Below, in pieces: positions 1 through 23,951 of a DNA stretch of 23,951 nt. The position numbers and the translations under genes are program-made. How positions within the stretch are numbered: position 1 is the first letter of the stretch; each line of letters begins with the position of its first letter. The stretch spans positions 1-23,951 of the IMG/VR virus record IMGVR_UViG_3300023082_000001. One strand, given 5' to 3'. This DNA is from a virus. The notes under the pieces are model-generated. The model worked only from the letters and a program-made list of their open reading frames with translations. It was not told where the DNA came from and searched no databases.

Positions 1-41
1 AATGTCCAGAATACAATCAGTATAAACCCTATGATGATCAT
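1..41 (-). CDS. Partial (5' end only) hydrophobic hypothetical protein, runs off window
   Basis: ATG at 41 overlaps the TGA of the 38..331 ORF (ATGA coupling); reads MIIIGFILIVFWT... Confidence 0.5.
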   Translation of the reverse strand, partial: MIIIGFILIVFWT

Positions 42-331
42 GATGCAAGTATCTCAGCAAGTAACATTTCTTTCTGCTCTGTTGTCAGATACTTTGCACG
101 AACAATTATTGAATTGTGCTTACGTGTCACAGCACCAAAGATTGTATCTGCCTTATTCTCAGCATCTTTGATACGTTGCAGCAGTTCTTTACGTTCACTG
201 TTGAGCAATGGAAGCTCTAAACTCTCAGTATCCCCTCCAATAGTGAACACTGTCCCTGCAATCAACACCTTGTCACCCTTCTTATAAGTCATGGAAGAAT
301 CATAAGGAGGTACACTCTTTTTATTAGCCAT
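38..331 (-). CDS. Hypothetical protein, N-terminus resembles a CBM5/12-like motif
   Basis: 97 aa; AGGAG SD; YDSSMTYKKGDKVLIAGTVF followed by a helical/coiled-coil region. Confidence 0.7.
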   Translation of the reverse strand: MANKKSVPPYDSSMTYKKGDKVLIAGTVFTIGGDTESLELPLLNSERKELLQRIKDAENKADTIFGAVTRKHNSIIVRAKYLTTEQKEMLLAEILAS

Positions 332-342
332 TGTCTTTTCTC

Positions 343-594
343 CTAAACTGAATTATGTAAGCCGAGTGAATCTGTATAACCCTCATGCAAATCACTATAA
401 GCACTAATCTGCTCATAAATTGTAAGTTGTTCAGCCATTTTAATAAGCTTTTTACACTGCTGAATGCTTGTCATAAGCCCTGAACACCCTACACGCTTAA
501 ATTCATCATCACTCACTTTGGATGCTGATATTTGCAGTTGAAATAGGATATTGTTCAAGGCTGACAGCTGTTCTTCACTAGTTAAGATGTTCAT
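343..594 (-). CDS. Hypothetical protein
   Basis: 83 aa; 4-nt overlap with the upstream ORF in a co-oriented operon. Confidence 0.7.
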   Translation of the reverse strand: MNILTSEEQLSALNNILFQLQISASKVSDDEFKRVGCSGLMTSIQQCKKLIKMAEQLTIYEQISAYSDLHEGYTDSLGLHNSV

Positions 595-905
595 TTTGTA
601 CTCTCTTTGTTTTTTGAACTCTTTCTGTTCAAACTTTTATCAAAACTCCAATTGAAAATACCCCACCAACCGCTACCACCTATAGAGAAAGACTCACACG
701 ATTTTCCTCTAAATATCCACCTAAATGGGTAAGTTGTGAAACTTCCCAGAAATTGTTTTAATACAGTTTTATAGCTGCAACCTGCTTTGTAATATAAAAC
801 TGTTTCAAACAGGCCCGCACTGACGCCTCTTAGAACAGGTCTGCAAACAAAGCCAAATATAATTGTCAAACACAAATAACCAAAAATCATTGCTAAGATA
901 TTCAT
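591..905 (-). CDS. Hypothetical membrane protein
   Basis: 104 aa; N-terminal hydrophobic helix; ATGA overlaps; GAGGTG SD. Confidence 0.7.
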   Translation of the reverse strand: MNILAMIFGYLCLTIIFGFVCRPVLRGVSAGLFETVLYYKAGCSYKTVLKQFLGSFTTYPFRWIFRGKSCESFSIGGSGWWGIFNWSFDKSLNRKSSKNKESTK

Positions 906-1087
906 TTCTTCACCTCAAAATACCAAATCTTGTAATTAGAAACCCAAGCTCCCAGCGTAGAGCTATAGGTTTCATGAATCTCAAAAGGTCTGCCTTCTTT
1001 TGAAGCCACTAGACATTCTGCTTTTAGAATCTCTTCATTCTTACTGAATCTGGTGACGCTACTTGATGCAAGGAATAGGTCTTTCAT
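902..1087 (-). CDS. Hypothetical protein
   Basis: Start moved from 1114 to ATG 1087 (MKDLFLASS), preceded by SD GGAGGAG; 61 aa. Confidence 0.65.
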   Translation of the reverse strand: MKDLFLASSSVTRFSKNEEILKAECLVASKEGRPFEIHETYSSTLGAWVSNYKIWYFEVKK

Positions 1088-1191
1088 TTCTCCTCCTTCA
1101 ACCACCAAGTCCAAGGATCACCATACAAGGCACCACCAGCAAACATGGATAAAATTGGTAGCATTACAACGTAGTATATTATAAATTCCAT
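1084..1191 (-). CDS. Small hydrophobic protein (35 aa), absent from the ORF track
   Basis: MEFIIYYVVMLPILSMFAGGALYGDPWTWWLKEEK; fills the gap exactly with coupled start/stop at both ends. Confidence 0.6.
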   Translation of the reverse strand: MEFIIYYVVMLPILSMFAGGALYGDPWTWWLKEEK

Positions 1192-1397
1192 CATTCTTTC
1201 TCTCCAAATAAACTATTCACCCAGAATATAGCAAAAGGAATACTAAGCAACATCCAGAACGGCCCTACTAAACTGAAGAATAACAGAACAATGACATCTA
1301 TGCCACTAATTCCATGTCCATCTAGACGAATGGCGAGGGCAATGAAGATTGAGCCTAGGATTCCCATGGCATACCAAGCTAGGATTGATGTAAGCAT
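1191..1397 (-). CDS. Hypothetical two-TM membrane protein
   Basis: 68 aa, two hydrophobic segments. Confidence 0.65.
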   Translation of the reverse strand: MLTSILAWYAMGILGSIFIALAIRLDGHGISGIDVIVLLFFSLVGPFWMLLSIPFAIFWVNSLFGEKE

Positions 1398-1564
1398 GCT
1401 TGTTCTCCTATTTCAATTAATGACTCTATTTGTGCTAATAGATTTTTAATATCATTGTTTTCAGGGATGTCCAATTTCTTTGCAATTTTGGACATACGCT
1501 TATCTACTTTGGCTAGATCAACCAAAAGGAGGTTGAGCTGTCGGTTTAGTTGGGCTTTGGTCAT
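1379..1564 (-). CDS. Hypothetical protein
   Basis: 61 aa helical; GGAGGT SD; ATGA overlap. Confidence 0.65.
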   Translation of the reverse strand: MTKAQLNRQLNLLLVDLAKVDKRMSKIAKKLDIPENNDIKNLLAQIESLIEIGEQACLHQS

Positions 1565-2064
1565 TCTACCTCCTTACCCAGGATCGGTTTAAGAAACTGC
1601 TGCTCAAACTCAGGACGTATAAACTTAATTTGATTTTTATAAGCTTTCAGCAAGCCATTCTTTGTGCAATGCACATAAACCCTTTCCACCAACTTGCAAG
1701 CTTGGGCTTTAGTGAGGGTGTAGGCATCGATTTGGAAACATTTTTCATAGTAGCAGCCAGTAAGCTTACCGATGCGGCTGATTTCAGGTACAAAATTAAC
1801 ACCGTCAATAGTCTTAATCCAACTACTGTCGTGCAACTTAACTGCTGTATTGAAACTAATCACTTCGCAACCTTTAAATCCACAGCCATACTTTGCACCA
1901 AATGTGCTACGAAAAGCTGGGTAGTAGTCATAGCCAAGTGCATCCATAAACTCAATCACTGAACGAATCTGGATTTGTTTACTGTCTACATAAGTGTAGC
2001 CTTCAGTGTTAATAGGACTACCTTTGGTTTCTTTGTAATGTTGAAGCTGTTCTTTACGGTTCAT
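1561..2064 (-). CDS. Hypothetical protein
   Basis: 167 aa; GAGGA SD. Confidence 0.75.
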   Translation of the reverse strand: MNRKEQLQHYKETKGSPINTEGYTYVDSKQIQIRSVIEFMDALGYDYYPAFRSTFGAKYGCGFKGCEVISFNTAVKLHDSSWIKTIDGVNFVPEISRIGKLTGCYYEKCFQIDAYTLTKAQACKLVERVYVHCTKNGLLKAYKNQIKFIRPEFEQQFLKPILGKEVE

Positions 2065-2081
2065 TTCACTTTCCTCTGGTT

Positions 2082-2135
2082 AAAATAAAAGCCCGATATA
2101 CGTCCTCTGTTTAAAGATTATCGTACATTCGGGCT
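2082..2135 (-). terminator. Rho-independent terminator-like hairpin after dCMP deaminase
   Basis: - strand AGCCCGA...TCGGGCT (2135-2129 / 2096-2090) followed by TTTATTTT; long interrupted stem. Confidence 0.55.
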
Positions 2136-2141
2136 AGTTGG

Positions 2142-2561
2142 TCAAGCTTTGTTTTCATCATACTTTTCTATTAGAACATTTGCCCTAGTAAGAAATGTTA
2201 ATGATGACGTGTCTCTATACTCTTCTTTGTAAACAACCTTTTTAATGCCAGCTTGCACAATAAGATTAGAACAGGACTGACAAGGACTCAATGAGCAGAA
2301 TAATGTACTCCCTTTTAAACTCACTCCTGCACGGGTAGCCTTCATAATTGCATTAGATTCTGAGTGAAGAACGTGTGAAAAAGTTACCCCTTGATCATCC
2401 TCACATTTATTGTCAAAACCGCTAGGCGTCCCATTCCACCCAATAAGAAGTACGTCATCTGGTGTGATTAAGACACTTCCCACCTTCTTACGCTCAGCCT
2501 GTGAACATTCTCCCACCCTTGAACACATGTCAGCATACAAGTGATACTCTCGATCCTTCAT
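2142..2561 (-). CDS. dCMP deaminase (cytidine/deoxycytidylate deaminase family)
   Basis: KVGSVL, GWNGTPSG, HSESNAI (HxE), SPCQSC (PCxxC), IVQAGIKKVVY. Confidence 0.92.
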   Translation of the reverse strand: MKDREYHLYADMCSRVGECSQAERKKVGSVLITPDDVLLIGWNGTPSGFDNKCEDDQGVTFSHVLHSESNAIMKATRAGVSLKGSTLFCSLSPCQSCSNLIVQAGIKKVVYKEEYRDTSSLTFLTRANVLIEKYDENKA

Positions 2562-2701
2562 TCTCCCATTACCACTGAGAAGTAATCACTAGGGTCTTGG
2601 TCATAGTCATCTGAACAAGTTTGTGCAGTGAGCATTTCTTGCAACTGATAGTGATCTGATTGATCAAGATCCAACAAGTCTGAAAAGCAAAAATCTAGCA
2701 T
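2558..2701 (-). CDS. Small acidic protein (47 aa), absent from the ORF track
   Basis: MLDFCFSDLLDLDQSDHYQLQEMLTAQTCSDDYDQDPSDYFSVVMGE; GGGAGAG SD; ATGA overlap with dCMP deaminase. Confidence 0.6.
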   Translation of the reverse strand: MLDFCFSDLLDLDQSDHYQLQEMLTAQTCSDDYDQDPSDYFSVVMGE

Positions 2702-2744
2702 ATTTATCTCTCCCAAGATTATAAATTAAGTTGTATTTTACTAC

Positions 2745-2966
2745 TTACCAACTATCATAGTCTGTAAGAGTGATACCAATTTCCAACTCAGGACATTCTA
2801 TCGCACTATTCTGACCAATACCAGAAGAACGTGAAAATAAGTATTGAAATGTTAAAGTCCTCTTTGTATCTACACTAGAGCATGTGTATCCTTCGATTAA
2901 GTGACACATTTCAATAAACTCTTTGGCTTTCTTCTCTTCACTTTCGTTTAATTTAAATTCTGTCAT
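2745..2966 (-). CDS. Hypothetical protein
   Basis: 73 aa; GAGGA SD; C-terminal LTDYDSW. Confidence 0.7.
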   Translation of the reverse strand: MTEFKLNESEEKKAKEFIEMCHLIEGYTCSSVDTKRTLTFQYLFSRSSGIGQNSAIECPELEIGITLTDYDSW

Positions 2967-2967
2967 A

Positions 2968-3177
2968 TCAATAATCCTCTTTCTTGTATTTGCAAGTTTC
3001 TTTAGAAAGGTCTTGATTGAAATCTACAAAAACATTATCTCCTATGTTTTTCTTTACGATGAATGCACACCCGGTTTTATCCCATAAGGTTTTACCAGCA
3101 GTGTACTTTGCATCTGGATCAAGACCACAAGCTGTTATCATAAAGCATATGATGACCATAATCAAGTGTTTCATCAT
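2968..3177 (-). CDS. Putative lipoprotein
   Basis: 69 aa; MMKHLIMVIICFMITAC: basic N-terminus, hydrophobic core, lipobox-like ITA-C. Confidence 0.65.
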   Translation of the reverse strand: MMKHLIMVIICFMITACGLDPDAKYTAGKTLWDKTGCAFIVKKNIGDNVFVDFNQDLSKETCKYKKEDY

Positions 3178-3449
3178 TTTTTCCTCGTGGCTGTGCCTCG
3201 ACAGCTTAATTCACCTGACTCAGATCGACTGACTGTCTTCTGAAGTTTACTTGCAACAATTGTGTACCGACCTTTTGAGTATACAGAGTCTACATAGTCT
3301 TGTGCAATAGCTCTTGATGAAGTATGTACAAAAATATATTCCCCCATCGCATTCTGAATGTAAAAGGTGGCTGGTGGAATGAACAGATAGTCTGTGAACG
3401 TCGCATAATCTACAATTGTAATCTTCAACTTTTTTTCTTTAGCTACCAT
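3174..3449 (-). CDS. Hypothetical protein
   Basis: 91 aa; AGGAGAG SD. Confidence 0.75.
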   Translation of the reverse strand: MVAKEKKLKITIVDYATFTDYLFIPPATFYIQNAMGEYIFVHTSSRAIAQDYVDSVYSKGRYTIVASKLQKTVSRSESGELSCRGTATRKK

Positions 3450-3461
3450 AAATCTCTCCTA

Positions 3462-3477
3462 AGCACATCCTTGTGCT
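3462..3477 (-). promoter_or_regulatory. CsrA/RsmA-consensus binding hairpin
   Basis: - strand AGCACA-AGGA-TGTGCT; matches ACARGGAUGU with GGA in the loop, directly upstream of the SD of 3174..3449. Confidence 0.6.
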
Positions 3478-3524
3478 ACTTCTGTATAATCACTCTATAG
3501 TCGTCTATAATTGGCTATAAAAGA

Positions 3525-4289
3525 TTATTCTGGTTGGGTTGGTGGATTTGCTTTCTTGCGAGAAGCTTTCTTTTTCTCAGGCTTAGGAGCAAGAGCTAAA
3601 GCAACTGCTGCATCCACTTTTTCTTGAATGACATCCTCAAGAGAAAATTCTTCCAAACCTAAATCCTCACCTTCCGGTTGCATATCAGACCCGCATAAAG
3701 GGTCTCCACACTGACATGGCATATTTGCACGCAATTCATCACGATACTCTTTGTATTTAGGAAGACGTTCACGCAATTCATCTGCAAAGAAGTAAAGATC
3801 TTTTCCGTCCAAAACTTGCTGAAGCTCAACAGAATTTAGAAAGCCATTATAGGTGCGTTCAATCCACTCACGATTGAGACGTTCAGTATAACTCACTGAC
3901 AAACGTACATCAATCTCTTTACCCCAACCCGGAGAATACGAGCAGGCGTGGATCATGGCTGTTGAACTATCATCAATAACCCAATCATCAGCCTGCAACA
4001 TTAAGGCTGATGCCGCACTTGCGCAAGTCATACCAATCTCAACAACAATAGGTGCCTTACATTCATTCATACGACGGCACAAGAAATCACATGTTTCAAG
4101 GCTGCCACCTGGGCTCGACAGTTGAATAAAAATTAAATCATGCTCAGAGGCTTCTTCCAAAGCCATAATTTCTTCTTCAAAATCGTCAATTTCAGTAATA
4201 GGGCGAGCAATACGGATTTTGTATTCGTGATTATTAAATGCACGAGTCATCACACGCTTTGGTTGCATAAACGGAATTAGTTCTGTCAT
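3525..4289 (-). CDS. ClpP-like (S14 family) protease
   Basis: LSSPGGS, CASAAS (catalytic Ser), AMIHA (catalytic His), KDLYFFADE (catalytic Asp region). Confidence 0.8.
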   Translation of the reverse strand: MTELIPFMQPKRVMTRAFNNHEYKIRIARPITEIDDFEEEIMALEEASEHDLIFIQLSSPGGSLETCDFLCRRMNECKAPIVVEIGMTCASAASALMLQADDWVIDDSSTAMIHACSYSPGWGKEIDVRLSVSYTERLNREWIERTYNGFLNSVELQQVLDGKDLYFFADELRERLPKYKEYRDELRANMPCQCGDPLCGSDMQPEGEDLGLEEFSLEDVIQEKVDAAVALALAPKPEKKKASRKKANPPTQPE

Positions 4290-4299
4290 TTTTATTTCC

Positions 4300-5421
4300 T
4301 CAGTCAGTGATTTCTACTTCGTATCTATGGAGTGCTTCATACACACGATTATCAATAAGGTGTTTGTACTTTTCAGCTTGTCGTTTGATTATAACTTCTT
4401 TGTTTACTTTATACCAATTAAAACACTCTTCAATTGTCCCTCCACCACAACCCGTAATACGCTTGCCAAGGTCTGGATCACAAACACTAGCGTGCAGGCT
4501 CCAGTTGCCCTGCCGGGTTTTATACCGCATCACACCAATTGGATAATCTCCACGTCCAGCTTCCCTCTTAGTAAATAGGGCGTTTAACTGGCTTGGCACG
4601 TAAGCGCAAAACTCAGGTGAGTACACCTTATTACCTTTGCAAATAATATCTTTGTCTAATTGCCATCTAGGTGTCCTTGAACCCATTTGATATTTTGCCC
4701 ACTCATAAAAATTTGCAAAAGTGTACCACTCTTCTGTAATACTGCACTGTCTGTACGTTGGTCTTTTATCTAATGCTTTGGTAACATGAACTCGCTCTAT
4801 CATCCCTGACCATGTCATGTAAATAGGTTTGCATGTGTGCCAATCATCTGAAGGCTCTCCATAACAACCAACACCATATACGCTTTTATGGTAAGGGTTA
4901 GCAATCTGACCTAACTTACAGCTCTGTTGAGTTGTTTTTACCCTTCCTTTGAACTCATCCAAAAATTCAACAGTTAGATTGGAGTGCTTTACATATTCTA
5001 CTATTTTTACTCTATAACCTTCATTGGTGTCAAATTCATCCCCTACACAAACAGAAGGAGCATATCCAGGTTTCTTATGTGTACAGCCACAGCACCTTGT
5101 GCCTTGCCTCAAAGATTTTATCTGATGCTTTACAATATTGCCACAGGCACATTCTAGCAGAAACATTCTTACAGGTGCCTTACCTGTAGTTTTTGGTTCA
5201 ATTTCTTTGATAACAGACAACTGCCCAAATTTATACCCTTCTTCAAAAATTTCACGAGTTGGTTTCCTGTAACACAAACACATACGAGTTTTCAAACTGT
5301 CTTTGCGAACCCTACTTAGATGATCTCCACAGTCTGCGCACTCAGCTTCAACATATTTATGATTCTTTTCCTCAATTTCTGAGTAAATTTTCCATCTACT
5401 ACTATCGATATCCATAATCAC
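4300..5421 (-). CDS. HNH-type homing endonuclease
   Basis: FGQLSVI..LECACGN zinc module, YMTWSGMIER, EEWYTFANFYEW, WQLDKDI..GNKVYSPEFCAYVP..LN, YPIGV C-terminal DNA-binding region. Confidence 0.8.
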   Translation of the reverse strand: MIMDIDSSRWKIYSEIEEKNHKYVEAECADCGDHLSRVRKDSLKTRMCLCYRKPTREIFEEGYKFGQLSVIKEIEPKTTGKAPVRMFLLECACGNIVKHQIKSLRQGTRCCGCTHKKPGYAPSVCVGDEFDTNEGYRVKIVEYVKHSNLTVEFLDEFKGRVKTTQQSCKLGQIANPYHKSVYGVGCYGEPSDDWHTCKPIYMTWSGMIERVHVTKALDKRPTYRQCSITEEWYTFANFYEWAKYQMGSRTPRWQLDKDIICKGNKVYSPEFCAYVPSQLNALFTKREAGRGDYPIGVMRYKTRQGNWSLHASVCDPDLGKRITGCGGGTIEECFNWYKVNKEVIIKRQAEKYKHLIDNRVYEALHRYEVEITD

Positions 5422-6221
5422 CCCTCATTAGCTCTATCTTTCATCATCCCAATTGCAATATCTCGAACCAGACCGCCGCGAACAATATCCGAAGGGTCAG
5501 AGAAATCAATTACTGCAACTCCTTTCAAATTGTGACGCTCCGCAAAAGACATAAACCATTCAAGACCCGACTCACCTCGAATATCCTTCTGTAAAATGTC
5601 CCCGCACAGAATGAGCTTACACTGGTCGGAAACTCTCGTCACAATACTTTGCATTTCTTCTTTAGTAGTTTGCTGTGCTTCATCAATTACCAAGTATGAT
5701 GGCAAATCAAAAGACCGCCCACGAATACTTTCAACTTCTTGTACCTGAATTTCACCAGACTCTCCATCCTTCAGTGCAATCTCATAAGCTCCTGCCCCAA
5801 TACGAGATTTAATAGTATCTAGTACGTTACGCACATACGGATAGAGTTTTTGAAGTGAACTCCCGGGTTTAAATCCTGATGTTTTACCTGTTTGAACATA
5901 CGCACGAGCTACAATGATCTGTTTAATTTCATTTTTACGAAACTTATCAGCAGCAACCACAGCTGCACAAAAGGTTTTTCCCGTACCATGCAAGCCAAGG
6001 CATACAATTGCTTTGACTTCAGGATCTTCCAATAGACGGAAGTATTCTTTCTGTTTTGCAGTTTTAGCTGTCACAGGTGGTGGATTATTACGTTCTTCTA
6101 GGAACTTCTCTTTAACTTCAGGTTTAACACCACCATTTCGAGTTGATTTAGTCCTTTTTCTAGGTACGAGCACATCTTCACCATTGATAGGGACTACGAA
6201 ATTTCTATTTGATGCACCCAT
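5418..6221 (-). CDS. phoH: PhoH-family ATPase
   Basis: Walker A GLHGTGKT, GFKPG, IRGRSF, VIDEAQQ, CGDILQKD, DIVRGGLVRDI. Confidence 0.92.
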   Translation of the reverse strand: MGASNRNFVVPINGEDVLVPRKRTKSTRNGGVKPEVKEKFLEERNNPPPVTAKTAKQKEYFRLLEDPEVKAIVCLGLHGTGKTFCAAVVAADKFRKNEIKQIIVARAYVQTGKTSGFKPGSSLQKLYPYVRNVLDTIKSRIGAGAYEIALKDGESGEIQVQEVESIRGRSFDLPSYLVIDEAQQTTKEEMQSIVTRVSDQCKLILCGDILQKDIRGESGLEWFMSFAERHNLKGVAVIDFSDPSDIVRGGLVRDIAIGMMKDRANEG

Positions 6222-6263
6222 ACATTCACCTCTTCATCAATTAATTTAATTTACCACTCTCAC

Positions 6264-6291
6264 ATCTTACTACAACTTCCCCACTTGTCAA
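6264..6291 (-). promoter_or_regulatory. sigma70-like promoter for phoH
   Basis: TTGACA-16 nt-TAAGAT on - strand in the intergenic gap. Confidence 0.6.
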
Positions 6292-6292
6292 A

Positions 6293-6598
6293 CTATTTCT
6301 TCTCCTTTACAGCCTTCAAAGTATCTTCAGCAGCCTTAAGTGATTCCTTAGCTTTCTTGACAGCCTCTTCTGCTTGCAGTTCCTCTCGTGTCTTACTTAT
6401 AAAAATTACTCTTTCAAAAGTAAGTTCCCTAGCCCCACCACTCTCCTGATAATCCTGAGTTAAATAATATTTATGAACAGCTTCTTTAACTTTTATTTCA
6501 ATAATTCCGCCGTTTACCCCAGCCATAAGGTTACGGGAATATAGTTGTTCATTATCATATATCTTAATAATATTATTAGGGCCGTATTTAAGTTTCAT
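6293..6598 (-). CDS. Hypothetical protein with C-terminal coiled coil
   Basis: Start likely ATG 6598 (MKLKYGP) after GGGAGGG; the ORF track gives 6619. Confidence 0.65.
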   Translation of the reverse strand: MKLKYGPNNIIKIYDNEQLYSRNLMAGVNGGIIEIKVKEAVHKYYLTQDYQESGGARELTFERVIFISKTREELQAEEAVKKAKESLKAAEDTLKAVKEKK

Positions 6599-6620
6599 GC
6601 CGTTACCCTCCCAAAACATA

Positions 6621-6908
6621 TTAATTCAACCTCCCCGATTCATTCTGCGTCAACACCAATTCCAACAAGTCAGCAATGCTCCTAGTACACGCTAACACTG
6701 ATGCGGCTACGGCAGTGTCATATTTCTTAACCAATTCACTTGCAAGTATTTCCTCCACCACTTGTTGCTCATCTGGGGTGATACGTGAATATAGCTCTTT
6801 GTTGAACTGCACACTGAGTTTATCAAAAGATAGTTGGTCAAACATGTCGAGTACAGCAGGACTGTCACGATAGGCTGCATATAGGGATTGCTTAAGAAGA
6901 TTACTCAT
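6621..6908 (-). CDS. Hypothetical protein
   Basis: 95 aa; ATGA overlap. Confidence 0.7.
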   Translation of the reverse strand: MSNLLKQSLYAAYRDSPAVLDMFDQLSFDKLSVQFNKELYSRITPDEQQVVEEILASELVKKYDTAVAASVLACTRSIADLLELVLTQNESGRLN

Positions 6909-7102
6909 GACACAAACTCTCCCAGATAAAAAGCCTTTGTATAGAATTCTGGTGCAGGACCAGTTCCGGGATACCTACGGCTTACTTCGCCAATAGCTTT
7001 AAAGGCTTCTTCCTCTGTTGAATATTCAACAATATAGTCTCGACAATCCGATGGGCTCCAAAGGTCACGATCTTGGAATTTTACTTTGTATACTTTATTC
7101 AT
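6905..7102 (-). CDS. Hypothetical protein
   Basis: 65 aa; operon packing. Confidence 0.65.
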   Translation of the reverse strand: MNKVYKVKFQDRDLWSPSDCRDYIVEYSTEEEAFKAIGEVSRRYPGTGPAPEFYTKAFYLGEFVS

Positions 7103-7370
7103 TATAATTAACCCTCTTACTCAAGTCAAAAATACATTGACCACTACCACCACAGGAATCACTAAGCGTAACTATCATGTAGCCATCTAGTTCTTGTGGT
7201 TCATCCAGATTCATTTCTGAGTAGGTTTCTCCCTCTCCGTTAAAAAGGTGTTCCTCATTATTTTCACTATTCCACGAAACAGTGTTGCCATCAAAGTTCC
7301 AAATGTAGTTAGTACAATCTTCTGGCATTGTGATCAGACCAGCTTGGTAAAATTTATCTAAGATATTCAT
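7095..7370 (-). CDS. Hypothetical acidic protein
   Basis: 91 aa; ATGA overlap. Confidence 0.7.
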   Translation of the reverse strand: MNILDKFYQAGLITMPEDCTNYIWNFDGNTVSWNSENNEEHLFNGEGETYSEMNLDEPQELDGYMIVTLSDSCGGSGQCIFDLSKRVNYNE

Positions 7371-7567
7371 TCTTCCACCTTATACAAAATCGCATTATTC
7401 CAAACACAAGGGTAGTTTACAAATTCTCTTGTATCAATTACCCCATGCACACGAATACCACTTTCAGTGTAGCCACTAGTTAGCACATCAAACCCTTCTC
7501 GTGTAGGCATCGGAACAAAGTCCTCATCCATTGCTACATCACCAAGCATTCCTAGATTAATTGTCAT
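7367..7567 (-). CDS. Hypothetical protein
   Basis: Start likely ATG 7567 (MTINLG) after GAGGAG. Confidence 0.6.
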   Translation of the reverse strand: MTINLGMLGDVAMDEDFVPMPTREGFDVLTSGYTESGIRVHGVIDTREFVNYPCVWNNAILYKVEE

Positions 7568-8042
7568 TTTGCTTCTCCTCAAATACAGTCACAATATCAG
7601 AATAGTCGTAATTGCAATCTTCTACGTTTTTATCCCAATCTAGTGTTGCAACATATTCAAAAATACCATGAGGGTCTGAATCGTTATGCTCTAAATCAAT
7701 AACAGCTAGAACATTTTTCATATAATTTGTTGGACATGTGTGTTCATTATAGTAGTATTCATGATTGCTTTCGGCATCAGAGAAAGACATCCCCTCAACT
7801 ACCAAACCCACATTACCGTTTTTAAGCAACACAATGTTTTTATTTACACGCTCTCCGATTGCTTGGGTAAACACCTCACCACTTTTTTTAAAAATAATAC
7901 GATAACGTTCACCACAACTATCACAATACCAAGAAGTTGAAATATCAGTATTCAATAGATGGTCAATACTACTTGTTTGTTTTTCACAACATGGACATAC
8001 AGCATAGTTTTTTGTTTCTACCACAGGTATCATTTGTTTCAT
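7557..8042 (-). CDS. Zinc-ribbon-containing hypothetical protein
   Basis: CPCC...WYCDSCG; HTCPTN; DPHG. Confidence 0.75.
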   Translation of the reverse strand: MKQMIPVVETKNYAVCPCCEKQTSSIDHLLNTDISTSWYCDSCGERYRIIFKKSGEVFTQAIGERVNKNIVLLKNGNVGLVVEGMSFSDAESNHEYYYNEHTCPTNYMKNVLAVIDLEHNDSDPHGIFEYVATLDWDKNVEDCNYDYSDIVTVFEEKQNDN

Positions 8043-8395
8043 TCTATATACTCCACTTCAACGACATGATAGCCATGAAAGTCATCTGTTGTATTCAAAT
8101 CATAATCGGGATACTTTGCTGAAATGTCTTCAAAGGCTTTCTCCTCAACCTCATTGATCATTTCCTCATACTTATCCCAACCTTCGCTGTCATAATCATC
8201 CACTGGCTTTTTAATGTCAATAGATAATTCTGAAATAAGCTTCTGATATTCATTGTCAATAACCTTGTCATATTTGCAAGGTGTCACTGAAATATATTTA
8301 TCAGCATCTTCTTTCTTTGCAAATGCCTGCACAGGCCAGATCATGTAGTCATCATACATTCCAGCGGCTGCTTGGACTAAGTAGATTTTATTCAT
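8039..8395 (-). CDS. Hypothetical acidic protein
   Basis: 118 aa; ATGA overlaps. Confidence 0.7.
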   Translation of the reverse strand: MNKIYLVQAAAGMYDDYMIWPVQAFAKKEDADKYISVTPCKYDKVIDNEYQKLISELSIDIKKPVDDYDSEGWDKYEEMINEVEEKAFEDISAKYPDYDLNTTDDFHGYHVVEVEYIE

Positions 8396-8745
8396 TGCTT
8401 TTGCTCCAAATGGAATTCCATAATCAACGCTCCAAGGCTACGTGAGTTCCAAGTAGGATTCAACGTTACCAATTCATTCAAATTACTGCAACCTGTTGTC
8501 TCCAAAAACTCTTTGATATCAACGCCCAGATTTTTAGCAACCTTACGAATTCCTTTGGCTCCGATATCGTGCTTCTGGGGAAGACGGATATTCAGTTCAC
8601 TAGCTTTAGCGGCCCAGTAGGGCTCATCCACGTAAATGAGTTTAAGATTCTTCTCAGCATACACTTTCTTAGCATCTCTTGACGCTTGAGCTTTCTGCTG
8701 AGAAATTAGGCGTTCTTCTGCATTCATGCTTGGGAGGTTACTCAT
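8392..8745 (-). CDS. Hypothetical protein
   Basis: Start likely ATG 8745 (MSNLPSM), overlapping the upstream stop; possible HTH-like segment IRKVAKNLGVDIKEFLE. Confidence 0.65.
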   Translation of the reverse strand: MSNLPSMNAEERLISQQKAQASRDAKKVYAEKNLKLIYVDEPYWAAKASELNIRLPQKHDIGAKGIRKVAKNLGVDIKEFLETTGCSNLNELVTLNPTWNSRSLGALIMEFHLEQKQ

Positions 8746-8929
8746 TAGCTGATTGCTCCTGTGCCCACTTGACTCCAGCAAGGAAAGCTTTTTCTAGCTC
8801 TTCTTTCTCATCAAGACCTTCCCAATCTGCCAAGTCACCCAAAGTCACATTCATCTCTTCTCCATGCCAATCCCACCAAGTACGTGGGGATTTCAAGTAT
8901 TCCTTAAAAGCTTCAAATTTATCCACCAT
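8738..8929 (-). CDS. Hypothetical protein
   Basis: 63 aa; AGGAGAG SD. Confidence 0.7.
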   Translation of the reverse strand: MVDKFEAFKEYLKSPRTWWDWHGEEMNVTLGDLADWEGLDEKEELEKAFLAGVKWAQEQSANE

Positions 8930-9023
8930 TCTCTCCTAAATAAACCTATTGATTTTAACACCATAAAACAACGCTACTATGTGGGGTCTGTGTACTGCAT
9001 CAAAATTATCTTTAACGCAGCTA

Positions 9024-9053
9024 ATCATACCACATTTTCCCACGATATCTACT
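9024..9053 (-). promoter_or_regulatory. Extended -10 promoter
   Basis: TGgTATGAT (9032-9024) with weak -35 TAGAGA, in an intergenic gap. Confidence 0.45.
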
Positions 9054-9056
9054 ATA

Positions 9057-9305
9057 TTACGTCGTTTCTGAGGGGTATTTCCTCCACTCTTTCTCTAACA
9101 GCAATTTATAGTGATCATGATAGATCAAACCGCGAGTTTTACACTTCAAAGCCAGTCTACGTGAAATACCTTCTTGTTTACCTTTTCCGGGGTAGAAGAA
9201 AAACTTATCCCACGCATTAGCTTGCTTTATGAAATCTTCAGCCAAACCATACCACTTCTCTAACACAACTTTAGCATGCTCAAGATGCCACGTTGATGTT
9301 TTCAT
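9057..9305 (-). CDS. Hypothetical basic protein
   Basis: 82 aa; GGGAG SD. Confidence 0.65.
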   Translation of the reverse strand: MKTSTWHLEHAKVVLEKWYGLAEDFIKQANAWDKFFFYPGKGKQEGISRRLALKCKTRGLIYHDHYKLLLEKEWRKYPSETT

Positions 9306-9509
9306 TTATTCATCTCCCAACATAATCTCAACAGCCTTCTTCACATGCACAGGAATATTCCCCAATGCTATCTCCCCCACTTCCCCTGCACTCCCTCCAT
9401 TAACATAGCCTATGTACTCCACTTTAGCAATAGTGTTGTCAGTATTAATGTGGACAATGTATGTTGATTCCTCTGAAGGGGAGGATATTCGTATGTGGAT
9501 TGTTTTCAT
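9306..9509 (-). CDS. Hypothetical protein
   Basis: 67 aa; ATGA overlap. Confidence 0.65.
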   Translation of the reverse strand: MKTIHIRISSPSEESTYIVHINTDNTIAKVEYIGYVNGGSAGEVGEIALGNIPVHVKKAVEIMLGDE

Positions 9510-9805
9510 TGATCACCCTTCATAAGTTTCAAACACTCTGCACGCATTGGTGAAAACATCCACTGATGCTTTTCATTTGGCATAGCATTGTCATTTTCTT
9601 TAACCAAACGACTTAGCATATCTTTTATGCTATCCAATTCTTTATCAAGTTTCTGGATGTCCTCATCTTGCTCATCAACACACTGATCCAGCAGGTTAAG
9701 GACCAAAATAACTTCCTCTTTAGTTGCCTTAATTTCAGGATGACCACCAGCAGCTTGCCACACTTCTTGCAAGGAAATCATTTCACAATTCTCATAATCT
9801 TTCAT
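9506..9805 (-). CDS. Hypothetical protein
   Basis: 99 aa; coiled-coil-like; ATGA overlap. Confidence 0.7.
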   Translation of the reverse strand: MKDYENCEMISLQEVWQAAGGHPEIKATKEEVILVLNLLDQCVDEQDEDIQKLDKELDSIKDMLSRLVKENDNAMPNEKHQWMFSPMRAECLKLMKGDQ

Positions 9806-10245
9806 TTCAGATTTCCTTCATCGAAGACATCAAAGTCAGGATATTTTATAAAATCAATTTTCTTAGGCCATTCCCATTCTGCTTCATAGGCATTGGTTCC
9901 ATTAACTTCCATATCCTCTTGAGAATTTCTGTGTAAAGTCCAATTACTGCACTCTTCATACTTGCTTTCCAGCATCCACCTATTGGCAATCACTGGTAAC
10001 ATCTCCAAAAACTTCTCAATCGTGTAGTCATAATTCTTAAGCTCACTGTGGAATTTAACAAGACTGCCTTGAGCATATTTTATGCTGTCACCGGAAAAAG
10101 GTATCCAATGTAGTCGGCTGTACCCAACATAAGGTTTAACTTCCACCACTAACTCAGCAACCTTCTCCCAACTAGTCACGAATGCCTCGGCAATCTCTCG
10201 TGACTTGAACTCTACCGTACCTTGCAGTTCTGTATACATCCCCAT
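9802..10245 (-). CDS. Hypothetical protein
   Basis: 147 aa beginning MGMYTEL; AAGGAG SD. Confidence 0.75.
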   Translation of the reverse strand: MGMYTELQGTVEFKSREIAEAFVTSWEKVAELVVEVKPYVGYSRLHWIPFSGDSIKYAQGSLVKFHSELKNYDYTIEKFLEMLPVIANRWMLESKYEECSNWTLHRNSQEDMEVNGTNAYEAEWEWPKKIDFIKYPDFDVFDEGNLK

Positions 10246-10406
10246 TACATATTCTCCTTTACGTATTTCTCAGCAGACCTTCCCGTCACATACCAGTCCA
10301 TCATTTTGCTGTAGTCTTTCTTTGAAAGCTCAGTGTCAGGGACAAGTTCTTTGACAGATTGCACAAATGCTATCCATCCGTTTTGTGTGGGAGGGGTGGT
10401 TTTCAC
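10245..10406 (-). CDS. Small hypothetical protein (53 aa), absent from the ORF track
   Basis: GTG start coupled to the upstream TGA; MKTTPPTQNGWIAFVQSVKELVPDTELSKKDYSKMMDWYVTGRSAEKYVKENM; TAATG coupling downstream. Confidence 0.6.
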   Translation of the reverse strand: MKTTPPTQNGWIAFVQSVKELVPDTELSKKDYSKMMDWYVTGRSAEKYVKENM

Positions 10407-10771
10407 AAGTAGCACTCCGAGTATAGAACACCCTCTGTGAACACTTCTTTAATTTGACCGGCACCATTTGCCACACCCCAAGCCTCCTCTCGTGACATCC
10501 ACACTCCCCACTGATCTACAAATCCTTGATCTGTTGCTACAGAATGTGCCTTACAGTCAATGTTCAGGTTATCAATAGTCATTCGCATGATTGGGCAGAA
10601 ATGTTCATTGCCTACGATCAGATGTCCATCTACAATACAAGCTGCCATGCTCACCACACGCTGTACATTATTAAACCTCTCCCACACAGGTATGTAAGAT
10701 CCATCTGTCATACCATGAACCCATGACAAGTGGTTCAGGAATTCACTACCGTATTTAGTAATCTCTTGCAT
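10403..10771 (-). CDS. Phage hypothetical protein
   Basis: Start likely ATG 10771 after GGAG; QGFVDQWG..MSREEAW.VA..GQI..LYSE motif that I recognise from phage hypotheticals (not verified). Confidence 0.75.
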   Translation of the reverse strand: MQEITKYGSEFLNHLSWVHGMTDGSYIPVWERFNNVQRVVSMAACIVDGHLIVGNEHFCPIMRMTIDNLNIDCKAHSVATDQGFVDQWGVWMSREEAWGVANGAGQIKEVFTEGVLYSECYL

Positions 10772-10815
10772 AATTTTCTCCGCACACATTTGTGCATTTC
10801 TGTTTGTCTGTAGCC

Positions 10816-10844
10816 ATTCTAAGGTATACTTGTGGAATGTGCAA
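10816..10844 (-). promoter_or_regulatory. sigma70-like early promoter
   Basis: TTGCAC-17-TAGAAT. Confidence 0.6.
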
Positions 10845-10851
10845 GGGGAAT

Positions 10852-11292
10852 CTAAAGCATTCTGTCATAAGAATGAAAAACATCTGTTGCCTTCTGAGCA
10901 CAGCCATATTCTCTTTTAGCTCTTTTCCAATAAGTCTGGAAAAGCTCCCTTGCACGGGTGCTGTCAAACCTATTCTTTTGCACCCTTTTTGCAAACTTCC
11001 AAGCGATGTACTCTTCTTTCATCGTATCCGCCACAGATTGCTCATACTCAGCACAAGACTTTGCACGATAATACATTCTACGGTGTCTTAAGATGTGTCC
11101 AACCTCGTGCAGAAAAGAATCCATGAAACCTTGATAGAATGGGTTGATAAACACTGTACACTCTGTTTTCTTGTAATCTTTATAATAAGTCATTTTGAAT
11201 TCAGCATGAGACAATCTGAAGACTGGCATCCACAGAATATTGTATTTCCTGCACAGCTTGTAAGCGTAAATCCATTGTGCTAGCTTGTTCAT
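10852..11292 (-). CDS. HExxH zinc metallopeptidase-like protein (ImmA/IrrE-like)
   Basis: FLHEVGHI plus downstream EEYIAWKFA; start likely ATG 11292 after AGGTG. Confidence 0.65.
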   Translation of the reverse strand: MNKLAQWIYAYKLCRKYNILWMPVFRLSHAEFKMTYYKDYKKTECTVFINPFYQGFMDSFLHEVGHILRHRRMYYRAKSCAEYEQSVADTMKEEYIAWKFAKRVQKNRFDSTRARELFQTYWKRAKREYGCAQKATDVFHSYDRML

Positions 11293-11322
11293 GTCAATCA
11301 CCTATGTGTTGTGTATGGCATG

Positions 11323-11351
11323 ATTTTATCTGAGGATAGTGCTGTGTGCAA
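11323..11351 (-). promoter_or_regulatory. sigma70-like leftward promoter
   Basis: TTGCAC-17-TAAAAT. Confidence 0.6.
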
Positions 11352-11419
11352 GGGGAATTTGAGATTATTTTTAGGAGGGCATCATAGATGCTGTTGGATA
11401 TTATTTGTGAAGAAAGGGG

Positions 11420-11447
11420 TTGACGTGGGGAGAAAGCGTGGTATTCT
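11420..11447 (+). promoter_or_regulatory. sigma70-like rightward promoter
   Basis: TTGACG-16-TATTCT with TG extension. Confidence 0.55.
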
Positions 11448-11618
11448 GTGTCTTATCTGTGGGAGAGCAGTAAGGTTTCTTTGGAGAAAGTACCGAGTAG
11501 CAAGGGGTACAAACCCATATAAACCGTGGGCTGTAGGCTAGTTTGTGTACTGGAATACATGTATCTAGTATCACCACTATCTATCTACTAATATTTACAA
11601 CCAATAGGAGGAGAGTAG

Positions 11619-12977
11619 TTGATTTATGAATTAAGTAAGATGAAAGAATCAGAAGTATATTCTACTAATCTAAGATGTGTAAGAAGCTATATTTATTATC
11701 ATGAATCTAAATACTACAAGAAGATAGTAGATCATATACTAGAGCATACAGAGGAAAGATGGGAAGAAGCAGTTAGATGGTGGATAAGTAATAGTGCTCG
11801 TGCCATTAAACATAAGGCTACTGGATTTGTATTTAGCTTAGATAAGAATACATATACCAAATCTGTTCAAGGTATTGGATACAGGAAAGTTAAATCTTTA
11901 GTTGATTTTCTTGAGCAAAAGGGTTATATTGATCTTTATAAAGGTTATGTGAAGTCTTGGAAAACAGTTAACGGTAAACCAAAACCTGATGTTGTTGTTC
12001 CCTCATGCCTGATATTTCGTAAGCGAACACTAGATATGTGGGAAGGAGTGGACGTTTCCTATAACCTATGGCGAGACCTTGAAGAAAGTGATCTTGCTAT
12101 CATTCGTAATCGGGAGACTAAAGAATTAATGTCTACTCGTGGTCACAAAGGTTTTAAAGATATCAAATCTGAGGTGAGGAACATGAATAACAGTTTGGAA
12201 GGTGCAGACATTACATTCGATGGTAAGCCAATTGCTGATGTTGCATATCGTCGTATCTTCAGTGGTGATTTGGATAAAGGTGGTAGACTGTACACGCTCG
12301 GTGGTGGTGTCCAACTTCTTCCACAACACATTAGGGCATCGTCCTTAAGGATTGATGGTGAAGCTGTAGTTGAGCTAGACTACTCAGCTATTCACCCCAG
12401 TATCTGCTACCAACAGATGTATAATAACGATGGCTTTAATATTTATGATGTAATGGGAACTGAGTTCTCCCCTTATGATGCTGACTTATCATTCGTTAAA
12501 GTGGATGAGAAGCTAAAAGATCAATGGGAAACATTGACGGGTAAGAAGCACAATCCTAGGCGTTCACTGGCAAAGCTTGGAATTCTTATTGGTATGAATT
12601 CCGACGATATGAACAGCGCAGCGTGGACACTTGGTAACAAGGTGAAGCTTGACAGAGAGAAAGAGGTGGAAGACCAAGAGTTTTATGCTTTAGTTGGTAA
12701 GACAGACTACGGTAAAGTGTTAGAAGCTGTGAGAAGCCATAACGATTTTATTAGAGATATGTTCTTTAATGATGGCGGCATTATGCTTCAGAATATTGAC
12801 AGCAAGATTATGATGAACATTGTTGGTGCAATGGGTGAGAAAGGTCATGCTGTTTTAGCCTATCACGACAGTGTTTTGGTTAAGGAGTCAGCAGAAGATG
12901 ATTTGAGAGAAGCTATGTTTACAGCATGGAAAACAGTCTTAAGTGATACAACATTTTGTAAGGTGGATAAGAAATGA
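11619..12977 (+). CDS. Minimal family-A DNA polymerase / T7-RNAP-like fold protein
   Basis: DKGGRLY (DxxGR), VVELDYSAIHP (motif A), RRSLAKLGILIGMN (motif B-like), LQNIDS, YHDSVLV (motif C); TTG start after AGGAGGAG. Confidence 0.7.
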   Translation: MIYELSKMKESEVYSTNLRCVRSYIYYHESKYYKKIVDHILEHTEERWEEAVRWWISNSARAIKHKATGFVFSLDKNTYTKSVQGIGYRKVKSLVDFLEQKGYIDLYKGYVKSWKTVNGKPKPDVVVPSCLIFRKRTLDMWEGVDVSYNLWRDLEESDLAIIRNRETKELMSTRGHKGFKDIKSEVRNMNNSLEGADITFDGKPIADVAYRRIFSGDLDKGGRLYTLGGGVQLLPQHIRASSLRIDGEAVVELDYSAIHPSICYQQMYNNDGFNIYDVMGTEFSPYDADLSFVKVDEKLKDQWETLTGKKHNPRRSLAKLGILIGMNSDDMNSAAWTLGNKVKLDREKEVEDQEFYALVGKTDYGKVLEAVRSHNDFIRDMFFNDGGIMLQNIDSKIMMNIVGAMGEKGHAVLAYHDSVLVKESAEDDLREAMFTAWKTVLSDTTFCKVDKK

Positions 12978-13168
12978 AAATCAATATTGAAGATGTCCTA
13001 GCAGCACAAGCTGTCCGACACGAAATAAACAATCAGGATATTTATGGCATTGAGTGGTATCAAGATGGTAAAAAGCTAAATATTCCAGACTCAGTATTAG
13101 AATCTTGGAGATTCACTGGATTGTCCAACACTGATTTTGTTAACTTTTGTTTGGATGAGATTGAATAA
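12974..13168 (+). CDS. Hypothetical protein
   Basis: 64 aa; ATGA overlap with the polymerase-like gene. Confidence 0.65.
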   Translation: MKINIEDVLAAQAVRHEINNQDIYGIEWYQDGKKLNIPDSVLESWRFTGLSNTDFVNFCLDEIE

Positions 13169-13181
13169 TATAAAATAACAC

Positions 13182-13210
13182 TTGACACGTCCGCGTGTCA
13201 TTGGTAATAT
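13182..13210 (+). promoter_or_regulatory. sigma70 promoter overlapped by an inverted repeat
   Basis: TTGACA-17-TAATAT with TG extension; TGACACG-N4-CGTGTCA at 13183-13200. Confidence 0.65.
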
Positions 13211-13246
13211 CTATTAATCAAACAAAACTAAATTAAGGAATTAATA

Positions 13247-13456
13247 ATGTCACGCTGTCTCTGCTGCAACATTGAGATGAAGTGGAGAGATTTTAAAATG
13301 TTGCAGGATGATGGTAGTGAGGAAAATCTTTGCTCAAGTTGTCTTTCAATTGCTTACTCCCCAAATCATTGCAAAACCCATTTTTATCAATTTGAAGATA
13401 TCACTGAGGTATTTTTTGATGAAGGCATCACTAGACCTAAGCTATTAAACGATTAA
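13247..13456 (+). CDS. Small zinc-ribbon protein
   Basis: RCLCCN...LCSSC; AAGGA SD. Confidence 0.7.
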   Translation: MSRCLCCNIEMKWRDFKMLQDDGSEENLCSSCLSIAYSPNHCKTHFYQFEDITEVFFDEGITRPKLLND

Positions 13457-13459
13457 TGC

Positions 13460-13488
13460 TTGCAATATGTTATAATATACGGTATAAT
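13460..13488 (+). promoter_or_regulatory. sigma70 promoter(s) for the ncRNA/tRNA island
   Basis: TTGCAA-17-TATAAT (13483-13488), plus TGtTATAAT at 13468-13476. Confidence 0.7.
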
Positions 13489-13492
13489 TATT

Positions 13493-13815
13493 TGCCACTT
13501 GTGTTCTGGGTGGTGAAAAAAGAATTCCCTTACGTGATATGGCACAACTTTGGCGATTTCCATATGCTTGTCGGCAGGGTGAGAAGTAAGAGAATAAAAA
13601 GTTAGGAATATCTGTTCTGTAAAGACAGATTCATTGAATACTTATTTGGCCTCCGTAAGTTAGTAGGTGATGTGACATTCCTGATAAGCCGTCTTATAAG
13701 AAACAGTACACAAACCCATCTCGCTAACGTTTGTGTGTATGCTTTGCAAGGTGCAAGATAGGGCGTAAAATAATAGAGTATTCTATCAATTCCGCCGTAG
13801 CCCGCACATGCGGAA
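13493..13815 (+). ncRNA. Putative structured RNA leader with tRNA fragments
   Basis: No ORF in the track; several hairpins containing G-U pairs on the + strand (see findings). Confidence 0.4.
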
Positions 13816-13823
13816 CTAATTAT

Positions 13824-13899
13824 TGGCGATTAGCTCAGTAGGTAGAGCGAGTGACTGTTAATCACTATGTCCCAGATTCGAGTTCTGGATCGCCAGCCA
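13824..13899 (+). tRNA. tRNA-Asn (GTT)
   Basis: Acceptor TGGCGAT/ATCGCCA, D-stem GCTC/GAGC, anticodon arm AGTGA-CTGTTAA-TCACT, T-arm CCAGA-TTCGAGT-TCTGG, G73 and encoded CCA; 76 nt. Confidence 0.95.
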
Positions 13900-13965
13900 A
13901 GCATGCAGTTCGATTCTGCTCGTTAGCTGAGGGTTGGTACGAAATTGGGTTCGATTCCCTGATTA

Positions 13966-14217
13966 TCCGTTTGGTGACGGAAGCTTGACTGATGGAAAGA
14001 CATCATTAATTCTAGTTTCACCCAGCACAGAGCCAGAAGTAAATTCTACATAAATCTGTGTTGTCCTCAAACCAACAACATTTTCTCTCCTCCTATCTTC
14101 AGTGTTGTCGGTTTATTGTGTCTTCTAAGTTGCTATCTCCCGATTTAGAAGACATTTCTTTAAGTGCTGTTTATCGCTCAGCGAACACAATCTAATTGTA
14201 CCCTAACAGCCTTTAAA
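13966..14217 (+). ncRNA. Putative sRNA 1 (19-nt motif plus anti-SD loop hairpins)
   Basis: Stems 14023-31/14055-63, 14069-80/14103-14 (loop contains CTCTCCTCCTAT), 14119-32/14141-54 (loop CTATCTCC), 14166-71/14205-10. Confidence 0.5.
13986..14004 (+). repeat. 19-nt repeat TGACTGATGGAAAGACATC, copy 1
   Basis: Identical to 16315-16333. Confidence 0.9.
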
Positions 14218-14246
14218 TAAGTGTATGCACACATAGGAAATTAATC

Positions 14247-14636
14247 ATGGCTAACAAGACTCCTAACAAAGACACTAGATTTGATGGTCCTAAGTCAAAT
14301 CGTAATACAAAAAATAATAGTAAGGTTCGCATCACTAAGTCCAAACTTCGAGCTACTGCCGAAAAGCTTAGAGAAATCGAGCCTACTGCACTTGAGAATA
14401 TAAAGAAAAGTGTAGAAGGTGATAAGGTTGAGCAACAGCAATTGGATTCTTCCAAGTGGATCGTGTCTAGCATCATTGCGCTAGACCGTGCAGCCTCACA
14501 GGAAGAAGCATCTCTTACTAAGATTCGTCTTGAAGGCAAGCGTGATGAGTCTGAGGAAGATGAAGAAAACGTTGCAGAGATTGTAAAGCTTGTGCCTAGG
14601 TTGAAGCTTACGTTTGATGAGCCTGAAGAAAAATAA
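14247..14636 (+). CDS. Putative terminase small subunit
   Basis: 129 aa; basic N-terminus (TRFDGPKSNRN...), helical core, acidic stretch and terminal beta-strand (PRLKLTF); upstream of terL. Function inferred only. Confidence 0.45.
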   Translation: MANKTPNKDTRFDGPKSNRNTKNNSKVRITKSKLRATAEKLREIEPTALENIKKSVEGDKVEQQQLDSSKWIVSSIIALDRAASQEEASLTKIRLEGKRDESEEDEENVAEIVKLVPRLKLTFDEPEEK

Positions 14637-14654
14637 TAATAAAAGGAAACAACA

Positions 14655-14819
14655 ATGAACCTCATTCTAATCCTATTGATTTTACTTCTCCTACTCCCAG
14701 CTTTGGGTGTGTACACAGTTGCCGTAAGTTTTGGATTGGTAATCAAGATCCTTTTGGTTATTCTCATTGTTGGCCTGATTTTGAATGTGCTTGGTGGCAA
14801 TCGAAACTTTTGGTTTTAA
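14655..14819 (+). CDS. Small two-TM membrane protein (54 aa), absent from the ORF track
   Basis: MNLILILLILLLLLPALGVYTVAVSFGLVIKILLVILIVGLILNVLGGNRNFWF; AAGGA SD. Confidence 0.75.
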   Translation: MNLILILLILLLLLPALGVYTVAVSFGLVIKILLVILIVGLILNVLGGNRNFWF

Positions 14820-14936
14820 ACAAATAGTTTTTAAATTTAAACTATTCAAATTACTCTTGATGATAGAGAGATATAAGAATAGGAAATGAATCAAGATTGT
14901 CTGGTAATACCACAATAATTAAAAAACGGATGCACT

Positions 14937-16220
14937 ATGACACCAGATGAGAAGTACACAATAATTTCAAGGGTTGGTCCAGCTGCTGCTGCCCTATCTG
15001 GTGTCTACGGAGACGATCAGCTCGATACATATAAGCTAACCAAGAATCTTTTTGGTAGATTTAAAACTGTAGCACCTTCAACAGATCCTATTACCTTCAA
15101 TATGATGACAGAAGTTGAAACTGACTTTATGTCTGTACGTATTGCTATTCCAAACCTGCATACAAGTGCTGTGGCAGGCGTTAAGGTTAGCGTCTCTGTC
15201 TCATCTGAAAACTTTGTAGAAGACTTTGCAACAAAGGTTGATTCTGTTAATGGAAGCCCTTGGATTGATGCAACGTTCAAAGGAGCTACTTCAGTGAGTC
15301 TTCCTGTAGCCCTAGGAACGGATCGTCCATCTTGGACTTACACCGACATTATCCCTGTTCAAAGTGTCCCCACTACAAGCACAACACGTACAAAACCTTT
15401 TCTTATGGTGAGGATTGAATATCCTGCCAATAGCACTCTGACATGTCCTTACAATGATATCTATTTTTGGCGCACTATTGGTGTTCATCCAACATTGCGT
15501 GTAGCTCAACAAAATGTTCTTGGTGTCACCACTAAAAGTTCGTTCACACAATTTATCACAAGTGATACAAATGTAGTTGTTCCAGCATTCGAATACAATA
15601 CATCTGTACTAGGTAAGCAAGTTGTAATGTGTGGGGATAGCACTGTTGCAGGACAAGGAAGTCAAGTTAGAGACTTTGGGGCTGTCCAACGTGCTTGTGT
15701 CAAAATGAGCAGCAAATCATCTCCTATTGAATACTTCAATACAGCCAAGCTTGGATTAGGTCCAGCCGAGTATTCTAAAGGATTGATAGACGTTATCACT
15801 GAAGTGGCACCAACAGATGTTTTCTATTCCCCATATTCTGTAAATGATACTGACACAGGTGGATTGTCTGCCTTACAAGTTGGCAGAGTTTATGGATATC
15901 TTGGCTACGTTAACTCCAATATTGATGCACACAAAACTAATCTGTTTTTGCTGGAAGGATTGCCCTGTAATCCAACATTCAGAGATACAGGTGCTGGGGA
16001 TAGCAAACGGCGAGATATCAACGTAGCAATTAGTAAGTATAAGTTTGCAACTGTTGTTAAAGATTATGCCAAGGTGGTTAGTGGCAATATTGATGCAGAT
16101 GGACAAACCCTAATCAAAGATGGATATGATTCAGGAGATGGGGTCCATCTCACCGATGCAGGCTATGATTCCTTAAGTGATCAGATTACACCTTACTTTA
16201 AGCCTTATAACGTGGCTTAA
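14937..16220 (+). CDS. SGNH/GDSL hydrolase domain protein
   Basis: CGDSTVAG (block I), FNTAKLG (II), YSVND (III), DGVHLTDAGY (V); beta-rich N-terminal domain. Confidence 0.8.
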   Translation: MTPDEKYTIISRVGPAAAALSGVYGDDQLDTYKLTKNLFGRFKTVAPSTDPITFNMMTEVETDFMSVRIAIPNLHTSAVAGVKVSVSVSSENFVEDFATKVDSVNGSPWIDATFKGATSVSLPVALGTDRPSWTYTDIIPVQSVPTTSTTRTKPFLMVRIEYPANSTLTCPYNDIYFWRTIGVHPTLRVAQQNVLGVTTKSSFTQFITSDTNVVVPAFEYNTSVLGKQVVMCGDSTVAGQGSQVRDFGAVQRACVKMSSKSSPIEYFNTAKLGLGPAEYSKGLIDVITEVAPTDVFYSPYSVNDTDTGGLSALQVGRVYGYLGYVNSNIDAHKTNLFLLEGLPCNPTFRDTGAGDSKRRDINVAISKYKFATVVKDYAKVVSGNIDADGQTLIKDGYDSGDGVHLTDAGYDSLSDQITPYFKPYNVA

Positions 16221-16224
16221 TATG

Positions 16225-16558
16225 TGAGTGGAAAGAATCAAGTAGTGATGCTTGGTATCGAACTGCCTAGTTCGTTTGCTCGACTCATTCTGGCGGATGA
16301 GGTTGTAAAATAAATGACTGATGGAAAGACATCGTTGTGGAGAAGCTGAGTAAATCTTGTACTCAGAGAGCTGTCAGGTCAGGTTAAGATTGTGGACGCT
16401 GGCACAACTATTCACGTAAGTACACTACGGACACAGTGATGTGTCTCCTCCTAACGTTATAGCCCAACGTGTGTACTAGGGCTAACTAATTAGATTTTAC
16501 ACAGGCTAGGCTGTCCTTTAAAAGCCGTCGCAGTCTGTACGGCTATATAAATCCTAGC
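16225..16558 (+). ncRNA. Putative structured ncRNA island 2
   Basis: Three-way junction with a GTGA tetraloop, 19-nt repeat, two loop-loop complementarities, anti-SD tract. Confidence 0.55.
16315..16333 (+). repeat. 19-nt repeat TGACTGATGGAAAGACATC, copy 2
   Basis: Identical to 13986-14004. Confidence 0.9.
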
Positions 16559-16601
16559 AAGACACCTAAAAAATAAATATTAAAATCAAAGGGTGTTTGT
16601 A

Positions 16602-16892
16602 ATGGCGGATTCGCTAAATGATGTTTTCTTGACAACCAATACTTGGGTAGATTTGTATAATCTTACGGGTATTGCACCGGGAACATCTTTGATCGTAAAC
16701 AACAAATCTTCTGCTACAGTTTTTCTATTGGTGCGTCCAAGTCAACCCGTAGGAACATCTAATGATGGTTGGCCCCTTCGGGCTGGTAATCTGGATGGTA
16801 ATTGGACTGTTGTTGAAAAAGTGCCAGCTTCAAGTAGAGTTTGGGCAAAAGGATCAACAGGTGGTCGTCTCTTTGTAGAAACTTACGAATAG
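16602..16892 (+). CDS. Small beta-rich putative virion protein
   Basis: Start likely ATG 16602 (MADSLNDV); co-oriented directly upstream of the fibre gene. Confidence 0.65.
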   Translation: MADSLNDVFLTTNTWVDLYNLTGIAPGTSLIVNNKSSATVFLLVRPSQPVGTSNDGWPLRAGNLDGNWTVVEKVPASSRVWAKGSTGGRLFVETYE

Positions 16893-16903
16893 GAGATTAG
16901 ACT

Positions 16904-19138
16904 ATGTTTATTCCAAACAGAAATAAAACTACAGTTATTGAAGGTGAAGGCAATGACCTCTCAATGTGGCCGATTGATCAGTTGCCCTACAAAGCAGCCG
17001 ATGGGACTATCCAAGGTAGTGGCGTAAGAGTTCTGAGTTCCGGCACTCTTTTAGCCCCTGTAGGGTTTGCCGTAGAATCAGGTAGTGTGGACTTTGGTGA
17101 TGTAATTAGGCTTTCTGAGTCTGCTGGATTTCTTGCCTTTGAAAACTTAGTTGATAATATTAAGTATCAATTGGTTGATTACGCAACACCGAGAGACTCA
17201 GCCTCATCTAAACCTTACTATTTTTATCTCAAGGCTGCTGAAAGACGTGCTGATGCGCAGCCTAATGGTAGCATCACAATCTCGACTAATCCGCTCACTT
17301 TTGACTATACAACTCAATTCACAGCCCGTACAAATGCTTTGGTGTTCACAGCAACAGGCCCAATGACCAATGTGCGCCTTAGAATTACGGATAAGAAGAG
17401 TGGGGTAGCAATCAAGTATTTCCCCTCTAAATCTTCTTGGGTCACGGGAGAGAAAGGGACAACATTTGATGTTGGTGAAAACGTAATTGATTTCCAAGAT
17501 ACTGCCGTAATCTTTCAAGCTGGTACAGATATTGTTTTTGATATTCAAGCTGATCAAATGTATCTTGCTGGCAATAACGGCGTACCTAAGTTTTCAGGAA
17601 TCATTCAAGAAGGTATTTTCATTGGAGTAGCAGATGAAAATGATCTGGGTACACTTAGGGAGCAAGTGGAAGCTATAGGCGATGGTTTTTCTGGTAAATA
17701 CACTGATTTAACTGATGTTCCAGCTACGTTCGCACCATCACCACACACGCACCAGATTACAGAAGTAGAAGGTTTAGAGGCTCAATTAACCACAGTAAAT
17801 ACTGATATTAATTATCTGAAATCCCAAGCATCCAGTTTGGCTTCGGTGGCTTCAACAGGCAGTTATACAGACCTCATCAACAAGCCCTCTATACCAACAG
17901 CTACTAATCAACTAGATAACAATAGTGGTTTTATTACGATAGAGCATACGCATCCCATTTCAGATGTCGTTGGTTTACAAAATGCCCTTGATTCAAAGCT
18001 TGCAAGTAATGCGAATATTTCAGCAACTCATGTAACAGGTTTATCAAACGTAGCTTTGACGGGATCATACACAGACCTTAGCAATAAGCCAGTTTTCCCA
18101 AGCAAGATAAGTGATTTTGAAAATGATTCGGCTTACATTACTTTAGCACAAGTACCATCAGTTTCAATTAGCTGGGCTGACATTCAGAACAAACCCTTAA
18201 CCTTTGCGCCTTCTACACATAGTCACCCTATTAGTGATATTGCAAATCTTCAAGCAACCCTTGACGGCAAGCGTAATTCATTAGATCCAATTGCATACTC
18301 AAGTTTGACAGGGCTGCCTAGTCTGTTTTCAGGTGCTTATAATGACTTGACTGGCAAGCCAACACTGTTTAGTGGCTCTTATAGTGATTTGATTAATAAG
18401 CCCATCTATGCAACCGTTGCATCCACTGGTAGCTACACGGATCTTACGAACAAACCTGTAATTCCTACTGTAAACTATCCGGTAACGTCTGTTGCGGGGA
18501 GAACAGGAGCAATTACCCTTTCTGCTACAGATATTAGTGGCTTAAGTAGTGTTGCAACATCTGGGGCATACTCAAGTCTCACTGGCTTGCCAACTATCCC
18601 GGCAGGACAGGTTAACAGCGATTGGGCAGCAACAAGTGGTCTTAGTCAGATTCTGAACAAGCCTGCATTGTTCTCAGGTTCTTGGAATGACCTAACAAAT
18701 AAACCGACAACGTTTACACCATCAGCCCACACTCATCCAATCAGCGATATTACTAACCTTCAGTCAACTTTGGATACAAAGATTACAGCTGCAACATTGC
18801 CTATTACAAGGCGTGTTAACAACACAATCGTTGACAGAACAAAAGTTAAATATTACACAGTGGTAAGTGACAGCACATCGTCTGTTTGGACTGTAACAAC
18901 AGGCACAGACTTTACAGAAATTCTTGATGTTCAAGTGCAACCTGTGAGTACAGCTAACACAGTGGGTGGTATTAGGCAAGCAAGCCTTAATGCTTACACA
19001 ACAACAAGTACCAGCCTCACCGGCGTCACCTACGGTAACTCTGTATTGACAACAGTTCTAATCGGTGTTGGTGCCAATACTTTAAGTCTTCTGCCGAGCA
19101 CTACAGTTAGGGTTCGTGTTGAGGGTGTTGGATCGTAG
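16904..19138 (+). CDS. Fibre-like protein with phage-tail repeats
   Basis: Four H-x-H repeats (e.g. HTHPISDVVGLQNALD) and about ten (T/S)GSYxDLxNKP-type repeats. Confidence 0.75.
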   Translation: MFIPNRNKTTVIEGEGNDLSMWPIDQLPYKAADGTIQGSGVRVLSSGTLLAPVGFAVESGSVDFGDVIRLSESAGFLAFENLVDNIKYQLVDYATPRDSASSKPYYFYLKAAERRADAQPNGSITISTNPLTFDYTTQFTARTNALVFTATGPMTNVRLRITDKKSGVAIKYFPSKSSWVTGEKGTTFDVGENVIDFQDTAVIFQAGTDIVFDIQADQMYLAGNNGVPKFSGIIQEGIFIGVADENDLGTLREQVEAIGDGFSGKYTDLTDVPATFAPSPHTHQITEVEGLEAQLTTVNTDINYLKSQASSLASVASTGSYTDLINKPSIPTATNQLDNNSGFITIEHTHPISDVVGLQNALDSKLASNANISATHVTGLSNVALTGSYTDLSNKPVFPSKISDFENDSAYITLAQVPSVSISWADIQNKPLTFAPSTHSHPISDIANLQATLDGKRNSLDPIAYSSLTGLPSLFSGAYNDLTGKPTLFSGSYSDLINKPIYATVASTGSYTDLTNKPVIPTVNYPVTSVAGRTGAITLSATDISGLSSVATSGAYSSLTGLPTIPAGQVNSDWAATSGLSQILNKPALFSGSWNDLTNKPTTFTPSAHTHPISDITNLQSTLDTKITAATLPITRRVNNTIVDRTKVKYYTVVSDSTSSVWTVTTGTDFTEILDVQVQPVSTANTVGGIRQASLNAYTTTSTSLTGVTYGNSVLTTVLIGVGANTLSLLPSTTVRVRVEGVGS

Positions 19139-19148
19139 TAGATTAACA

Positions 19149-19174
19149 AAATTGCCTTGAAATATAGGCAATTT
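19149..19174 (+). terminator. Terminator-like hairpin
   Basis: AAATTGCCT-TGAAATAT-AGGCAATTT after the fibre gene. Confidence 0.5.
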
Positions 19175-19205
19175 CAATTAGTTTATTAAAGTTGATAAAT
19201 ATTAG

Positions 19206-19234
19206 TTGACAGAATTGACTTATCTTAGTACAAT
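19206..19234 (+). promoter_or_regulatory. sigma70 promoter
   Basis: TTGACA-17-TACAAT. Confidence 0.7.
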
Positions 19235-19272
19235 TCCCTTATCAGCTCAGAAAACAAAGAGAGAAAAGAATT

Positions 19273-19665
19273 ATGGCAAAGCAAATTGTTAACCTTACTT
19301 TTGGAAGTCCTGTAGACTTCGTTAACAAAGTATTGGAAATGGGTAAGCAAGGCTACACTCTTCATGAGAACACCTACCCGCGATTGAAAGGGTTCCCTAT
19401 TACAGCAAGTCTGGTGATTGAGACAGACAAGACTGTAAAACAAGAGCCGGGTGTGCAGACTATTCCAGTTCCTTTGGGTGAACAGGTGTACACTAAGGAA
19501 GAATTGGAAGCGATGCCAATTGAAGAGATGCGTCCTATCGTAGCTTCTCGTGGCGTAAAAGGTCGCGATAAAGTTAAGATGATCAAGCAATATTTGGCTG
19601 CTGTTGAAAGTGGCAAAGATAATGATGAGCAAGAATCTGAAGAAGAAAGTTCGGAAGATAAGTAA
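19273..19665 (+). CDS. Hypothetical protein with HeH/Rho-N-like motif and acidic tail
   Basis: YTKEELEAMPIEEMRPIVASRGVKGRDKVKMIKQYL. Confidence 0.65.
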   Translation: MAKQIVNLTFGSPVDFVNKVLEMGKQGYTLHENTYPRLKGFPITASLVIETDKTVKQEPGVQTIPVPLGEQVYTKEELEAMPIEEMRPIVASRGVKGRDKVKMIKQYLAAVESGKDNDEQESEEESSEDK

Positions 19666-19671
19666 GTACAA

Positions 19672-19747
19672 TGAGAGCGAACGGATGGCCATCCCCGCTA
19701 ACTGCCAACTCAGTTAGCTAGCTCTCACCTATTTAATCTAGTTGGAG
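19672..19747 (+). promoter_or_regulatory. Structured leader of the HNH gene (three-way junction plus RBS pseudoknot)
   Basis: TGAGAGC/GCTCTCA closing stem; GGAT-GGCC-ATCC; GCTAACTG-CCAACT-CAGTTAGC; loop complementary to AGTTGG 19740-19745. Confidence 0.6.
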
Positions 19748-19757
19748 ATATTGAGTT

Positions 19758-20720
19758 TTGAATTACGAAAAGATTTACAACGCACTTGTAGAAAAAGCTA
19801 AAGTTCGTGGGTTAGATAAAAGTAAGGACTCTGGCTATTATGAGATTCACCACATTCTTCCGAGATGTTTGGGAGGGTCTGACCATAAAAGTAACCTAGT
19901 GATGTTTACGGGAAGGGAACATTTTATTTCACATATGTTGTTGTGGAAGATGTACCCTAGAAATTCTGATCTTATGCACGCAGCATGGATGATGAGCCAT
20001 ACTCGTAAAGGTTATAAAGTTAATTCAACGACTTATGAAGCTCTCAGTATTGACCACTCTATTTGGCTTTCTGAAAGAATGGGAGGGATAAACAGCCCTC
20101 AATTCAAGGACTTGACAGGTCAGCGAAATGGTAAACTAGTTGTACTTGAACATGTAGGCTGGAAACTGCTTAATAATGGGTTCAGTACATCTACTTGGCT
20201 ATGCCAATGTGACTGTGGAAATTTCAGAACTCTCCAATCTAAAGAAGTTAGCCTTTCTTGTAAATCATCTTATAAGTCTTGCGGTTGTCTTACTGCTGAA
20301 GTCTCCTCATTGAGGGTTGGTGATAAGAATGCTTTCTACGGAAGGACTCATTCAGAAGAATCAAAGGCTAAGATGGCTGAAAAGAAATTTGGGCGTTCAC
20401 CTTCTAACAAAGGTGTAAAAGGAACTCCAGAGAAAAGTCAAAGAATTAAAGATAGTTTGTCAAAAATTAAAAGATTTTCTTGGTTGCACCCCTCTATTAC
20501 ATCAGACCCAGTAAAGACTGAGATGTGGAAGATGGCAATGTTTTATTACGACCTTTATCTTACTAATACAATTTTGACAAAAGCAAAGTTCACAACACTT
20601 TACAATAAACTCTATTGTGATGATATACCTTCATCGGCTCTCTATATTATGCACGATAAATTCTCTGGCGGTTGGGTTCCTTTAGAAGACAGCGAGTGGG
20701 TTAAATTTTCTAAAGGATGA
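19758..20720 (+). CDS. HNH homing endonuclease with NUMOD3-like motif
   Basis: EIHHILPRCLGGSD..NLV..GREHFISH; DLTGQRNGKLVV..CQCDCGN; NAFYGRTHSEESKAKM. Confidence 0.85.
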   Translation: MNYEKIYNALVEKAKVRGLDKSKDSGYYEIHHILPRCLGGSDHKSNLVMFTGREHFISHMLLWKMYPRNSDLMHAAWMMSHTRKGYKVNSTTYEALSIDHSIWLSERMGGINSPQFKDLTGQRNGKLVVLEHVGWKLLNNGFSTSTWLCQCDCGNFRTLQSKEVSLSCKSSYKSCGCLTAEVSSLRVGDKNAFYGRTHSEESKAKMAEKKFGRSPSNKGVKGTPEKSQRIKDSLSKIKRFSWLHPSITSDPVKTEMWKMAMFYYDLYLTNTILTKAKFTTLYNKLYCDDIPSSALYIMHDKFSGGWVPLEDSEWVKFSKG

Positions 20721-20724
20721 ATTA

Positions 20725-22170
20725 ATGAAAGATAAAAAATTACCGGGTCCAATTTCAGAACGTCAGCGAATGTATGTCACTGCTGATGTGGATGTGACCC
20801 TATATGGTGGTGCGGCTGGATCTGGAAAAAGTGAAATTGGCGTAATTGATTTTCTCAAGTATACCGACATCCCTAATTTTATCGGTGTTATGACTCGAAG
20901 AAACACCCCCCAGTTGACCGGGCCCGGTGGTTTGCTAACTAAGTGCAAAAGGATATTTGCTCAAGCTTACGATCCTGATGAATATACATGGCGTGCTAAA
21001 GATGGTAAGTTTGTCTTTCATAAATCTGGTGCGGAAATATATTTAAAACACTTTGAAAATGATCAGAGTGATGTGTCTTGGCAAGGTAGTGAAGCAAATC
21101 TTTTCTACGTAGATGAGGGAACACAGTTCACTCAGCACATGATTCAGTACATCATGTCTCGTATGCGTAATCCTTCGTGTCCTGAAGTAAAGCCTCATAT
21201 GAAAATTACCTGTAACCCTCACAATTCACATTTTTTGAGGAAATGGGTAGAGCCTTATTTGCAAGAGGACGGCACACCAGATAGGAATAAAGACGGAGTA
21301 GTTAGATACTTCTCATTCCAAGATGGTGATTTTGTGTGGGCTGATACAAAACAAGAGCTAGTTAGAGATTATGGCATTCCAGAAGAAGATGCTCTCTCTT
21401 TTACATTCATTAGTGCAACAGTTGATGATAACCCAATCGTTAAGCGCATAAATCCAAAATACGTCGCATGGCTTAAAGGTCTCAAGGGTGTAGAAAAAAG
21501 TAGACTTTTACTCGGAAATTGGTTTGTAAAAGAAAGTTCTGTTGGGTATTGGTCAGAGAAATGGGTAACTCCTGTAAGGCTACATGAACAACAAATAGTG
21601 TCATATTGTAGAGCTTGGGATATTGCAGGCTCTCTTCCCGCAGATGATACACCAAATCCTGACTGGACAGCTGGTGTGTTGATGGCAAAAACAAAAGGTG
21701 GTCGTTACATCATTTGTGATGTTGTCAGATTTAGAGCACGTTATGGTGAAGTTATTAGGCGTATTATTGAGACAGCTGGTGAAGATCCAGAAAACACACA
21801 GATTATACTGCCTCAAGAGCCCGGCCAAGCTGGTAAAGCAGCTGGTCAGATGATGATTAAAGATTTACTTGGTGAAGGATTTTACGCACGTATGCGACCT
21901 TCTAACAAAAGCAAAGTTATTAGGTTTTCTTCTTTCGCAGCAGCTTGCGAAGCGGGGCTTGTAGACTACGTGGAAGGCGCTTGGAACGAAGCTTACTTTG
22001 ACGAATTGGAGCGTTTTGATGGAACCCGCGCTGTAAAGGATGATCAAGTGGACGCCTCATCGGACAGCTTCATAACCTTAGCTCAAAAACTTCTAGTCCC
22101 AAACATCCTCTCCGGTCTTCAATCATTCGGCTTTGAACAAACAAGAAACCCCCTTAACAACATCCGATAA
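20725..22170 (+). CDS. terL: Terminase large subunit
   Basis: Walker A GGAAGSGKS, Walker B YVDEG, TCNP, nuclease RAWDIA and KDDQVDA. Confidence 0.95.
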   Translation: MKDKKLPGPISERQRMYVTADVDVTLYGGAAGSGKSEIGVIDFLKYTDIPNFIGVMTRRNTPQLTGPGGLLTKCKRIFAQAYDPDEYTWRAKDGKFVFHKSGAEIYLKHFENDQSDVSWQGSEANLFYVDEGTQFTQHMIQYIMSRMRNPSCPEVKPHMKITCNPHNSHFLRKWVEPYLQEDGTPDRNKDGVVRYFSFQDGDFVWADTKQELVRDYGIPEEDALSFTFISATVDDNPIVKRINPKYVAWLKGLKGVEKSRLLLGNWFVKESSVGYWSEKWVTPVRLHEQQIVSYCRAWDIAGSLPADDTPNPDWTAGVLMAKTKGGRYIICDVVRFRARYGEVIRRIIETAGEDPENTQIILPQEPGQAGKAAGQMMIKDLLGEGFYARMRPSNKSKVIRFSSFAAACEAGLVDYVEGAWNEAYFDELERFDGTRAVKDDQVDASSDSFITLAQKLLVPNILSGLQSFGFEQTRNPLNNIR

Positions 22171-22179
22171 GGAGCCATA

Positions 22180-23670
22180 ATGGCAGATGTAAATAAGGCT
22201 CCTGATGAGGACGCCACTCCTCTTTCTACCGGCACTGATTCGACTATACCTCGCATCAAGTTCTCAGAGAACGGTCAGCCGGGAATGAATATTCTAGGGG
22301 GTAATGTCTTTGATGATATGCAACGCGAACTTCAGTGGCCTTTCTGTATTAATACATTCAACAAGATGCGAAAGGATGCCACAGTAAGTTCTGCCATTCA
22401 GCTTGTTGAAACAATGATCAGTAAAGTTAAATGGAAAGTTGAAGTTCCTCACAATGCTTCTGATGATCTAAAACGTAAAAAGAAGTTTTTGGAAGAAGTT
22501 ATCCAAGACATGGATACAAGCTTATTCTCTGTTGTTAAAGAGATTAGTTCTTTCAATACCTTTGGCTTCTCAGTTATGGAAAAGATATTCCGTAAAAGAT
22601 TGAAGTCCAATGGCTCTTATTTTGATGATGGTTTGATTGGTCTTAAAGGTATGGTGCCTAGGGGTCAAGAAACTATCGCTAAGTGGGAGACTGACGATTA
22701 CAACAGGTATATCTTAGGTTTGCGTCAGTGGGTTGTAAAGAAAGACGGTCAGCTTGGTGAGATGACTCTTTCAGAGGGTAGGCTCATTCCTCGTGAAAAG
22801 TTCTTGTTGTTTCGCACAGGTGTTCGTAAGAACAGTCCTACAGGAACCTCCCCACTGGTTGCTTGCTGGGAGTCATGGAAATTTAAGAAAGCTTTGGAGG
22901 AATCTGAAGCTATTGGTATTGCAAAAGATCTTCGTGGCCTTCCAATTGTCTATATGCCTATTCAGTATATGGTGGAAGGGGCATCTGATGCCGATAAAGC
23001 CACTTTTGAATATATGAAGAAGGTTGTGCGTAACATTCACCGTGAAGAACAAGAGGGTGTAATCCTTCCAAGTCTTTATGAGGAAGGTAAGCGCATGTTT
23101 GAGTTTGAGTTGGCGGGTGTATCAGGTTCTAAGAGTTATGATGTTGGGGCTATCATTGATCGTTATTCAAATGAAATCCTCATGTCTTTTTTCGCTGATG
23201 TCCTAAAGCTTGGTCAAGGTGCAACAGGTTCATACTCTCTTGCAGACTCCAAGACATCCATTATTGCAACACGTATTGAAGCTGCTCTGATGGAAATTCA
23301 AGATCAATTCAACAATGATTTGATTCCCCAGCTTGCAACCCTGAATGGATGGAACCCTGTTGAGATGCCTAAGCTTTGCTACGGCGATATTGACGAACGT
23401 GACATCGGTACATTTGCATCTGCTGTACAACGAATGAAAGCTACTAACATGATTGTTCCTTCTCCTAAGAACATCAACTATGTAGCAGAAATCATGGGTA
23501 TGCCTGATCGTGTAGATGAGAACATGCCACAAGAAGAGTTGAATGAGCTTCTTGGTGTTGTTATGGATTCTAGCTCAGGTGATTCATTTACATCAGGTTT
23601 GCCGGGAGGCACTGGCGATAATATAGGTAGCTCGGGTGATGCCTCAGTTGCTAACAAGGAAAATAACTAA
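22180..23670 (+). CDS. Portal protein
   Basis: 496 aa directly after terL; MRKDATV, FGFSVMEK, SPTGTSPL, GSYSLA motifs typical of portals. Confidence 0.88.
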   Translation: MADVNKAPDEDATPLSTGTDSTIPRIKFSENGQPGMNILGGNVFDDMQRELQWPFCINTFNKMRKDATVSSAIQLVETMISKVKWKVEVPHNASDDLKRKKKFLEEVIQDMDTSLFSVVKEISSFNTFGFSVMEKIFRKRLKSNGSYFDDGLIGLKGMVPRGQETIAKWETDDYNRYILGLRQWVVKKDGQLGEMTLSEGRLIPREKFLLFRTGVRKNSPTGTSPLVACWESWKFKKALEESEAIGIAKDLRGLPIVYMPIQYMVEGASDADKATFEYMKKVVRNIHREEQEGVILPSLYEEGKRMFEFELAGVSGSKSYDVGAIIDRYSNEILMSFFADVLKLGQGATGSYSLADSKTSIIATRIEAALMEIQDQFNNDLIPQLATLNGWNPVEMPKLCYGDIDERDIGTFASAVQRMKATNMIVPSPKNINYVAEIMGMPDRVDENMPQEELNELLGVVMDSSSGDSFTSGLPGGTGDNIGSSGDASVANKENN

Positions 23671-23951
23671 ATGTCTCATCAATTGATTAGATTGCGTGAC
23701 AAAGTTTATAACACACCTCAATTGATGTCTTTGGTATCCTTTGAGAATATCTGTGATTATCTGGATGCTCGTTGCTCTAAAGACTTCAAGCTTGAAGATG
23801 AAGCTGATGAAAAACAAGTAACAGACCGATACTCTTTCAACAGTGACATTGGTGTTGCTGTAATGAACATTCAAGGTCCATTGACTGATAAGCCAGTCAC
23901 TATGATGGGTTTTGATTGTGGTGGTACTAGCTATCAGCAACTCAAGGAAGA
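23671..23951 (+). CDS. Prohead protease (S49 family), 5' partial
   Basis: MSHQLIRLRDKVYNTPQLM...GVAVMNIQGPLT...GGTSYQQL; follows portal; no stop before the window end. Confidence 0.75.
   Translation, partial: MSHQLIRLRDKVYNTPQLMSLVSFENICDYLDARCSKDFKLEDEADEKQVTDRYSFNSDIGVAVMNIQGPLTDKPVTMMGFDCGGTSYQQLKE

Follow-up and report, generated by a model that had tools for sequence, protein, structure and literature searches.

Results

Identification of the gene as a divPolA2 polymerase

The window, a stretch of viral DNA of 23,951 nt, carried an open reading frame for a protein of 452 residues, here called P0001. Translation bore out the frame as originally predicted, and the features of the locus are collected in Table 1. 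The TTG start codon had AGGAGG 6 nt upstream, and the same column held TTG in eight aligned relatives and ATG in one.

Table 1. Features of the divPolA2 copy 1 locus, in window coordinates
Feature	Position	Strand	Basis
Sigma-70-type promoter, TTGACG-N16-TATTCT, about 170 nt before the start codon	11420..11447	+	Regex scan
Leader block 1, GAGAAAGTACCGAGTAG	11484..11500	+	Near-invariant in 9 aligned relatives, flanks divergent
Hairpin-like leader element, ACAAACCC-ATATAAACCGT-GGGCTGTAG	11509..11536	+	Conserved in relatives
Leader block 3, GGAATACATGTATCTA; C/U-rich tract and RBS after it	11552..11567	+	Alignment of relatives
RBS region, ATAGGAGGAGAG	11604..11615	+	Exact 12-nt reverse complement at 14085-14096
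divPolA2 copy 1 (P0001)	11619..12977	+	452 aa, TTG start; ORF and translation
Winged-helix-like domain (about residues 29-150)	11703..12068	+	Separate model of residues 1-158, pLDDT 90.6
Polymerase core (about residues 154-452): R223 beta-hairpin, palm, fingers	12078..12974	+	VIA and Foldseek matches
D219-K-G-G-R223-L-Y225, counterpart of PolA T-G-R-L-S (template-contacting Arg, beta hairpin)	12273..12293	+	HMMER alignment to Taq TGRLSS
Motif A, E252-L-D254-Y-S-A-I-H259 (catalytic Asp, extra Glu, His at the steric-gate position)	12372..12395	+	Aligned to Taq LDYSQIEL
Motif B, R315-xxx-K319...L323...N327 (R315-S-L-A-K319, then L-G-I-L-I-G-M-N327, no YG)	12561..12599	+	Homologue alignment
Motif C, H416-D417-S418 (second catalytic Asp)	12864..12872	+	Homologue alignment; beta-hairpin 413-422 of the model

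P0001 matched PHROG 4756 with an E value of 2e-81. A profile built from its homologues matched the divPolA2 reference AUR84708.1 (MG592441.1, 25481-26701, minus strand; E 1.1e-42) and ICP1 (E 1.7e-58). In tblastn, P0001 retrieved 115 Rheinheimera barbavirus records (E ~1e-11 over 85% of the query). The family was named by Yutin, Tolstoy, Mutz, Wolf, Krupovic and Koonin (2024, Virol J 21:200; PMC11348598); its reference comes from Vibrio phage 1.063.O, and it was first noticed in Rheinheimera barbaviruses. P0001 is almost certainly a member of divPolA2, an accessory polymerase of about 450 residues with a winged-helix-like front and a stripped-down palm-fingers core of the family-A/T7 type. The sequence finding repeats the 2024 description, and the protein is not new. 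The winged-helix matches, the bacterial integrase and resolvase contexts, the conserved upstream element and the coincidence with the ICP1 origin are new in the present analysis. As read from the alignments, it also adds a His at the PolA steric-gate Glu, an Asn at the motif-B Tyr and an invariant extra Glu before the motif-A Asp.

Pfam at E up to 1 gave neither an exonuclease nor any other domain for P0001, and NCBIfam and PADLOC gave no match. In the PDB, nothing was found with the single sequence or with a broader family profile, and the profile of P0001 homologues gave only a sub-threshold match to Taq (E 0.74-0.82) over motif A. No near-identical phage DNA came up in a megablast against phage records, and an exact-sequence look-up of the Humidesulfovibrio protein gave no match. 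The family itself was very large (11,505 cluster representatives at an E-value cut-off of 1e-3) and had no curated model in Pfam or NCBIfam.

Structure and conserved residues of the polymerase core

The AlphaFold model of P0001 was confident, with a pLDDT of 93.6. In VIA it matched apicoplast Pol (Z 13.4), Aquifex Pol I (13.0), yeast mitochondrial RNAP (12.4), T7 DNAP (11.2), T7 RNAP (11.0), N4 mini-vRNAP (8.0) and N4 RNAPII (6.6), and in Foldseek it matched family-A DNA polymerases (E ~3e-6, probability 1.0). This tie of DNA and RNA polymerases agreed with the original prediction of a minimal polymerase fold between PolA and T7 RNAP. The polymerase alignment opened at about residue 154 in roughly half of the top VIA polymerase rows (ranks 2, 3, 8, 9, 11, 13 and 15), and the aligned range began at about residue 24-65 in the remaining ones. 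The model had no canonical thumb and, like the Pfam search, showed no exonuclease, as had been predicted.

Every motif listed in that prediction was present in the translation, namely DxxGR(LY), DYS in motif A, RxxxAK, IGMN instead of YG, and HDS. R223 was located on a hairpin of residues 209-227 in the model. The catalytic Asp pair, expected to be intact, was found in 50 of 50 homologues at both D254 and D417. E252, two residues ahead of D254, was also invariant. Position 259, which corresponds to the steric-gate Glu of PolA, was His in 43/50 homologues, Ala in 5/50 and Glu in none. Conservation in motif B was 49/50 for R315, 50/50 for K319 and 43/50 for N327, the last being assigned to the Tyr position of the PolA/T7 RNAP YG by counting from R/K (+8), not by structural superposition. 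In motif C, H416 was found in all 50 and S418 in 47. The residues invariant among the 50 homologues were R223, Y225, R239, E252, D254, Y286, K319, H416 and D417, and in a wider set of phage and bacterial members G222, R223, R239, E252, L253, D254, K319 and D417 were still invariant. At the level of the alignments, the motif pattern reflects conservation, not chance. Few palm-fingers cores of the PolA/T7 lineage are as small and still keep every catalytic residue.

P0001 shared its fold with family A proper; it had no match to Pfam DNA_pol_A (PF00476), and it carried His259 for the steric-gate Glu and Asn327 for the Tyr. With T7-type RNAPs the core fold alone was common, and no match to RNA_pol (PF00940) or RPOL_N (PF14700) was obtained. 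P0001 is a genuine and probably active relative, at half the size, of DNA polymerase I and T7 RNA polymerase.

These residues bear on the choice of substrate. T7 RNAP selects ribonucleotides by Y639, and PolA enzymes select dNTPs via the steric-gate Glu and the motif-B Phe/Tyr. One reading, which we regard as possible although rather unlikely, is that P0001 serves as a minimal single-subunit RNA polymerase for part of the phage genes. The Z scores of yeast mitochondrial RNAP and T7 RNAP on a par with those of DNA polymerases, the HDS of motif C as in T7 RNAP, and His or Ala where the steric-gate Glu was never found are consistent with it. Equal RNA and DNA polymerase matches were also seen by Yutin et al., who raised the possibility of an RNA polymerase (PMC11348598). 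However, the residue equivalent to Y639 is Asn in P0001, and neither Pfam model of such RNAPs was matched. The top structural matches were DNA polymerases, and this would fit an accessory, low-processivity, primer-dependent polymerase using dNTPs in repair, recombination-dependent synthesis or gap filling, an option also listed by Yutin et al. (PMC11348598). We consider that role doubtful, with the dNTP-selecting residues of PolA (steric-gate Glu and motif-B Phe/Tyr) replaced.

A winged-helix-like N-terminal domain

In the predicted N-terminal domain, a recognition-type helix (residues 88-100) led into a beta wing of four strands (104-133). The segment IGYRKVKSLVDFLEQKGYIDLYKG (residues 86-109), previously noted as wHTH-like, fell within this domain, and the structural matches of the predicted model placed it among winged helices. 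Most of the 50 VIA matches listed for the N-terminal model were winged-helix proteins, including Nse3 (Z 6.2), MgrA/MarR (5.2), CAP (5.0), CodY (4.9) and ORC/Cdc6 (4.3-4.7). In Foldseek the best matches were CodY and MepR, with E values of merely 0.06-0.07. At these modest Z scores, the model suggests a winged-helix-like domain of the DNA-binding type. A winged helix of the sequence-specific type would not be needed for repair.

Two copies in a phage genome with a T7-type replisome

The phage is lytic, and its 89-kb genome carried two paralogous divPolA2 copies that were 32-34% identical, with copy 2 at genome positions 70390-71763. Elsewhere, the genome encoded a complete T7-type replisome, with a 725-aa PolA (phrog_17, E 2e-92), a gp4-type primase-helicase, a gp2.5-type SSB and an exonuclease. 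P0001 is therefore not the replicase. Being additional to the replicative polymerase is also compatible with the repair role, but no repair genes were linked to it.

Both copies started rightward units right after strand switches, and this placement was kept in relatives; copy 1 headed a block that ran into the structural genes. The conserved position at the head of an early unit is a further feature that repair would not require. No helicase, integrase or resolvase was located near either copy in the phage genome. Small ORFs overlapped or abutted the divPolA2 stop codon in the phage and its relatives. They had no PHROG match and no detectable similarity to each other, and a conserved downstream partner was rejected because these ORFs were mutually unrelated. 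GC skew reversed at each of the four strand switches. It was rejected as an origin marker because it reflects transcription and gives no location for an origin. A gene-free, repeat-rich region of 650 bp at about 85.2-85.9 kb of the genome, remote from both copies, was noted as an alternative origin candidate.

The transcription signals bear on the RNA polymerase reading. Exact k-mer counts and inspection of the intergenic regions found no recurrent phage-type promoter in the genome. Sigma-70-like promoters were located ahead of early, replication and some late genes. T7 gene 1 is made early from a host-type promoter, and the two copies could likewise be made early from host-type promoters and serve two temporal classes. 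The sigma-70-type promoters or leaders on both copies, each heading a transcription unit and copy 1 the one that extends into the structural genes, are consistent with this. However, no promoter-like motif recurred that such an enzyme might use, the sole common element preceded the polymerase genes themselves, and sigma-70-like promoters were present ahead of replication genes and several late genes.

Conserved elements upstream of copy 1

In the copy-1 promoter, GGGGTTGAC and the -10 region were kept in 8 relatives, and the other unit that runs rightward had an identical GGGGTTGACAGG at its head (genome position 69051). Leader block 1 was unique within the 89-kb genome. The pattern CCCnTATAnAnC(n1-3)GGG of the hairpin-like element occurred only twice in the genome, the second time at 70294-70309, upstream of copy 2. 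The stems of the copy-2 element covaried among relatives (z -2.6 to -4.6), and the copy-1 element folded no better than shuffled sequences. RNAalifold of the whole copy-1 leader gave no consensus structure (-2 kcal/mol), and an Rfam scan yielded tRNA only and no leader RNA family. A pattern search with the RBS-region 12-mer found 2 matches against 0.09 expected. The ORF at 11311-11541 was rejected as a small leader gene, since relatives carry an indel that disrupts its reading frame.

The element unique to the regions upstream of both copies is a candidate cognate site, although it may be a mere translational operator. In a specific form of this idea, each winged helix would read the hairpin upstream of its own gene (of the type CCC-TATAnAnC-GGGCT-GTAG, about 100 nt upstream) and the polymerase would start a replication-priming RNA there. 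We hold such hairpin-directed initiation to be improbable. If it were true, the enzyme that fires the origin in ICP1-like and related phages, missing so far, would be found, and a core of about 300 residues would be enough for de novo, site-specific nucleic-acid synthesis.

Relatives in bacteria, defence islands and ICP1

The loci of 43 of 80 bacterial relatives encoded a tyrosine integrase, a resolvase or both no further than 6 kb away, mostly within 3 kb, and one further relative adjoined serine recombinases. A dedicated transcriptase would not be expected in such small integrase/resolvase elements. One member of the family (hhalign E 7e-63) was encoded 15 nt upstream of a full T7-type RNA polymerase of 888 residues, which also argues against the RNA polymerase reading.

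A divPolA2-type core was fused to the defence reverse transcriptase Drt4; the fusion lay within a defence island and had a PADLOC candidate helicase next to it. Another relative adjoined the conflict-system domains CTD9 and MC5. DNA synthesis is the chemistry expected of a Drt4 fusion, in keeping with the repair polymerase. These two contexts might also point to a non-genomic product, such as a counter-defence decoy or a signalling polymer, or to a protein that is mainly a DNA/RNA-binding regulator with a secondary polymerase fold. The neighbourhood and copy number of divPolA2 genes are variable (PMC11348598), and the leader hairpin and anti-RBS sequence suggest tight dosage control, both of which would be compatible with this. 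However, all catalytic residues were invariant in very distant members, so catalysis is under selection. The phage protein itself had no PADLOC match, and a decoy product is purely hypothetical. We regard this explanation as highly improbable.

The homologue in ICP1_2006_E was ORF100 (58,951-60,618). ICP1 has an early bidirectional origin, with a read-depth peak "near the 60 kb position" (PMC7145576). Since this peak came from 1-kb bins in a CRISPR-deleted strain (PMC7145576), the coincidence of ORF100 with the origin is precise only to a few kb. A search of the literature on ICP1 gp100 yielded no relevant paper.

Discussion

A proposed site-directed initiating polymerase

We propose, with a probability of roughly 40%, that divPolA2 copy 1 acts as a primase-polymerase, an initiating enzyme directed to its site. 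Of the two functions suggested originally, an origin-binding primase or initiator and a specialised RNA polymerase, both are still the strongest candidates. The data show the fold, the conserved catalytic residues, the membership in the family, the paralogy and the genomic contexts; we infer that chains are begun de novo, that the enzyme is site-specific, that its product passes to the replisome, and which sugar it selects. The winged-helix domain would position the enzyme at a specific nucleic-acid site. Using R223, two carboxylates (D254 and D417, possibly assisted by the invariant E252) and R315/K319, the core would then synthesise the first short stretch on the template without a primer. 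This chain would be handed to the phage PolA and the gp4 helicase-primase. The enzyme would thus start replication, not copy or transcribe the genome, comparable to T7 RNA polymerase at the T7 primary origin. The change of the PolA steric-gate Glu to His means that the primer may well be RNA.

Several results are consistent with this proposal. The confident model had family-A DNA polymerases and T7/mitochondrial RNA polymerases as top structural matches, and the catalytic and template-binding residues were invariant in phage and bacterial members. The genome has a separate 725-aa PolA replicase. The integrase/resolvase context of the bacterial relatives is the kind on which Iyer et al. (2008) based their prediction (PMC2579912), and an unrelated truncated PolA, CcPol with MP, is a proven primase. 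Both copies head rightward units, ICP1 ORF100 lies at the ~60-kb origin peak, and a candidate for the cognate site exists in the element that only the two copies have upstream. With no recurrent phage-type promoter, sigma-70-like promoters before early, replication and some late genes, and a family member next to a full 888-aa T7-type RNAP, the evidence leans towards starting DNA replication over general transcription.

Other results count against the proposal. Since a gp4-type primase is already encoded by the phage, an additional one would have to serve some special purpose. A helicase is neither fused nor adjacent, unlike in the TV-Pol argument of Iyer et al., and GC skew gives no origin location. 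The repeat-rich region at ~85.2-85.9 kb is a rival origin candidate far from both copies, the ICP1 coincidence is good only to a few kb, and the conserved upstream element is perhaps just a translational operator. In addition, the absent steric-gate Glu, the HDS motif and the equal RNAP Z scores suit a true RNA polymerase equally.

The question concerns a very large family that is present in the model cholera phage ICP1. In 2008 it was suggested that Pol I and T7 RNA polymerase descend from a primase-polymerase, and knowing whether the product is RNA or DNA, and whether chains are self-started, would put this idea to the test. Such knowledge might also provide a very compact enzyme for biotechnology.

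Comparison with known systems

P0001 resembled the published divPolA2 proteins in its intact palm motifs, its N-terminal globular domain and its lack of an exonuclease and a canonical thumb. It was encoded alongside a regular DNA polymerase, in a family with one to three copies per genome, and structure searches tied DNA with RNA polymerases both in Yutin et al. and here. However, the regular polymerase was a T7-type PolA with gp4 and gp2.5, whereas it is PolB in barbaviruses. The N-terminal domain was published as having no detectable similarity, whereas here it gave uniformly winged-helix matches at modest Z.

T7 RNAP and mitochondrial RNAP also prime DNA replication. P0001 shared with T7-type RNAPs the palm-fingers fold, the HDS of motif C and the absence of the steric-gate Glu. 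However, it was about half the size, had no RPOL_N or RNA_pol match in Pfam, read LDYSxIH in motif A instead of DGSCSG, and had Asn instead of the ribose-selecting Tyr. Its N-terminal domain was unrelated.

The TV-Pol family was described by Iyer, Abhiman and Aravind (2008, Biol Direct 3:39; PMC2579912). Its core has a beta-hairpin Arg, two palm Asp, RxxxK in the fingers and a two-helix coiled-coil thumb, and its members were predicted from neighbourhoods with resolvases, lambda-type integrases or transposases to be primase-polymerases that prime and extend; a D5-like helicase, fused or adjacent, formed part of that argument (PMC2579912). P0001 likewise had a minimal family-A-like core without a nuclease, in the range of 400-600 aa, with the hairpin R223, D254, D417 and R315xxxK319. 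Its bacterial relatives occurred with gamma-delta-type resolvases and lambda-type integrases, as in one subset of TV-Pols. However, the coiled-coil thumb was not recognised in the P0001 model, a D5-like helicase was neither fused nor adjacent in the phage, and the N-terminus was alpha/beta and winged-helix-like, whereas TV-PolN is all-helical. Microcystis phage Ma-LMM01 (AB231700.1) was named as a TV-Pol carrier by Iyer et al. (PMC2579912); two divPolA2-family profiles gave no match to it at E up to 10, an empty result that shows nothing by itself. One bacterial relative came from "alpha proteobacterium HTCC2255" and the TV-Pol species list contains the entry "alpha proteobacterium" (PMC2579912), which is suggestive only.

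To our knowledge, CcPol-MP is the sole biochemical precedent for a primase of PolA fold. It is the primase of SCCmec (Bebel et al. 2020, eLife, PMC7581432; Rice and co-workers 2022, 10.1101/2022.12.02.518924), in which CcPol, with its partner MP, is a truncated PolA biochemically proven to be a primase (10.1101/2022.12.02.518924). In parallel to P0001, CcPol is an exonuclease-poor polymerase of family-A type, and it is a mobile-element enzyme that starts DNA chains without a primer when given help in template binding. CcPol is a truncated bona fide PolA near the CHEAP subfamily (PMC10201439), whereas P0001 had no DNA_pol_A match in Pfam. It also requires a downstream OB-fold partner and a helicase, whereas the small ORFs downstream of divPolA2 were not conserved and no helicase was adjacent. 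In divPolA2, DNA binding may instead fall to the fused winged-helix domain.

Identity of the polymerase gene

The original prediction described an ORF of 452 aa encoding a polymerase between PolA and T7 RNA polymerase. The ORF call and translation confirmed this length, and all of the quoted motifs were found in the product, P0001. AGGAGG was located 6 nt before the TTG start, and the start column in the alignment of relatives was TTG in eight and ATG in one. P0001 matched PHROG 4756, whose function is unannotated, with E 2e-81. The family was divPolA2, described as a divergent form of PolA in phages that include the barbaviruses (Yutin et al. 2024, PMC11348598). These phages also carry a regular polymerase gene, and some have 2 or 3 divPolA2 copies. 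The protein has an intact palm and an N-terminal globular domain, with neither exonuclease nor homologous thumb; the same authors proposed two possible functions, a DNA polymerase for repair or an RNA polymerase. The P0001 family profile matched exactly the CDS of their reference, AUR84708 of MG592441.1 (E 1.1e-42), and also matched ICP1 (E 1.7e-58). The tblastn search with P0001 gave 241 phage records, 115 of which were Rheinheimera barbaviruses. The family comprised 11,505 cluster representatives at E <= 1e-3 and 5,475 at 1e-30. In the literature, the name divPolA2 was found only in Yutin et al. 2024 and its preprint. The identity of P0001 as divPolA2 is secure, and the family is already known, having been described computationally in 2024.

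R223, Y225, R239, E252, D254, Y286, K319, H416 and D417 were invariant in 50 homologues with identity down to 20%. When 44 bacterial proteins were added, G222, R223, R239, E252, L253, D254, K319 and D417 were still invariant. The catalytic Asp pair predicted to be intact, D254 and D417, was invariant in both sets. The invariant E252, two residues N-terminal of the motif-A Asp, is family-specific. The first reading was correct and was of a real gene.

Features of the two divPolA2 genes and their upstream regions
Feature	Position	Strand	Description
Copy-1 leader promoter	11420-11447	+	sigma-70-like
Conserved leader block 1	11484-11500		
Conserved leader block 2	11509-11536		middle block, hairpin-like
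Conserved leader block 3	11552-11567		
divPolA2 copy 1 (P0001)	11619-12977	+	452-aa ORF, TTG start
IGYRKVKSLVDFLEQKGYIDLYKG segment of P0001	residues 86-109		translation
Template-Arg motif of P0001	D219-KGG-R223-LY		translation
Motif A of P0001	D254-YS		translation
Motif B region of P0001	R315-SLA-K319 then LGILIGMN327		translation
Motif C of P0001	H416-D417-S418		translation
Shared hairpin element of copy 2	genome 70294-70312		5' of copy 2, with sigma-70-like promoter region
divPolA2 copy 2	genome 70390-71763 (= L003:1486-2859)	+	457 aa, 32-34% identical to P0001, catalytic residues all kept

Predicted structure and active site

The alignment-based AlphaFold2 model of P0001 had pLDDT 93.6 and pTM 0.88. 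All listed top Foldseek matches in the PDB were family-A DNA polymerases (E ~3e-6, probability 1.0). VIA, a structure aligner independent of Foldseek, matched apicoplast Pol (Z 13.4), Aquifex Pol I (13.0), yeast mitochondrial RNAP (12.4), Pol nu (11.3), T7 DNAP (11.2), Klenow (11.2), T7 RNAP (11.0) and N4 mini-vRNAP (8.0). Because of these matches, residues ~154-452 were assigned to a PolA/T7 palm and fingers, the outcome of the AlphaFold and Foldseek comparison with PolA and T7 RNAP proposed originally. The closeness of the two catalytic Asp is likewise a prediction, from the motif and fold matches. The top DNA polymerase matches favoured a primer-dependent accessory DNA polymerase. This role is rather improbable, and the structure matches to the model did not tell DNA polymerases from RNA polymerases.

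The family profile was aligned with Taq using HMMER. GRLY fell on TGRLS and LDYSaIHp on LDYSQIEL, in exact register though E was only 0.74-0.82. In this register, His259 falls on the PolA steric-gate Glu. The column had His in 43/50 homologues, Ala in 5/50 and Glu in 0/50. Asn was found at position 327 in 43/50, and its spacing to R315/K319 suggested that Asn327 occupies the site of Klenow Y766 / T7 RNAP Y639. The absent steric-gate Glu, the HDS motif and the equal Z scores for RNA and DNA polymerases pointed to a true RNA polymerase that transcribes only part of the genes, which we consider unlikely but rank second. A role as general transcriptase was argued against by a relative on two short contigs from an NCBI assembly (L032 and L033). 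There, a 440-aa divPolA2 member with Ala at the steric-gate position (L032:1143-2465, hhalign E 7e-63) lay 15 nt 5' of a complete T7-type RNA polymerase of 888 aa (L032:2480-5146, RPOL_N + RNA_pol).

Residues 1-158 were modelled separately (pLDDT 90.6). Most of the listed VIA matches were winged-helix proteins; the matches included Nse3 (Z 6.2), MgrA/MarR (5.2), CAP (5.0), ADAR1 Z-beta (4.9), CodY (4.9) and ORC/Cdc6 (4.3-4.7), and small ribosomal-subunit chains were also listed. The Z values were modest, and the best Foldseek E was only 0.06. The model supports a winged-helix assignment at the level of fold, not homology, in agreement with the wHTH-like segment predicted from the sequence. It slightly exceeds the published claim of no detectable similarity for this domain.

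Relatives and genomic context

In a scan of bacteria limited to a single genome for each species, 80 loci were found; their neighbouring ORFs were clustered before the cluster representatives were scanned. A tyrosine integrase was present in 41/80 loci, a resolvase in 16/80 and either or both in 43/80, mostly within 3 kb. A metagenomic relative adjoined serine recombinases. Such contexts were the basis of the primase-polymerase prediction for TV-Pols (Iyer et al. 2008, PMC2579912). In ICP1_2006_E, the homologue was ORF100 (record 58,951-60,618; L116:6952-8619), annotated 'hypothetical protein'. The early bidirectional origin of ICP1 was reported from sequencing coverage, which peaks 'near the 60 kb position' (Barth et al., PMC7145576); because the data are in 1-kb bins and from a CRISPR-deleted derivative, the coincidence holds only to within a few kb. 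According to a review of ICP1, no RNA polymerase is predicted in this phage and its replisome is T7-like. An acyl-carrier-like gene was located a few genes 5' of the divPolA2 gene in ICP1 and Vibrio phage 1.063.O.

These contexts, the ICP1 coincidence, the fusion to a domain of DNA-binding type, the arguments against a general transcriptase and the precedent of the SCCmec primase CcPol-MP (10.1101/2022.12.02.518924) led us to rank first, tentatively (probability about 0.4), a site-directed initiating primase-polymerase. If its primer were RNA, it would differ from an RNA polymerase mainly in product length and purpose. The activity of divPolA2 is testable in ICP1.

Another role is very improbable, and was suggested by relatives beside conflict-system neighbours and by a core fused to a defence reverse transcriptase. 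P0258 (L009:8001-10814, 937 aa) was a Drt4 reverse transcriptase (PADLOC E 1e-169, residues 11-509) with a C-terminal divPolA2-type core (residues 729-937; GGRLY, ELDYS..H and HDS motifs). Its gene was in a defence island beside a PDC-S41 Schlafen-type helicase, HsdR and an OLD-like ATPase. Five fusions of the Pfam reverse-transcriptase domain with such a core were found (929-950 aa). In P0259 of Aureimonas glaciei (L008:8001-10790, 929 aa), the winged-helix and polymerase parts lay within the first ~400 residues, and the ~500-residue C-terminal extension matched nothing in Pfam, NCBIfam or PADLOC. The gene neighbourhood resembled a prophage or plasmid (KfrA_N, HTH proteins, DNA_pol_B_exo2).

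The phage genome and the upstream regions

The window belongs to a complete phage genome of 89,412 bp with a 127-bp terminal overlap. It encoded a 725-aa PolA, gp4-type primase-helicase, gp2.5-type SSB, exonuclease, ribonucleotide reductase and thymidylate synthase. Both divPolA2 copies were first or early in rightward units, right after strand switches (~11.3 and 68.9 kb), and the copy-1 gene arrangement was kept in relatives whose proteins are 65, 50 and 35% identical. Sigma-70-like promoters were located 5' of each divPolA2 copy, of the replication genes and of some of the late genes; no recurrent phage-type promoter was found in the 89,412-bp genome.

Several points stood against the primase-polymerase reading. 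The phage already encodes a gp4 primase, the GC skew of the genome was uninformative for an origin, and a separate repeat-rich region could be an alternative origin or packaging site. This 650-bp gene-free region (genome ~85,200-85,920; L007:5200-5920) lay between converging units. Its left half was rich in C and its right half in G, and it contained TAGTGT repeats and a perfect 10-bp palindrome.

The 170-nt copy-1 leader spanned promoter to RBS, with three blocks conserved above their surroundings in the alignment of relatives. The middle block resembled sequence 5' of copy 2. The pattern CCCnTATAnAnC(n1-3)GGG occurred only at 11514-11530 and 70294-70309 on both strands of the whole genome; it was defined post hoc, and the chance likeness of both upstream regions was roughly estimated at ~0.01. 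In copy-2 orthologues, the element paired as 9-11-bp stems of varying sequence (z -2.6 to -4.6 in most), and these covarying stems independently support the shared element. Versions were also seen 5' of copy-1 orthologues whose proteins are 50% and 35% identical. The copy-1 element folded no better than shuffles, and the whole leader had no consensus structure among relatives and no Rfam match. The shared element may act as a translational operator, or the enzyme itself may target it.

The RBS region of the polymerase gene (11604-11615) had an exact 12-nt reverse complement, CTCTCCTCCTAT, at 14085-14096 (+) in a non-coding island 3' of tRNA-Asn; the pattern gave 2 matches where 0.09 were expected. 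CTCTCCTCCTAT may act in trans as an anti-RBS RNA and would be a further control signal on the polymerase gene. The near-identical 19-nt TGACTGATGGAAAGACATC was present at 13985-14003 and 16314-16333 in two non-coding islands, and ATGGAAAGACAT recurred a third time at genome 73647. These repeats are a possible sRNA family.

At 19758-22170, a homing endonuclease gene (phrog_655, NUMOD3) stopped 4 nt short of terL, whose product matched terminase profile phrog_979 from profile position 145 onward only. A relative (L017) had a T5orf172/DUF723 endonuclease immediately 5' of terL. The region next to terL may be a hotspot of endonuclease insertion.

Comparison with TV-Pol and CcPol

The catalytic synapomorphies of TV-Pol and its bacterial gene context fit divPolA2 and its relatives. 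However, no helicase was linked to the divPolA2 gene, which also counts against the primase-polymerase reading, and the N-terminal domain of P0001 was unlike TV-PolN. Two family profiles gave zero matches in the TV-Pol carrier Ma-LMM01. TV-Pol membership therefore stays putative. Small ORFs 3' of divPolA2 genes had no detectable similarity to one another and thus gave no sign of a conserved partner like MP, the small OB-fold partner of CcPol. CcPol was also placed in TV-Pol by Iyer et al. (PMC2579912) and is a truncated genuine PolA (PMC10201439). It is an analogue of divPolA2, not a relative.

Follow-up and report, generated by a model that had tools for sequence, protein, structure and literature searches.

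What does an identical 19-base sequence do in two non-coding islands of one phage genome that are otherwise different? In the 23,951-nt stretch of phage DNA analysed here (the window), TGACTGATGGAAAGACATC occurs exactly at 13986-14004 and 16315-16333, each time in a non-coding stretch and on the + strand, which is also the strand of tRNA-Asn and of the flanking genes. A search of the whole window gave no third copy at up to three mismatches (shuffle expectation, 0.03 matches), and the whole genome (89,412 nt) is limited to the same two copies. In RNA folds both copies form a 5-bp stem under a six-base loop, UGAUG / GAAAGA / CAUC(A or G), with a single-stranded UGAC 5' of the stem. At the fifth stem pair, copy 1 has U-A and copy 2 has U-G, which pairs on + strand RNA only. 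Before each copy stands a hairpin whose loop includes TGG (13966-13981, loop TTGGTG; 16284-16301, loop TCTGGCGG), and both of these hairpins are kept in related phages with compensatory stem changes. Apart from the 19-mer, the TGG-loop hairpins and the TCTCCTCCTA tracts at 14086-14095 and 16444-16453, islands 1 and 2 have no sequence in common. The first-pass annotation of this DNA had described each of these features, namely the identical 19-mer, a + strand RNA stem (for which strong covariation, described below, also argues), the TGG-loop hairpin before each copy, the two TCTCCTCCTA tracts and the divergence of the intervening sequences, and all are borne out.

Island 1 begins with a sigma-70-like promoter match (TTGCAA, 16-17 nt spacer, TAAAAT; 13743-13771, + strand) that could start the island-1 transcript; it comes from a consensus scan whose matches are not enriched over shuffles. 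Farther along the same strand lie tRNA-Asn (GTT) with an encoded CCA (13824-13899; ARAGORN, and Rfam tRNA at 67.6 bits), a T-arm-like hairpin directly 3' of the tRNA (GCAG, UUCGAUU, CUGC; 13905-13919) that is conserved in loci L094, L027 and L097, and a tRNA-like element without an anticodon arm (13925-13985), which four related loci also have and in which both hairpins show compensatory changes. In this element an AGCU/AGCU closing stem surrounds a D-loop-like GAGGGUUGGUAC, a T-loop hairpin at 13947-13959, whose match to a T-arm is weak, and the TTGGTG-loop hairpin; we infer that the closing stem forms and that an elbow contact is made. Copy 1 of the repeated hairpin follows at 13986-14005 (stem 13990-13994 with 14001-14005, loop 13995-14000). 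Beyond it, also on the + strand, are a hairpin with GUUUCACCC before it (14023-14063; alignment and fold), a layout found again in L094 and L097, a CU-loop hairpin (14069-14114) whose loop at 14083-14100 is unpaired in the fold, and a 15-bp terminator-like hairpin with a U-rich tail (14118-14165), which the consensus scan and fold point to as the probable 3' end of the island-1 transcript. In outline, island 1 runs from tRNA-Asn through the tRNA-like element, the TGG-loop hairpin and the UGAC/GAAAGA hairpin to a separate CU-loop unit with its terminator.

In island 2, the repeat is embedded in a conserved non-coding RNA of six hairpins in a string (16232-16412, + strand), defined by alignment with six related loci and RNAalifold. 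Hairpins H1 (16237-16256), H2 (16259-16274) and H3 (16284-16301, the TGG-loop hairpin) are followed by H4 (16315-16334), which is copy 2 of the UGAC/GAAAGA hairpin, then by the linker GGAGAAG (16339-16345), H5 (16346-16366) and H6 (16372-16404). Across the six related loci, conservation is found in the loops and the linker and covariation in the stems, and in related loci a homologue of the gene at 14247-14636 always precedes this RNA; its single-sequence z-score is only -1.5. Relatives were also sought through the 427-aa gene, and none was found by that route. By our reading of the alignment, neither a three-way junction closed by GUUGUG/CACAAC nor a loop-loop contact between H5 and H6 is kept in relatives, and both were rejected.

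The 19-mer exemplifies an RNA hairpin that is both widespread and strand-specific. The consensus of this hairpin is 5'-UGAC, one or two bases, and a stem of 4-6 bp closed by G-C on a GAAAGA loop. Among 22 distinct copies, 89% of cells pair as against 57% in shuffles, and the stems carry 41 double-sided changes, a level reached by 0 of 500 shuffles; the signal collapses once the partner strand is slid. UGAC is invariant in these 22 copies and near-invariant in a set of 116, the selection of which itself required the G, A and C. Conservation has sharp borders, with none before UGAC and none after the stem. In 795 kb of loci, GAC-prefixed hairpins number 119 in sense and 0 in antisense orientation, and all tRNAs near the hairpin are on its strand. 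This strict co-orientation with tRNAs and genes, and G-U pairs that work in the sense-strand RNA only, argue against a single-strand signal at the DNA level for recombination, priming or cassette exchange. The identity of the element in unrelated genomes, and the shuffling of modules at or near it among relatives, would suit such a signal, but the breakpoints fall at the tRNA border, 8-11 nt past the hairpin and not inside it, and no recombinase is linked to it in an ORF comparison of 97 loci. We regard a DNA signal as very unlikely.

The hairpin is found far beyond the present phage. The exact 19-mer is present in at least 119 IMG/VR contigs, which fall into 53 unrelated flank families, and in genomes of 26 bacterial species. 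Matches of about 20 or more bases across the hairpin occur in 249 isolated-phage records, including HK544, P22-like phages and Flavobacterium phages. It is carried by lambdoid and P22-like prophages, and the HK544 block that bears it has matches in about a fifth of complete E. coli genomes (1125 of 5426), through prophages. The contexts among the 53 families are tRNA arrays, mRNA leaders, lambdoid late operons and the 16S rRNA trailers of CPR bacteria, at frequencies that are biased because the locus sample was seeded with the exact 19-mer. In some CPR bacteria the hairpin lies about 110 nt after 16S rRNA, with a terminator-like hairpin and a U-run farther downstream. It does not appear to be common to CPR genomes at large: across 301 genomes of the phylum a loose pattern was about as frequent as its reversed control and nearly all hits were stemless, in a search that missed a known rRNA-adjacent copy in G001 and may be blind to rRNA neighbourhoods.

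No known RNA family accounts for the hairpin. The first-pass annotation could assign no named family, and in agreement with this Rfam 15 gave no match to the hairpin in the whole window (E<=1), in both islands (E<=10) or in 41 other hairpin-bearing loci; the sole Rfam match in the window is tRNA-Asn. The nearest approach was the Proteo-phage-1 RNA motif (RF03044), which matches weakly about 50 nt upstream of the hairpin in P22-like prophages. That match scores 20.7 bits against a gathering score of 42, the motif does not include the hairpin, and neither the window nor nine other hairpin-bearing loci match it. Nothing on the hairpin came up in the literature searched for the loop or the motif. 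In an all-against-all comparison of 1965 ORFs from 97 loci, no protein family occurred in more than 12 loci, and the loci concerned belong to related phages. The lack of a protein family common to the neighbourhoods fits a partner that is host-encoded or distant, and the wide spread of the hairpin, combined with its absence from Rfam and from the literature searched, points to a common, undescribed RNA-handling machinery.

Placement of the hairpin relative to its neighbours proved informative. A following tRNA, where present, starts 4-9 nt after the motif, mostly 5. In 26 locus pairs the upstream 50 nt are kept (>=80% identical) while the downstream 50 nt are lost (<60%), and the reverse holds in 3 pairs only; these counts are not independent events and by our reading represent about eight families. 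Many E. coli matches stop at query base 139, about the end of the hairpin. In island 1, the conserved tRNA-like element plus hairpin gives way to variable sequence; in island 2 the copy is internal to the conserved six-hairpin RNA. Among relatives of the present phage the stem changes in a compensatory manner, from UGAUG/CAUC to AAACCG/CGGUU, and a different hairpin or a tRNA can stand in the module's place. The association with an upstream UGGYG-loop hairpin is specific to the present phage lineage, with no general co-occurrence. Across loci the hairpin is inherited with the upstream sequence and usually behaves as the 3' end of the upstream unit. A 5' module, such as the 5'-stabilising one that the first-pass annotation had proposed, is not supported by this result. 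Its alternative suggestion of a protein-binding or processing module fares better, since the placement fits such a role or an end-defining one.

Judging from this placement, we favour, with somewhat less than even confidence, a reading in which the hairpin is a "punctuation" element that closes a folded RNA unit and docks a conserved RNA-processing or maturation factor. Both 19-mers are copies of a cosmopolitan module, each inside a modular non-coding RNA locus; on this reading the module belongs to the upstream RNA unit and forms its 3' end. The next unit, be it a tRNA, a tRNA-like RNA, an mRNA leader or a further hairpin array, would begin 4-9 nt later. The hairpin would offer a sequence-specific docking site to a broadly conserved factor, and the RNA would be cut at the start of the next unit, with RNase P making the cut ahead of tRNAs; alternatively, transcription could terminate at a following U-run, which is found directly after the hairpin in 6 of the 53 families. 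Either way, the upstream RNA would be left with a short-tailed, bound 3' end. Against punctuation stand the stem itself, which at 4-5 bp and AU-rich cannot block exonucleases alone, the internal position of the hairpin, away from any obvious end, within longer conserved RNAs in island 2 and in the CPR 16S trailers, and the geometry at tRNAs. The RNase P protein binds the pre-tRNA leader, and with a hairpin that extends to about position -5 the enzyme might be impeded and not helped.

Structures that define a 3' end before a cleavage site are known from the histone mRNA stem-loop with SLBP, and from the MALAT1 triple helix upstream of the RNase P-cleaved mascRNA. The present hairpin resembles them in being a small conserved structure fixed a few nucleotides before a cut, here a predicted one, 4-9 nt before tRNA 5' ends, and in belonging to the upstream RNA. 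It differs in that those systems are eukaryotic and have known partners, whereas the hairpin is known from sequence and many of its copies have no following tRNA. A bolder reading, which we consider doubtful, is that the hairpin is the recognition element of a hitherto unrecognised, very broadly conserved pathway for marking or maturing the ends of stable RNAs, or else a decoy of the 23S rRNA A2058 loop (GGAAAGAC). If an end-marking pathway exists, it would be common to phages of Proteobacteria, Bacteroidota and other phyla and to some CPR rRNA operons, and would be a bacterial counterpart of the histone stem-loop with SLBP. A 20-nt element with an invariant loop and flank spans phages of very different hosts, E. 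coli prophages and CPR rRNA operons. It can be used in annotation to mark boundaries between non-coding RNA units in phage genomes, and HK544 or P22-like lysogens and the Flavobacterium elemo phages are tractable carriers.

The decoy half of this idea can be put more specifically, as mimicry of the A2058 loop (nt 2056-2063) that offers a decoy or substrate to an enzyme or toxin acting on unassembled rRNA. The closing pair plus loop are identical to the universally conserved octamer GGAAAGAC, several variants extend the identity to CGGAAAGAC or ACGGAAAGAC, and, the rRNA site being universal, the spread of the conserved hairpin over several phyla would be explained; a passage of PMC12887398 quotes the 23S sequence of the A2058 site. 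By our estimate, however, chance alone would give an 8-mer a match somewhere in about 4.4 kb of rRNA roughly 7% of the time. Within the ribosome the bases of the octamer are not arranged as a hexaloop, nothing at the appropriate distance corresponds to the conserved UGAC flank, and the comparison of 97 loci linked no such enzyme to the hairpin. We give mimicry of this kind very little weight.

The proximity to tRNAs also recalls self-cleaving RNAs. Theta (minimal HDV-like) ribozymes adjoin phage tRNAs (Kienbeck et al. 2024, PMC10879173) and, like the hairpin, are small conserved RNAs that run in the same direction as phage tRNA genes and are presumed to help process transcripts. The hairpin might be part of a small ribozyme, hammerhead-like or HDV-like theta, that processes tRNA-containing transcripts; the exact copy includes CUGAUG and GAAA, and in L136 true type III hammerheads are present in the same transcript. 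Theta ribozymes, however, abut tRNA 3' ends and need a nested double-pseudoknot core and a catalytic C (PMC10879173), whereas the hairpin is 20 nt long, precedes tRNA 5' ends and has no conserved flanks. Its conservation is confined to about 20 nt, too small for known ribozyme cores, variants without CUGAUG still keep the fold, and no ribozyme family matches at E<=10. A ribozyme is therefore exceedingly unlikely. A hammerhead has CUGANGA and GAAA cores connected through three helices, together with a cleavage triplet. The two specific candidates were rejected, the hammerhead on the loss of CUGAUG in variants, the absence of stems II and III and the lack of an Rfam match at E<=10, and the HDV-like/theta fold because conservation beyond the hairpin includes no partner strands for it and because the hairpin precedes tRNA 5' ends and matches no Rfam HDV family.

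A phage hairpin with a purine-rich loop could instead act on RNA polymerase. The lambda nut site combines boxA with boxB, a GNRA-like pentaloop, in the early leader downstream of early promoters. Like boxB, the present element is a small hairpin in phage RNA, with a loop rich in G and A and a conserved unpaired element on its 5' side, read as sense-strand RNA. It might be a nut-like signal that loads a factor onto RNA polymerase and thereby lets long untranslated transcripts read through terminators. In some loci, L043 and L045 among them, a strong promoter lies a short way before it, and several families have a loosely conserved ACGGYU or CAUAA element 20-45 nt upstream. Unlike boxB, its loop has six bases (GAAAGA) closed by G-C, and both window copies lack boxA and lie among late/structural genes and tRNAs, not in an early leader. 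Elsewhere it occurs within tRNA arrays, in late operons such as the Q-dependent one of lambdoid phages, and ahead of terminator-like hairpins or U-runs. The CPR copies have their terminator-like hairpin and U-run after them, at the end of the 16S unit, and the families with a U-run directly after the hairpin are likewise at odds with escape from termination. The hairpin also occurs in phyla for which we know of no N-like protein. Sigma-70-like promoters are not enriched upstream, a result on which a promoter-plus-leader cassette was rejected as well. We judge antitermination quite improbable.

The hairpin might instead have no partner at all, being a structural insulator that keeps neighbouring RNAs from misfolding and that has spread horizontally among phages. 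Its neighbours on either side are always units that fold independently, the comparison of 97 loci linked no protein gene to it, and in relatives it is swapped for other hairpins. A mere spacer, on the other hand, would not hold a six-base loop, its closing pair and UGAC invariant across phages of different phyla, and we find this explanation rather unlikely next to a punctuation element with a docked factor.

There remains the CU-rich tract, on which the first-pass annotation had built its main proposal. There, the hairpin would be the 5' module of a family of trans-acting sRNAs with the downstream anti-SD tract as seed, islands 1 and 2 being two paralogous members. The tract does follow both copies and, in the whole genome, TCTCCTCCTA is otherwise missing from the + strand. 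Its reverse complement has a single genome copy, in the ribosome-binding site of gene 11619-12977 (452 aa, phrog_4756), and this site (ATAGGAGGAGAG, 11604-11615, + strand), the predicted target of the CU loop, ranks 1st for the island-1 tract and 2nd for the island-2 tract of 301 candidate initiation regions. The promoter-like and terminator-like signals of island 1 would further suit an sRNA. Over the 53 families, however, CU-rich tracts are no commoner after the hairpin (7/53) than before it (6/53) or on the antisense strand (6/53), and the two do not co-occur in general. The hairpin also travels with upstream and not downstream sequence, and in L027, L097 and L075 a tRNA or tRNA-like gene intervenes between it and what comes after. 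With the same hairpin in 53 unrelated flank contexts, the motif does not define a private SD-targeting sRNA family, and we consider the sRNA explanation unlikely. The second tract (16444-16453, + strand) lies outside the conserved RNA and is absent from relatives, in a region with a z-score of -0.6; the description of both tracts as largely unpaired is right for island 1, where the tract sits in an 18-nt hairpin loop, and not for island 2, where about half of it is paired in the minimum-energy fold.

The CU-rich tract is thus a different, lineage-specific module, separate from the hairpin, and the part of the anti-SD proposal that finds support is the island-1 CU loop. Positions 14085-14096 (CTCTCCTCCTAT) are antisense to 11604-11615 over 12 of 12 nt, and at -21.4 kcal/mol this is the best duplex among the 301 regions. 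The loop's probable partner is the ribosome-binding site of gene 11619-12977, or else strong SD sites generally, and loop and site form a candidate phage riboregulator-target pair. The CU seed is close to a generic anti-SD and may not be target-specific. As in sRNAs with an anti-SD or C/U-rich loop, such as cyanobacterial Yfr1, a regulatory sRNA with a conserved unpaired motif, the CU-loop hairpin (14069-14114), and this hairpin only, carries a pyrimidine-rich seed in a loop between hairpins; the seed complements a ribosome-binding site and is conserved as its stems change. Unlike them, the CU-loop hairpin matches no Rfam sRNA family, and its expression and targeting are predicted. Of the related loci, only L126 and L122 share with the window a strong duplex at the homologous ribosome-binding site; pairing is weak in L123-L125 (-9 kcal/mol) and also in L127 and L129. 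CU-rich loop hairpins with different, covarying stems occupy the equivalent region of most related loci.

The 19-nt sequence at 13986 recurs exactly at 16315, against a chance expectation of 0.03 matches, and no other copies exist anywhere in the 89,412-nt genome. It folds into a hairpin of five base pairs around a GAAAGA loop. The copies differ at stem pair five, which is U-A in one and U-G in the other, and this pairing is possible only in + strand RNA. Both the exact repeat and the + strand RNA stem proposed in the first-pass annotation are therefore borne out.

An exact-match scan of IMG/VR for the 19-mer returned at least 119 contigs, and the matches listed represent at least 97 non-redundant contexts in at least 53 unrelated flank families of very different base composition. 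With loci oriented by the motif, GAC-prefixed hairpins among the matches listed lay on the sense strand in 119 cases and on the antisense strand in none; we consider a signal acting at the DNA level very improbable. About two dozen variant copies carry wholly different stems that are still paired (for example AGCUUG/CAAGC, GACUCG/CGAGU and AAACCG/CGGUU). Across 22 distinct copies, 89% of stem cells were paired, compared with 57% in shuffles, and 41 double-sided stem changes were counted, a level reached by 0 of 500 shuffles. Conservation has sharp borders, with UGAC on one side and the stem end on the other. Covariation and borders together define, at the level of sequence, a unit made of UGAC, one variable nucleotide and a GAAAGA loop on a stem with a closing G-C pair, so that the previously suggested search pattern (GAC-N-stem-GAAAGA-stem) was essentially right. 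The Rfam scan suggested alongside it matched no family to the hairpin, even at permissive thresholds, and literature searches found nothing on this hairpin. We conclude that the UGAC/GAAAGA element is a very widespread RNA motif that has so far gone undescribed. The closing pair and loop, GGAAAGAC, are identical to 23S rRNA nt 2056-2063, as given in the abstract of PMC12887398, but this identity could be coincidence, and there is little probability that the hairpin mimics the 23S rRNA A2058 loop. In the window, GGAAAGAC is formed by 13995-14001 and by 16324-16330, each together with its closing G; its 23S counterpart is the A2058 (macrolide and Erm) site.

When all locus pairs were compared, 26 kept the upstream 50 nt without the downstream 50 nt and 3 showed the reverse. 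The hairpin therefore travels with the preceding sequence and closes that unit; the sequence 3' of it is, as judged from these flanks, variable cargo. Among loci from the listed matches, every nearby tRNA is on the same strand as the hairpin, and no protein family is common to the hairpin neighbourhoods. Where a tRNA follows, with or without a long insert, it starts 4-9 nt after the motif, mostly 5; for a preceding tRNA the distance is variable, between 5 and at least 83 nt. In four comparison loci (L004, L072, L091, L102), 87-115-nt sequences beginning at the usual 4-6 nt 3' of the hairpin match the Rfam tRNA model and are uncalled by ARAGORN; they may represent tRNAs that contain introns or large inserts. 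Other hairpin sites lie 30-40 nt 5' of start codons. No promoter enrichment was found 5' of the hairpin; in L043 and L045 it lies shortly 3' of a strong promoter. In some loci, tmRNA-like and GOLLD RNAs adjoin the hairpin, and RNA arrays holding it also hold GOLLD RNA and permuted tmRNA genes (L102, 1998-2418; L013, 1431-1783; L020, 1518-1779).

What we observe is an RNA hairpin, read on the sense strand, whose loop and flank are invariant. It stands at the 3' end of upstream RNA modules, and a short, fixed spacing separates it from the unit that follows. It occurs in phages with many different hosts as well as in certain cellular rRNA operons. We suggest that a conserved factor for RNA processing or maturation docks on the hairpin. 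A cut where the next unit begins, or else termination, would leave the upstream RNA ending in the hairpin plus a tail that 3' exonucleases would find too short to grip. Since a stem of 4-5 bp is weak, a bound partner would be necessary. We put this mechanism as a whole at slightly less than an even chance; an insulator working without a partner is improbable. A U-run directly follows the hairpin in 6 of the 53 flank families among the matches listed. That terminator-like hairpins and U-runs come after the hairpin, in these contexts and in CPR bacteria, argues against a boxB-like antitermination signal, which we regard as highly improbable.

The exact 19-mer occurs in 26 bacterial species genomes, many of them CPR bacteria. 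In one CPR (Patescibacteria) group (L146, L137, L141, L134) the 3' end of the 16S rRNA is about 110 nt upstream of it, and it sits in a strongly conserved trailer. The next elements downstream are a terminator-like hairpin bearing a U-run and, beyond it, the gene for RNase P RNA, in place of 23S rRNA. The hairpin is not a general CPR feature in a loose-pattern search of 301 genomes of the phylum, a search that may be blind to rRNA neighbourhoods. In another group of bacterial loci it precedes a conserved pseudoknot (L136, also L139, L140, L142, L151, L153 and L155-L157). L136, a Parcubacteria-labelled contig, carries on the hairpin's strand four canonical-looking type III hammerhead ribozymes (oriented positions 766-820, 1328-1408, 2274-2327 and 2656-2722), all below the Rfam gathering score, the first 93 nt after the hairpin and pseudoknot. 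That the hairpin is itself part of a ribozyme is the least probable reading we considered.

Among isolated phages, HK544 and P22-like phages carry a GGAC variant, with lysis genes on one side of it and the terminase region on the other. Of 5426 complete E. coli genomes, 1125 contain a match to the HK544 block, and many matches stop at query base 139, about the hairpin's end. Among the 12 matches listed, 0 have an RNA annotation; 10 have no feature and 2 lie under a Rha-family regulator gene. Flavobacterium elemo phages have a near-exact copy about 124 nt 3' of tRNA-Ala. A YCAUAA element precedes UGAC by 19-30 nt in about 13 of 53 families among the matches listed (e.g. L018, L005, L014, L056), whereas the downstream side has it in 0 of 53 and the antisense strand in 4 of 53. 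In some families, ACGGYU or AAAUCY is a further recurrent element 5' of the hairpin. The motif may be larger in lineages with these elements, which are in neither window copy.

The first-pass annotation had joined the hairpin to a downstream anti-SD tract in one sRNA family. TGG-loop hairpins 5' of both copies and two TCTCCTCCTA tracts are indeed present as described, and the hairpin as a module was partly right, but the coupling was largely wrong: across the 53 families among the matches listed, CU-rich tracts are no commoner 3' of the hairpin than 5' or on the other strand. A single sRNA combining hairpin and tract is unlikely. In island 2, the non-coding stretch around 16315, the tract lies outside the conserved RNA, is half paired and is absent from relatives. 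Island 1, around 13986, differs: there the tract occupies the loop of hairpin 14069-14114. At the corresponding position, most related loci carry at least one hairpin whose loop closely resembles UUUCUCUCCUC and whose stem is quite unlike. The sole reverse-complement copy of TCTCCTCCTA in the genome is the ribosome-binding site of gene 11619-12977, which the island-1 tract matches over 12 nt. Among 301 candidate initiation regions, this site ranks first by predicted duplex for island 1, at -21.4 kcal/mol, and second for the island-2 tract. The pairing holds in L126 and L122 and is weak in relatives with a poorer SD at the homologous gene, so the island-1 loop may target SD sequences in general instead of serving as a dedicated regulator.

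Both islands were compared with relatives (L122-L129, L027, L080, L094, L097). Island 1 runs tRNA-Asn, T-arm-like hairpin, tRNA-like element without an anticodon arm, TTGGTG-loop hairpin and UGAC hairpin, a block kept with compensatory changes in L094, L027 and L097. The hairpin is followed by tRNA-Asn in L027, by a tRNA-like gene in L097 and by neither in the window or L094. Consensus matches to a promoter (13743-13771) and a terminator (14118-14165) would frame island 1 as one transcript. In island 2 a conserved RNA spans about 180 nt, always 3' of a homologue of gene 14247-14636, and consists of six covarying hairpins with invariant loops. The UGAC hairpin comes fourth in this string, with a stem that covaries in relatives; L123 and L129 have a different hairpin in its place, and L027 and L097 have the first three hairpins and then tRNA-Met. 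The islands share two adjacent modules, the UGAC hairpin and the TGG-loop hairpin, the latter specific to this phage lineage. The loop AAUCUU of the fifth hairpin (16353-16358) is complementary to AAGAUU in the loop of the sixth (16386-16391); in our reading of the alignment this is kept in L126 and lost in L080, L124 and L128.

The virus record has direct terminal repeats, and the window is its first 23,951 nt. Small - strand genes fill the first 11.3 kb, and genes are on the + strand from 11619 onwards: a 452-aa protein of unknown function (phrog_4756; 11619-12977), tRNA-Asn, a 129-aa protein, a 427-aa weakly GDSL-like protein, a tail-fibre-like protein, and then a homing endonuclease, large terminase and portal. 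The region has no DNA-level likeness to isolated phages except in the tRNA. The HNH-type endonuclease gene (19758-20720) lies directly 5' of the large terminase gene (together 19758-22170). The terminase profile match begins only at profile position 145; the endonuclease may therefore have split or interrupted this gene.

Follow-up and report, generated by a model that had tools for sequence, protein, structure and literature searches.

Genomic context of the locus

The DNA analyzed here (the window) comprises the first 23,951 nt of an 89,412-nt phage contig from IMG/VR that has 127-nt terminal repeats, a G+C content of 40.5% and a large terminase 51% identical to the terminases of Pseudomonas PAK_P-type myoviruses. 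In the list of open reading frames, the genes are on the minus strand up to position 11301 and on the plus strand from 11619 on. The plus-strand ORF at 11619-12977 starts with TTG, is preceded by the ribosome-binding site ATAGGAGGAGAG (11604-11615), and encodes a 452-aa protein without a match in Pfam or PDB. This protein matches 115 Rheinheimera, 99 Vibrio and other gammaproteobacterial phage records, which fits the divPolA2 family of small family-A polymerases that lack the exonuclease and are known from barbaviruses (PMC11348598). Thus, the label 'polymerase-like', which this gene received in an earlier note made from the sequence alone, is a reasonable one. The same note proposed the ribosome-binding site of this gene as the target of a hairpin loop encoded further downstream, the subject of the present analysis.

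Upstream of the hairpin, all on the plus strand, lie several tRNA-related features. A sigma-70-like promoter candidate (TTTGCA-17-TAAAAT, 13743-13771; 9 of 12 consensus matches, a scan match that is no proof of function) precedes the tRNA gene and could be the start of a transcript that carries both the tRNA and the element described below. The tRNA-Asn (GUU) at 13824-13899 was detected by ARAGORN and with the Rfam tRNA model (67.6 bits). It is followed by a tRNA-like stretch (13900-13975) in which two T-arm-like hairpins, GCAG-TTCGATT-CTGC and GGG-TTCGATT-CCC, were recognized by reading the sequence; this stretch is kept in one relative (L007), in which a compensatory change has turned the second stem into ACCG...CGGT. 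The next feature, the hairpin TGATG-GAAAGA-CATCA (13990-14005), is part of a 22-nt direct repeat (D3) shared with 16315-16336, and its G-GAAAGA-C loop recurs in relatives on at least 7 different stems, each time on the plus strand. A separate promoter for the element (TTGACT-17-AATTCT at 13983) was considered and rejected, given that it has just 8 of 12 consensus matches and is absent from the list of promoters produced by the scan.

Downstream, a weak ribosome-binding site, ATAGGAA, precedes the first gene of the structural block, which encodes a 129-aa DUF5681-like protein (ATG at 14247; site and gene together, 14233-14636, plus strand). Homologues of this gene are present in 41 viral loci. 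The DUF5681 assignment rests on the homologue from one of these (L004), which matches the Pfam DUF5681 profile with E=3.8e-7 and aligns with DUF5681 proteins of Pseudomonas phages; the 129-aa protein itself had no tblastn match among cultured phages, and the hhalign comparison of its alignment (A3) with the PAK_P3 protein was not significant. The DUF5681-like gene (14247-14636) is followed by genes for an SGNH-type tail protein, a tail-fibre protein, a homing endonuclease and the terminase. The earlier note had placed a possible shut-off of early or replication genes at the switch to packaging; as a correction of detail, the adjoining genes encode the small DUF5681-like protein and tail proteins, with the terminase 6.5 kb further on.

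A conserved structured RNA next to the structural genes

The flagged hairpin is one module of a conserved, strongly folded plus-strand RNA of ~230 nt (14015-14246) that is flanked by the phage tRNA region on its 5' side and by the gene that opens the structural block (14247) on its 3' side. Relatives were retrieved through the neighboring genes and not through the motif, with the divPolA2-like gene yielding 7 loci and the 129-aa gene 41 loci, in addition to one 89-kb Logan contig; a search with a 427-aa neighbor protein alone yielded no loci. The same element is found on ~45 contigs of related, uncultured phages of ~90 kb. In ~27 of the 41 loci, the 350 nt that precede the 129-aa gene contain 7-21 CTCC/CCTC words on the plus strand and nearly none of the complementary G/A words. 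Where another ORF abuts the 129-aa gene, the element is found further upstream, directly after the tRNA genes. In 46 distant DUF5681 loci, the 220 nt upstream contain 0.67 C/U words on average and none of the 46 has 5 or more, so the element is no general companion of DUF5681 genes.

Among cultured phages, a megablast search with 13200-14950 matched the tRNA and nothing else, and a blastn search with the element of a relative likewise matched tRNAs alone. Within the genome of the window, a scan for C/U word density does not single out the reduced element, because the ribosome-binding sites of minus-strand genes give similar densities. A crude genome-wide search for pyrimidine-loop hairpins with 6-bp stems was uninformative, with about one match per 2-3 kb on both strands.

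The predicted folds of 19 relatives share a common architecture. In the 5' part, the sequence GUUUCACC and hairpin H1 are followed by H2, with a C/U loop of 12-17 nt, and by the linker CUUAAAGA; in the 3' part, H3, which again has a C/U loop, precedes H4, whose loop reads CCUCUCCU, and a long hairpin, H5, that begins with UUUCUUAAG and ends with CUUAAGAAA. After H5, ~20 nt separate the element from a weak ribosome-binding site (ATAGGA or ATAGGT) that precedes the ATG. The loops read CCUCUCCU, CUCCUCUCC or UCUCCUCC, and CUCCUCC is another pyrimidine motif of the family in addition to CCUCUCCU; the stems that carry the pyrimidine loops covary freely. All relatives that were folded have three C/U-loop hairpins per copy, compared to two in the window; across relatives, the number of C/U loops ranges from 1 to 5.

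In the window, H1, H2, H4 and H5 are present and H3 is absent. The conserved part starts with the anchor GUUUCACC (14015-14022), which is nearly invariant among 17 aligned relatives, and H1 (14023-14063), both delineated by alignment and folding (14015-14063, plus strand). H2, the flagged hairpin (14069-14114, plus strand), folds as the earlier note described, with arms at 14069-14082 and 14101-14114, an 18-nt loop (14083-14100) and a single A-C mismatch; its free energy on the plus strand is -10.9 kcal/mol (z=-5.3), and the loop contains the anti-SD-like core CTCTCCTCCTAT at 14085-14096 (SD, Shine-Dalgarno sequence). H4 (14118-14155, plus strand), detected in a terminator scan, has 15 bp and the loop CUAUCUCC (14133-14140), followed by UUUCUUU. 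H5 (14159-14217, plus strand) was identified by RNAalifold on a MAFFT alignment of 17 relatives, with compensatory changes in 8 of its 14 pairs, and its 5' arm overlaps the U-rich tract that follows H4. In appearance, H4 with UUUCUUU is terminator-like and fits the scan; H2, with its 18-nt loop, has no U run, and the conserved H5 comes after H4.

The copy in the window is a reduced, two-loop variant of the family. Its pyrimidine loops are UUCUCUCCUCCUAUCUUC and CUAUCUCC, and it lacks both the third C/U hairpin and the CUUAAAGA linker (CUUAAGA-type). A covariance model (R1) trained on 11 sequences identifies another 17 members, each of them on the plus strand, and detects neither the window's copy (9.6 bits, E=0.29, not significant; 16.7 bits for its nearest relative, L035) nor those in L004 and L051 nor the single hairpins of the Pseudomonas phages discussed below. 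With such a low score, the homology of the window's copy rests on synteny, on shared modules, on the T-arm region in common with L007 and on L035 as an intermediate. The location is that of the family: on the plus strand, tRNA-Asn (13824-13899), the element (14015-14246) and the gene at 14247 follow one another. The joining modules are the anchor, the core of the H4 loop, the U tract, H5 and the context of the ribosome-binding site; in an alignment of 17 sequences that includes the window, the anchor with H1 and the UUUCUUAAG...CUUAAGAAA ends of H5 fall in invariant or nearly invariant columns. H4 is homologous to the CCUCUCCU-loop hairpin of the family, in which 8 of 9 and 9 of 9 pairs show compensatory changes, and is correctly aligned by R1. 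In L035, the closest relative, the 15-nt loop core TTTCTCTCCTCCTAT is shared with the window, the stem beneath it (CCAATA/TATTGG) is unrelated, and H4 differs from that of the window by the compensatory change TAA/TTA to CCA/TGG.

Structure and strand of the element

The region 13975-14250 folds with z=-3.87 on the plus strand and z=+0.06 on the minus strand, and in the 19 relatives, the element yields z-scores of about -5 to -8 against dinucleotide shuffles. The C/U words are displayed in predicted hairpin loops in 78% of cases, compared to 17% in shuffles. Alignment of whole elements with MAFFT followed by RNAalifold recovered H5 alone, because indels misalign H1-H4; accordingly, shorter segments and the covariance model were used. 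Applied to a sequence-only MAFFT alignment of 11 relatives, RNAalifold yields both H2 and H4, with compensatory double changes in 13 of 14 pairs. In this alignment, 83.8% of the cells are paired, as against 60% in shuffles and 32-43% when the partners are slid, and the covariation score is 0.72, as against 0.27 and ~0.1, respectively; none of 500 shuffles reaches the observed value of either measure. All 14 pairs show compensatory changes among the 17 new members found with R1, and the H2 homologue of the relatives keeps its C/U loop on unrelated stems, with compensatory changes in 5 of 5 pairs.

The evidence points to transcription from the plus strand. In four relatives (L014, L024, L032 and L036), a plus-strand tRNA gene ends one base before GUUUCACC, and in two others (L009 and L010), a tRNA-type ...CCA end is located directly 5' of the anchor. 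G-U pairs outnumber A-C mismatches 38:9 in the stems, the minus strand folds no better than shuffles, and a mini-ORF on that strand is not conserved. Transcription of the minus strand, whereby the GGAGG loops would form a sponge of the CsrA/RsmA type, an option that the earlier note had kept in view, or an SD with an ATG would start a mini-ORF, accordingly has very little to recommend it. It would account for the slightly greater stability of the isolated hairpin on this strand (-13.1 versus -10.9 kcal/mol, with the A-C mismatch turned into G-U) and for the reading of AGGAGGAGAGAAAATG followed by four codons. Against this stand the z-score of 0.06 for the whole region, the 38:9 ratio, the plus-strand orientation of all 17 R1 matches and of the flanking tRNAs and genes, and the loss of the mini-ORF start in the closest relative, L035. 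The caveat that the mismatch would become G-U on the minus strand is correct for H2 by itself and is outweighed by the G-U excess at the level of the family, where the covarying stems, the G-U asymmetry and the abutting tRNA genes bear out the reading of the hairpin as a plus-strand RNA module.

Complementarity of the loops to ribosome-binding sites

The 12-mer CTCTCCTCCTAT in the H2 loop (14085-14096) is the exact reverse complement of ATAGGAGGAGAG (11604-11615), immediately 5' of the TTG at 11619; it occurs once on the plus strand (14085-14096) and once on the minus strand (11604-11615), as the earlier note had it. The lesser matches listed there are present, too: the loop can pair over 9 nt with the SDs of the minus-strand genes that start at 1087 (AGGAGGAGA) and 8929 (AGGAGAGAA), and a second pyrimidine-rich region, island 2, matches 10 nt of the polymerase site, with TCTCCTCCTA recurring at 16444. 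The pyrimidine tract of island 2, GTCTCCTCCTAA (16443-16454, plus strand), is 3' of a small hairpin and outside any loop. We rejected island 2 as a second copy of the element: it shares with it just the GAAAGA hairpin and the 10-nt tract, its region (16221-16600) folds weakly (z=-1.96 on the plus and -1.56 on the minus strand), and R1 gives no match there.

When the 22-nt loop is shuffled, a match of at least 12 nt to any of ~160 start regions appears in 2.1% of trials, or in 6.9% when the CTCCTCC core is held and the flanks alone are shuffled; at least three matches of at least 9 nt appear in 10%. By predicted duplex energy, the start region of the divPolA2-like gene is the best in the genome (-21.4 kcal/mol; the next ones are at -19.7 and, twice, -18.2), and among all sites, it ranks second, within a smooth tail in which sites outside start regions reach -22.1, -21.2 and -20.5 kcal/mol. 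By these figures, the 12-nt match is mildly unusual and no outlier.

The possibility considered most directly in the earlier note is that the RNA regulates the divPolA2-like gene specifically by antisense pairing and that the 12-nt match was selected for this one target. Such a regulator would agree with the exact match (P of about 0.02-0.07), with its top rank among start regions, with the strong SD and TTG start of the target gene, kept in all of the 7 relatives that have it, and with L005 and L045, in which the flank is altered on both sides (CCTTC with GAAGG). The comparison of relatives argues otherwise and makes this a quite improbable explanation. In L011 and L035, the loop is unchanged and the flank of the SD differs; what is left of the exact match in relatives is the generic SD core, with 10 nt in L011, 9 nt in L005 and ~6 nt in L007 and L027. 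Loop-site pairs from the same genome have a mean energy of -13.7 kcal/mol, against -13.8 for pairs from different genomes (permutation p=0.55, 7 genomes), so that covariation of loop and SD across relatives, the check put forward in the earlier note, is not seen in these 7 genomes. Loop-site energies depend on the purine-richness of the SD of each gene and correlate with the energies of the same sites with the 16S anti-SD (r=0.74), and the long purine-rich SD of the window gene is bound about equally well by the loop of any relative.

The lack of co-evolution, this correlation and the shrinking match suggest that the loops are generic anti-SD mimics. The 12-nt match looks largely like a by-product, the best case of generic complementarity and not a private target, and illustrates that an exact 12-nt match between a loop and an SD can arise from generic complementarity. 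Of the repressor idea, the conserved anti-SD-like loop and the top-ranking start site remain, and no sign of a gene-specific relation was found. One observation is in line with the earlier note: the predicted pairing with the loop is poorer for genes of the structural block than for the remaining genes (Mann-Whitney p=1e-4), although their SDs are simply weaker as well. Since the genes of the phage have GGAG-type sites of this kind, too, the phage itself would not be spared by a general anti-SD RNA.

Possible modes of action

The best explanation, to which we assign a probability of about 0.45, is that the C/U loops of this tRNA-linked plus-strand RNA act as anti-SD mimics that would pair with many ribosome-binding sites. 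The RNA (approximately 14015-14246, plus strand) would be co-transcribed with the phage tRNA region, and its 5' end at GUUUCACC would probably be generated by tRNA 3' processing. The RNA would present G-free C/U loops on two hairpins (three in most relatives), followed by the U-rich tract and the closing hairpin. Like those of cuckoo/alpha-r14, RNAIII and RsaE, the loops could then base-pair with purine-rich ribosome-binding sites on many different mRNAs, and early or middle genes with strong SDs, including the divPolA2-like gene, would be damped more than the structural genes with their weak SDs.

Several features point to a released RNA acting in trans: the redundancy of the loops, the terminator-like H4 with its U tract, a loop motif better conserved than the downstream ribosome-binding site, a cuckoo-type design, and the tRNA or tRNA-like segments that flank the element on both sides in some relatives. 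Other features speak against a trans-acting RNA. H5, located 3' of the putative terminator, is itself conserved with covariation, which implies that part of the RNA, at least, continues into the mRNA. Without exception, the element is found immediately 5' of the gene that opens the structural block and at no other place, the hairpin of the cultured Pseudomonas phages is in a 5' UTR, which fits a cis role at least as well, the loops do not co-evolve with the polymerase ribosome-binding site, and the copy in the window is reduced to two loops and scores 9.6 bits with the family model.

Hence a second possibility, which we regard as somewhat less likely but as a serious alternative: the element could be a cis-acting leader of the late (structural) operon, that is, the 5' untranslated region of an mRNA that starts after the tRNAs. 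In such a leader, the loops might be a landing site for S1 or the 30S subunit that boosts the weak ribosome-binding site, a binding site for a regulatory protein of the phage or the host, or a Rho-loading or antitermination signal; these loops share their lack of G and their richness in C with Rho-loading and S1 sites. The fixed position argues for a leader, given that in all relatives, the element is immediately upstream of whichever gene opens the structural block, and so does the conserved, covarying H5, which reaches to ~20 nt before the weak ATAGGA/ATAGGT site. There is also a parallel in cultured phages. PAK_P3 and phages of P. gessardii and P. poae have a promoter, a single UUCCUCCU-loop hairpin in the 5' UTR, a ribosome-binding site and the homologous DUF5681 gene in this order; in PAK_P3, the promoter is the sigma-70-like TTGACA-17-TATAGT and the loop is the 13-nt UUCCUCCUCCUU, and in vB_PseuGesM_254 and Boevelstad, a 12-bp hairpin with the loop UUCCUCCUU occupies the same place, with stems that differ by G-U/U-G switches. 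The PAK_P3 hairpin is not among the annotated features of the phage record, nor does it figure in the available passages of PMC4933390.

A leader is less easily reconciled with the tRNA-like segment located between the element and the gene in L013, L036 and L047, the processing of which, if it occurs, would sever the element from the mRNA. Moreover, the loop motif is far better conserved than the downstream ribosome-binding site and does not covary with it, H4 with its U tract is terminator-like, and a set of two or three redundant loops with a single motif is characteristic of anti-SD sRNAs that act in trans (PMC4615179). The element is missing at distant DUF5681 genes and is hence no feature of that gene family. 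Pairing of the loops in cis with the downstream ribosome-binding site was tried as a further variant and rejected, with just 3-6 nt able to pair and no covariation. The trans-acting anti-SD RNA and the cis-acting leader are not exclusive; the two are compatible if termination at H4 is partial.

A further reading does without mRNA pairing altogether. The loops would mimic the 3' tail of 16S rRNA (CCUCC) and soak up a protein that recognizes this tail, for example, a host ribosome-targeting nuclease or toxin, or a ribosome-maturation factor. An invariant loop motif on variable stems, in 1 to 5 copies, corresponds to a design like that of CsrB/RsmZ, some of the loops resemble CCUCCUUA, and toxins that remove the anti-SD are known, according to the available part of PMC12274833. 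We regard such a decoy as unlikely because a candidate protein partner is lacking, the commonest loop is CCUCUCCU and not the 16S sequence CACCUCCUUA, and the genomic context contains no defence or toxin genes.

More speculatively, and with rather low confidence, these ~90-kb phages might encode an RNA that is cut from a tRNA precursor, mimics the anti-SD tail of 16S rRNA in several of its loops and globally titrates strong ribosome-binding sites or a factor that recognizes the anti-SD. If so, translation would move from host and early mRNAs with strong SDs, including that of the second polymerase, to the structural genes with weak SDs, and the element would be an RNA-based translational timer.

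Relationship to known regulatory RNAs

With the element, a new and well-supported RNA family joins a functional kind that is already known. The family now has a structure, a strand, boundaries and a seed motif across ~45 contigs of uncultured phages, and its one-hairpin form is found in cultured Pseudomonas phages (the PAK_P3/KPP10 group and phages of P. gessardii and P. poae) that have already been studied by genetics and RNA-seq. To our knowledge, few of the regulatory RNAs of virulent phages have known roles, and T4 band C/D and the PAK_P3 sRNAs have long been unexplained. Our literature searches found no account of such a phage RNA family, and no Rfam family matches the element of the window.

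Among RNAs with repeated hairpins, CsrB, RsmY and RsmZ resemble the element in that each hairpin has one short loop motif and the copy number varies. Their motif is GGA and their partner is CsrA/RsmA, whereas in the phage element GGA would occur on the minus strand only, and the plus-strand loops contain no G. A different parallel concerns biogenesis. The E. coli 3'ETS-leuZ is a regulatory RNA that immediately follows the 3' end of a tRNA and is released from the tRNA precursor, and the phage RNA might be excised in the same manner; unlike the phage element, 3'ETS-leuZ is a short sponge for other sRNAs and has no anti-SD loops.

The PAK_P3 sRNA1 and sRNA2 and T4 band C/D are, like the element, phage RNAs that adjoin tRNA genes near the DUF5681/terminase region. 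PAK_P3 sRNA1 starts with UCACCACACGAA, which resembles the family anchor GUUUCACCACACCACGAA, and sRNA2 has a T-loop motif, as does the stretch 13900-13975 of the window. In contrast to the phage element, the published sRNAs have no C/U loops, and homology is suggested only by short motifs and synteny. The available passages of PMC4933390 describe the PAK_P3 sRNAs as abundant late in infection (91-fold and 12-fold, late versus early).

With respect to the loops, the staphylococcal RNAIII and RsaE also expose C-rich motifs in hairpin loops that pair with the ribosome-binding sites of several mRNAs (PMC4615179). They differ from the phage element in being chromosomal and Gram-positive, in having UCCC or CCCC motifs and in showing no homology to it in sequence or structure.

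The closest known kind is the cuckoo/alpha-r14 group of Alphaproteobacteria (NfeR1, CcsR1-4/RSs0680a-d; RF02344), which is defined by sets of 2-4 adjacent hairpins in which the stems vary and one loop motif recurs, has redundant anti-SD seeds and includes NfeR1, which represses by covering ribosome-binding sites (PMC4615179, PMC10746234). The phage element likewise consists of adjacent hairpins with one C/U anti-SD loop motif, free stems and a terminator-like end, and the combination of variable stems with conserved loops is evident both in the folds of the 19 relatives and in the covariation counts. The ar14 model (RF02344) has no match at E<=1 in the window at 13000-17000; on L024, the best of the relatives, it scores 24.9 bits, below the gathering threshold of 58.8, in an end-to-end alignment that places its two CCUCCUCCC loops on H2 and H3 and its terminator on H4 with the U tract. 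The phage element is not a member of cuckoo/alpha-r14: its score is below the threshold, and its motif differs, with loops of the CCUCUCCU or CUCCUCC type in place of CCUCCUCCC in every loop. Unlike these sRNAs, it has an additional 5' hairpin (GUUUCACC-H1) and a long 3' hairpin that runs into the mRNA, is encoded by phages of ~90 kb with TerL closest to that of virulent Pseudomonas phages, and is fused to a tRNA cluster. If the loops act in cis, the family would represent a new type of late-operon leader; if they act on ribosome-binding sites, phages would have their own equivalent of the cuckoo sRNAs of Alphaproteobacteria and, with it, a simple means of rebalancing translation.

A conserved hairpin near the 129-aa gene

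Two copies of a small hairpin with a G-GAAAGA-C loop are present on the + strand of the window (13990-14005 and 16319-16334), and counterparts were traced, likewise on the + strand in every case, in related phage loci (L003:1519-1534, L011:8929-8944, L015:748-763, L037:1917-1932, and L040:2965-2982). Across the window and its relatives, the loop is invariant but is carried by at least seven differing stems (TGATG, GATCG, AACCG, TGCTG, CACAG, TACTAG, and TGCTAG). The usual site is the gap directly 3' of the 129-aa gene. With its kept purine loop and covarying stems, it resembles in design the protein-binding hairpins of the lambda boxB type.

In L003 (1417-3103), compared with window 16221-16592, an extra 453-aa SGNH/GDSL gene, with the GAAAGA hairpin located 5' of it, occupies the place of island 2, a pyrimidine-tract region of the window. 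The SGNH protein of L003 is 98% identical to that of the window. Island 2 may be a remnant of a lost or exchanged SGNH/GDSL gene.

Further downstream, the large terminase ORF (20725-22170), in which the PHROG profile match begins only at position 145, is immediately preceded by a NUMOD3 homing-endonuclease gene (19758-20720), in what looks like a split of the terminase gene through endonuclease insertion. A short 'terminase large subunit' piece is annotated in the Pseudomonas phage PAK_P3 as well.

Regions upstream of the element and of the polymerase-like gene

The divPolA2-like gene, the proposed target of the hairpin loop, has a strong SD and a conserved TTG start, and within 11311-11618 a long 5' region lies downstream of a promoter-like TTGACG-16-TATTCT. 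The relatives inspected (L006, L007, and L008, before position 4501) have a pyrimidine-rich stretch 5' of the SD; that of L008, for instance, includes ctcccctacctctctcctccc.

A palindrome, CCGCACATGCGG, followed by AACTAATT, is recurrent; the window copy (13802-13813) lies 5' of tRNA-Asn. In L049, both parts immediately precede GUUUCACC, just upstream of the folded RNA element, and in L029, the palindrome is found about 90 nt 5' of the element. This combination may be a common promoter, operator, or processing signal.

On the 3' side of tRNA-Asn, window 13900-13975 is tRNA-like, with two T-arm-like hairpins; ARAGORN calls no tRNA there. L007 has kept this stretch, and a stem in it has changed in a compensatory way.

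Comparison with the small RNAs of PAK_P3

PAK_P3 sRNA2, which is flanked by two phage tRNAs, contains a T-loop motif of the same kind as window 13900-13975 (PMC4933390). The published, late-abundant PAK_P3 sRNA1 (L054:2041-2131, PAK_P3 85340-85430) starts with UCACCACACGAA, similar to the 5' anchor of the family, which is GUUUCACCACACCACGAA in L012 and L034. sRNA1 may thus be distantly related by descent to the H1 module, the 5' hairpin that follows this anchor.
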